Assembly: GCA_030390025.1 (NCBI GenBank)
Contig: CM059432.1
Location: forward strand, 56,608,001 to 56,672,000
DNA from: Squalus acanthias
Taxonomy: Eukaryota
Direction: 5' to 3'
Length of the DNA stretch: 64,000 nucleotides
Program-made: the position numbers and the translations under genes
Notes under the pieces: model-generated
Seen by the model: the letters and a program-made list of their open reading frames with translations, nothing else
The model's database searches: none
Told to the model about the DNA's origin: nothing
Shown: positions 1-64,000 of the stretch, one piece after another
Layout of the letters: every line of letters starts with the position of its first letter
Numbering within the stretch: the stretch's first letter is position 1

Positions 1-1047
1 TAAAAAGTCCTACAAGAGAGGGGCGGTACTGGACCTAATTCTAGGGAATGTAGCCGGGCAAGTGGTAGAAGTGTCAGTAGGAGAGCATTTTGGTGACAGT
101 GACCATAATTCGGTGAGATTTAAGGTAGTCATGGAAAAGGACAAAGATGGACCGGAAATAAAGGATCTAAATTGGGGGAAGGCCGATTTTAATATGATAA
201 GGCAGGATCTGGCCAAAATGGACTGGGATCAGCTACTTGTGGGAAAATCCACATCAGAGCAGTGGGAGTCTTTCAAAAAGGAAATAGAGAGAGTACAACG
301 CCAACATGTTCCCGTAAAGGTCAAGGGTGGGACCAACAAGCCCAGGGAACCCTGGATGTCAAGGGATATACAAGAATGGATTAGGAAAAAAAGGGAGGCT
401 TTTGGCAGATACAAAGGACTAAAAACAGTGGAAGCCCCAGAGGAGTATAGAAAGTGCAGGGAGGGGTACTTAAAAAAGAAATTAGGAGAGCAAAGAGGGG
501 GCATGAAAAAACACTGGCGAGCAAAATAAAGGAAAATCCCAAGGTGTTTTATAAGTATATTAAGGGCAAGAGGATAACCAGGGAAAGAGTGGGCCGATTA
601 GGGACCAAAGCGGCAATCTGTGTGTAGAGCCGGAAGATGTAGGTGAGGTTTTAAATGAATATTTTGCATCTGTGTTCACTATGGAGAAGGGTGATGTAGG
701 CATAGAAATCGAGCAGGGGGATTGTGATATACTTGAACAAATTATTATTGAGAGGGAGGAGGTACTAGCGGTTTTAGCGAGCTTAAAAGTGGATAAATCC
801 CCAGGCCCTGATGGGATGTATCCCAGGCTGCTGTGTGAGGCAAGGGAGGAGATTGCAGGGGCTCTGACACATTTTCAGAACCTCTCTGGCCACAGGGGAG
901 GTGCCAGAGGACTGGAGAACAGCTAACGTAGTACCATTGTTCAAGAAGGGTAGTAGGGATAAACCAGGGAATTACAGGCCAGTGAGCCTAACATCAGTGG
1001 TAGGGAAATTATTGGAAAAAATTCTGAGGGACAGAATTAGTCTCCAC
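1..1047 (+). mobile_element. CR1 LINE ORF2 fragment (end of endonuclease to start of RT), frameshifted
   Basis: GEHFGDSDHN, DKSPGPDG and [13 protein letters not shown] motifs spread over several frames. Confidence 0.93.
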
Positions 1048-1572
1048 ATTCCTCCGCTCTTTCCCCGTAGCCCTGCAAGTTTATTTCCCTCACGTGCCTA
1101 TCCAGTCTTCCCTTGAAAATATTGAGTGTCTCCGTTTCCACCACTTCCGTTGGCAGCGAGGTCCAAGTCCTCACCACTCGCTGCGTAAAAAAGTTTTTCC
1201 TCACGTCTCCCCTGTATCTCTTGCCCAAAACCTTAAATCTGTGTCCCCTAGTCCTTGTACCATCAGCTAGTGAGAACAGCCTTTCCCCGTCTAGCCTATC
1301 CAAACCCGTCATAATCTTGTACACCTCTATCAAATCACTCCTCAACCTCCTTTGCTCTAATGAAAACAAATCCAGCTTCTCCAACCTGTCCTTGTAGCCA
1401 AGATCCCCCATCCCCAGAACCATTCTAGTAAATCTCCTGTGCACCTTCTCAAGGGCCTTCACATCCTTCCTAAAGTGTGGTGACCAGAACTGGACGCAAT
1501 ACTCCAGTTGTGGCCTAACCAGCGCTTTATAAAGGTTCAACATAACTTCTCTACCTTTGTACTCAATATCCC
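1039..1572 (-). mobile_element. CR1 LINE ORF2 C-terminal fragment
   Basis: LYKALVRPQLEYCVQFWSP...RTRGH...NFFTQRVV motifs. Confidence 0.92.
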
Positions 1573-1579
1573 TGGTACG

Positions 1580-2100
1580 GTTGAAGAGTAGGTTTTAGAA
1601 ATCAGAGAAGACGGTGGCAAAGCAGGGGGAACTGAGTTAAGAATGTGATCGAATACGCAGCTGTGGATGGTGAAGCAAAGGCAAGGAGAAATCTGCTGTG
1701 AAGAGCAGTAGTGGGTTTGTGCAGGGATTTAAGATTATTGCATTAGGATGAGGCCATGGTGAGATTTGAAAAATAGAATGAGAATTTTGGAATTAACAAG
1801 CTGATTCCCAGGGAGGTGGTGGAGTTTGGAGAGGTTGGGGATGATGAGGGTGTGGAACTTACCACAGGTGAGGAAATGGGCTACAGTCTTGCGGATCAGT
1901 TGAAGCCTATGGATATTTGATTTGAGAAGGCCAGCTCAGGACATTGTCGAAATAGAGCCACGAGGTGATGAAGGCGTGGGCTAGGATTATGGAGAAGAGA
2001 CTGGCAACATTAAAGAAAGCAGTTTTGCCAACAGATTGGATAAGGGGAAAGATAGAATACCAATCTGAGGGCTCAGAGAAGTGAGGCCTATGTCAGCGAA
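1580..2100 (-). mobile_element. Highly decayed L2-like LINE 3' region
   Basis: Purine-rich tract. aggccatggtgagatttgaaaaatagaatgagaatttt resembles the better-preserved L2 copies at 28.8 kb and 56.3 kb. Confidence 0.5.
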
Positions 2101-2468
2101 AGTTGTTTTAGGCACTATAAGATGGGGTCACTGATTTTATTACAGTTTGCAATTTTTTCACATGGTAGAATTTTTAATGCAGTTATACACCAATTCTTTT
2201 TTTTTAGACTAATGTTTACACTTGTCTAGCTGGTGAAGTTAAATTAAATTGTTCAGGGCCTACTTTATCGTAGTTTTTTCATTCAATAGAATGAGAAGTA
2301 TTGCAAGACTTCAAATATCAGTATTTAACCAATTATTATGCTTTATCTTTTTGACTGTTATATGCAAACAGACATCAGGTTTTGAGTAGAGTCATAACGG
2401 CACAGAAGGAGGCCATTCGGCCATCGAGTACTAGCATTTTGTTAATCCAAAATTTAGTTTCAGATAAT

Positions 2469-3298
2469 AGATTAGAGTTTCCACTATGGGTGCAATCAGT
2501 GATTCTGCCACAATTTGCGCCCGTTTTGAAAAGTGTTTTCCCCACCTCTCTCCCCCCCCCCCCCCCCCCCCCCCGAGTTTCTGCTCAGGCTGATTTGCAT
2601 ATCGCCAAACGCAAAATCTGCTGTGAACCAGTGCAATTGGACAGCGTTTTAAAATGTAACTTTTTTGGAAAAAAAATTTGCTTTAAGTTTGATTAATACA
2701 GCTGGAAATGGGTTTATCACAAGAAATAACCATTTTAAATCACAGTGCCAATCCACCACTTATGAATAACCAGATTTTAAATTACTGAAAAAGACTTCTA
2801 AAAAGAAAAAATACAAAACTATTTACTCGTTAGATTGGGGTACAGTAGTCAGTTCCTTATTAAATTAGAAAAAAATTCATTCAATACCTTTCAAAACGTA
2901 CCTATTACTGTATTTGTGTCCAACAGATCCAGCTTAATTTTTGGAATAAAAACAGAAAATGCTGGAAGTACTCGGCGGGTCAGGCAGCATCTTGTGGAGA
3001 GAGAAACAGTTAACTTTTCTGGTCAATGACCTTTCATCAGAACTTAATTTTTGGAGCCTCCTCGAAGGCCTGCAAAGAAGCGCAATCAGCGGAAACTCCC
3101 AATGGTGATTAATTCACCTTGGGGACCTGGCCTGTTTTGTGGGCGGGGCCCACTTCTAGAGCGATGTTTTTAAAGCTAGCGCAAAAGATCGCTGAAGGAA
3201 ATTTGCGCTTGAAATTCTGCGATCTTTTGCGCCGGTTATGCCGATATCGGGAAAATTGCGTTGTATAAACCAACTCAATCGAGCGAGAACTCCAGGCC
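2469..3298. mobile_element. Non-autonomous PIF/Harbinger-like element with degenerate TIRs
   Basis: AAT on both flanks. Imperfect TIR agattagagtttcc / gagaactccaggcc. CpG-rich arms with an AT-rich core. Confidence 0.55.
2946..3042 (-). mobile_element. Short Penelope-like pLTR fragment with degenerate hammerhead core
   Basis: 13-bp TSD cttaatttttgga at 2933-2945 and 3043-3055. Minus strand reads AGUU-CUGAUGA-aaGGUCAuUGACCa-GAAA-agUU-AACU. Confidence 0.75.
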
Positions 3299-3688
3299 AA
3301 TATATTCAAAAACTATTCTAGCCCGTAACAATATATTCTGATTTTGGCCTTTGCACAAATCTTCGCTTGATAAAACAATATTACTGTTGACTCCTTTGCC
3401 TCCTTGTTCTCTTCAGCAGCAACTCTCTCTTTCAGTACAATATAAAGGAACAGGTTAAGAAACGAGTAACAAATGCAAAAACTTTTTATGTGTATAAATT
3501 TCTGTTTTTTCCAATAGCAGTGCAGTATGTGACTGCACTCCTCCATGAATGTTTGTTTAAATGTTGCATATTAAAAAGCAAATTTAGTTGAAAAAGTAAA
3601 ATGTTTAATAATTTATAGCAAAGCAAGCAACTTGAACATTTGAGTTGTACATAAACATGGTATAAAATTCTCCAACCAAACTGTGAAT

Positions 3689-4395
3689 GGGCTATAAATT
3701 GGGCACCTTAGCGCCTCCCGTTATCGCCTCTGGGGGGGGGGCGATATCGGGGCGCTAAGCACTTACCAACCGGGCGCTGTGAGAAGATCGACTCCGGCTA
3801 TATTCGGCGGGAGGTTTGCGGCGGCGGTATGGCATTTCGCCCCGATCTCCTTCGCCTGGAGATCGTGACGTCATCACCGTGCGTCGAGCCCCGGACTCGC
3901 CCCCTGCAGCATCGGTGGGCCAAAACACCGGCAGCTGCAGGAGGCGTTCATCGGTAGGTCGGGCGCTTCAGGGGCGATACTTAAAGGCGAGGTGGCCGAG
4001 GTAAGTGGAAAAAATTCTCATGCTCTTTCTGTTTTTTTTTCATTTTCCTTCTCCAGCAATCGATCAGCCCGGCGCTCTGCTGCAGTGCATCGGGCTGATT
4101 GGGCCCGATCACGGCTGCCGTCGGGGACCAGGTAAGTTTTTTTCCTTGCAGAGCCTGCAGCGATGGCCCTTCCCTTTAAGGGAGGGAAGGAGCCTTCCAG
4201 CGTGACAGCGCTGCATGGCCCATTGTGCAGCACTGCACAGCTACAGCCCCACCTGCGCTTAATTTAGCGCTCCACTTCCTTCCTGGAGCACAAAACCGAA
4301 TTTTTAAAAAGTTGAACAACATTAGCGCCAGGCACTAATTTTTTCAACTTTTAAAAGTTAACGCCCCAAACGGGGCGATAATGAATTTCTCCCCC
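3689..4395. mobile_element. Harbinger-like MITE, family A
   Basis: Ends gggctataaatt / aatttctccccc. Repeated agcgcc/ggcgct motifs. Colinear with 36649-37323. Confidence 0.8.
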
Positions 4396-4574
4396 AGTGT
4401 CTTACGTGAACTCTATTCAGCAAACATTATTATTCAGAGAATAATGTGGATATGCTTGGAGTTTGTGAAATTGCTGTATCATAAATCAATTGTAGATGAG
4501 AAAATAAGAGGTGACATCTACGTTAATGTCTTAAATCTTAATTGAGTGAGATCTAGACATGCATAAAATGCTCA

Positions 4575-4770
4575 GCAACAACAACAGCTTATATAATGCC
4601 TTTAACGTTATGAGTGCTATCAAACAGAATTTGACACTGAGCCACAAAAGGAGGTATTAGAACAGGTGACCAAAAACTTGGTTAAAGGGGTTGGTTTTAA
4701 AGAGCATCTTTAAGGAACAGAGAAGGGTAGAAAGGCGGAGAGGTTTAGGGATGAAATTGCAAAGCTGACG
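4575..4770 (-). mobile_element. L2 LINE 3' end
   Basis: (caa)n tail and similarity to 28449-28872 and 55950-56420. Confidence 0.75.
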
Positions 4771-5854
4771 TGCACATGTATTCGTCCAATAACGGTTATT
4801 GGACAAAGATTAGGAGCAGGGGTTCTGACCATCTTTTCCAAGGCCAGGGATAAAGAGGCTCGTTAAAGTGCTTCAATCACCCTGGGTGAGATGCATTAAT
4901 TCCATTCAAACCAGGGACCAAACCAGTGACCTTTCTGGTTTGTATAGCTTATTTCCATGCCATATGTTTCACTTACCCATTGAATTGTTGGGGTGCACTG
5001 TATTTGTCATATGGTGGATTGAAGGAATCAACATGCTGTTCCCCACATAAGTACTGTTTACCGTGTAAAATCCTATTTGTTCAACAGGATAAAAGTTTAT
5101 CCAATGATATTACATTAGCAATGGTTAAATAAAAAATGACCTTAAGGATAATGTAAGTTTTAGAGTTACAAGGGTGTCTCATCACAAATAATTATCATAA
5201 ATTCACAATTATCTGATTTTAAAAATGTGACACAAAAAATATGAAGTGTAACTTCAAGCTTTATCTTATGATTTGTACGAATAGGAATAGATGTAAATTT
5301 AGACTTGAAGTTTAGCTTTGTGTATTTTCTAAATATCATTAAGTATACCATTGGTTGAATGAGTTCTAAATACCTGTATTGTAAATTAAATTTTATTGTT
5401 TTATTCACTGAGAAAATATTTTATTCTTATGCAATTTAAAATCTTTGACATTTTGGCATTTAGAGTCTCTGCCCTTATTTCTTTTCAACTAAGTAATGCA
5501 AGTTAAGTCTATTTACAGATTTAGATAAGTGTAGATTTTAGCAGCTGACCTTAAGAGCAGTCACTGAAATATATTTTGTTAATAGAACTCCGCTTCCAAA
5601 ATCCTTTCTACACGGTTGCTGAGGCTTTCACAGCCCCGGTTCATTTAAGTGTGAACATATTTACAGATCATTATTGATGCCTGTTCTATTTGCATATTAT
5701 TATGGAAGGTCTGCTCCATTTGATCATATTCTGCAGTATGTCTCCTGAAGATTCACATATATGCAGGGAGTGCAGTTTTGATTTTGGTGTAAGGGAAGCA
5801 TAGAGCGCTCGTATAAATGCTGTAGCAATTTGGCAATTTCAGCTTGGTTCATGG

Positions 5855-5933
5855 AAAAAAGAAAGACTTGCATTTATATAGCGCCTTTAACGACCACCGG
5901 ATGTCTCAAAACGCTTTACAGCCAATGAAGTAC
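5855..5933 (-). mobile_element. Deu-SINE 3' tail fragment
   Basis: Reverse complement of the tail at 25080-25153. Confidence 0.75.
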
Positions 5934-5974
5934 CATATTGGCACCAGATTTTCAGAAATGTTAAAATAATGTGG

Positions 5975-6475
5975 TAAAAGTCCTTGGAGAGGGTGCAGAG
6001 GAGATTTAAGCGAATGATACCAGGGATGAGAGATTTCAGGTATGTGGAGAGACGAGAGAAGCTTTGATTACTCTCCTTTAGAGCAGAGAAGGTTAAGGGG
6101 AGATTTAACAGAGGTGTTCAAAAAATGTAATAGAGGGGTTTTGATAGAGTAAATAAGGAAAAACTGTTTCCACTGGTTGTTGGATCAGTAATCCGAGCAC
6201 ACAGATTTAAGATAATTGGCAAAAGAACCAGAGGGGAGATGAGAATTTCTTTTTATGCAGCGAGTTGCTAAAATCTGGAATGCACTGCCAGAAAGGGCAG
6301 CAGATTCAATAGTAAAATTAAATAGGGATTTGGACATATACTTTTCAAAAGAAAAAAATGTGCAGGGCTGTGGGGGAATAGGGCTAATTGGATAACTCTT
6401 TCAAAGAGCCAGCACAAGCACGATGGATCGAATGGCCTCCTCCTGTACTGTATGAGTCTAAAAGATTATATGATT
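5975..6475 (+). mobile_element. CR1 LINE 3' fragment
   Basis: Decayed LERVQRRF...LEQRRLRGDL coding remnants and a CR1 3'UTR (gaatggcctcctcctgtactgtatga). Confidence 0.85.
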
Positions 6476-6957
6476 CAAAATGATTGTGGTGGTGCAAAAC
6501 ATTGCTTATCTGACATGCTGTGCTGTGGAAAGGGGAATCAACAAGGATATGCTTGTAACTTCTCCAAAAGTTGGTAATAAAAATTAGAGGACAAGGTATT
6601 TCCTGAACTGAAACTTTGAAAGAGGTCTGTATATGTATAGTTTAGATTTTTTTAAAACACAAGCTGAGTATCCTAACGTGGCCAACATTTATTACCCCAT
6701 CCCAAGTTGCCCTTGAGAATTTGATGGTGGGCTGCCTTCTTGAACTACTGCAGTCTGTATGGTGAAGGTGCTCCTACAATGCTGTTAGGTAGGGAGTTTT
6801 GGAAATTTGACCCACCAACAATCCAGGAACGGCAATATATATTTCCAAGTCAGGATGGTGTGTGACTTGGAGGTGATGGTGTTCCAATGCACCTACTGCC
6901 CTTGTCCTTCTAGGTGATGGAGGGCATGGGTTTGGGAGGTGCTGCTGAAGAAATTTG

Positions 6958-9050
6958 TTTATGGGATGTGGGTGTCGCTGGCAAGGCCAGCATTTATTGC
7001 CCATCCCTAATTGCCCTTGAGAAGGTGGTGGTGAGCCGCCTTCTTGAACTGCTGCAGTCTGTGTGGTGAAGGTACTCCCACAGTGCTGTTAGGTAGGGAG
7101 TTCTGGGATTTTGACCCAGTGACGATGAAGGATCGGCGATATACTTCGAAGTCAGGATGGTGTGTGACTTGGAGGGGAACTTGGAGGTGGTGGTGTTCCC
7201 ATGCGCCTGCTGCCCTTGTCCTTCTAGGTGGAAGAGGTCACGGGTTTGGGACGTGCTGCCGAAGAAGCCTTGGCGAGTTGCTGCAGTGCATCCTGTAGAT
7301 GGTACGCTGGTGGTGGAGGGAGTGAATGTTTAAGGTGGTGGATGGGGTGCCAATCAAGTGGGCTGCTTTGTCCTGTATGGTGTCGAGCTTCTTGAGTGTT
7401 GTTGGAGCTGCACTCATCCAGGCAAGTGGAGAGTATTCCATCACACTCCTTACTTGTGCCTTGTAGATGGTAGAAAGACTTTGGGGAGTCAGGAGGTGAG
7501 ACACTCGCCGCAGAATTCCTAGCCTCTGACCTGGTCTTGTTGCCACAGTATTTATGTGGCTGGTCCAGTTAAGTTTCTGGTTAATGCTGACCCCAGGATG
7601 TTGATGGTGGGGGATTTGGCGATGGTAATGCCATTGAATGTCAAGGGGCGGTGGTTAGACTCTCGCTTGTTGGAGATAGTCATTGCCTGGCACTTCTGTG
7701 GCACGAATGTTACCTGCCACTTATCAGCCCAAGCCTGAACTTCGTCCAGGTCTTGATGCATGCGGGCATGGACTGCTTCATTATCTGAGGAGTTGCGAAT
7801 GGCACTGAACACTGTACAGTCATCAGCGAACATCCCCATTTCTGACCTTATGTTGGTGGGAAGGTCATTGATGAAGCAGCTGAAGATGGTTGGGCCTAGG
7901 ACACTGCCCTGAGGAACTCCTGCAGCGATATCCTGGGGCTGTGATGATTGACCTTCAATCACCACAACCATCTTCCTTTGTGCTAGGTATGACTCCAGCC
8001 AGTGGAGCGTTTTCCCCCCCGATTCCCATTGACTTTAGTTTTACTAGGGCTCCTTCATGCTACACTCGGTCAAATGCTGCCTTGATATCAAGGGCAGTGA
8101 CTCTCAGCTCCTTTGTCCATGTTTGGACCAAGTCTGTAATCAGGTCGGGAGCCGAGTGGTCTTGGCGGAACCCAAACTGGGCATCAGTGAGCAGGTTATT
8201 GGTATGTAAGTGCCGCTTGACAGCACTGTCGATGACACCTTCCATCACTTTGCTAATCATAGAGAGTAGACTGGGGCGGTAATTGGCCGGATTGGATTTG
8301 TCCTGCTTTTTGTGGACTGGACATACCTGGGCTGTTTTCCGCATTGTCAGATAGATGCCAGTGTTGTAGCTGTACTGGAACAGCTTGGCTAGAGGCGCGG
8401 CTAGTTCCGGAGATCAAGTCTTCAGCACGATAGCCGGGATGTTGTCAGGGCCCATAGCCTTTGCTGTATCCAGTGCGCTTAGCCATTTCTTGATATCACG
8501 TGGAGTGAATCGAATTGTCTGAAGACTGGCTTCTGTGATGGTGGGCACCTCGGGAGGAGGCCGATATGGATCATCCACTCGGCACTTCTGGCTGAAGATG
8601 GTTGCAAGCACTTCAGCCTTATCTTTTGTACTCACGTGCTGGGCTCCACCATCATTGAGGATGGGGATATTCATGGAGCCTCCTCCTCCCGTTAGTTGTT
8701 TAATGATCCAACACCATTCACGACTAGATGTGGCAGGACTGCAGAGCTTTGATCTGATCCGTTGATTGTGCGATCGCTCAGCCTTGTCGATAGCATGCTG
8801 CTTCCACTTCTTAGCATGCATGTAGTCCTGTGTTGCAGCTTCCTCAGGTTGGCACCTCATTTTTAGGTATGCCTGATGCTGCTCCTGGCATGCTCTTCTA
8901 CACTCTTTATTGAACCAAGATTCCATAAGATTGGTCCCCTGGCTTGATGGAAATGGTAGAGTGAGGGATATGCTGGGCCATGAGGTTACAGATTGTGGTG
9001 GAATACAATTCTGCTGCTGCTGATGGCCCACAGCGCCTCATGGATGCCCA
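6958..9050 (-). mobile_element. CR1/L2-group LINE of a second family, 5'-truncated and frameshifted
   Basis: [38 protein letters not shown] and IYKAQVRSVMEYS motifs. 3' end gggcaataaatgctggccttgccagcgac. Confidence 0.88.
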
Positions 9051-9245
9051 GATAGTACACACTGCAGCCACGGTACACCAATGGTGGAGGGAGTGGATGT
9101 TTAAGGTAGTGGATGGGGTGCCTGTCAAGTGGACTGCTTTGTCCTGGATAATTTCGAGCTTCTTGAGTGTTGTTGAAGCTGCACCCATCCAGGCACGTAG
9201 AGAGTTTTCCATCACACTCCTGACTTGTGCCTTATAGGTGGTAGA

Positions 9246-11253
9246 ATAAGATCCAAGGAGAGGACATATAAATTGGCCAGAAAAAGCAGCAAACCTGAGG
9301 ATTGGGAGCAGTTTAGGATTCAGCAAAGGAGGACAAAGGGTTTAATTAAGAGGGGGAAAATAGAGTATGAGAGTAAGCTTTCAGGGAACATAAAAACTGA
9401 CTGTGAAAGCTTCTATAGATATGTGAAGAGAAAAAGATTTGTGAAGTCAAGTGTAGGTCCCTTGCAGTCCGAATCAGGGGAATTTATAATGGGGAACAAA
9501 GAAATGGCAGACCAATTAAATACATACTTTGGTTCTGTCTTCACAAAGGAGGACACAAATAACCTCCCAGAGATGTCGGGGAACATAGGGTCTAATAAGA
9601 GGGAGGAACTGAAAGAAATCAGTATTTGTAGGGAAATGGTGTTCAGGAAATTGACGGGATTGAAGGCCGATAAATCCCCAGGGCCTGATATTCTACATTC
9701 TAGGGTACTTAAGGAAGTGGCCCTAGAAATAGTAGATGCATTACTGGTCATCTTCCAAAATTCCATAGACTCTGGAACAGTTCCCATGGATTGGAGGGTA
9801 GCTAATGTTACCCCACTATTCAAAAAAAGGTGGTAGAGAGAAAGCGGGGAATTATAGACCGGTAAGCCTGACATCGGTAGTGGGGAAAATGCTAGAGTCC
9901 ATTATAAAAGATGTAATAGCAAAGCACTTGGAAAACAGTGACAGGATCGGTCAAAGTCAACATGGATTTACAAAAGGTAAATCGTGCTTGACTAATCTAC
10001 TGGAATTTTTTGAGGATGTAACTGGTAAAATAGATAAGGGAGATCCAGTGGATGTGGTGTATTTGGACTTTCAGAAGGCTTTCAATAAAGTCCCGCATAA
10101 GAGATTAGCGTGTAAAGTTAAGGCACATGGGATTGGGGGCAGGGTACTGACTTGGATAGAGAACTGGTTGGCAGACGGGAAGCAAAGAGTTGGAATAAAC
10201 GGGTCTTTTTCCGAGTGGCAGGCAGTGACTAGTGGGGTGCCGCAGGGATCGGTCCTAGGACCCCAGCTATTCACAATGTATATTAATGATCTAGATGAGG
10301 GAACTAGATGTAATATCTCCAAGTTTGCAGACGACACAAAGCTGGGTGGGCGTGTGTGCTGTGAGGAGGATGCCGAAAAACTCCAGTATGATTTGGATAG
10401 GTTGGGTGATTGAGCAGATGCATGGCAAATGCAGTACAATGTGGATAAATGCGAGGTTATCCACTTTGGTGGCAAAAACAGGAAGGCAGATTATTATCTG
10501 AACGGCAATAGATTGGGAGAAGGGGAAGTGCAACGAGACCTGGGTGTCCTTGTGCACCAGTCGCTGAAGGTAAGCATGCAGGTGCAGCAGGCGGTTAAGA
10601 AGGCAAATGGTATGTTAGCCTTCGTAGCGAGAGGGTTCGAGTACAGGAACAAGGATGTCTTGCTGCAGTTGTACAGAGCCTTGGTGAGACCACACCTTGA
10701 GTATTGTGTGCAGTTTTGGTCGCCTTATCTGAGGAAGGATGTTCTTGCCATGGAGGGAGTGCAGCGAAGATTCGCCAGACTGATACCTGGGATGGCAGGA
10801 ATGACGTATGAGGAGAGATTGGGTCAATTAGGCTTATACTTGCTGGAGTTTAGAAGAATGAGAGGGGATCTCATTGAAACTTATAAAATTCTAACAGGAC
10901 TAGACAAACTAGACGCAGGAAGGATGTTCCCGATGGCCGGGGAGTCCAGAACCAGGGGTCACAGTCTAAGGATAAGGGGTAATCCATTTAGGACAGAGAT
11001 GAGGAGGAATTTCTTCACCCAGAGTGTGGTGAACCTGTGGAATTCTCTACCACAGAAGGCAGTTGAGGCCAACTCATTAAATATATTCAAGAAGGAGTTA
11101 GATATATTTCTTAAGACTAAAGGGATCAAGGGATATGGGGAGAAGGCAGGGACAGGGTACTGAATTTGGATGATCAGCCATGATCTCATTGAATGGCGGA
11201 GCAGGCTCGAGGGGCCGAATGGCCTACTGCTGCTCCTATCTTCTATGATTCTA
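9246..11253 (+). mobile_element. Young 5'-truncated CR1 LINE (RT plus 3'UTR)
   Basis: RT motifs [20 protein letters not shown] and KFADD with one frameshift and one stop. (ttctatg)-type tail. TSD tggtaga at 9239-9245 and 11254-11260. Confidence 0.95.
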
Positions 11254-14200
11254 TGGTAGAGTTGCTTTGGAGAGTTAGGAGGTGAGCCACTCGCCATGAA
11301 ATACCCAGCCTCATACCTGCTCTAATGGCTATGGCATTTATGTGGCTGACCCAGTTTAGTTTCTGGTCAGTGGCAGCCCCAGAATGTTGATAGTAAGGGA
11401 TTCAGTGACGGTCATTGAAGGTCAAGTGGAGTTCGTTATGCTCTCTCTTTTTTGAGATGGTCATTGCCTGTCATTTGTGTGGCACAAATGTTACTTTCCA
11501 CTTATCAGCCCAAGCCTGGATGTTGTCCAGGTCTTGAAGCAGTCCATACCTGCATGCAGCATCATCTGAGAAACGTTGAATGGAGCTGAACACTGTGAAA
11601 TCATCAGTAAACAGCCCCACTTCTGGCCTAATGATGGAGGGAAGGTCATTGATGAAGCAACAGACATTAGTTGGGGCTAAGATGCTGCTCTACAGCGATG
11701 TCCTGGAGCTGAGATGATTGGTCTCCAATGACCACGACCATCTTCCTTTGTCCCATGTATGACTCCAGCCACTGGAGCGTTTTCCCCTTGATCCCCATTG
11801 GCTTCAGCTTTACTAGGGCTCCTTGGCCACACTGGGTCAAATGCTGCCTTGATGTCGAGGGCAGTTACTCTCACCTCACCGTATGTGTAACATCATGTAT
11901 CATTCTAGGTATTTGAATCATTATCACCATGATCTGTCATGCAGTTTTGGCCCAAGGTTGCTCCTGTTGAAATCTCATGATAGCTCAACATCATTTATCT
12001 TTTTTCTGTGCAGCCTGCAACCTCAGCTGTCTTCCATCTCGTCTTTCTCTGATGGCATTAATCCATCATCTGTAGTGCAATTGCTGCTACCACTGATGTG
12101 AAGGTTGCACATATAGGAAATCTATCTCTGGCCAATTTTCAAAGATGCTCAAAGTATTGCAGCTGTTTTGTCTCAATTCTGTGTTTTGATACTGATTTGT
12201 CACGTGATGTTCTCATTTTATCTGCTTCTGCAAAATACTTACTGCAAAATGACCATTTAGAAACTTACATAATAGAAATTATAGCTTGGAGGAGGCCGAT
12301 TGCACCATTGCCTATGCTGGCTTTTCAGTTCAAATTCCTTGCCCTTTCCCTGTAGCCTTTTTTGTCTTCATTTTCAATTATTTATTCAATTCTAATTTAA
12401 ATATAGTCTGTGCCTCAATAAGCACTTCAAACTTTTGCTTATTTTCTGTCTTTAATGCTGTAAGAATGCTTTGGTGGTAAATCTCTAAGCCATGTAAGGA
12501 GTATTGTTCAAAGGCATCAAATTAATCCTTTCCTTCAACTCCACATCAGTTCCTATGGAATCTGATTTCTCCACCCTTTCAGGTAGTGCATTCCAGATCT
12601 TAACAACCCTCTGTCTGAAGAAATTTCTCCTCATTTCCCCTCTAGTTCATTTGACAATTATTTTAAATCTATTACCTCTGGTTACCGACCCACTTGCCAG
12701 AGGAAATAGTTTCTCCTTACTTACTCTATCAAAACCCCTCATAATTTTGAATACCTCTATTGGGTCTCCCTTTAACCTTCTCTGCTCCAAGGAGAACAAT
12801 CCCAGCTTCTCCAATCTCTCCACATAACAGAAGTTCCTCATCCCTGGTATTATCCTGGTAAACTTCCACTATACCCTCTCTAGGATCTTGACATCCTTGC
12901 TGTAGTCTGGTGCCCAGAATCGTACACAGTACTCCAGCTGAGGCCTAACCAGAGATTCATAAAGGTTTCGCATGACTTCCTTGTTTTTGTATTCAATATC
13001 CCTATTTACAAAGCCAAATATCCCATGCGCTTTCTTAACTGCCTTATCAACTTGCCCTGCCACCTTCAAAGATTTATGAACATGCACCCCAGGTGCCTCT
13101 CTTCTTGCACCTCCCTCAAAATAGTACAATTTAGATTATGCTGCCTTTCCATGTTCTTTCTCCCAAAGTGCATCACTTCACACTTATCTGCATTAAATTG
13201 CATCTGCCATGTGTCTGCCCATTTCACGAGTCTGTCTATGTCCTCCTAAAGTCTGCTTCTATCATGCTCACTATTTACTATGTTGCCAAGTTTTGTATCA
13301 TCTGCAAACTTCAAAATTGCACAAGTCCAGGTCATTCATATCTAACAAGAAAGGCTATAGTCCCAATACCGACCTCCGGGGACCCAACTGCATACTTCTC
13401 TCCAGTCAGAAAAACTTCCGTTCTGCACTACTCTCTGCCTCCTATCTCTTAGCCAATTACGTACCCAAGTTGCCACCATCCCTTTAATACCATATGCTTC
13501 TATTTTCAGAATAATTCTGTTATGTGGTACTTTGAAAGTCCATATAAACAACATCTACTGCACTGCCTTTATCAAGCCTCTCTGTTACTTCATCAAAGAA
13601 CTCAATCAGGATAGTCAGCCACGATTTGTCTTTTCAAATCCATGTTGGCTCTCCCTTATCAACCTGTACTCCTCCAAGTGAGAATTACTTTTGTCCTTGA
13701 CAATGGTCTCTAGTAGTTTTCCCATCACTGACATTAGTCTGATTGGCCTGTAGTTATGAGGTTTATCCCCCTCTCCTTTTTTGAACAGGGCTGTAACATT
13801 TGCAATCCTCCAGTCCTCTGGCACCACTCCAATATACAAGGAGCATTGAAAGATTGTGGTCAGAGTTTCTGTTATCTCCATCTTAGCTTCCCTCAGCAAT
13901 CTAGGATGCATCCCATCTTGACCTGGTGACTTGTTTACTATGAGTGATGCTTACCTAGTCAGCACCAACTTTCTATCTATTTTTATCCTCTCCAATATCT
14001 CTACTCCTGCCCCCTCTACTCCGATATTAACTTCATCCTCTTCTTTTGTGAAGACAGATTGAAAAGTACTCATGCAGTACCTTAGTCATGGCCTCTGCTT
14101 CCACAAGAATCATTCCTTTAATTATCTTTTTAATTTTTATGTTTATAAATGACTCTTGGGTTCCCTTTTATGTTACCTGCTAATCTTTTCTCATACTCTC

Positions 14201-14938
14201 TCTTAGCCCTTCATACATTCAGTTTCAATTCCCCCCTGCACGCTCTGTATTCTGCCTGGTTTTCTACGTCTGGTTTTCTGTACCTGACATTTGTCACAAA
14301 CCTCCTTTTTCTGTTTTATTTTAACTCTTATTTGCTGTGTCATCCAGGGAGCTCTAGCTTTGAATGCGCCATCTTTCCTCCTTATGGGAATATGCTTGGT
14401 TTGTACCCGGAGTATCTCCACCTTGAAGGCCTGCTATTTACTGTTCTCCTGGCCAATCTTTTTTTCCAGTCCACTTGTGATAGATCCCTTCTCAACTCAT
14501 TGAAATTGACTCTCTTCCAGTTGGGTATTTTCACTTTTGATTTTTCTTGTCTTTTTCTGTAAGTAATTTAAACCTAATTATATCATGATCACTATTACCC
14601 AGATGTTCTTCCACTGAAACACACTTCACTTGCCCTACTTCATTCCCCAGACCGAGATCCAGCACTGCTTCCTTCCTCGTTGGGGTAGAAGCATACTGAT
14701 TCAGCAAGTTCTCCTGTACACATTTTAGAAATTCTTCGCCTCCTTGCCCATTACTCTGTTTTATGTCCCATTCTATATTCGGGTAATTGAAGTTCCCTAC
14801 TATTAGTGCTCTATTATTTTTACATTTCTCTGAAATTTGCCTACAGATTTGCTTTTCCATCTCCTTCTCACTATTTGGGGGTCGATAGTTAAACACTCAG
14901 CAATGTAACTGCTCCTTAATTCTAACCAAATAGATTCA

Positions 14939-15600
14939 GGGGGAAAAATTGAGTCGCACCCCCTTTGGGGCGCTAACTTTGCAGCACCTTGGAAAAATTA
15001 GCGCCCCCGCAGCTGAATTTGAGTGGTAGCGCCCCAAGAGGGAAGCGGGGTGCTACTGGAAGCGCCCCGCCTCCCTCTTGGGGCGCTGCGAGGGAATATC
15101 GCGGCGCTGGCGCTGCGGCATGTCGCGCCGCGGTATTGCAGGCCTTCCTTCCCTTCTTAAAGGGGAGAGGCCTTGTGCAGCGCGACCTGGGGCCCAGACG
15201 GTCTCATGGAGCGCAGCTGGCATTCCGCGGGGGGGGGCGGGTCAGGAGGCCGGGGACGGCAGCGGAGGCAGGTGCTGGCAGGCGGCCAGCAACAAAAATG
15301 GCCGCCCGACACCTCGCCTTTAAATAGTGCTGCCCCGGCCGCAGGTAGGCCCCCCTGACCCTGTCGGACATAGCGTCCGGCGGTAAGTCAGGGGGCGCTA
15401 CCGAAGATCGCGGCCGGGGCGCTGCGCACGGCGATGATGTCATCACCGGCAGTGCTAACGGTTAGCGCCGCCACTAACCTCCTGCTGAATTTCGTGGGAG
15501 GCGTTGGCGGAGCCGCGCCCGGGCGCTAGTTGCTTTGCGCCCCATTCATGCCCTCTTAGGGCGCTAATGGGAGGCGCAAAGCAACCAAATTTTTCCCCTG
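14939..15600. mobile_element. Harbinger-like MITE, family A' (opposite orientation to family A)
   Basis: TIR ggggaaaaatt / aatttttcccc, possible CAG TSD. Close copy at 17829-18543. Confidence 0.85.
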
Positions 15601-15649
15601 CAGTCTTTGAACCCTCTGGTATATCATCCCTCTGTAGAACTGTAATATT

Positions 15650-16394
15650 GGCCCGGAATTTGCAGTCAGCAGCGAAGCGAAGGCATTCGCTGCAGGTTCC
15701 GAAGTACGCTTCACACAAGGATCTGTGATCCCTGTGTCGAGAACTTCGGGTTTTCCGACCTTCAATTCAAATCAACGAACTGTAGTGGGGATCCCCTTGT
15801 ACGATCTGATGTGACGTCAACAGGCTGTCTAAGCAGCCAATCAAAACGTAGAATTCTCACAGACAGCGAACAAGGAAGTGAGTAAGCTCTTAAAATTCTA
15901 ACTTTTAAAAAATGTCAGAGAGAGCAAAACAAAGAGTGGGGCTCTCACATAGGGAAAAGGCAAACTTGAAATAACACTTTTTTTTAAGTTTCTTAAAAAT
16001 TAAAATTTTTATTAAAATGGACAAATTTCACACTCCACAAAATTTAAATTAGTTTTCCAGGCCCTTAACATTTGTTTAGTAGTAATAACACTGTCAAAAC
16101 CCCACTTACACCTAATCCCTTTGGGTCAAACTTTTAGTGGGGATTTTAACAGTGTAATTATTGCGGAAGAGCCAAAATTTTCATCAGTTTCAATGATTTG
16201 GCTGATTACACAGATTGCTGGCTCTGTGGGGGGAGCGGCGGGGGCACAGCGCAGCCTGTTTCGGAGCTGTCAATGACTGACCGCAACTTCGGGATTTCTG
16301 CATGCGCCAGATCCCGAAATTGCTGGCAGTTTTAAAGGCGGAATGACGGTGAAAGCTGCCAGTTTGCAGTCATCTGGATTGCAAATTCCGGGCC
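15650..16394. mobile_element. Harbinger-like MITE, family B
   Basis: Perfect 15-bp TIR ggcccggaatttgca / tgcaaattccgggcc and ATT TSD. Confidence 0.9.
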
Positions 16395-17828
16395 ATTATC
16401 CTTGATCAATACTACCAGTCCCCCTCCTTTCATTTTTCTTTCTCGATCTTTCCTGAATACATTGTAGCCAGGAATGTTTTGTTCCTGTTCCTGCCCATAT
16501 TTAAGCCAGATCTCCGTTATAGCCACTACATCATAACCCCATGTGGCAATTTATAGCTCGTCAACCTTATTTGTAACACTCCTCGCATTAACACACATGC
16601 ATTCCAACACCATGCTAGTCTGCTTTGATTTTTTTCTCAATTTACTTCCTGCTATTACTGCACTTTTCTTTGTTCTGTTGTTTGTCTCTCCTAGTTTTCT
16701 ATGCACCTTGTTTCTCCTCTGCTGCTATGTCCTGGTTCCCCTTAACCTGCCAAATTAGATTAAACCCTCCCCACAGCACTAGTTATCCTTCCCATGAGGA
16801 CATTGGTCCCAGCCCTGTTCAGGTGCAACCTGTCCGACTTGTGCAGGTCCCTCCTACCCCAGAACTGGTCCCAGTGCCCCAAGAGTCTGAGGCGCTCCCT
16901 CCTGCACCACTTCTCCAGCCACACATTCACCTGCACTATCTTCCTGTTTATGTACTCACTAGCACGTGGCACTGGGAGTAATCCAGAGATTACCACCTTT
17001 GAGGTCCTGTTCTCTAATCTTTTTACTAGCTCCTGAAACTCTGCCTGTAGGACCTCAACCCTTTCATACCGATATCAGTGGTTCCAATATGGACCATGAC
17101 TTCTGGCTGGTCTCCTTCCCGTCGCAGAATGTCCTGCATCTGTTCAGTGATATCCTTTACCCTGGCACCAGGGAGGCAACACACCATTTGGGACTCAAGT
17201 CTGCAGTTGCAGAAATGCCTGTCTATTCCCCTGACTATCGAATCCCCTACAACAACTGCAACGCTACACTTTCTTGTGACTCTCTGTGCAGCCGAGTCTC
17301 CCACAGTGCTGTGGATTTGCTTTTGACTGCACTTCCCCGAGGTGTCATCACCCTCACTGGTATTCAACACTGAATTTGTGAGCGCCACACTCACAGGATT
17401 TCTGCACTGCCTGCCTTTTCCTCGTAGCCTGCCTGGTGGTCACCCACTCTCTCTTTCCCACCACCCAGCCCCCCCCCCCCCCCCCCCCACCCGAACTCTG
17501 TAGCTGCTGGGTGATCATGTCTGAATCCTGCTATCCATGAAACTCTCAGCTTCCCGTTTCTATTGTAGTGACCCCAGCCGTCCCTCGAGCTCAGAAACTC
17601 TGAGCTTGAACAGTTGGCGCACTTCCTGTATATGTAGTTTTCCACTGGAGTTCCCACTTGGTGAATGATGTACATGCGACGGGCTCTAGCTGTCCTGCCA
17701 TGTTAGCTAACAGTTATTCAAAATTGTTTGATTAGCTTTCAGGCTATTTAACGGTTCACCTAGCACTAAAAGATTAAAACACTGGCGAGTAAAAACACTA
17801 ACTAATAAAACACTAACCAATATACTAA

Positions 17829-18543
17829 GGGGGAAAAATTAAGTCGCGCCCCCTTTGGGTGCTAACTTCGCTGGGGCACTACTTTTAGCGCCCCCGCGGC
17901 CAAAATTCATCGGTAGCGCCCCGAGAGGGAAGTAGCGCCCCGCCTCCCTCATGGGGAGCTGCGAGGGAATATCGCGGTGCTGCGGCACGTCGCGCCATGG
18001 TACTGCAGACTTTCCTCCCCTTCTTAAAGGGGAGGGGCCTTGCGCAGCGCGACCTGCGGCCCAGCTGGGCCATCAGGGATCGGAGTGCCGGCAAAAGAGC
18101 CCGGCACTCAACAGAAGTGCCAGGCTCACGGAGCGCAGCCGGCATTCCACGGCGGGGGCTGGTCAGGAAGCCGGGGACGGCAACGGGGGCAGGTGCTGGC
18201 AGGTGGCCAGCAACAAAAATGGCCGCCCGGCACCTTGCCTTTAATTAGTGCCGCCCCGGCCGCAGGTTGGCCCCCCCTGACCCCGTCGGACATAGCGTCC
18301 AGCGGTAAGTCAGGGGGCGCTACCGAAGATCGCGGCCAGGCGCGAGCGGGGCGCTGTGCACGGCGATGACCATCACCGGCAGTGCAGCGCCACGGGGCGC
18401 TAACGGTTACCGCCGCCGCTAACCTCCTGCTGAATATCACGGGAGGCGTTGGCGCCGCGCCCGGGCGCTAGTTGCTTTGCGCCCCCCGTTAGCGCCCTAA
18501 GAGGGCGCTAACAGGAGGCGCAAAGCAACCGAATTTTTAGGCC
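17829..18543. mobile_element. Harbinger-like MITE, family A'
   Basis: TAA TSD at 17826-17828 and 18544-18546. Direct repeat of 14939-15600. Confidence 0.88.
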
Positions 18544-20257
18544 TAAATACTTAAACTAACTTAACACGGACCACCAAATACTTATCCTGGCTACTTAATT
18601 TTAATTCTTCGGGTTCCACCCTCTGTGCTGGTTGTGACGTCACTTCTTCAGTTTTGCTCCATGGTTGTTTTGGTATGGTCTCTGCCGCTCTCGCTGCTTG
18701 CACTGGTGTTGTGCTCCTTGGGCCTCCTACGATGCTCTTTGATTATTTTTATGTTTACTGTTGCCCCTTGGTTTAAATTACTTGGTACCTCCTTCCCCTT
18801 CTGCACCGAATTCCCACTCTCACCAAATTCCCATTCCCACTCTGTTTAGCAAGCCACTCAGTTTAGTAGATTATCCCAGCTCTGTGCACACAGCTCCTCT
18901 TTCAGTAAGATATCAATTTTTAAAAGTGGAAACAGTGGTTAAGTTTTCCCTTACTATTTCCCTCTTTGGGCCAAGAACTATCTCTAGGTAAGAGAACGTC
19001 TGGATACTGCTCCCAGACCTCAATGTAGTTTTATTGCTGGGCCCTAGGCAATATGCAAGAGCAGTCCAGGATGGTTTTCGTTTTGATTTTTACTTGCCTC
19101 CTGATGCAGCTGAGATCAACAATTCATTTTGTGGACAATCGCAGTCAGAAGCTTATCATAATACTTTGTAGCACAGAGCATTGTTGCTACAGCTCCATGC
19201 ACTGCCCAGGAAATTCCAAATTCTTCAATTAATAGGTTTACTTTGAAGCTTTACGTCTGTATCTTACAGTTGGTAGCCAGTTTAATAAAAACAATATTGA
19301 ATCCTGTCTACTAAATTCAGACCTACTCTATTCAGTTATCAGAATACTGCTTTTGAAACTGATAGAAATACGTCTAGTTAATGCTGACAAAAGAGATTGG
19401 CTCCTTACCAGGGGGCCAAGTCTATGATTTAGAACTGTGAAGTGGGGTGTGTGGGTCCTTTGTTCATGCTGATGTTCTCATCTCCCACAAGGTCTAAAGA
19501 AGCAATCAATACTTTTTGAGCAGCACCAGTGAATCATTTTTCTCACGGATTGAGCCACCAGTTTATCAGACATATTAAATGCCTGTCATTTCATGATCCT
19601 TTCTTGTATTGATGTTAAGTTAGATAGTTGTATTTTATAAGTTATATTTTATAAGAAGTCGTAAAAATCATCATTACCCTGTATTTTCCAAACTGGGGGA
19701 AGGAGGGAAGAACTGCTTATACTTCCTGAGATTAATTATTGATTTGGTTAGTCTGATGAAGTTCTGGTGATACAAAATATAAGCTTTCTTTTAGAAGAGG
19801 TGGATCTAATTAATTTAAATTATATTTAAAATTGTGCAGCACTGACTGAATCATATGAAATTGGATATAGGTTTGCAGAAGTTATGCAAAATTTGCTTTA
19901 AGAGCAGTTTTATTTTTGATGGAAAGTGTATTCATAAGCTACCTATTTAAAACACAAATATTAATTAATAGTTGTCAATTTTATTTCTTTTTCAGATTGT
20001 GAGTATTGACATACTATAAAATACAGTGCATCAATTGGATATTTGCTGCAAATTTGAATGACCTATAATCCCGAGATCCTACTATTATGCTGGTTCTTAA
20101 AGTAATCAGGGAAATTTGTTGGGAGGAATAACTAGGTTTGACTGTGTATATAGATACAATAAATAAACAAGATTCAACTGTGCATGTTAATTAGGCTACT
20201 TTGTACTCTCTTGCTTAGTAACTCTATGCCAGTTCCCTCGATGAAATCAGAAACTTA

Positions 20258-21053
20258 GGGCACAATCTTGCCAGCCCTCAGGAGGCGGGCTTGGAGGCAG
20301 GACTGCCGGGAAAATGGCAGAATCTGGGGGCGGGTACCCATCCCGCCCCCAACCCACCTCCGTGCCATCTTCCCAGGAGGCGGGTAGCCGACCCATGCCG
20401 GGTCCCGTCTCCTGGAGGCGGGAAGAGGATTACAAGCAGTTAAGAGGATGATCCCCATTTTTCCACCAGAGGCACGGGCTTCCCAACGTCGGGAAACCCC
20501 GCCAGGGTCACCGAGGCGAGCAGTGGATCTGCGGGGGTGGGAGGTGTGCAAAAGTGCGCTGTGGAGGTGAGTGATGGGTGCAAGAGTGGAAAGGTGAGTA
20601 TGTGAGGTGAGTGGAAAGTGATGGAAAATGTTTACTTACCTTTGTTTCTTCCTGCAGGCTTCAACAGTTGGGGATGCGGAGAGTCTCGCATCTCACGGGC
20701 AGAGATGACAGATGGCTGCTGCATTTTCCGATGCAACATCCATCTAATTTCTGCTCACAAGAGGTTTGATGAGTCTTGAATACAAGAACTCATCAAACAA
20801 CAGAGAATGTCAGTGTTTGACAGCTTCACAGAGCTGTCAAACGATGACAATTCATCTGACAGATGAAACGTCATACGCTGACGTTCTCTGTAACCGGCTT
20901 CCCCTTAATTGGCCTGCTAAGCCGCTGGGCGGGCTTAACAAGGTCAATCAAGGAAAAATAGCATGGGTTGGCCACAAGTCGATGGAGGCGGGACTGAAAC
21001 CCGACAAGCAGCAGTGCCGCCTCCAACGTGACCCCATTGACAAAATCGGCCCC
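20258..21053. mobile_element. Harbinger-like MITE, family C
   Basis: tta|gggcacaatctt ... aaaatcggcccc|taa. Inverted homolog at 59090-59890. Confidence 0.8.
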
Positions 21054-21269
21054 TAAAGTTTAAACACAAATTATATAGAAAGGCAGACATAAAAACAACA
21101 TGTACTAACTACAAAATTAAAAACTGGCTAACATACTTCAAAAATGTTGACAGATACACTAAAAGGCCAGCAACTTAAAAAACAGTACAAGTGAGAAACA
21201 GCACTAAATAAAGGACAGTGCTACTTCTTCAACTTGAGCTTTTTATACATTACAAACCCTGTCCAATTA

Positions 21270-21683
21270 GGTAAGTTTATTTTTAGCCCCTTTAAAACAT
21301 AAATTTAAAAAAAAATTGTTTAAAATATTTAATTAAATGGCATTTTAATTCATTTTAAATAAGTAATTAAAAAAAATGTATTTCATGTGTTCGTGTATTT
21401 TTTAAGTGATCTCCATTCATACTTGTGGGAGTTCCATACGTATGGAACTCCCATAAGTATGAATGGGGATTCCCTTCTTTTATTGGTTGGGCTGGCCCAC
21501 GTGATCCATGGGGCGCTTGTGAACCGCATGCGCCCCTCGGATATGTGGGCCTCTGCCAACGCGTACCCGGAGAAGCCCAGGATCGCAAGCCTCCGTATCT
21601 CCCGGGCCACCAGGTAAATGCATAGATATTTTAAGGTCGGAGGCATCTGCCCGCTTGAAGCCTCTGATCACAAATGTTGGGCC
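21270..21683. mobile_element. Partial Harbinger-like MITE containing a 62-bp palindrome
   Basis: AT-rich core, then a CpG-rich arm ending aaatgttgggcc. The left TIR was not found. Confidence 0.5.
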
Positions 21684-22042
21684 AAAGTGTCTACATTATT
21701 TCAATCACAGAATTTGTGACATTGCAGTTGGTAAAGCTCGAAGGATATTTTTGATCTCTAGTTACCAGATAGTTAAAAATATTGCTTTCTGTTTTAGACA
21801 TCTACAATGTGAAAGTATTTGCATGATTACTATTCTAATATATGGACAGCAAATTTCAACCAGCACTGAAGAGGAGTGCTGGAGGCTTACTTGACTATCA
21901 GACTTGAAAGTGAACTAAATTCTCACTCCTCGTCTTAACTTGCAAAGAACCCTGTGTGCTCCTACTCTGCAAATATTAAGCTAAGTTGCTCTTTGATGCT
22001 TGTGCAAGTCAGAAACTCTTGAACTGTGCTCTGCTTTCTGTG

Positions 22043-22540
22043 CTGTGCAACGAAGGTTCACGAGATTGATTCCTGGGATGACGGGACTGTCGTATGAGAA
22101 GAGATTGAGTAAACTAGGCCTGTATTCTCTTGAATTCAGAAGAATGAGAGGGGATCTCATTGAAGCATACAAAATTATTACAGGGCTTGATAGGATGGAT
22201 GCTGGGAGAATGTTTCCCTTGGCTGGGGAGTCTAGAACCAGGGGCCACAGCCTCAAGGTAAAGGGTAGGCCATTCACGACTGAGATGAGAAGAAATTTCT
22301 TCACACACACGGTGGTGAATCTTTGGAATTCTCTACCCCAGAGGGCTGTGGAGGCTCAGTCACTGGGTATATTCAAAACAGAAGTAGATAGATTTCTGAC
22401 TAGTAAGGGCATCAAGGGATATGGCGATAGGGCCGGTGAATGGAGTTGAGGCAGAAGATCAGCCATGATCTCATTGAATGGCGGAGCAGGCTCGAAGGGC
22501 CGAATGGCCTACTCCTGCTCCTATTTCTTATGTTCTTATG
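22043..22540 (+). mobile_element. CR1 LINE 3' fragment
   Basis: VQRRFTRLIPGM...GIKGYG and a (ttcttatg)2 tail. Confidence 0.93.
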
Positions 22541-23704
22541 CAGACTGCTATATAAAATTATTCAAGCTATATTTTGATATGCTGGTATTTGTCTTTTGTG
22601 GAAGTAAACTGTTGCAATCATTCCTCCCTCTTTTCTGTGCTTCAGTTTAACTGGATATTGAAACTGATACTGTGGTTGATGTTTTTTTTTAGATGTCTCA
22701 CTGCTTTCTTTGTGCATTCTTTACAAATAGTCTGCCTTAGGTACCCTTCACAGCTCCAGTCACACACTTGCCTTCACAGCAATCTCCTGATTCAACATGG
22801 TTGTTTTTTTTTAAACTGCTAATGATATCTTTGCTATAAGTATAGTTATAAGCAGTTTTCTTTCTATTTATCCCAACTGTTAACTTGCCTTTAACTAGAT
22901 ATGTATTACTTCTGTCTGCTGTTAGAGGGCAATTTTTTGTTCTTTCCTGTGGTCATTGAGAAAGCAATAGAAAACCAAAAAAGATGGGATGACCAGTTAA
23001 AATGTGTTCGGAGTAATACTTTATTGACTTTTACATTATCTTCAGTAAATGTTGTATGTATTCCCATGTGATTCTCAAGCACATTATGTCTGGAATTAAT
23101 AGTAGTCGCAATATTATTTTGAATTCCAGTGTAGAGGATAGTTTAATAAAACTCCTCAATCATTGTAATCCTGTTTACTTTAATGCTGGATGTAGTACTA
23201 GTAAATGTTCCTAATAACGATGGCTGATTCTTGCTTAACCTTTTAACCAAATTGGATAAAAATAACTGAAACATGAAATGAATCGACAGTATCAATGCTG
23301 TGAGACTTTGTCATGTCTTGCAGAATACTACAAAGGTAATAAAGATGTTAGTTTCAAGCATATTTTAGGATTTTAGTGTATGATATATTTTGGGAGAAAC
23401 CCAAGAGCATGATAAAGACTGGCAGATAATAGGAAATAGTAATGGGTTTTATATGCATAGAAAAAGTAAAAGAATCATTAGTGTAGTATCACTCCAGCAT
23501 GAATGGGGAGTCTAATTGTGGAGGATGAAGGTATAGGTGGAAATATATATTAAATAAATATTTTGCATCTATTTTTTCAAATAATGGTGGAAGTGAGAAT
23601 GCAGGTGTACGAGAGGAAGGTATGGAAGAATTGTTAGAGCTAATCATAGAAAAAGAACTGGCTCAAGACCACAAAGGTTAGGAGAAATAACCATTAAAGA
23701 ATGA

Positions 23705-24102
23705 AAAGAAAGGACTTGTACCTCTCCAGACATCAGGTGTACTTTGGAAGAGTAGTCACTGTTGTAATATGGGGAAACACAGTTTCCAATTTGCACACAG
23801 CAAGGTCCCACAAATAGCAATGAGGTAAATGAGTAGATAATCTATTTTAGCAATGCTGGTTGATGGATAAATGATGGCTAAGCCACTGGGAGAACTCCCC
23901 TACTCCTCTGCAAATAGTGCCATGGGATCTTTCATGTCCACCTGAGTGGGCAGACGAGTCCTCGCTTTTAATGTCTCACTTGAAAGATGGCTCCTCCGAC
24001 AGTGTCAGTCTCCGTTATGTGCTCAAGTCTCTGGAGTAGGGCTTTAACTCACAACTTCTGACTCAGAGGCAAGAGTGCTACCACTGAACCAAGGCTAACA
24101 CC
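23705..24102 (-). mobile_element. Deu-domain tRNA-derived SINE (SacSINE1/AmnSINE1-like), decayed
   Basis: Reverse complement of 55524-55947, including the tRNA-like head. Confidence 0.82.
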
Positions 24103-24751
24103 TAAATTAAAAGGAATCCTCACAACATTCTTGCTGCTGTGATCTCTTGAAGCAGTTTTGTGTTCCTTTGTATCTTTGTTACCTTTGGATAATGTTGTTG
24201 ACTGTAGGTACATGGTGGGTCTGCCATCGGCAGCACTCAGAAATGTAAGCGTTGTGACCCCTTTAGTTCTGATGATACAAGAGAGACACTTTTTTGAGAG
24301 TCTTGTGAGCTGTCGTTGGATCAGCTGCCACCTGTCCTCTGCCAATAAACCTGTGGAATGGTTCTGTGCATCTGTGAGCTTTGAAAGTACAATCAACCTC
24401 CAATGAACAGCAATTCTGGAAGATAAATATAAATTAGGGAAACTGGCCCATGGAGGTCATTATAGCATATTCTCTTGAGATTGGCTACCAATAGATCTGT
24501 AAGATAAAAGAAGGAAAGGTCTTGCAATCTAATTTGACATTTGTCAAATTCTGTGCATTTATCTTTTTGTCTTTCAATTATCATCTTCTAAATCTCTCCA
24601 TTTTGATCTTTGCCAAATGACTTTGTTGTCGTCCTCATGTTCTGTTCTGCTTTGATCTCTTCCAGTCTCTTGTTGCTCTTTCTATCTCAATAGGCATAGT
24701 GAAATTGTTGTGATTAATAACATTTATAGTTGAAACATTCTTAGCTGTAAC

Positions 24752-25153
24752 TCACTCCCGGGACCTGAGCACATAAAGCTAGGCTGACACTCCAGTGCAG
24801 TACTGAGGAAGTGCTGCAGTGTCGGAGGTGCCGTCTTTCGGATGAGATGTTAAACCGAGGCCCCGTCTGCTCTCTCAGGTGGATGTAAAAGATCCCATGG
24901 CACTATTTCGAAGAAGAGTAGGGGAGTTATTCCCGGTATCGTGGCCAATATTTATCCCTCAACCAACATAACAAAAACAGATTATCTGGTCATTATCACA
25001 TTGCTGTTTGTGGGACCTTGCTGTGCGCAAATTGGCTGCCGCATGTCCCACATTACAACAGTGACTCCACTTCAAAAGTATTTCATTGGCTGTAAAGTGC
25101 TTTGAGACGTCCGGTGGTTGTGGAAGGCGCAATATAAATGCAAGTCTTTCTTT
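24752..25153 (+). mobile_element. Deu-domain SINE (SacSINE1-like), 5'-truncated
   Basis: Deu core ggaggtgccgtctttcggatgag...aaaagatcccatggcactatttcgaagaag and an L2-type tail. Confidence 0.88.
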
Positions 25154-25277
25154 TTAACCATCAAGCTTTCTATTTTCTATTTTACATTCTTCTACTGCCA
25201 CAAGCACAGTGTGAACTCTGGATTTGGGATAGTTATGAAAGTAACACAGTAGTTGAAGATTGGGATTCTATTTCCCC

Positions 25278-26402
25278 AGGTAAAATCCTTGATAGAATTT
25301 TCCTACATCATTACATTGAGGATATGGTTGGTAAATTCATGCCTGATAGTCAGTGTGGGTTCAGAAAAGTCAGAGGTACTACTAGAAACATAGAAAAATA
25401 GGAGCAGGAGTAGGCCATTCAGCCCTTCGAGCCTGCTCCGCCATTCAATATGATCATGGCTGATCCTCTATCTCAATAGATATGATCTTAACTGTTCGGC
25501 AACTTCAAGAAAAGTGTTGAGAACAAAATTGGAGCTATACAGTACTTTTCTTGATCTCACAAAGGCCTTCAATACAGTCAGCAGAGAGGGCCTTTGGAAA
25601 CATCTGGCCAACGTTGGCTGTCCCAAAAAGTTTATCCAGATGATCCACCAGTTCCATGATGGCCAGAGTCATGGAAGATGGTGAAGTTTCCAACCCCTTC
25701 CCTGTCTCCAATGGCGTTAAACAGTGTTGTGTTCTCGCTCCCACCTTGCTTAGCAACTGGTTTGCTTCTATGCTGACTTATGCCTTCAGGAACTTGGATA
25801 AAAGGAGTGTTTCTTCGCTTCATTATGGATGGTAAATTGTACAATCTCCTTGAGTCCAAATCTAAGACCTCTGAAGAACTTGTTTGGGAGCTGCTGTTTG
25901 CTGATGACAATTTCTTGTTGCCCACACAGAAGATGATCTCTAAGTCATAATAAACCATTACTCAGATACTTGTGAGTTATATACCAGCCTGCCCCTGTAA
26001 AGCATTGTGCCACCCAATAGTACCATCGAAGGGCACAGGCTGTCTGCAGTGGGATAGATTCATCTACCTCGGAAGCACCATGTCACGTGATTCACTCCTT
26101 GATGGTGAAGTGAACCACAGATTGTTTAAAGCCAGTAGTGCTATTGGGAGGCTCCATGTGAGGTTATGGGATAAAAGGGGCATTAAACTGGCATTAAAAC
26201 TTGAGATCTACAAGGTAGTAGTTATAACATCCTTGCTGTGTGCAATAACTGGACCACGTACAGTTGCCCCAACAGAAAACACATCATTTCCACCTAGTTT
26301 GCCTCAAAGATCCTGAAAATTCGATGGTGGCACAAGATTCCTCAGAAGAGCAAATATGCTAGGCATAGAGGCAATGATAGTAACGGTGCAGCTAAGATGG
26401 AT

Positions 26403-26435
<33 letters not shown>

Positions 26436-26850
26436 GACCAAGAAGGTATTCTACGGTGAGCTGAAGCTTGGTAAACACTCTCGTGGTAGTCAGTTCAAAA
26501 AATATAAGGATTGCAAAAGACCAATCTTAAAAATTTTTTTTTTTAAAAAAGTGGCATTTCAACTGACACATGGGAGCAGGATGCCAGTGTCAGGAAAAAG
26601 TAGCAAAAGATGATTTATGATGGCATGAGAAAGCTTGAAATAAGTCATGTTCAGCTAGCCGAAGAAAATAGAGTCCAAAGGAAATCGAGAAAAAGTCAGC
26701 CTTGGATCAATCTGACATCTAATGTCCTGTGTGTGGGAAAAATATTCCAAGCAAAAATTGGACTTTACAGTCATCTGAGAACCCACAACCTGTATTAATT
26801 GGAGATGAATAATAGGCTGTCATCATTGACATCGATCGGCAAACCATGAT
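25278..26850 (+). mobile_element. Decayed RTE-clade LINE, with a ~95-bp CR1 tail inserted at ~25383-25476
   Basis: SQCGFR, DLTKAFNTVSREGLW, GVKQ, LFADD, FIYLGS and QLRWIGHL motifs, plus terminal CVGKIFQAKIGLYSHLRTH. Confidence 0.88.
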
Positions 26851-27536
26851 TTCCTCTTACACCATATGAAATGTAATTGCACATTTTTTCTTCTTCAAAT
26901 GTTGCTTAATACTTTTCAGGATTTATGTTTTTGATGGGGTAATTTTACATTATTTAATGAAAAATATACATTATACAAAAAGCAACACAAAACTTCTTTT
27001 GCTAGATCTCCAGTGTTATTGCTTATGATGATTCCAACAATGAGCTGTTTTATAAGGACTATGTTATATGATGCAATGACAGATGTATTATTCTGCTGCT
27101 GTTCCTTTTTAAGGCCTCAAAATCTGATTGCTTTTAAGTACTGTGTGAGGTTAGAGTTTAATTGCTCTTCAGGCCATAAGCATATTAGATATAACCCTGG
27201 CTTTCTTGCTCTTTAACTGTGATTGGAAAGGTCACTCAGCAGTCACAGGCATTCATGCTCCTGTGCCAAATGCCTACTGGTGTTTCTTTAAACTATTTTT
27301 CCAAGTGTGGCACAGAAATTTGAATGTGCCTCTTGAATTGTGTCGGACAAGAAGATGAGAATTATGATGACTGCAAATGCGCACTGGATGCAGTTTTTAA
27401 TGTAGGCTAGCAGATCTCAGTGGTTCTTTTATAGTAGTATGAATGTTATCAACAAAGTGTGATGGGGAAGTGTGGGCTATACACATGACTTAAAATGTAA
27501 TAGCTTTGTGTGTGTATATATGTGTGTGCATATATA

Positions 27537-27891
27537 CAGGAAACTCTTTCGTATCCGGCACCGACTGGACCGGGATGGTGCCGGTTGATTAAAAATTCCG
27601 GATAACGGAGAGGTATATCTACCGAGGCTATTTTTAACAAACAAAAATAAAAAAATCAAGAAATGTGCAGTACAATTGGGTACTCCCCGACAGAATGTTG
27701 TGTTAAATGGATGGTGGAAGATGCTTGATTAAGTACAGTAATGCCAGTTGAGGGTAATCCATAACTCTTTAATTACTTAACAGTAAAACAAAACTGATAA
27801 ACTACTGCATACTGTAGTTTTCGGAGTATGAATTCTGCCGGTTATTAGAGAATTCCGGATATTTAGGTGCCGTTTAAACGAGAGTTTCCTG
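27537..27891. mobile_element. Tc1/mariner (pogo/Tigger-like) MITE
   Basis: TA|caggaaactct...ggcacc and ggtgcc...agagtttcctg|TA, giving a ~26-bp imperfect TIR with a TA TSD. Confidence 0.85.
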
Positions 27892-28212
27892 TAATATCAA
27901 TTTATGTTGGCATATATTAACTGAAATATCTGCAAATTTTGTAAGTTCAATATAAATTTCATATTTGACTTATTTCTTCATGTATGAAGTTGATATTTAG
28001 CAATAGTTGTACATGTGAAGACAATAAGCATAAACTGCAAAATAATTGACTACTTTTTGGCTAATAGGTTTTATTTGGCTAATGACTTGACATCCTAAAT
28101 GCTGAACTATTACTTTTTTTTATATAAAAGTGGCTTGATAAGAAAAGATCTTCACCAAGAAGTCAGAAAGTTGAAATGTGTGCATATAACAAAAATGTTA
28201 ATTATTTTCTGA

Positions 28213-28872
<660 letters not shown>

Positions 28873-28876
28873 CCTT

Positions 28877-29000
28877 TCGAAAGGTCATCAACCTGAACTG
28901 TTAACTCTGTTTCTCTCTCCACAGATGCTGCCTGACCTGCTGAGTATTTCCAGCATTTTTTGTTTCTTTTCAGATTTCCAGCATACGCAGTATTTTGCTT
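28877..29000 (+). mobile_element. Penelope-like pLTR fragment, hammerhead 5' core lost
   Basis: aaaggtcatcaacctgaactgttaactctgtttctctctccacagatgctgcctgacctgctgag belongs to the same family as 2946-3042. Confidence 0.7.
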
Positions 29001-29676
29001 AACTTTTTTTCTTTCTTTGACGTTTCTCTCTATTTATTAAACCGACATTTGAATGTAGAGCAACGCTGTGAAATTTGATTATCTGGTGTGACTCATCATA
29101 ACTGAAAGTTAATCGGCAAAAAAAAACACTGCTAAAACATTGTTCCTGACTTTGTTTAAGCTTTTATCCTCCAGCCTGTTCTACCCTTTTCTTTCGAGGT
29201 TAACATTTCTGAAATCAGAGCATCATAAATGTTATCAGCATTTATTTTGTGCTATAGGAAAGATTGAATCAAAAAATCCAGAACAGAATATGTAGGACAT
29301 ATGAACACTAAATCCTACAGAATACCCATATTATTAAGTAAGTATTGTATGTATACCCGGTGCCAGGGTAAGGGATATCTCACGGAGGCTGGAGAGGAAC
29401 CTGGAAAGGGAGGGGGTAAATCCAGTTGTCGTGGTCCATGTTGGAACAAACGGCATAGGTAGGAACAGGGAGGAGGTCCTGCCGAAAGAGTATCAGGAGT
29501 TGGGATCTAAATTAAAAAGCAGGTCCTTGAGGGTAATAATCTCTGGATTATTGCCCGAGCCACGTGCAAATTGGCATAGCAGACAGATCAGGAGAATTAA
29601 CACGTGGCTAAAGGGCTGGTGTGGGAAAGAGACATTGGGACACTGGCACCAGTTCTGGGACAGGAAGGAGCTGTAC

Positions 29677-32600
29677 ATAGAAACATAGAAGATAGGAGCA
29701 GGAGTAGGCCATTCGGCCTCTCGAGCCTGTTCCGCTATTTAATGAGATCATGGCTGATCATCCAAATTCAGTACCCTGTCCCTGCTTTCTCCCCATATCC
29801 CGTGATCCCTTTAGCCTTAAGAAATATATCTAAATATATTCAAGAAGGAGTTAATGAATTGGCCTCAACTGCCTTCTGTGGTAGAGAATTCCACAGGTTC
29901 ACCACTCTCTGGGTGAAGAAAGTCCTCCTCATCTCAGTCCTAAATGGCTTACCCCTTATCCTTAGACTGTGACCCCTGGTTCTGGACTACCCCGCCATTG
30001 GGAACATCCTTCCTGCATCTTGTCTGTCTAGTCCTGTTAGAATTTTGTAAGTTTCAGTGAGATCCCCGCTCATTCTTCTAAACTCTAGCGAATATAAGCC
30101 TAATCGACCCAATCTCTCTTCATAATTCATTCCTGCCATCCCAGGTATCAGTCTGGTGAATCTTCGCTGCACTCCCTCCATGGCAAGAACATCCTTCCTC
30201 AGATAAGGCGACCAAAACTGCACACAATACTCAAGGTGTGGTCTCACCAAGGCCCTGTACAACTGCAGCAAGACATCCTTGCTCCTGTACTCGAATCCTC
30301 TCACTATGAAGGCCAACATACCATTTGCCTTCTTAACCGCCTGCTGCACCTGCATGCTTACCTTCAGCGACTGGTGCACAAGGACTCCCAGATCTCGTTG
30401 CACTTCCCCTTTTCCCAATCTATTGTCGTTCAGATAATAATCTGTCTTCCTGTTTTTGCCACCAAAGTGGATAACCTCGCATTTATCCACATTATACTGC
30501 ATCTGCCATGCATCTGCCCAATCACCCAACCTGTCCAAATCATACTGGAGTTTCTCTGCATCCTCCTCACAGCACACACGCCCACCCAGCTTTGTGTCGT
30601 CTGCAAACTTGGAGATATTACATCTAGTTCCCTCGTCTAGATCATTAATATATATTGTGAATAGCTGGGGTCCTAGCACCGATCCTTGCGGTACCCCACT
30701 AGTCACTGCCTGCCACTCGGAAAAAGACCCGTTTATTCCGACTCTTTGCTTCCTGTCTGCCAACCAGTTCTCTATCCAAGTCAGTACCTTACCCCCAATC
30801 CCATATGCTTTAACTTTGCACGCTAATCTGTTATGCGGGACCTTATCGAAAGCCTTCTGATAGTCCAAATACACCACATCCACTGGTTTTCCCTTATCTA
30901 TTCTACCAGTTACATCCTCAAAAAAATTCCAGTAGATTAGTCAAGCATGATTTACCTTTTGCAAATCCATGTTGACTTTGTCCGATCCTGTCACTGTTTT
31001 CCAATTACTCTGCTATTACATCTTTTATAATGGACTCTAGCATTTTCCCCACTACCGATGTCAGGCTTACCGGTCTATAATTCCCCGTTTTATCTCTACC
31101 ACCTTTTTTAAATAGTGGGGTTACATTAGCTACCCTCCAATCCATGGGAACTGTTCCAGAGTCTATAGAATTTTGGAAGATGACCAGCAATGCGTCTACT
31201 ATTTCTAGGGCCACTTCCTTAAGTATCCTAAGATGTAGATTATCAGGCCCTGGGGATTTATCGGCCTTCAATCTCGTCAATTTCCCTAACACCATTTCCC
31301 TACAAATACTGATTTCATTCAATTCCTCCCTCTCATTAGACCCTATGTTCCCCCGACATCTCTGGGAGGTTATTTGTGTCCTCCTTTGTGAAGACAGAAC
31401 CAAAGTATGTATTTAATTCGTCAGCCATTTCTTTGTTCCCCATTTATAAATACCCAGTCTAAGATGGCCTGATCTCTAGTTGGTTCCTCGACATATTGGT
31501 CCAGGAAACCATCCCATATACACTCTAGGAATTCCTCCTCCACAGTATTGTTACTAATTTGGTTAGCCCAATCTATATGTAGATTAAAATCACCCATGAT
31601 AACTGCTGTGCCCTTATTGTACGCGTCTCTAATTTCCCGTTTAATGCCATCCCCAACCTCAGCATTACTGTTTGGGGGTCTGTATACAACTCCCACTAAC
31701 GTTTTCTGCCCCTTGGTATTTCTCAGCTCTACCCATACAGATTATACATCATCAGAGCTAATATCCTTCCTTACTATTGTGTTAATCTCCTCTTTAACCA
31801 GCAATGCTACCCCACCTCCTTTTCCTTTTTGCCTGTCCTTCCTGAATATTGAATACCCCTGGATGTTGAATTCCCAGCCTTGGTCACCCTGGAGCCATGT
31901 CTCCGTAATCCCAATTATATCATATCCGTTTACATCTATTTGCGCAGCTAATTCATCCACCTTATTACGAATGCTCCAACCCCCTGCCATTTTAGTTTAA
32001 ACCCTCCCCAACAGCACGAGCAAACACTCCCCCTAGGACATTGGTCCCGGTCCTGCCCAGGTGCAAACCGTCCAGTTTGTACTGGTCCCACCTCCCCCAG
32101 AACCGGTTCCAATGTCCCAGGAATTTGAATCCCTCCCCCTTGCACCATTCCTCTAGCCACGTATTCATCTGAAATATCCTTCTATTTCTACTCTGGCACT
32201 GGTAGCAATCCTGAGATTACTACTTTGAGGTCCTATTTTTTTAATTTACCTCCTAACTCCCTATATTCAGCTTTTAGAACCTCATCCTGTTTTTTACCTA
32301 TATTATTGGTACCTATATGCAGCACGACAACTGGCTGTTCACCCTCCCCCTCCAGAATGCCCTGCAGCCGCCCCAAGACATCCTTGACCATTACACCAGG
32401 GAGGCAGCATACCATCCTGGAGTCTCGTTTGCGGCCGCAGAAACACCTATCTATTCCCCTTACAATAGAATCCCCTATCACTATAGCTCTCCCGCTCTTT
32501 TTCCTCCCGTCCTGTGCAGCAGAACCACCCATGGTGCCAGGAAGTTGGCTGCTGCTGCCATCTCTCCCAACAATATCCAAAGCGGTATATCTGTTTGAGA

Positions 32601-33217
32601 GGGGAATGGTCACAGGGGATCCCTGCACTACCTGCCTGCGCCTACTACTCTGCCTGGCGGTCACCCATTCCCTTCCTGCCTGTGCAGCCTTTACCTGCGG
32701 TGTGACCAACTCATCAAACATGCTATCCACGACGTCTTCAGCATTGCGAATGCTCCAGTATGTATCCATTCGCAGCTCCAGCGCTGCAATGCGGTCTGCC
32801 AGTAGCTGCAGCTGGATACACTTCCTGCACACATGGTCGTCAGGGACACAGGAAGTGTCCCTGATTTCCCACATAATGCAGGAGGAGCATGCCACGGGGC
32901 CGAGCTGTGCTACCATGACTTACCCTTTAATTAATTTAAATTAAATTCAATCAAATCAATACCACTAAATACACTACAATTAAATGATATACTCAAGGGC
33001 ACTTGTTTACTAGCATTCCCCGCTACACAACAGAGACCTTAGAAACTATAACCACAAAAATTAAGACCTCCTAAACTTTATAAACTATTAACCTTAACTG
33101 TCAAACTATAGAGTAGTATAATTACTCACCCAATCAGCTGCTTCCTCTTGCCCACGTCACCTTTTGAATCGTGACGTGACTTTGGAACGCCGCCACCGGT
33201 CTGCGAGATTGGTAAGC
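29677..33217 (-). mobile_element. Young CR1 LINE with 5'UTR, ORF1 (Zn finger/zipper plus SGNH esterase) and internally deleted ORF2
   Basis: ORF 32233-32916 has CSSC...CRKC, a leucine heptad, GDSIVRG and HIGTNN. EN at 31.45-32.0 kb. RT at 29987-30883 is near-identical to the 9246-11253 copy. Confidence 0.94.
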
Positions 33218-34488
33218 CGATGGGACAGGCTCGACCTGAACCGGGATGGGACCCGTGTCCGAGCGGAAAGGGTAAATAGGGAGGTGGCAAAGGCTTTAAA
33301 CTAGTAAGATGGGGGGAGGGATCTACAAGAAACATAACTAACCTAAATATAAACAAAACAGGAAAAGAGAGCATGGGAAAGAATAAAGTAAGGGAGGACA
33401 TTGATGGAAAGGGAATAAATAGAGTTATAGAACAGTAGTCTAAAAAGATGGTTAAGCATAAAGGGAGAGGAAATCCTATTAAAAATTAGTTAAACTGTCT
33501 GTACAGCAATGCACACAGTGTCCATGACAAAACAAGGGGAGCTGGAGGCAATCATGCGTTGTGAGGAACCAGACATAGTCGGGATTACTGAGACATGGCT
33601 ACAGAAAAATCAGGACTGGGAATTAAACATTGCAGGGTATAACATATTTAGAAAAGATCGGGAGGGAAAAAGGGGAGGTGGAGTCGCTGTACTTACTAGG
33701 GATAACATAATGGCAGTAGCAGAATGGATTGATGGCTGGCTTCAGGACAGAAAGCAGAGAGTAGAAGTACAGGGTAGCTATTCACAGTGGCAAAAGGTGG
33801 ATAGTGGTGTTCCACAAGGATCCGTGCTGGGACCATTGCAATTCACAATTTACATTAACGATTTAGACTTGCGAATCATAAACACAATTTCTAAATTTGT
33901 GGATGACACCAAATGGGGAGGAGGAGGACTGCAACAAATTACAGGAGGACATTAATAAACTTGCAGAATTGGGCATATAATTGGCAAATGAGGTTCAACA
34001 CAGATAAATGTGAGGTATTACATTTTGGTCAGAAGAATAGGGAGGTCACTTCACTTGGAGGATGCGAGTCCAGGTGGGGTCGAGGAACAAAGGGATCTAG
34101 GAATACAAATACACAAATCGCTAAAAGTTGTGACACAGGTTAGCAAGGTCATAAAAAAAGCAAACCAAGCACTCGGGTTTATTTCTAGAGGTATAGAATT
34201 GAAAAGTAGGGAAGTTATGCTCAACCTGTATCGAACCTTGGTTAGACCACACTTGGAGTACTGCGTACAATTCTGGTCGCCATATTATAAAAAAGATATA
34301 GAGGCACTGGAGAGGGTGCAGAGAAGATTTACAAGGATGATACCAGAAATGCGAGGGTATACAAATCAGGAAAGGATGAACAGGCTGGGTCTCTTTTCTC
34401 TTGAAAAAAGAAGGCTGAGGGCTGACCTAATAGAGGTCTTGAAAATTATGAAATTTTTTTATATATTGAGAATGTTTCCACTTGTGGG

Positions 34489-34683
34489 TGTAGAGATTCA
34501 TGTATCTCTGGTAAACAGGATCGAGTGCAAACCAATATGGTGGGTATATTGTGTTTAATCAGAGTTTAGGACAGAATATAACGCACTAGTAATACAGCAA
34601 AAACATACGACCGTAACAAGCAGCTTGTACCGGACCCGATCAGATAGACGGCTGGCATGCGTGAACAGTTCTCTGGCTTCTGG

Positions 34684-34743
<60 letters not shown>

Positions 34744-35601
34744 GGGCCTTCGACGGTGAGCATGGGATCACTCTCAAAAGAGCGTTCGACCAGCCCAACT
34801 TCTCTTTTTAACTTCGGTTTGGCTCTCCCTTCCACCGTCTGTGTGCTAGCCCTTGGGGTGTCACTTTTTATTCTCTCTTTAGGGGTGGGCCTGAGGCCAA
34901 GTTATTGACAAGACCATTTAACCTATAGAGGTTCCTCCAAAACTTCATCAACCAATGACAGCTTAAGTTCTTTGTCTTGGTGCTTGGATGAAAGCCCTCC
35001 CCAAGAGGGTCTCATTACTTCATCCAATTTTTCTATCTTGTTTTTACATTTTGACGGTTCCTCCATTGGAATCCATCTTATCTCTTTTTACTCTCTCCCC
35101 CTTAACCCAGCAAGTACAAGGCCTGGCCCTATCCTTCTGGCCCCAGCCAGAGCTGTCGCACATTAACCAGTCGCTATCTCACCATTCTGACCTTCATGAT
35201 TCCCTCCCCTTTTCTGCTGTGATCTTTTCTCTCAGAACTTTTAGCCAGACTTCCCATGAATTACGCTGCTTTCAGTGTTCAGTAGCTGTTGTTTTATATC
35301 TTTTTTTCCCTTTCAAAATACATCTGTGGAGATTATAATATGATTATTAGTAATGATGGAGGAAACATAGGTTGGGCCTTTACTGGCCAAATTAAAGATA
35401 CATTAACAAAGTCAAAACCCTAACTTGCAAACAACAGATAACTTGCCTGGCAGGACCATCCTGTGGGCCCCCGTGTGGAATGTTTATGTTTCACCTAGTC
35501 TAACTGATTAAAAAGACTGTCTCAAATTCTAATGCAAGCTTTCCAGGAAAACGAAACTTATCATTAAACACACTATTTTTGGGCACCCCTAGTTTCTAAC
35601 A
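34489..35601 (-). mobile_element. Solo LTR (ERV/Gypsy-type), ~1.1 kb
   Basis: TG...CA termini (tgtagaga / ttctaaca) and 4-bp TSD tggg. The host CR1 rejoins cleanly when it is removed. Orientation is tentative, from minus-strand TATA-like and AATAAA/ATTAAA motifs. Confidence 0.85.
34685..34742. repeat. (CT)n microsatellite inside the solo LTR
   Basis: Uninterrupted CT run. Confidence 0.97.
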
Positions 35602-35944
35602 TGGGGAAGAGCATAACTAGAGGCCATCAATATAAGATAGTCACCAAGAAATCCAATAGGGAATTCAGAAGAAACTTCTTTACCCAAAGAGTGGTGAAAA
35701 TGTGGAACTCGCTACCACAGGGAGTGGTTGAAGCGAATAGTATAGATGCATTTAAGGGGAGGCTGGAGAAGCATATGTGGGAAAAGGGAATAGAGGGTTA
35801 TGCTGATAGATTTAGATGAGGAAAGATGAGAGGAGGCTCGTGTGGAGCATAAACGCCGGCATGGACTGGTTGGGCCGAATGGCCTGTTTCTGTGCTGTAC
35901 ATCCTATGTAATGTACTAACATTTCTAATGTAGCATGCACTAAA

Positions 35945-38060
35945 AAACAATTACATCCATGCATACTAAAAGAAGCAAGGGTAGAGATAGCAGAGGTACT
36001 GTTATATATTTAGAAACATTCATTCGTAAAGGGGATAGTACCAGAGGGCTGTCGGACAGCTAATGTGATTCCTATATTTAAAAAGGGAGATGGAACAAGT
36101 CAAGGGAATAAACCTTGGTGTTGGTGGTAGGAAAGATGTTGGAATCTTTACTCAAAGATGTAATAGAAAAACATCTAGAACCAAAAATATAGTAAACTAT
36201 AGTATATATTTGGATTTTTAAAAGGCCTGCAATAAGGTATTGCATAGTAGACTCAAGACTAAGGTTGGAGCAAGTGGAGTCGGGGGACAATTAGCAAAAT
36301 GGATAGCAAGCTAGCTACCAAACCGCAAACAGAGAGTAGGGGTTAAAAATAGTTACTCAGACTGGTGGGAAGTGGTGTTTTTTTCAAGGATTGGTGCTGG
36401 GACCATTGTTTTTCACCATTTATATAAACGATTTGGACTCTGGAATCAGAAGTAAAATTTCAAAATTTGTGGATGACACCAAATTGGGTGGTATAGTTAA
36501 TACTGAGGAAGACTGGCATTATACAAGAAAACGTTAATAAACTTGCAGAGTGGGCGTGTAAATGGCAAATTAATTTGAATGTAGGTAAGTGTGAGGTGGT
36601 GCATTTTTGTAGGAGAAATAAAGAGGCCACATATTCCTTGGAAAATAAGTGCGAGAAATTGGGTGCCTTTGCGCCTCCCGTTAGCGCCCCCTTCGCCCAG
36701 AGATCGTGACATCATCGCCGTGCGCATTGCCCCAGTAGCGCCCTGGACCTGAAATTGACTTTTGCCTGCTGCAGCAGCACCGGTCGATAACAACGACAGC
36801 TACAGGAGGCATGCATCGGTCGGTTGGCCGCTTTGGGGGCAATGGTTAAAGGCGAGGTGGCCGAGGTAAGTTTAAAAAAAAATTACCGTTTCTCGTTGCA
36901 GTTCTTTTTGCAGGTTCCTGCCTGCGATCGATCAGTCCGACACACTGCTTGAGTGCCGGGCCAATCGTGGCAGCCTTGGTGATCCAGGTAGGTTCTCTTT
37001 ATATTGCAGAGCCTGCAGCGGTGGCCCTTCCCTTTACGGGAGGGAAGGAGCCTTTGAACGCGGCAGCGCTGCACGGCCCAGTGTGCAGCGCTGCTGAAGT
37101 CTCCGCCGCACGGCCCAGTGTGCAGCGCTGCTGAAGTCTCCGCCCTGCCTGCTGTCAATTGCGCTCCAAGAAGGAAGTGGAGCACTTGATTTAGCGCTCC
37201 ACTTCCTTCTTGGAGCGCAAAACCGAATTTTTTAAAAGTTTGGAAACATTAGCGCCTGGTGCTAATTTTCTCAACTTTTAAAGTGTTAGCCCCCCAAATG
37301 GGGCAATACCCAATTTCACCCCCTAAGAGTCGAAATGGGGTGGAGGAGCAAAGAGATTTAGGGATACAGGTTTGCAAATGATTAAAACTAGTAATACAAG
37401 TTAATAAAGCCATTAAAAAAAATGCCAACAAAGCACTGGGGTTCATTCGAAGGGAATAGAATTGTAAAGTCGAGAAGTTGTGTTATATTTGTATGGAACC
37501 TGTATTAGACCACACTTGGAGTACTGTGCACAGTTCTGGTCTCTATATTACAGAAAAGATATAGAGGCACTGGGAAGGTACAAAAAAGATTTACTAGAAT
37601 GATACCAGATCTGAGAGGTTATAAATATCAGGGAAGACTCAACAGCCGGGTGCTCTTAACTCTAGAAAAAAGAAGATTGAGGGGTGACCTAATTGAGGTT
37701 TTTAAAATTATGTAGGGGCTTGATGGGGCAGAAGTAAAGCAAATGTTTCCGCTTGTGGGCGAATCCAAAACCAGGGTTCATAAGTATAAGATAGTCACTA
37801 ATAAATCTAGTAAGAAATTCAGGATAAACCTCTTTACCCAGAGAGTGGTTAGAATGTGGAACTTGCTACAACATGGAGTAATTGAGATGAATATTACAGA
37901 TGCATTTAAGTGGAAGCTAGATAAGTACATGAACGAGAAAGGAATGGAAGGTTACTCTGATAGTTAGATGAAGTAGGCTGGGAGGAGTCTGGTGTGGGGC
38001 ATAAACCGCTTTTGGACCATTGGGCCAAATAGCCTGTTTCAGTGCTGTAAATTCTATGTA
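35945..38060 (+). mobile_element. Decayed CR1 LINE 3' part, interrupted by a MITE
   Basis: SKFVDDTK, RPHLEYCAQFWS and FTQRVVRMWN remnants, and a 3'UTR ending aattctatgta. Confidence 0.85.
36649..37323. mobile_element. Harbinger-like MITE, family A
   Basis: TAA TSD at 36646-36648 and 37324-37326. Homologous to 3689-4395. Confidence 0.88.
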
Positions 38061-38716
38061 CTGGGTGAAGGCTATTAAATTAATCACTTCCACCACCCCC
38101 CCCCCCCCGCCCCCCCACAGAATACTTTTCCCTATATATCAGAAATCTACCTTTTATGTCTAGGGTTCCATATGAGGTCTGAATTAGTTTGCCACAAATG
38201 GTCCTATGTAGCCCAGTCTGAAAGATATTTATTGAACCAGGTCTGTTGGCAACAGAATCATTCTTAAGTGAGTGCAACTTAAGTCTTACTTTCCAGAGGA
38301 AAAATGACTGATGCATGACTAACACTACTTGACGATATCTACCATACCATGATTAATACTAACCTAAAGTATGTCATCGATGTTTATGGTCAAATTAATT
38401 GATATAAATTGGCTAAGTCTAAGGGATCTTAATAGCATGAATGCACATCATTATACATGTAACAACATCGGGTTAGCTAAGCGTCTCTTTGTAACATTTG
38501 ATGTCCTAAGATTATGGTGCTTATTTGACACAGATAAGTTCACAGTCAGTATCACAGTGCTAATTGTATTCTCCCAATATTAAATCTGTATTTTGGATTA
38601 CATTTGCATCAGGTTCTTGGGTAGCAGACTGGTCGTGGCATTGGATAAGTCTCTTTCTCTTTGTGATGCTATGGTTTCCCTTCTAGATACCTCACAGCGA
38701 GCCATCCTTTGACAAT

Positions 38717-39459
38717 GGCCCAAAAATTAGTGAGTGAGCGTCCGTGCGAGGGTTAGGCTTCCCCGCGATCTCTCACTGCGCGCTGGCTTTTTTATTCCCA
38801 GCTCGCACGAACTTGATGTTCTGGACATCAGCTGTGCAGGGCTTTCGTATCCCACAGGCGCAGTTAATTCGTGCGAGCTGTGGGATCACGTGACTCAGTT
38901 AGAGCCAATGGCAGCACACCATCTTTCATTCATAGCTTTCACAGCACGGCTGTGAAAGCTATGAATACTATACCCCCCAAAAGAACAGCTAAACCTCAAT
39001 TAAATTTAAAAAATACCCCGTCACATTAATAAAATAAGTATAGTTAAATAAATTAACCACTTTAAACAAAAAATTAAATTTTTGAAAAAATTTAAAATCT
39101 TTTAAAAAGTTATAAAAATAAACTTACCTTTCTTTAAAGTCTCTAAAAAAGATATACCTGTTGAAAAAAATTCAAAATAATACTTAATTAACTACTTACC
39201 TTGTTAAAAGAGGGTCTTACGCCTCCTTTCTTTATGTGTAAAATGTTCCATGCTTACCTGCGCGTTCAAAGCACTAAGTGCACTGCGTGCGCGCAGCCTG
39301 TAGCACGCACGCGGTTCACCTAGGAACCGCCCCCTTTTGAAATCACCAAGTGCCGGTTTTCAGCGCATGCGCAGTGCATGCAGAAAACCGGCAATTGGAG
39401 ACAGAATACGCGAGAGTACACAGTGCGTACTCTCGCGTAGCGGCACTAACTTTTGGGCC
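38717..39459. mobile_element. Harbinger-like MITE, family D
   Basis: TIR ggcccaaaaattagtg / cactaacttttgggcc. Copies at 50605 and 56511. Confidence 0.88.
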
Positions 39460-39704
39460 ATTGTTTTCTTTTGACCGTTTAGCTAACCATGCCAAATCAA
39501 CTAACAGCAGTACTGTACTTTTCTCCGGACATCAAAACATACAATGTTGGTTAACTGTTGAGTACACTTTACATTTCTGTACTGTTACTCTGATCTAAAT
39601 ACAACCTTTCTGCAACTTTTTTTCTTACATCATAACCTTCCAACTTCCAAATACTTCATAAAATCTAATCTATATCTTCTAAATTTGATACAACAGCAAC
39701 AAAA

Positions 39705-40086
39705 CTCACCCTTCCCTATCTCTGTAATCTCCTCTAGCCCCACAACCAAGCCCCCCCCCCCCCCCCACCTGAGATATCTACACTCCTCTAATTCTGCCCT
39801 CTTGAGAATCCCTGATTATAATCGCTCAACTATTGGTGGCCGTGCCTTCTGTTGCCTCGGCCCTAAGCTCTGGAATTCCCTCCCTAAACCTCTCCGCCTC
39901 TCTACCTCTCTTTCCTCCTTTAAGATGCTCCTTAAAAACTACCTCTTTGACCAAGCTTTTGGTCATCTGCCCTAATTTCTCCTTATGTGGCTCAGTGTCA
40001 AATTTTTGTCTTATAATACTCCTGTGCAGCGCCTTGGGACGTTTTACTACGTTAAAGGCGCTATATAAATACAAGTTGTTGTTGTT
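39705..40086 (+). mobile_element. L2 LINE 3' end
   Basis: RSTIGGRAFCCLGPKLWNSLP...FDQAF and a (gtt)n tail. Confidence 0.88.
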
Positions 40087-40121
40087 GGAGAACTGCTACT
40101 CTGACTGAACACTGAAATTAT

Positions 40122-41813
40122 GGGCCAAATCTTCCTGGAAAAATAACGACAAGTTCATGACGCACACCATTATTAATGTGCAAATTGGCCAGCTAGTTCA
40201 GGGGAAGAAGAGATATGCTGGGAGTTGCGAATCTCCAGAACTTGCTGGTCGATTTACTTCGCCCAAATGGCATCTCGCCCTTGGCTTCCCCGTTATTTTT
40301 AAGAACTTGCTGGATTTGCACATTATTAGCCGATTAAACTCACCGCAGAAAGATGGGGCTTATAATTAACAGCAAAAGTACCCTTTGAACAACGTGATAA
40401 TTGTCAATGCAATGCCAATCAATCTGTCCGGCCCAGGGAGCAAATTAAACTGTTGAGTCTCATTCCTGCATGCAGTAAACGATCCTCAGAGATTTTTAAA
40501 AATTTAAAATTTCAATTTTTTGCTTACTTTTCCTTTCTGTATCTTTCTCTCTCTCTCTCTCTCTCTCTCTCAATCCAATTTTTGTTTCCCTATCTTTGGG
40601 GGTAACTTTAACCCAAAAAAACGGGTGGGTTGTGGGTCGGTTGGCAGTAAGTGTTAAAAATCAGAATCAGGACCAGAACCAGCCTCCAACTTGCCCACTT
40701 CCGGTTTTAACAGAGGCGGGATGGGGGGCGGCAGCCAACCCACTCCCAGGAGGCGGGACGCCCATTTAATTATTAAACGAGGTCTCAGATTTAACCACCA
40801 TTTTAAATTTAACTCTGGCTGGTCGGGTTTTGCAGGCCTCCAGAAAGCCGCCAGCTAATGGAAGGCGAGGACTGCAGGATCCAGGAGGTAAGTGCCTTTA
40901 CACTTACCTCCTGGATCCCGCATCCCTGCCTAACCCACCCCTCGAAATCGGAGACCCCATGCCCCCCATGAGGCCTCCGATTTCCCCGCCTCCCCCAACA
41001 CGGCCTCCGAATTCCCCCCCCCCCCCTCCACCGATGCTCCTCCGACCTACCCAATGTCGTCTGCCCTCCCCTAACCCCCCCCCCCCCCCCCCCACAACCC
41101 CCGATCGATCCTCCTCCGGCCCCCCACACGATCCTCCTCCAGCCCCCCCGTGATGATCCCCTAGCACCCATGTGATCCGCCTCCGGCCCCCCGATAAGGC
41201 CCCGGACCGCCAATCAGTCCCTGGCCTCCACGCGATGCTCTTCCGGCCCCCAGATCAGCTCCAGCCTCCACGCGATCCTCCTCTGGCTCCCCGATCAGCC
41301 CCAGGCCCCTACGCAATGCTCCTCCGGCCCCCATGCGATTACTCCCTCCCCCCTCCTCTCCGCGGCCTAGTGCTGCAGGCCTACCCACCTGCAACCTCTC
41401 CATCTGGCTGGCTGTGGGTGGGAAACGGAGGTTTCAAATGCACATCCGGCCCTAACATTAAATTAGGCAGGGCCTGCAGGGAAATCTGTTCTCCTGGGTT
41501 TCCCAACCGCTCCCAACCCGCCATAGTATTAAAATTCAGGCCTTTATTTCTTTCTATGCCTGATTCGACTCTAATTCACCCACTCTAATTTATCCTCCTT
41601 GTCCCTCATTCCTCTGTTTCTATCTTATTCCTTAAATCTCATTGGTTAAGGAGATACACTATTGTTCCTGTCGTTCACTAAGGTTCCAGATGCTGTGTTA
41701 TCCTTGCAGATCCAGCAGTTATGGTGCAAATCATATTCAAACTGAAGGATGCTAGAAAAAGACTAACTAACGGAGCATGCTGCGAGATTCCCCACTCCAG
41801 CAAGATTTGGCCC
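40122..41813. mobile_element. Harbinger-like MITE, family E (outer element of a nested pair)
   Basis: 18-bp TIR gggccaaatcttcctgga / tccagcaagatttggccc (1 mismatch) and TAT TSD. Confidence 0.88.
40598..41542. mobile_element. Harbinger-like MITE, family F, nested, with C-rich internal repeats
   Basis: ttt|gggggtaactttaa ... ttaaaattcaggcc|ttt, with internal cgatcctcctcc-type repeats. Confidence 0.75.
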
Positions 41814-43455
41814 TATGTTTTAAAAAAAAAAAAATTGCCTGTATGTTTGATCTCACAGCAGCTTTGCTGCACTGCTGTTAATTAAAGACATCAAGAGTTT
41901 CTTGTTTTTTCTCATTGCACCTTTATCCTAAATTCATTGTAAATCACCACTTTGGATTATTATACATTGTCTCATATGTACAGTGTAATAGAGCAGAACT
42001 GATAATGTAAAGGTATGGTGGGATTTAAAGGTCATATAAATTGATTACTTAAAGATCGATTCTTCAATTTGTCACTTCAGTAACCCTGTAATGAGAAGGT
42101 GTATTTTTTCCAAGAATTCCATCAGTTTATGTTCCCAGTGTTAAAATTAGTCAACATAACATTACATGTGTACATTTCGGCAATATTGGGACACAACATA
42201 TATATTGATGCATAGTCTCAGGACACAGTGCATATGATCAATCTCAGGACATTGTGAAATGAGTCTTGATGTATGTGATGCTCTGCTGTTTTATCTATTC
42301 CATCAACATTTCTTTCTTTCTTATTTCACCATATTGGACCATTAAATGACCTAAATTTGTTGTGAACAAAAAAAGTTAGAAAGCCGTGTTAAACCTATTT
42401 TTCCCAATTTGTAAACTCAAATTGGAAGATCTTACTTATGGGTTAAAACACCCAAGTGCTTTTATGGACTGTAATACTAGCTTTAAAATAAATGTGTTAA
42501 CTCTTTGCGATGTTTCTCGTTTTCTACTTTGTTTTAAATCCCCTGACTCTGCTTTTCCTGGCAATCAATGCAGTGCACGTCATAGCAAGGTGGCAATTTC
42601 AGAGCTATCTGACTGCAGGGAGACACAGGCCGTTTATCCTGTTTTTGTCAGTGAGTGCGCTGTAGCCAGAAAGCTAAGACAGGGAATGTGGCATACTGAT
42701 TGTGTAATGCTGCTACATCCATCTTTTTATAGTGGATTCATAATACCACTACCTGTGATCTTCCAGTTTTGTTTATAATTGCACAGTTGCCAGCCAAGAA
42801 GACGGCAAACCACCTGTAGTTTATTACGAATTGACATGTACACTGACAAATCTTTCATTTACATATATATTAAATCAAGTACTACATTCTTCAGGTGAGA
42901 TGAATGTTATCGCAGTCAGCATTTTTTTTATTGATAAGAAATTTATTTGAGCTAATATGCCGAATCAGCAATTTTTTCTTTTTTTAGCTCTATGTTGTCA
43001 CTGAGAGAACTGAGTAAACTGTATCTTGCAAATGTAATTCAAAGATGGGATTGGGGAGGGGGAAGGATGAGAACACTTTATTATTTTGTATCACAGTAGC
43101 TTGGCACTAAAATGTGCATTGCCGTGGAGCATATTCCGGACTAGCTCAGTTGATAAAAGAAGCATGTAACTAATTCACGTAGGCCTGGAAGATCCCAGGC
43201 TCAATCTCTGGCGTGCTGAGTTAGTTGATCTCAGATGGGCCCGCAGTAGAAATACTACAGTAATGCCTCAGTACCTTGAATTAAGGAGCAGAAAATCAAC
43301 AAGGTTTCCTGCTCTTGATCATTATTCTGTATATTCTGGGTATTCTGTGTGCTTGTATTAATGTTCATGATGCGGAGATGCCGGTGTTGGACTGGGGTGG
43401 ACAAAAGTGAGAAGTCGCACAACACCAGGTTATAGTCCAACAGCTTTATTTGAAA

Positions 43456-43492
43456 TCACAAGCTTTCGGAGCGCTGCTCCTTCATCAGGTGA
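43456..43492 (-). ncRNA. Minimal hammerhead ribozyme motif (mirror copy)
   Basis: Exact reverse complement of 43548-43584. Confidence 0.85.
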
Positions 43493-43547
43493 AGTGAAGA
43501 AATACAAATGAAGAAATATATGCTGTGCCCATTTGTATTTCTTCACT

Positions 43548-43584
43548 TCACCTGATGAAGGAGCAGCGCTCCGAAAGCTTGTGA
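43548..43584 (+). ncRNA. Minimal type I hammerhead ribozyme motif
   Basis: UCAC-CUGAUGA-A-GGAGC-agc-GCUCC-GAAA-GC-UU-GUGA: intact core, 5-bp stem II, stem I UCAC/GUGA, and palindromic AGCU in place of stem III. Confidence 0.85.
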
Positions 43585-44195
43585 TTTCAAATAAAGCTGT
43601 TGGACTATAACCTGGTGTTGTGCGACTTCTCACTTTTGTATTAATGTTGGATGAGGAATGGGTTATCTTTGGCTGGGATGCCATATCCTTTGAAACAGCT
43701 TGCTAATACTCTGTGTTTAAACTTACACATGAAAATTGGCCATTTGGGTCAGGCACTAAAGGCTGTCCAGGAGAGATGGGGAGAAATTTTGAACTGGAGA
43801 AAAATAAATTATCTGTCTATACATAGTGAGTCTTGCATTTAGTGTGTGTATATTCAGAATATGTGTCACACTTGCATCTGATTGACTGACTGAAATATAA
43901 TATTGAAAGCAGCACAAATCACAAGGGAACAGATGGAAAACCTAACAGTGAGCAAGTTCCTTCATCGTTGCTGGGTCAAGATCCTGGAACTCCCTGCCTA
44001 ACATCACTGTGGGAGTACCTACACCATATGAACATAAGAAATAAGAGCAGGAGTAGGCCATACGGCCCGTCAAGCCTGCTCCGCCATTCAATAAGATCAT
44101 GGTTGATCATCGACCTCTACTCCATTTTCCTGCCCGATCTCCATATCCCTTGATTACCCTAGAGTCCAAAAATCTATCTATCTTAGCCTTGAATA

Positions 44196-45678
44196 GAAGA
44201 ACATAAGAAATAGGAGCAGGAATAGGCCACTTGGTCCCTCGAGCCTGCTCCGCCATTCAATAAGATCATGGCTGATCTTGGGGCACAAAGCCACTTCCCT
44301 GCCCACTCCCCATAACCCTTTACTCCCTTATCTTGTAAAAATCTGTCTATCTCCACCTTAAATGTATTTAATGACCCAGCCTCCACGGCTCTCTGGGGCA
44401 GAGAATTCCACAGATTTACGACCCTCTGAGAAAAGAAATTCCTCCTCATCTCAGTTCTAAAAGGGCAACCCTTTATTCTGAAACTATGCCCCCGAGTTCT
44501 AGATTTCCCCACGAGGGGAAACATCCTCTCTGCATCTACCTTGTCGAGCCCCCTCAGTATCATATGTTTCAATAAGATCACCTCTCATTCTTCTAAATTC
44601 CAATGAGTATCGGCCCAACCTTTCTTCATAAGTCAACCCCCTCATCTCAGGAGTCAACCATGTGACTCGTCTCTGAACTGCCTCCAATGCAAGTATATCC
44701 TTCCTTAAATAAGGAGGCCAAAACTGTACGCAGTACTCAAGGTGTGGTTTCACCATTACCCTGTACAGTTGTAGCAGGACTTCCCTGCTTTTATACTCCA
44801 ACCCCCTTGCAATAAAGGCCAACATTCCATTTGCCTTTTTGATTACTTGCTGCACCTGCATGCTAACTTTTTGTGTTTCATGCACAAGGACCCCCAGGTC
44901 CCTCTGAACTGTAGCATTTTGTAATCTCTCTCCATTTAAATAATAATTTGCTTTTTTATTTTTCCTGCCAAAGTGGATAACCTCACAATTTCCCACATTA
45001 TACTCCATCTGCCAAATGTTTGCCCACTCACTTAGCCTGTCTATATCCCTTTGTAGATTCTTTGAGTCCTCTGCACAACTTGCTTTCCCATACATCTTTG
45101 TATCATCCGCAAACTTGGCAACATTACACTCGGTCCCTTCATCCAAGTCATTAATGTAGATTGTAAATAGTTGAGGCCCCAGCACCGATCCCTGTGGCAC
45201 CCCACTAGTTACCATTTGCCAACCGGAAAATGACCCATTTATCCCGACTCTCTGCTTTCTGTTAGTGAGCCAATTCTCTATCCATGCTAATATATTACCC
45301 CCAACTCCGTGAGCTCTTATCTTATGCAGTAACCTTTTATGTGGCACCTTATCGAATGCCTCCTGGAAATCCAAATACACCACATCCACTGGCTCACCCT
45401 TATCCACCCTGCTCGTTACATCCTCAAAGATCTCCAGCAAATTTGTTAAACATGATTTCCCTTTCATAAAACCATGTTGACTCTGCTTGACTGCATTATG
45501 ATTTTCAAAATGCCCTGCTACTGCTTCCTTAATGAAGAACTCCAGCATTTTCCCAACGACAGATGTTAGGCTAACTGGTCTATAGTTTCCTGCTTTCTGT
45601 CTCCCTCCTTTCTTAAATAGGGGTGTTACATTTGCGGTTTTCCAATCCGCTGGGACCTCTCCAGAGTCCAGGGAATTT
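44196..45678 (-). mobile_element. CR1 copy Y, inserted in X in the same orientation
   Basis: Has its own tail at 44196 and a continuous RT (QHGF, DFQEAFDKV, KFADD). Confidence 0.88.
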
Positions 45679-46146
45679 CTCAAAGACTCAGCAAGCACAG
45701 CCCTCTGGGGCAGAGAATTCCAAAGATTCACAACCCTCTGAGTGAAGAAATTCCTCCTCATCTCAGTCTTAAATGGTCTACCTCTTATCCTGAGACTATG
45801 CCCCCGAGTTCGAGACACTCCAGCCAGGGGAAACAACCTCTCGGCATCTACCCTGTCAATCCTCTTCAGAATCTTGTATGTTTCAATGAGATCACCTCTC
45901 ATTCTTCTAAACTCCAGAGAGTATAGGCCCATTCTACACAATCTCTCATCATAGGACAGCCCTCTCATTCCAAGAATCAATCTAGTGAACCTTCGTTGCA
46001 CCGCCTCCAAGGCAAGTATATCCTTCCTTAGATAAGGAGACCAAAACTGTGCACAGTACTCCAGGTGTGGTCTCACCAAGGCCCTGTACAATTGTAGCAA
46101 GACTTCCTTACTCTTATACTCCAACCCCCTTGCAATAAAGGCCAAC

Positions 46147-48960
46147 GGAATAAGGTAGGAGAACTTGGAGCATGGATTGGTACTTGGGACTACGATGTGG
46201 TGGTCATTACGGAGACATGGTTAGAACAGGGACAGGAATGGTTGTTGGAAGTTCCGGGGTATAGATGTTTCAGTAAGAGTAGGGAAGTTGGTAAGAAAGG
46301 TGGAGGAGTAGCATTGTTAATCAAGGATAGTTTAACAGCGGCAGAAAGGCAGTTCGAGGGGGATCTGCCGTCTGAGGTAATATGGGCTGAAGTTAGAAAT
46401 AGGAAAGGAGCGGTCACGTTGTTAGGAGTTTTCTACAGGCCCCCAAATAGTAATAAAGATGTGGAGGAAGAAATTGCAAAGCAGATTATGAATAGGTGTG
46501 GAGGTCACAGAGTAGTTGTCATGGGTGACTTCAACTTTCCAAATATTGATTGGAACCTTTATAGGTCAAACAGTTCGGATGGGATAGTTTTTGCACAGTG
46601 TGTGCAGGAGGGTTTCCTGACACAATATGTGGATAGGCCGACAAGAGGTGGGGCCACGTTGGATTTGGTACTGGGTAATGAACCGGGCCAAGTGTTTGAT
46701 TTGTATGTGGGAGAGCACTTTGGAAATAGTGACCACAATTCGGTAACTTTCACAATTGCAATGGAGAGGGATAGGGCCATACGGCAGGGCAGGGTTTATA
46801 ATTGGGGGAGGGGTAATTATGATGCGATTAGGCAAGAATTAGGGAGTATAAGATGGGAACAGAAACTATCAGGGAAAGGCACAAACGAAAAGTGGAGCTT
46901 TTTCATGGAGCAATTACTGCGTGTCCTTGATAGGTATGTCCTGTCAGGCAGGGAGGAAATGGCCGAGTGAGAGAACCATGGTTCACAAAAGAGGTTGAAT
47001 GTCTCGTCAAGAGGAAAAAGGAAGCGTATGTAAGGATGAGAAAACAAGGTTCAGTTGGGTCGATTGAGGGGTACAAGGTAGCAAGGAATGAGCTAAAAAA
47101 AGAGCTTAGGAGAGCTAGGAGGGGGCATGAGAAGTCCTTGGCGGGTCGGATCAAGAAAAACCCCAAGGCTTTTTACTCTTATGTGAGAAATAAAAGAATG
47201 ACCAGGGTGAGGGTAGGGCCGGTCAAGGACAGTAGTGGGAACTTGTGCATGGAGTCAGAAGAGATAGGAGAGGTGATGAATGAATACTTTTCGTCAGTGT
47301 TCACCGAGGAGAGGGGCCATGTTCTTGAGGATGAGAGTGTGATAAAGGTGGATAGGCTGGAGGTGGTAGATGTTCTGAGGGAAGATGTTTTAGCAATTTT
47401 GAAGAACCTGAGGGTCGATAAGTCCCCTGGGCCAGATGGGATATATCCTAGGATTCTTTGGGAGGCAAGGGTGGAGATTGCAGAGCCTCTGGCTTTGATC
47501 TTTGGGTCCTCACTGTCCACGGGGATGGTGCCAGAGGACTGGAGAGTGGCGAATGTTGTTCCTCTCTTCAAGAAAGGAAATAGGAATGACCCTGGTAATT
47601 ATAGGCCGGTTAGTCTTACTTCGGTGGTTGGTAAGATAATGGAAAAGGTCCTGAGGGATAGGATTTATGACCATTTGGAAAGGGGCAACTTAATCAGGGA
47701 TAGTCAACACGGATTCGTGAAGGCTAAGTCTTGCCTAACAAATTTGATTGAATTCTTTGAGGAGTAGATGAAGGTAGAGCAGTTGATGTCGTATACATGG
47801 ATTTTAGTAAGGCGTTTGATAAGGTTCCCCATGGTCGTCTCATGAAGAAAGTAAGGAGTTGTGGGATAGAGGGAAATTTGGCCGATTGGATAAGTAACTG
47901 GCTATCTCATAGAAGGCAGAGGGTGGTGGTGGATGGAACATTTTCGGACTGGAGACCAGTTACCAGCGGTGTGCCACAAGGGTCGGTGCTGGGTCCTCTG
48001 CTGTTTGTGATTTTTATCAATGACTTGGAGGAGGGGACTGAAGGGTGGATCAGTAAATTTGCTGATGACACCAAGATTGGTGGAGCAGTGGATGAGGTGG
48101 AGGGCAGTTGTAGGCTGCAAAGAGACATTGATAGGATGCAGAGCTGGGCCGAAAAATGGCAGATGGAATTTAACCCTGATAAGTGCGAGGTGATTCATTT
48201 TGGTAGGGCAAATTTGAATAAGGATTACAGGGTCAACGGCAGGGTTCTGAGGAACGTGGAGGAGCAGAGGGATCTGGGGGTTCATATCCACAGATCTCTG
48301 AAGGTTGCCACTCAAGTGGATAGAGCAGTAAAGAAGGCCTATGGTGTGTTGGCGTTTATTAACAGAGGGTTTGAGTTTAAGAACCGTGGGGTTATGCTGC
48401 AACTGTACAGGACCTTGGTGAGACCACATTTGGAATATTGTGTGCAGTTCTGGTCACCTCACTATAGGAAGGACGTGGAAGCATTGGAAAGAGTACAAAG
48501 GAGATTTACCAGGATGCTGCCTGGTTTGGGGGGGAGGTCTTATGAGGAAAGATTGAGGGAGTTGGGGCTTTTCTCTTTAGAGCGGAGGAGGATGAGAGGC
48601 AACTTAATAGAGGTTTATAAGATGATGAGGGGGATAGATAGAGTGGATGTTCAGAGACTATTTCCTCGGGTAGAGGCAGCTGTTACAAGGGGGCATAACT
48701 ATAAGGTGCATGGGGGGAGATATAGAAGGGATGTCCGAGGTAGATTCTTTACTCAGAGAGTGGTTGGGGTGTGGAATGGACTGCCTGCTGTGATAGTGGA
48801 GTCGGACACTTTAGGAACTTTCAAGCGGTTATTGGATAAGCACATGGAGCACACCAGAGTGATAGGGAGTGTGATAGCTTGATCTTGGTCTCGGACAATG
48901 CTCGGCACATCATCGAGGGCCGAAGGGCCTGTACTGTGCTGTACTGTTCTATGTTCTATG
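46147..48960 (+). mobile_element. Young CR1 copy Z (EN plus RT, two frame breaks), inserted in X in the opposite orientation
   Basis: ITETWL, YRPPN, GDFN and SDH endonuclease motifs. RT at 47797-48882. (gttctat)2 tail. Confidence 0.94.
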
Positions 48961-50212
48961 CCATTTGCCTTCCTTATTGCTTGCTGTACCTGCATGCTAG
49001 CTTTCTGTGTTTCTTGCACGAGGACACCCAAATCTCTCTGAACACCAACATTTGAAAGTTTCTCACCATTTAAAAAATATTCTGTTTTTCTATTCTTCCT
49101 GCCAAAGTGAATAACCTCACATTTCCCTACATTATACTCCATCTGCCACCTTACTGCCCACTCACTTAGTCTATCTATATCCCTTTGCAGAATCTTTGTG
49201 TTCTCCTCACAGGTTACTGTCCCACCTAGCTTTGTATCATCAGTAAACTTGGATACATTACACTCGGTTCCCTTCATCTTGGTCATTAATATAGATTGTA
49301 AATAGCTGAGGCCCCAACACTGATCCTTGCGGCACCCCACTAGTTATAGCCTGCCAACCTGAAAAAGATCTGTTTATCCCTACTCTCTGTTTTCTGTCCG
49401 TAACCAATCCTCTATCCCTGCTACTATATTACCCCCAACCCCATGAGCCCTAATCTTGTGTAATAACCTTTTATGTGGCACCTTATCAAATGCCTTTTGG
49501 AAATCCAAATATACTACATCCACTGGTTCCCCTTTATCTACCCTGCTAGTTACATCCTCAAAAAAACTCTAATAAATTTGTCAAACACGATTTCCCTTTC
49601 ATAAAACCATGTTGTGACTCTGCCTAATGATGTTATGATTTTCCAAGTACCCTGATACCACTTCCTTAACAATGGTTTCCAGCATTTTCCCGATGACTGA
49701 TGTCAGGCTAACTGGCCTGTCGTTCCCTGTTTTTTCTCTCCCTCCTTTCTTGAATAGCGGTGTTACATTTGCGACCTTCCAATCCGGTGGGACCATTCTA
49801 GAATCTAGGGAATTTTGGAAGATCAAAACCAATGCATCCACTATCTCTTCAGCCACCTCTTTTAGAACCCTAGGATGTAGGCCGTCAGGTCCAGGGGATT
49901 TGTCAGCTTTTAGTCCCATTAGTATCTCTAGTACTTTTTTTCTACTTATATTAATTATGTTAAGTTCCCCACCCTCATTAGACCCTTGGTTCCCCACCCC
50001 ATGGACTGCAGCAGTTCAAGAAGGCGGCTCACAACCACCTTCTCAAGGGCATTTCGGGATGGGCAATAAATGCTGGTCTTGCCAGTGACACCCATATCCC
50101 GTGAATGAATAAATAAAAAAAATTAAGAAGTGGCATCTTTAATTCTGTTTTATGATTTTTTTTTTTTAAAGACAGTCATGAGTCATGTCTTGCTGGTCTA
50201 TATCAAGAGAAT

Positions 50213-51436
50213 GAAAGAAATAAAGACTTGTATGACTACATTTTAAAGCGTTTTTCAAGACCTCAATGTCCCCAAGTGCTTTACAACCAATGAAATACTT
50301 TGTTTTTGAAGTGTAATCACTGTTGTAATGTATGAGAGGCGGCAGCCAATTTGCGCACAGCAAGGTCCCACAGGCAGCAATGAGATAATGACCAGATAAT
50401 CTGTTTTACTGATGTTGGTTGAGGTATAGATATTGGCAAGTACAGTGGGAGAACTCCTCTGCTCCTCTTCGAATAGTGCTACAGGTTCTTTTACGTCCAC
50501 CTGAGAGGGGCGATGGCACCTCGGTTTCACGTCTCGTCCAAAAGCCGGCATTCCAACAATGCAGCACTCCTTCTGTACTGCACTGAAGTGCCAGCCTAGA
50601 TACTGGCCCAGAAATTGATCTCGCTCTGTTCCCGCGGGGGTAAGGAGCAGGCGCGATCTCTCACTCCGCGTTGGCTTTTTCAGATCCAGCTCGCACGAAC
50701 TTGATGTTCCAGATATCAGCTGGGCAGTGCTTGCGTATCCCACCGGCGTAGTGAATTCGTGCGAGCTGTGGGATCACGTGACTCAGTTAGAGCCAATGGC
50801 AGCACACCATCTTCCATTCATAAGTTTCACATACATGCTGTGAAAGCTATGAATCTTACACCCCCCCAAAATAACAGCTAATCCTCAATTAAATTAAAAA
50901 AGAACCATCACATTAATAAAATAAGTATAGTTAAATAAATTAACCATTTTAAATAAAAAATTAAATTTTTGAAAAAATTTAAAATCTTTTTAAAAAGTTA
51001 TAAAAATAAACTTACCTGTCTTTAAAGTCTCTAAAAAAGATATACCTGTTAAAAAAAATTCAAAAAAATACTTAATTCACTACTTACCTTGTTAAAAGTG
51101 GGTCTTACTCCTCCTTTTTCCATTTCTAAAATCTTCCGTCCTTACCTGCGCGTCCAAAGCACTAAGTGCACAGCGTGCGCGCAGCCTGTAGCGCGCACGC
51201 GATGCACCGAGGAACCGCCTCCTTTTCCAAAGACCAAGTGCCGGTTTTCAGCGCATGCGCAGGGCATGCAGAAAACCGGCAATTGGAGAGAGAATACGCG
51301 AGAGTACGCAGTGCATACTCTCGCGCAGCGGGATCAATTTTTGGCCCTATGTGCTTAAGTCTTGGGAGTGCGACATGAAACCACAACCTTCGGAATCAGT
51401 GGCGAGAGGGCTACCACTGAGACACGGCTGACACCT
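50213..51436 (-). mobile_element. Deu-domain SINE, interrupted by a family D MITE
   Basis: The SINE rejoins as cagcctagat|tatgtgcttaagtc. tRNA-like head at 51.36-51.43 kb. Confidence 0.85.
50605..51347. mobile_element. Harbinger-like MITE, family D
   Basis: TIR ggcccagaaattgatc / gatcaatttttggccc. Homologous to 38717-39459. Confidence 0.88.
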
Positions 51437-54400
51437 CAATTTATGGGGATTTATAAGGAGCTGCCAATCTAGACATAATTTCCTCAGTAATAGCAATTTT
51501 TTATTCACTCCAGTATGTGCGTGTTTACAGCAATTGGATTTTGTGACCTTAAATGGACAAGCCGCATGAAACATCTTTGCAGGAGATCGTTTTCCTTCAG
51601 GTAGTTCTTTTATGCCCATGAGGAAACTGCTAATGAGGCATCAAATCGCCACATTTTATGTTATAATGCATTGTGCATTACCTGGTATAAGTCATGTCTT
51701 TAGTCTTTTTAAAAAAAAACACACACTTTTGATTGAGCGGGTTAGAAATTTATTATACTGTATTTGTTTTATGACTGTATATTGCAGTAAATGCTGTCTG
51801 AATACATTGTTCATGAGAGTGTCCAAAACATTTGTTACAAACAATTAATTTGTGGTTTATATTGTTGTTTATTCCATTTCATCGAATCATATACTTTACA
51901 TTACGTAAAATTCAAGATGCTCATCTTTATCCAAGTCACTTTAGATTCATGTTTTCCTTTGGCATCATCCACGTGGAATATGTTAAATTTAGAATCAGTG
52001 AAATTCTATTGAGAAATGATGTGAAGACATGGAGCTGAGTTTGAAACGCACCTGGTCATGTTTTGGGGTTTTTACATTGGAACAGTTACATAAGTGCAGC
52101 TTGTGTCCCTAGAATCAAAAGGGTGCCTTTACGTATCCAATATTTAGGTAAATGAGGTGAACCCAGAACCCATATAACCCTTGTCACTGTACTTGTACCA
52201 CCAGGTTATCTCTTTGATTTCAATAGGTGAAAGAATAAGCACTGTTGGACTATGCTTAGGCGATATACTACTAATTGGATATATTGAATGTTAAACAAAT
52301 AAATGGACAGGATTAAATGCAAACTCAACTATTGAAAACAATAAAAATGCTTCTCTTGGACTAACACTTAACACTCGAAACAAGGACTCTTGCATTTCAC
52401 TTGCCCTATCGCTATTGGCTTTGGAATGAAATTTGAGTTGGTACAATATAGTCCAAGATGTACAAATAGTACAAATGTAAATATGTGAAAATAAATGCTG
52501 GAACAACCATGATTTTCTTTTGCTTTAATGGGAATAGGTAGATTCAACCTGTCACAAACAAATGTTTCAAGGTTTGATCCTGTGCATCATACTGAAAATG
52601 TGCAGGCGTTTTCTGTGATTCTTTAATATGCATGCATACTGTTACCAACCCACAGTTTTTATGCCAGTCCCTTACTTCAAGTGATTAATCCATTCTTTGA
52701 ACTGCAAAAATTTACATATATGTTACTTATGGTTCTCGGGTGAAATTTAGTTTGCAGAACTACTTAATTCATCCTAACCCTTAACTAGTGCTGCTTTAGA
52801 TTTGTCTCAGAAGGGGTTTGGCTTAAGCACAAACCAGATGTTTTTGCATTCCTGCTGCATGATTTTTAATAAGGCTTTGGTTCCTTCTCGGCATGCAAGG
52901 TTTCTACGTTTTACCATCCTTTTTGCTGAGCAGGGAATTGTCCTGCTTGCATTGATTTCTGGTAGCAGAACCATAACTTACGCCTTGTTTCGGTTGTCAC
53001 ATTCTTTGATAAAAAAAAAAGCTGGAATTCATCATTTGAAAAAGAAATGAATGAGTCAGAATTTGACCTCGAATTAACTAACCCTTACATCATAGTTACT
53101 GATTGCTCAACTCTCTGCCAGACAGATGATCATTTTGCCCTTCTATGTGTTTATGACTAGATTCTGGTTACTGTAGCTGTGAACAAGAACATGTCCTACT
53201 CCCTGGATTACTCATGTCCTCAGTGGTTGTGCTTTTGAAAATAAAAGATAGATGAGAATTGTAGTTTTTATATTTATTGAAAGGCAGTGCCATATCAAGG
53301 AGTTCAAATAAACTAAGTTTGAGCAGTATACAGTTGTCTTTTGAATCCTGGAATGTATTTTTGCCTTGATGTACAATTGTAGATGTTAAATATTTAGTGT
53401 AAGTATTGGAATTAACTGAGTGAAATGGTACCTTTTTGTGTGTGAAGTTAAGTCATAAGTATACCACATGGTTTGAACTAAAGTGACTTGAAGATCTGTG
53501 CAATTTGAGGGGAAATAACCATGACTTGTACATGTTTTTAAGTATTGTAGAAAATATGGTAAGTTTTGTTCAACATTCAGTTTGAAACCCAAGCCTAGTT
53601 GCTGAGACCAGACCAGAACTTAGATGGCAAAAAATATACAATAATAAGGCAAGGGTGACTTTTGAGTACCAAATATAAGTATGAAAATTATACAGAATGT
53701 GCACAAATGATACTGTTTAATCACATAGATAGCCACATTAATGTTCTTTGATAACTTTGCTTCTGTCATTAACTTACTAACTGCTATAAAGAAAGACCAT
53801 GCAGACTTTTTGTAATCTCCAAGTTATCTTCTTGGTTTAGATATCCTTTTCTTTTTTGCTTCAATTCACTTTTACCATTTTGACAGTTTATTTTCAGCGC
53901 ACTACAACCAATGGTGTAGCATTCAAGAGTCCTTAATTTTTTTTTAAATTCCTGTTTGGTCAGAATCATGCTGGAGAGTAAACGGAGCACACTGCTTTTT
54001 ATTTATGGAGGGTAATGTACTGGCTCCAAAAGATGACAAATCACACAAGGTCAAATCAATATGGGTAGCCATCTTCTGATGAAGGTTGTAAGACTCTGTG
54101 GCAGTTACTGTAATGAAGAGATTTAGAAAATGTAATTATCAATAATTCATTTTGTGGCTAAAGCTATCATTATTGGATGAACACTTCCATTGAAATGCCA
54201 ATTCCTTGTCTGCTGTTTTAACGGAACTGTTTACCTATTTAAAATAAGAAGATTGATGCCTGTATTAAAATAGGGACGAGGGGAATGCTATATAAATTTA
54301 TTAAATCATCTGCTAATATCATCAATAGTAATTTCTAGACTCAAAGTCTAGTTTTACAGCAAAAAATAAGTATTCTTTTGATAAAACATTAGCCAACATA

Positions 54401-54659
54401 CGTGATGAATGAAATATCAAAAGCAAAATGTTCTTGGGTGGTGTGACGGAGAGGGGGGTGGGGAGGATGCCCCTGGAACCCCAAGGAGGAGAAAATCCTG
54501 CATTATGATATACAGTGCACCCATTTCCAAAATTGCCACTACACCACTAGAATCATGGTGTTGACTGAGAGAGGGCTGCACAGTGACTGAATGTGAGCTG
54601 TACTCCCGCTGAGAGGGATCTGCACTCGGACTGAGAGAGACAGAGAGAGCAACAGAGCT

Positions 54660-54738
54660 ACCCACCAATAGAGTGCGATTGAGGTGCCCACCAATAGCGG
54701 GAGAGCGCAATTGAGGTGCCCACCAATAGAGGGAGAGT
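54660..54738. repeat. Short tandem repeat of ~3 units (gaggtgcccaccaatag core)
   Basis: cccaccaatag recurs at 54661, 54687 and 54719. Confidence 0.8.
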
Positions 54739-55523
54739 GAGCTGCCCTGAGACTATGAGCGCTACACAGCAACTGAAATACGAGTTGAAATTTGAAGCAA
54801 AATGTAAACGTTCTAATTGCTGACATTTGTGAAACAGTGAGAGAGAGAGGGAAAGAGAAACTGACAGTATCTTCATCATAGTTTTTTTTTTAAAAACCAA
54901 GTGAGTTGACTTTTGAAAGTATACAGAGGGACAATTGGTACTTAGTGGGAAGTGGATGGAGGGTTAAGTGTTAGTGACAATGGGGGAGGGGAGGATACAA
55001 GGTTGAATAGGTATTGGTCGTGGACGTGATGGGGAGGCTACGGAAAGGTAATTGCTGAGGGCCCAATTTTCCTTTCATCCCTACTGGAAAATGCAGTTTG
55101 CAGCCTGGGTCGCTCCTTTCCTCAAGTTCATGGCACACCTTCCACCCAACAGGAAAGGAAAGAAAAAGATAGAGAGAAGTTAAAACCAGAATTGGGTGGG
55201 ATAGAAAAGCAAAGAGATGCAGAGAGAAAAACCACCCTCAATACAAGAGACCGGTAAGTACAAGACCATGTGCTCTGACTTCCATATGCAATGCCACAAG
55301 AGATCCGCTTATTATGAAAGATAAAGATCTAGAGATATATAGATAATATGGATCACCGTTGGAGATGGACTGTTTTAAAACAGCAGCATTATACTACTAT
55401 AATATAGTTAGTTCATCTCCAGTGCATTGCATATGAACAAAGAAGTTAGAACTCTTCCAGTAACTGTATCTGCTCCTTTCCGCTCATTCATTATTTTTGT
55501 GTTGCACTTTCCCTTTGTCTACA

Positions 55524-55947
55524 GTGTCAGCCTTGGCTCAATGGTAGTACTCTCTCCTCTGAGTCAGAAGTTTGTGAGTTCAAGTCCCACTCCAGAGACT
55601 TGAGCACAAAATCTAGGCTGAAATTCCAGTGCACTACTGAGGGAGGCCCCATCTGTCCTCTCAGGTGGAGGTAAAAAGACCCCATGGCACTATTTCGAAG
55701 AAGAGCAGGGGAATTCTCCTGGTATCCTGCCCAATATTTATCTCTCAACCAACACCACTGAAACAGATTATCAGGTCTTTATCACATTGCTGTTTGTGGG
55801 ACCTTGCTGTGCACAATTTGGTTGCCGCGCTTTCTACATTACAACAGTGATTACACTTATTAAAGAAAAAGTTCATTAGATGTAAAGTGCTTTGGGCAGT
55901 CCTGAGGTTGTGAAAGGTGCTATATAATGCAAGCCTTTTTTCCTTTC
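55524..55947 (+). mobile_element. Deu-domain SINE with tRNA-derived Pol III head
   Basis: A box tggctcaatggt, B box gagttcaagtccc, Deu core and L2-type tail. Confidence 0.88.
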
Positions 55948-55949
55948 TT

Positions 55950-56420
55950 ACAACAACAACTTGCATTTATATAGCATCTTTAACGTAGCAAAATGTGCCA
56001 TGGCAATTCACAGGAGTGTTATCAAACAAAATTTGACACCGAGCCACATAAGAAGATATCAGGACAGGTGAACAAAAGCTTGGCTAAAGTGGTAGGTTTT
56101 AAGGAGCGTTTTAAAGGAAGAGAGAGAGGTAGAGAGACAGAGGTTTAGGGAGGGAATTTAGGGCTGAGGCAGCTGAAAGCATGGCCGGCAACGGTGGGGC
56201 GATGAAATTCGGGGAAGCGCAAGAGGCCAGAATTGGAGGAGCGTAGAGATCTCGGACGGTTATAGGGTTGGAGGAGGTTACAGAGATAGGGAGAGCTGAT
56301 GCCATGGACGCATTTGAAAACAAGGATGAGACTTTTAAAATCAAGACTTTGCCGGACTGGCAGCCTATGTAGGTCAGCAAGCACAGGGGTGATGGGAGAA
56401 CGGAACTTGGTGCAAGTTAT
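55950..56420 (-). mobile_element. L2 LINE 3' end
   Basis: LADLHRLPVRQSLDFKSLILVFK...SPYL and a (caa)n tail. Confidence 0.88.
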
Positions 56421-56510
56421 CTATACATCTCGCGCTCGCTCTCTCTCTGGCAGTTGCACACTTTTCTCACTGTGTTATGCACTCATTCTGGGCAACTTTT
56501 TATTGTTAAT

Positions 56511-57254
56511 GGCCCAGAAATTAAACATGGATGGTTCCCGCGGGGGTAAGGATTCCCCGCGATATCGCACTCCGCGCCTACCTTTTTGCTCCGGGCCCAC
56601 ACGAACTTTAGTTTCAAAGCCTCTCCCTGTTGCAACCGTGCAGTGTGTGCGTATCCCAGAGGCGCAATTAGTTCGTGCGAGCTCTGGGATCACGTGATTC
56701 GGTTAGAGCCAATGGCAGCACACCATCTTTCATTCATAGTTTTGACGGCAAGAGCTGTCAAAGCTATGAATACTACAAACCCCCAAAAGAACAGCTAAAC
56801 CTCAATGAAATAAAAAAAAAAGCCATCACATTAATAAAATAAGTATAGTTAAATAAATTAACCACTTTAAACAAAAAATTAAATTTTTTAAAAGTGATAA
56901 AAATAAACTTACCTTTCTTTAAAGTCTCTAAAAAAGATAAACCTGTTGAATTTTTTTTTAAATAACACTTAATTAACTACTTACCTTGTTAAAAGGGGGT
57001 CCTACGCCTGCTTTCTTTATGTGTAAAACCTTCACCACTTATCTGCGCGTTCAAAGCTGAAAAAAAAACTAAGTGCACTGCGTGCGCACAGCCTGTAGCG
57101 CACACGCGGTTCACTTAGGAACCGCCCCCTTTTCAATTCACGAAGTGCCGGTTTCCCGCGCATGCGCAGTGCATGCAGGAAACCGGCAATTCGGGATCTA
57201 ATACGCGAGAGTACACAGTGCGTACTCTCGCGTATTAGGTTTAATTTTCGGGCA
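56511..57254. mobile_element. Harbinger-like MITE, family D
   Basis: AAT TSD at 56508-56510 and 57255-57257. TIR ggcccagaaattaaac / gtttaattttcgggca. Confidence 0.88.
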
Positions 57255-59089
57255 AATGTCTCATTCTTTGACTGCATCTCATGGCTGTTGCACGTGTTTC
57301 TGTACTGATGTACTTACTCTCTATTTCTTGCCTTTTTAAGGAATCAACCTATATTGGATTTGAGGTGAATATAGGGAGAGGCTGTTGGCGAAGTGCTATA
57401 ACATGGATAGTTGAGAAAGTATTTGAGGCTAAGGTTCAGGCCAGGAGGGACATGGGGAGGGGACGATTTGAGATCTTAGGGAGTTGGAAGCACTCAAGAG
57501 GAAACCTGAAGACTGAGAAAATTCAGACGGTTAGGGATGTAGTCGAACTGGTGGGGCTTGGGTGTACAAGATCATCAGTATATTGTAGTGTGATTGGTTT
57601 ATAGGAACAGTGAGGGGTTGACAATAGATTTTGGCAGTACTGATGGGCAATGGAAGCACTGGGGGCAGGGGAACAAAGGAAGCTGAAAGCGGGTGCGAGA
57701 CTGAGCTACAAGCTCTGTCCAAGGTTTGGAAGCAGCCAGAATGTGGAAGAGAGCCAGGAACTAGGCAGGATTACAGTAGAGGTGCCATCTGGAGTATGGC
57801 AATGGCGAGAGGTATCATTTGTTGATTTATTTATATTTTGGTCTCATATCACAGATATAATAATTTTTTTTAGACGTAAACAAAGTAAAAAGCATAAAAA
57901 TAAAAACCAAGAACCATGAATGAATTTCATATCTATCTATTTTATGTTCAGCTATGGAAATGTCAAATGGCATGCAAGGCAGTAATGCATTTATTTTTTT
58001 AATTCGCAGCTAACTTATCAGCTGCAACAGTATCCATTATTTATAACATAATAGTGCTTGCTAAATATTTTATTTATGTTAGCTGCAGCAAATTAACCAA
58101 GAGCATTCAACAAGTATACCATATTTGAAAGTAGGCTTGTTGCATACAACGCACCAATAGAAATAATTTGGAAATGTTAAATGAAAGCAGCTGTTAGTCA
58201 ATTTAATAGTGCAAGGTTATTTCCCGTGAACTATTTTGACTCTTGAAGATGGGTATCCGATTTATTTAATTTGCAACATTTGCCTGGTTCCCTGAAATTA
58301 ATAGATATGGTACTGTACCGTACGTGACGGGACAGTATTGATGACTAAAACTTTGTGTAATTTGTGGAAATATGAATTATGTAAGCTGAGATGTTTGAAG
58401 CATAAATCCCCTCCTTTGTTTTTTCTTCCTTTAAAAGGCTCTAAGAGTTTCTAACTTTTACCAGTTTAATCCAGTTATATTTTCATTGATTTCTCCTCAT
58501 ATCTTCAGTTTATCTGTCTTGCTGTGAATTGTAACTGGGATATTATTTATCTGATCCTTCAAAATTTCAAACTAGCAGAGTTTATTTTTTGGGGCTGTCT
58601 CAGTATGATAGTATTTTTCTTTCAACTGCCTAAATTTCTTTAAACCTTTGGTTGTAACTACGTGTCCTTCTGTCTGTAATTATGCAAACTGACTAAAAAT
58701 GTTCAGTTGTGCTTGTTTTACTTTTAGAAGCTAGTGATTTGTGAAGACCATTCCATATCTATTAGCATGAAGCAATCACAGATATGATCTATTTGTAGTT
58801 CTCATAAATCAAAAAGTGTGAAGTTAAGAATCACGTGTGTAGAAAACTGCTTGCGCTAATGCAGCACTGTTTGAAAGTTTATTTTTTGACACAGTTCAAC
58901 AATGTTGAAGAAAACTATTGAAACAGTAGAACAAATGTTTTCTAAATAGCCACATAATTGTTAAGATTTGTTTGTTTTGGAACTTTTGAAAGATACAATT
59001 TACATGACTAATATATGATTCAATTCTTGTAAACCATCCAAAACCTGGAAAGTCCCAGTGGGTTACTTATAATGCTCTTGTGACACACA

Positions 59090-59890
59090 AGGCTGGATTT
59101 TCTCAATGGAGACGTGCTGGAGGCGGGACTTCTGGTTTCCGGGTTTCAGTCCCGCCCCCAGCGACGGCTGACCAACCCACGCTATTTTCCCTTGATTGGC
59201 CTTGTTACCGGGAAAGCCGGTGACAGATGACGTCAGCGTATGACGCTTCATCTGTCAATTTTTGACAGATGAATTGTCAGCGTTTGACAGCTTTGAGAAG
59301 CTGTCAAACACTGGCAATCTCTGTTCTAAGGTGAGCCCTTGCACACAGGCTCACCAAGACCTCTCTCCTCAGCAGAAAGCAGATGGCTGCTGCATCTGAG
59401 AATGCAGCAGCCATTCTGTCATCTCTGCCGTTGAGATGAGGCACCTCCGTATCCTCAAAGGCTGAAGCCTGCAGAAAGAAACAAAGGTATGAAAACTTTT
59501 TCCAGCACTTTACACTCACTTCTCATACTTACCTGTCCACACTTGCACCCATCATTCACCTCTACAGCTGACATTTTGACCCCTCTCACCCCCGCAGACC
59601 CACTGCTCGCCTCGCTGACCCTGGCGAGGTTCGCAGCCGTTGGGAAGCCCGCAATTGCAGGCGTAAAATGGGGGAAAACCTCAAAACTATCTGTTAACAG
59701 GCAATTAATTGGCTCTAATCCCCTTCCCGCCTCGAGGAGATGAGTCCCTGCCCAACTCGGGGACCCGCCTCCCGAGAAGATGGCACGGAGGCGGGTTGGG
59801 GAAGGGGTCGGTACCCGCTCTCAGTGTCTGCCATTTTCCCGGCAATCCCGCCTCCATACCCGCCTCCCCAGGGCTGGGAAAATTCCCCCC
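59090..59890. mobile_element. Harbinger-like MITE, family C (inverted relative to 20258-21053)
   Basis: ACA on both flanks and reverse-complement homology along its length. Confidence 0.8.
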
Positions 59891-61725
59891 ACAGTGTTGG
59901 GACATTTGTTTATGCCCCTGAGTTGCCATGTGGTGAGTTACCTATTTCAGCTGTGCAGTTGTGACGAGCGGAATGTAGGCCTGATGCTTCCCGTAGGAGG
60001 GGAGGAAAATCAGACGGACAACTTTGTGCGCACTCTTGTGGTTTGAGATAGAATGGCATGAACAGAAGCCTTCGAGCCGGTTATCGCAGTTCAGGTTGTG
60101 GGAGATCTTGGTAAAGGAGAAGCAGAAAATAACCAAAATAATGTGTCACATTATGCATTAAATGTACATGTTGTTGTTGTTTGCTTCTGAGCAGTAGCAT
60201 GGCTATGACAAAAATGTAGCTTCTTTATACTTTGTTACCTTAAAAATAAATTCTTTTGAGATAGATTTCACCCTCTCAATGGCTTCTGCAACTGCATGCT
60301 GGGAGAATTGCTTTTCTTTTGGCTCTGCATGAAATCTGTAAGGAAAAGGACAGTCAAGTCAATATAGTTGATTACTCACTGACTTGTGCATCTGGATGAA
60401 CAGTCGCCAAGCACATCTTGAAACAATTAGCATGTCTCACAGGGCTATTAATCAATGACATAATCTAATCGGGATAGTCCTAACACAGATAACACTTGTC
60501 AAACATCAGAAGAGGTCATTGATATGATTTATGAATGTGTTAGGGAATTTGCTGTTCATGCTTTGAGTCCAGTACCTCTGTCTCTCACACTGACTTCTTA
60601 AAGGTGAAACTGTATTTCGAAGGGCTTTTTGAAATAAGAATGTAACACTTTCGATGTACCAGTTATTTACGGCTTTGGCCTAGCTGAATTGACAAGATGC
60701 AGCTCTATAGATACGACAATTATGTAATTTCAAGAACGATTGTAATCAGTATGGATCAAGTGGCTGTTCCCCCTGCCGAGAAGCATTTGCCCATCTTTTT
60801 AGAAAGATCTACGAAGAAAGCCAATCAAAAGAACTCAACTACCATATTTGTCTTTTTCACCCTTTCTTAAACTGGTTCAAAGCAGCATTGTTATTTGCAT
60901 TAACTTGATCAACTTGCTATTGTTATTTGCTTCTGTAAATGCCTGTCTGAGTAAATCTATTTGTCAGCTTATTCTGTTTTATAAATGTCATGAGTGATAT
61001 TAATTATGTTCTGAAGTCACGTGGGCGCTTATGGAAATCGTACATGAAAATCAGAGCTAATAAACTGGTCTATTGTCTGCCCAGGGCATACTAGTCCAGA
61101 TAACTTGTGCACAAGATCTCATCAGTTCATAGGCATTACAGGCTTGCCTATGAGTGCTGGGTTTTGTGCTGGGCATGAGAAAGTATCTAGAGAAGCCTGA
61201 ATAGTAACACAGGCATTCGTCAACCAAAGGTAGGCGGCCAAGCAAGTGATGTGCATGTAGTGCTGCACTTGAGTTGAATACTTGCATTTATATACAAGTA
61301 ACCTGGTGTTAGTTGCTGACCAGGCTTCCACCCATGTGGGAAAGGGCCTTATTTTCAATCATGTGCCTTCTCCTGTGGTGTCACTTAAATCAAGATCTCA
61401 CTGTGTGGTGAGTCAAGGTGGTGTACCTAAGTCCTGCCACTCTATGGTATGGAAATACAAATGAAACCTGTGAACTGCACCACTGTGCATGTAGGACACA
61501 AATTCCTTTTATATATAGGATCAAAAAGGGACTGTGTGATTGGGTATTTTGACTCTAAAACGGAATTTCTATATTCCAGATTATACTGTTACTTATAAGG
61601 ACAAATTAAATTACATGCATCTTGAAACATCGCTCTGTATTTTGGTAGTCACTTTACTTCTGGTCTGTTTAAAAATTCTTTTATTTTGATTGTGCTGTTA
61701 AATGTGTTGAATTCTGTTCCAACAG

Positions 61726-61836
61726 CACCCGGCAATGCCACCTTCTCTTAGATATCTTCAACTCAACAGAGCATGAACTGACCATTAGTGCAAAGAATAA
61801 TGAGGATTTAATTCTGCATGCCGGAGAGTGTCAGAG
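61726..61836 (+). CDS. TRAPPC9: TRAPPC9 next coding exon, 111 nt, phase 2 to phase 2 (absent from the ORF track)
   Basis: Acceptor ttctgttccaacag| and donor ag|gtaggt. AG+C completes Ser, then [36 protein letters not shown](R), continuing the TRAPPC9 sequence in frame. Confidence 0.96.
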
Positions 61837-62375
61837 GTAGGTGACTGAGAGCAAGACCGACTAATTATAAACAGTAATCTGTCAGAAATAGTTACTGACA
61901 TTTAGTCTATTCAAAAAATTTCTGCTGTGATTTTTCTAGAAATTAAATTTACAAAATATTGGTTTTGATATTTTGTTGTATTCAGTGAATGTTTGCTTCA
62001 GTAACCATTCAGGATTTTGTATGGAATGTGTATTCTGTGTGCCCTGATTACAATCATAGTAAATGTGATTCCAATAGCAGTGCAAAAAGAATAACTGTTT
62101 CTCTGGCCCTCATTGAAACATATCAGAGAGTAGTCCATTAAGCTGTTGATTATGAGCAGATATAACATTTGAGAAAAACAATGACCAAATGCTAGAAGCA
62201 CTTACCGTGCATCACTGAGCAATTCATTTAGATCGCAATCTATTCAGGGCAAAAATAGAAAAATGCTGGAAACACTCATTAGGTCAGACAGTATCTGTAT
62301 AAAAAGGAAAAATGTTCAAGTTTCAGGTGAGAAGTTGCACAACACCAGGTTATAGTCCAACAGCTTTATTTGAAA

Positions 62376-62412
62376 TCACAAGCTTTCGGAGTGCTGCTCC
62401 TTCGTCAGGTGA
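62376..62412 (-). ncRNA. Minimal hammerhead ribozyme motif (mirror copy, one stem II mismatch)
   Basis: UCAC-CUGACGA-A-GGAG-cagca-CUCC-GAAA-GC-UU-GUGA. Confidence 0.78.
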
Positions 62413-62599
62413 AGTGAAGAAATACATATGGGCACAGCATATATAGTCAGAGAATACTGCCAGACGACTACAGTTAATCTTTCTAACTGCCCTTTATCAC
62501 TCTGCCGAGGTGTGATAAAGGGCAGTTAGAAAGATTAACTGTAGTCGTCTGGTAGTATTCTCTGACTATATATGCTGTGCCCATATGTATTTCTTCACT

Positions 62600-62636
62600 T
62601 CACCTGACGAAGGAGCAGCGCTCCGAAAACTTGTGA
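62600..62636 (+). ncRNA. Minimal hammerhead ribozyme motif (CUGACGA core, AGCU palindrome mutated to AACU)
   Basis: UCAC-CUGACGA-A-GGAGC-agc-GCUCC-GAAA-AC-UU-GUGA. Confidence 0.78.
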
Positions 62637-63484
62637 TTTCAAATAAAGCTGTTGGACTATAACCTGGTGTTGTGCAACTTCTCACTTTTGTCCACCCCAG
62701 TCCAACACCGGCATCTCCGCATCAAGTTTCAGGTGTGTAACTTCATCAGAATATTCACAGCAACTTTGGTTTAAACAGTCTTCGTTGACTCTCCCCCAGG
62801 TGGTCTTTGACAGGTCTTTGTATACGTGTTAATGAGGCTGGCTGTCTAGTTAAGAGTAATTGACTTCTCAATAGCAAGACTGTATATAAAAAAAAGCGAG
62901 GATATTAAGGTTTGGACATTAATGATAATCTAGTTAGTTTGACCTAGTTGCAACTGATGTGGAGGCAACATGCAACACCATAGACAGGAACACTTGCGTA
63001 ATTTCGATTATGACCACAGATGGTAGAGATTTGAATGTTACTAATCTACCAATAAGAGTTTGCTTTCTACTAATGAAAAGAAAGTAATTCAAAGGAACTT
63101 AACCAATTGGTTTGCCTGCTTAATTTTTGAACAGATTCAAAACTGCAGTATTATTTGAGCTGACTTCAAAAAATGGTTATATTTCAATTCTACTGTAAAA
63201 CACTATATTAATAAATTTGTTTAATAATTTAGTCTAGTCCAACCTTGCTTTGCAAGATTGATTGTCATCTTCTAAAGCAATGTGAGTATGTATTGGCAAT
63301 CCTACATATAAATCCAGAGACGATAAATAAATCTATTGTTTGCCCAGGGCACGTTATACCAGATTAATTTGCATACTAGGTCACGCTTTGGTTCTTAGGG
63401 AGTCAGAGTGCTTGCCTATGGGAGCTGGTTTTTGTATTGAGCATGAGAAAAGCATGTTAAGAGTTTGAATCAGAACTTTGCATA

Positions 63485-63705
63485 TCTTCTTCTTTGGCAG
63501 TCCCTCGGAACCGAGGATGACTTGCTTCCACACTAAGAATGAGTTCTCAGGTGACTAATGAGTCCAATGCGGGACCTACAGTCTCTATCACAGGAGGGGC
63601 AGATGGTGGTTGATGGGGCGGGTGGGTGGGGTGCTTGGGTTGACGTGCGCTCCTTCCGCTGTTTGCGCTTGGCTTCCACTTGCTCCCGGCGAAGAGACTC
63701 GAGGG
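63485..63705 (-). mobile_element. RTE-clade LINE 3' end
   Basis: CPSCDRDCRSRIGLISHLRTH C-terminal zinc motif and a (gaa)n-like tail. Confidence 0.85.
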
Positions 63706-64000
63706 GGTGGGGAGGGAAATCTAGAATGCTAAAGAGAAAAGACAAGGAAGCAGTGCAGGAAAGTGATTGGGGTAAGGATAACCAGATTGTGTCAGTAAGG
63801 GACAGAGCGTACAAATAAAGGAGTGCACTAACAAATAGGGTCCGGGTAAGAAAAAATGGTAATAAGACAAATAGGGCCATCGTACAAAAAAATGTTAAGA
63901 TGTCTAAAAATGTTAAAAAGACAAATCTAAAGGCACTGTATCTGAATGCATGAAGCATTCGTAATAAGGTAGACGAATTAACAGCGCAAACAGATGTAAA
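63706..64000 (+). mobile_element. CR1 LINE ORF1/ORF2 junction, running off the window
   Basis: NLKALYLNA*SIRNKVDELTAQ is the endonuclease N-terminus. Confidence 0.85.

Follow-up and report, generated by a model that had tools for sequence, protein, structure and literature searches.

[quoted passage not shown] Pairs of hammerhead motifs on opposite strands, 100 to 700 bp apart, have also been published; according to the accessible text of the same report, the minimal hammerhead monomer does not cleave in vitro, and dimers and trimers cleave weakly (PMC4209133). The enzyme of the anole element PAc cuts and extends both strands. The two 3' ends of PAc have been traced to two RT start sites, and its hammerhead cleaves only with the element's protein and is dispensable for insertion in vitro; as far as the available text of that study goes, RNA-seq ends at the cut site were not found (Frangieh et al., PMC11167929). 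Intronic ribozymes are described as sparing splicing when they cleave slowly and blocking it when they cleave fast (PMC2995048 and PMC10919898, citing Dye 2006 and Fong 2009). Xenopus retrozymes are reported to be under-represented in introns, though 42 to 44% of them still lie there (preprint 10.64898/2026.07.22.740005), and one of nine Xenopus retrozyme dimers cleaved. In flies, siRNAs matching Penelope inverted regions are known (PMC3681739).

The window (i.e., the whole 64-kb stretch of shark DNA analyzed here) contains a 274-base DNA hairpin that is likely the dead end-piece of a very abundant PLE. We consider it highly probable that the hairpin arose in one recent insertion that was dead on arrival, in which two short end-pieces of a Penelope-like retroelement of very high copy number, both 5'-truncated, were joined head to head; its hammerhead motifs are predicted to be passive cargo. 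As such, it is a clean and young but ordinary example of the already published head-to-head insertion of an inverted pLTR with a tail. Our literature search, whose scope excluded subscription papers, Repbase, and several supplements, returned nothing on this shark family; the supplements (i.e., the alignments of the 2014 paper, the anole GenBank file, and the preprint tables) may already list the family.

Features of the hairpin, its host gene, and the second insertion (window coordinates)
Feature	Position	Strand	Basis or remark
TRAPPC9 exon upstream of the host intron	28233..28372	+	protein search
TSD, left copy, 13 bp, AT-rich, ATT on both strands	43353..43365	+	13/13 identical to right copy
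One-sided tail, 35 nt, 3' extension of the left arm	43366..43400	-	none on right arm
Tailed arm, 5'-truncated pLTR-like piece	43401..43510	-	arm complementarity
Left-arm minimal hammerhead motif, antisense in TRAPPC9 pre-mRNA, with C3 at 43488 and the cut predicted after 43460	43456..43492	-	motif descriptor
Fold-back junction, 10-nt re-copy of 43495-43504, cuts into TATA-like box	43509..43518	+	sequence comparison
Arm lacking a tail, with 14 nt of its native upstream sequence that are absent from the left arm	43516..43639	+	last 4 nt overlap TSD
Right-arm minimal hammerhead motif, sense in pre-mRNA	43548..43584	+	sequence and motif descriptor
TSD, right copy, 13 bp	43636..43648	+	first 4 nt overlap right-arm end
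Next TRAPPC9 exon	about 61726..61836	+	alignment to shark TRAPPC9
Second insertion, same family, next intron	62316..62735	.	arms, tail, TSD, motifs

The hairpin (43366..43639) consists of two inverted arms of 110 nt each (43401-43510 and 43530-43639; 100% complementary) around a spacer of 19 nt. Most of this apparent loop (14 of the 19 bases; 43516-43529) is the right arm's own upstream sequence. The folding energy of the region is -224.4 kcal/mol (z, -28.5), and equal stability was reached in none of 100 shuffles. An earlier sequence-only reading had proposed a 110-bp inverted repeat with an intact hammerhead core on each strand, a one-sided tail of about 35 nt, and a 13-bp TSD inside a TRAPPC9 intron. 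Each of these features was recovered, the tail on the left arm only and the TSD with 13 of 13 identical positions, where "intact" describes the sequence of the cores and not their activity. The proposed Penelope-type identity is likewise supported by the anatomy (i.e., the inverted arm, the tail, the TSD, the minimal-hammerhead traits, and two family-wide 3' ends).

The intron assignment follows from two plus-strand exons that match consecutive parts of TRAPPC9, aligning to residues 803-850 and 849-888 of a shark TRAPPC9, respectively. In the protein search, the 46-aa exon (28234-28371) yielded 658 matches among 662 candidates, and the named ones were nearly all TRAPPC9; this first exon was equally close to reptiles. 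The second exon was identical to the bullhead shark protein at 37 of 40 residues in a comparison comprising three chondrichthyan proteins only. Pfam and PDB searches with the short exons gave no match. The hairpin lies mid-way in the 33-kb intron, with its closest exons 15 kb and 18 kb away, and is the sole perfect short-loop duplex and the best dsRNA candidate among 11 inverted pairs of at least 80 nt there. Other repeats surround it. To its right (44000-49600) is a nested stack of LINE-like reverse-transcriptase fragments, and an inverted LINE pair (9200-11250 and 29680-31400; 95% identical; 19 kb apart) spans the TRAPPC9 exon at 28233; the LINE label of these repeats is assigned from motifs. 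Another small hairpin lies inside a GC-rich repeat at 40847-40945, with sub-threshold miRNA matches.

A strict hammerhead descriptor (4-bp stem I, core boxes, 4- to 8-bp stem II, palindromic stem III half, and UH) matched three sites in the window (43552+, 43488-, and 62408-) and none in 150 Markov control windows of equal length. The two cores of the hairpin, starting at 43552 (+) and 43488 (-), are 64 nt apart, and the CUGANGA and GAAA boxes, U16.1, and H17 are present. The sense motif has a 4-bp stem I (43548-51/43581-84), the core at 43552-58, an extra A (A43559), a 5-bp stem II with a 3-nt loop (43560-72; G10.1-C11.1 is G43560-C43572), GAAA at 43573-76, and a palindromic 4-nt stem III half at 43576-79. 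The triplet is CUU, and the predicted cut after U17 (43580) agrees with the position of about 43580 suggested earlier. The minimal-hammerhead traits of an extra base between 9 and 10.1, G10.1-C11.1, palindromic 15.2-16.2, and a short helix I are found. Helix II is 5 bp long, the canonical length being 4 bp and that of Schistosoma families 7 to 8 bp. In a check with hammerhead models, as the sequence-only reading had proposed, no Rfam hammerhead family matched at an E value of ≤10 in 40000-47000 or on a single arm; it is therefore the motif descriptor on which the two cores are called ribozymes. An ATG inside the hammerhead core was considered as an ORF start and rejected; its frame runs into a stop at codon 10, and the second copy has ACG in place of the ATG.

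Two variable positions were observed within the motif. At 43467, core G12 shows a CpG-type change that accounts for 4.8%, 7.3%, and 10% of the depth in three public runs and for 0.04% in run X10, presumed to be an RNA run. In X10, another CpG site, which lies outside the ribozyme, shows a similar fall; young copies dominating this run may alone explain both drops. At 43472, a subfamily variant in the loose ends of run X1 keeps stem II via a G-U pair with a 4-nt loop, a hint of structure-preserving change.

The second insertion of the family, which the earlier reading had missed, is built like the first, with its tail on the opposite (right) side (62327-62724). Its arms (62327-62500 and 62512-62685; 174 nt) differ by three mismatches, making it the older copy; its tail, ending at 62724, is 39 nt long, and its TSD is 14 bp (62316-29 and 62722-35). 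The insertion features of EN+ PLEs recur in the window, with an adjacent, inverted, 5'-truncated terminal copy in both of its two insertions, tails of 35 and 39 nt, and TSDs of 13 and 14 bp. The target of the second copy lacks ATT, which is found in one of the two targets. Each of its hammerheads carries one change, in stem II in one arm and at position 15.2 in the other. Where the two copies can be compared, three positions are alike in both arms of the first copy and differ in both arms of the second; variants shared by the arms of a copy but not between copies imply a single source and a single event for each hairpin. Since arm lengths, loops, and end points differ between the two copies, the hairpin appears to have been made at insertion and does not represent a fixed unit. 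The distance from the predicted cut to the tail end is 94 nt in the first copy and 92 nt in the second, and all four arms run 51 to 121 nt 5' of the cut site, which implies that their templates were uncut there.

Both arms of the second copy carry a TATA-like box and an Inr-like motif; the box lies 21 nt before a TCACT motif that directly precedes stem I. The two sets of motifs (62567-62599 and, on the minus strand, 62445-62413) point outwards. If these motifs were active, transcripts would start within one arm, without the antisense arm, and one would be antisense to TRAPPC9. In the contig mapping, three of the four opposite-strand joints displayed fall at 43493-43495, on the same Inr-like motif. 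A different and older repeat that has a hammerhead-like core is also present in the window, in three decayed copies (62251-62749 [-], 2944-3040 [-], and 28879-28971 [+]). Each of these is a single arm; relative to TRAPPC9, two run antisense and one sense, and none passes the strict descriptor. The second copy was inserted into one of them, and its TSD covers the GAAA and cut-site region.

Contigs from 4 of 24 public runs were mapped on 42900-43529 (i.e., the left flank, tail, left arm, and loop). In run X1, 18,026 contigs fell on the arm, with a summed depth of 2 to 7 million versus 18 on the flank; this sum is not a copy number, and divided by 31 for overlap it is still on the order of ten thousand. 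The family is very high-copy. Loose ends with diverse flanks (agreement, 0.36 to 0.39) peaked in X1 at 43365-67 (61, 66, and 65 contigs) and at 43403 (70 contigs) in 24 of 433 rows, and peaks at the same places were found in run X5; X1 and X5 are DNA runs of two studies. The family therefore has two preferred 3' ends about 36 nt apart, i.e., one tail-length. Toward the 5' side, arm depth declines steadily, as random truncation would give. Low-agreement loose ends from three runs share a faint motif just beyond the tail, which could reflect an ORF start or a target bias.

At the locus itself, one X1 contig carries the left junction and ends 21 nt into the tail; X1 may come from the sample that was sequenced for this window. 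In a related species, a 1,938-nt contig follows the flank (28 substitutions and 18 gap letters; about 94% alike) to exactly 43365 and continues with 387 letters unlike the tail; it likely represents the empty site with a single target copy. The identical arms and perfect TSD make the insertion look young. In X5, from a second individual, the flank contig stops at 43194 (55% of the run covered). Run X10, presumed to be of RNA, has contigs on the arm and none on the intron flank in 9 of 30 bins and is uninformative on the TRAPPC9 locus.

Beyond the observed anatomy, second copy, family abundance, two 3' ends, and junction microhomology, we infer the following steps of formation. The element's endonuclease would have cut an AT-rich site with a stagger of 13 nt. 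RT would have copied RNA that was not cut at the hammerhead, from the distal start site on one side (giving the tail) and from the proximal start site on the other, and the two truncated cDNA ends would have been joined with a short slip; the 10-nt re-copy at the fold-back junction is likely such a template slip. Within TRAPPC9 pre-mRNA, the two arms would pair to form a 110-bp duplex to be removed with the intron, and the hairpin would persist as near-neutral and not through a rescue by masking.

Snap-back (i.e., self-primed) synthesis could have produced the inverted arm out of a single cDNA, with the endonuclease then trimming off the tail at one side, an account to which we give close to an even chance. 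The arms within each copy share private variants, those of the first copy being identical, and short inverted matches flank both loops, all of which suit a single self-copied cDNA; moreover, published proposals invoke self-priming in rotifer elements (PMC3846280) and explain the tail by endonuclease resolution (PMC8557442). However, each arm of the first copy has sequence that the other lacks (the 35-nt tail on one and 14 nt upstream on the other), so snap-back needs the extra trimming step. The target and the element also share microhomologies of 4, 3, and 3 nt at all three measurable outer ends (naive joint chance, 4e-6, from two insertions only), which fits RNA priming at both ends, as do the two-strand extension and two start sites described for the anole enzyme (PMC11167929). 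These microhomologies and the arm-unique sequence suggest twin priming, and we favor two priming events, one from each nicked strand at the two start sites, joined by a slip. It is possible, and we propose tentatively, that PLE head-to-head insertions arise in this way, with both nicked strands of a 13- to 14-nt staggered cut annealing by 3 to 4 nt to the element RNA at two RT start sites and the cDNAs being joined at their far ends. Snap-back with trimming is closer to the published proposals and appears to fit about as well. A literature search for Penelope and twin priming, judged by titles, found nothing on a PLE mechanism.

If twin priming were true, the inverted arm, the one-sided tail, and the TSD would be explained in one step, and each insertion would come with its ribozyme already locked by an antisense arm and with a dsRNA trigger directed at the family it belongs to. 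Twin priming across the genome would link the in vitro finding of 2024 (extension of both strands from two start sites) to a genomic pattern, and the abundance of the family makes the model testable by junction counts.

The earlier reading had gone further and proposed that the antisense arm masks the ribozyme, so that hairpins may be tolerated in either orientation; on this model, solo sense copies would cut the pre-mRNA and be purged. The pairing of the two arms in the pre-mRNA is borne out by folding predictions, in which stems I and II have a probability of 0.0000 at every transcript 3' end tested and a ribozyme-compatible ensemble of the full hairpin costs 66.8 kcal/mol at 37°C, and more when cooler. 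Such strong predicted masking speaks for the proposal, as do the two intact-family copies in these introns, which are both hairpins, one per orientation (n = 2), the finding of no solo arm of the family in 64 kb, the reported block of splicing by fast intronic ribozymes, and the depletion of retrozymes from Xenopus introns, by which some selection against genic copies may be possible.

As an explanation of tolerance, however, masking is not supported, and we regard the model as very unlikely. A solo arm is predicted to misfold too: its penalty for the ribozyme fold is 4.4 to 5.0 kcal/mol, and it would hold stems I and II briefly (probability, about 0.85 to 0.97 at 43584-43590) and leave the ribozyme fold about 40 nt past the cut site, with stem II at about 1 to 4% and stem I below 0.1% by 43620. 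It also has no stem III partner, and a strand-swapped double hammerhead has a predicted energy of -20.7 kcal/mol versus -30.5 kcal/mol for the inactive dimer. The only other sense motif of the family in the window lies at a distance of 19 kb, within a hairpin of its own that locks it, and carries a G15.2-to-A change. Together with the sparing of splicing by slow cleavage, these points indicate that there is probably little to mask in the intron, and masking by the antisense arm, though predicted, is probably redundant. The published accounts, as far as they were available, weigh in the same direction, with an inactive minimal monomer, weak dimers, one of nine Xenopus retrozyme dimers cleaving, and an anole hammerhead that needs protein; furthermore, hairpins are the normal insertion product, so two of them require no selection. 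A strand bias, which we rate as unlikely, would be the first population evidence of minimal hammerheads cutting host RNA. Use of the TRAPPC9-intron duplex by ADAR or Dicer, which the same reading had raised, would be plausible.

We found no RT or GIY-YIG ORF linked to the family terminus, either in the ORF-frame protein search or with the core pattern in metagenome and viral contigs (0 stretches in each); the frame through the arm and tail gave 0 candidates in the protein search. A 4,818-aa repetitive worm protein, the sole match among 1.84 billion to the last 30 codons of the frame, was rejected as a chance match; its score sums 15 repeat stretches, and it has no tblastn match in the window. 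Given that no RT or GIY-YIG ORF was linked, a non-autonomous, SINE-like master is conceivable. That the hairpin itself is a SINE- or retrozyme-like mini-element moving in pre-formed shape is highly improbable: the very high copy number and the lack of an ORF link are what such an element would show, but the two copies differ in arm lengths, loops, and end points, pointing to hairpins made anew, depth falls toward the 5' side as in random truncation, and tandem units, the defining trait of non-LTR retrozymes, are absent. A MITE was rejected because the ends are asymmetric and the arms variable. A functional host RNA element (i.e., a miRNA or endo-siRNA precursor or a TRAPPC9 splicing regulator) is scarcely credible, for although the hairpin is the only perfect short-loop duplex among the intron's longer inverted pairs and Penelope inverted repeats yield siRNAs in flies (PMC3681739), every miRNA-family match is below the Rfam gathering score (best, 77.3 versus 101 bits) and reflects pairing alone, the element is likely absent from the relative with the similar flank, and it lies far from either exon.

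Taken as a single dead-on-arrival insertion, the TRAPPC9-intron locus itself carries little weight, being one of very many Penelope-type remnants and far from exons. The family, by comparison, is a large natural data set for two published open questions, namely, how inverted-plus-tail insertions form and what the minimal hammerhead does in vivo.

Compared with known systems, the locus shares with the EN+ PLE insertions of inverted pLTR and tail (Arkhipova et al. 2013, PMC3846280; Craig et al. 2021, PMC8557442), as described in their available text, the head-to-head 5'-truncated arms, the one-sided tail of 30 to 40 nt, and the TSD. It differs from rotifer and other EN+ insertions in that the arms are cut to 110 to 174 nt without an ORF and in the length of the TSD (13 to 14 bp versus 8 to 10 bp in rotifers), and the shark-window family is known here from termini alone. 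As in the rotifer Penelope pLTR, where a TATA-like box is described about 20 nt before a TCACT Inr-like motif (PMC3846280), the second copy has the two 21 nt apart. The core boxes, the extra base 9/10.1, G10.1-C11.1, the palindromic 15.2-16.2, and the 4-bp helix I are those described for minimal hammerheads in metazoan PLEs (Cervera and de la Pena 2014, PMC4209133); here, helix II is 5 bp (7 to 8 bp in Schistosoma families), the triplet is CUU, and the cores are 64 nt apart, and sharks are not mentioned in the available text of that paper. The non-LTR retrozymes of vertebrates (Li et al., bioRxiv 10.64898/2026.07.22.740005) are likewise non-coding, PLE derived, and equipped with a type I hammerhead, with one chondrichthyan case known from the accessible text; they are head-to-tail tandem units, whereas the present family is arranged head to head with a TSD and a tail and has no tandem unit. 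With PAc, a Poseidon-type element of Anolis carolinensis (Frangieh et al. 2024, PMC11167929), the family shares two 3' ends separated by the tail, a tail that ends some 90 nt downstream of the hammerhead cut (85 to 92 nt as derived from the published numbers, versus 94 and 92 nt here), an uncut RNA template, and, in the first copy, ATT in the target. The ORF of PAc starts at stem II, whereas here that frame stops at codon 10 and its ATG is ACG in the second copy; the likeness to PAc drawn here is one of published description and distances.
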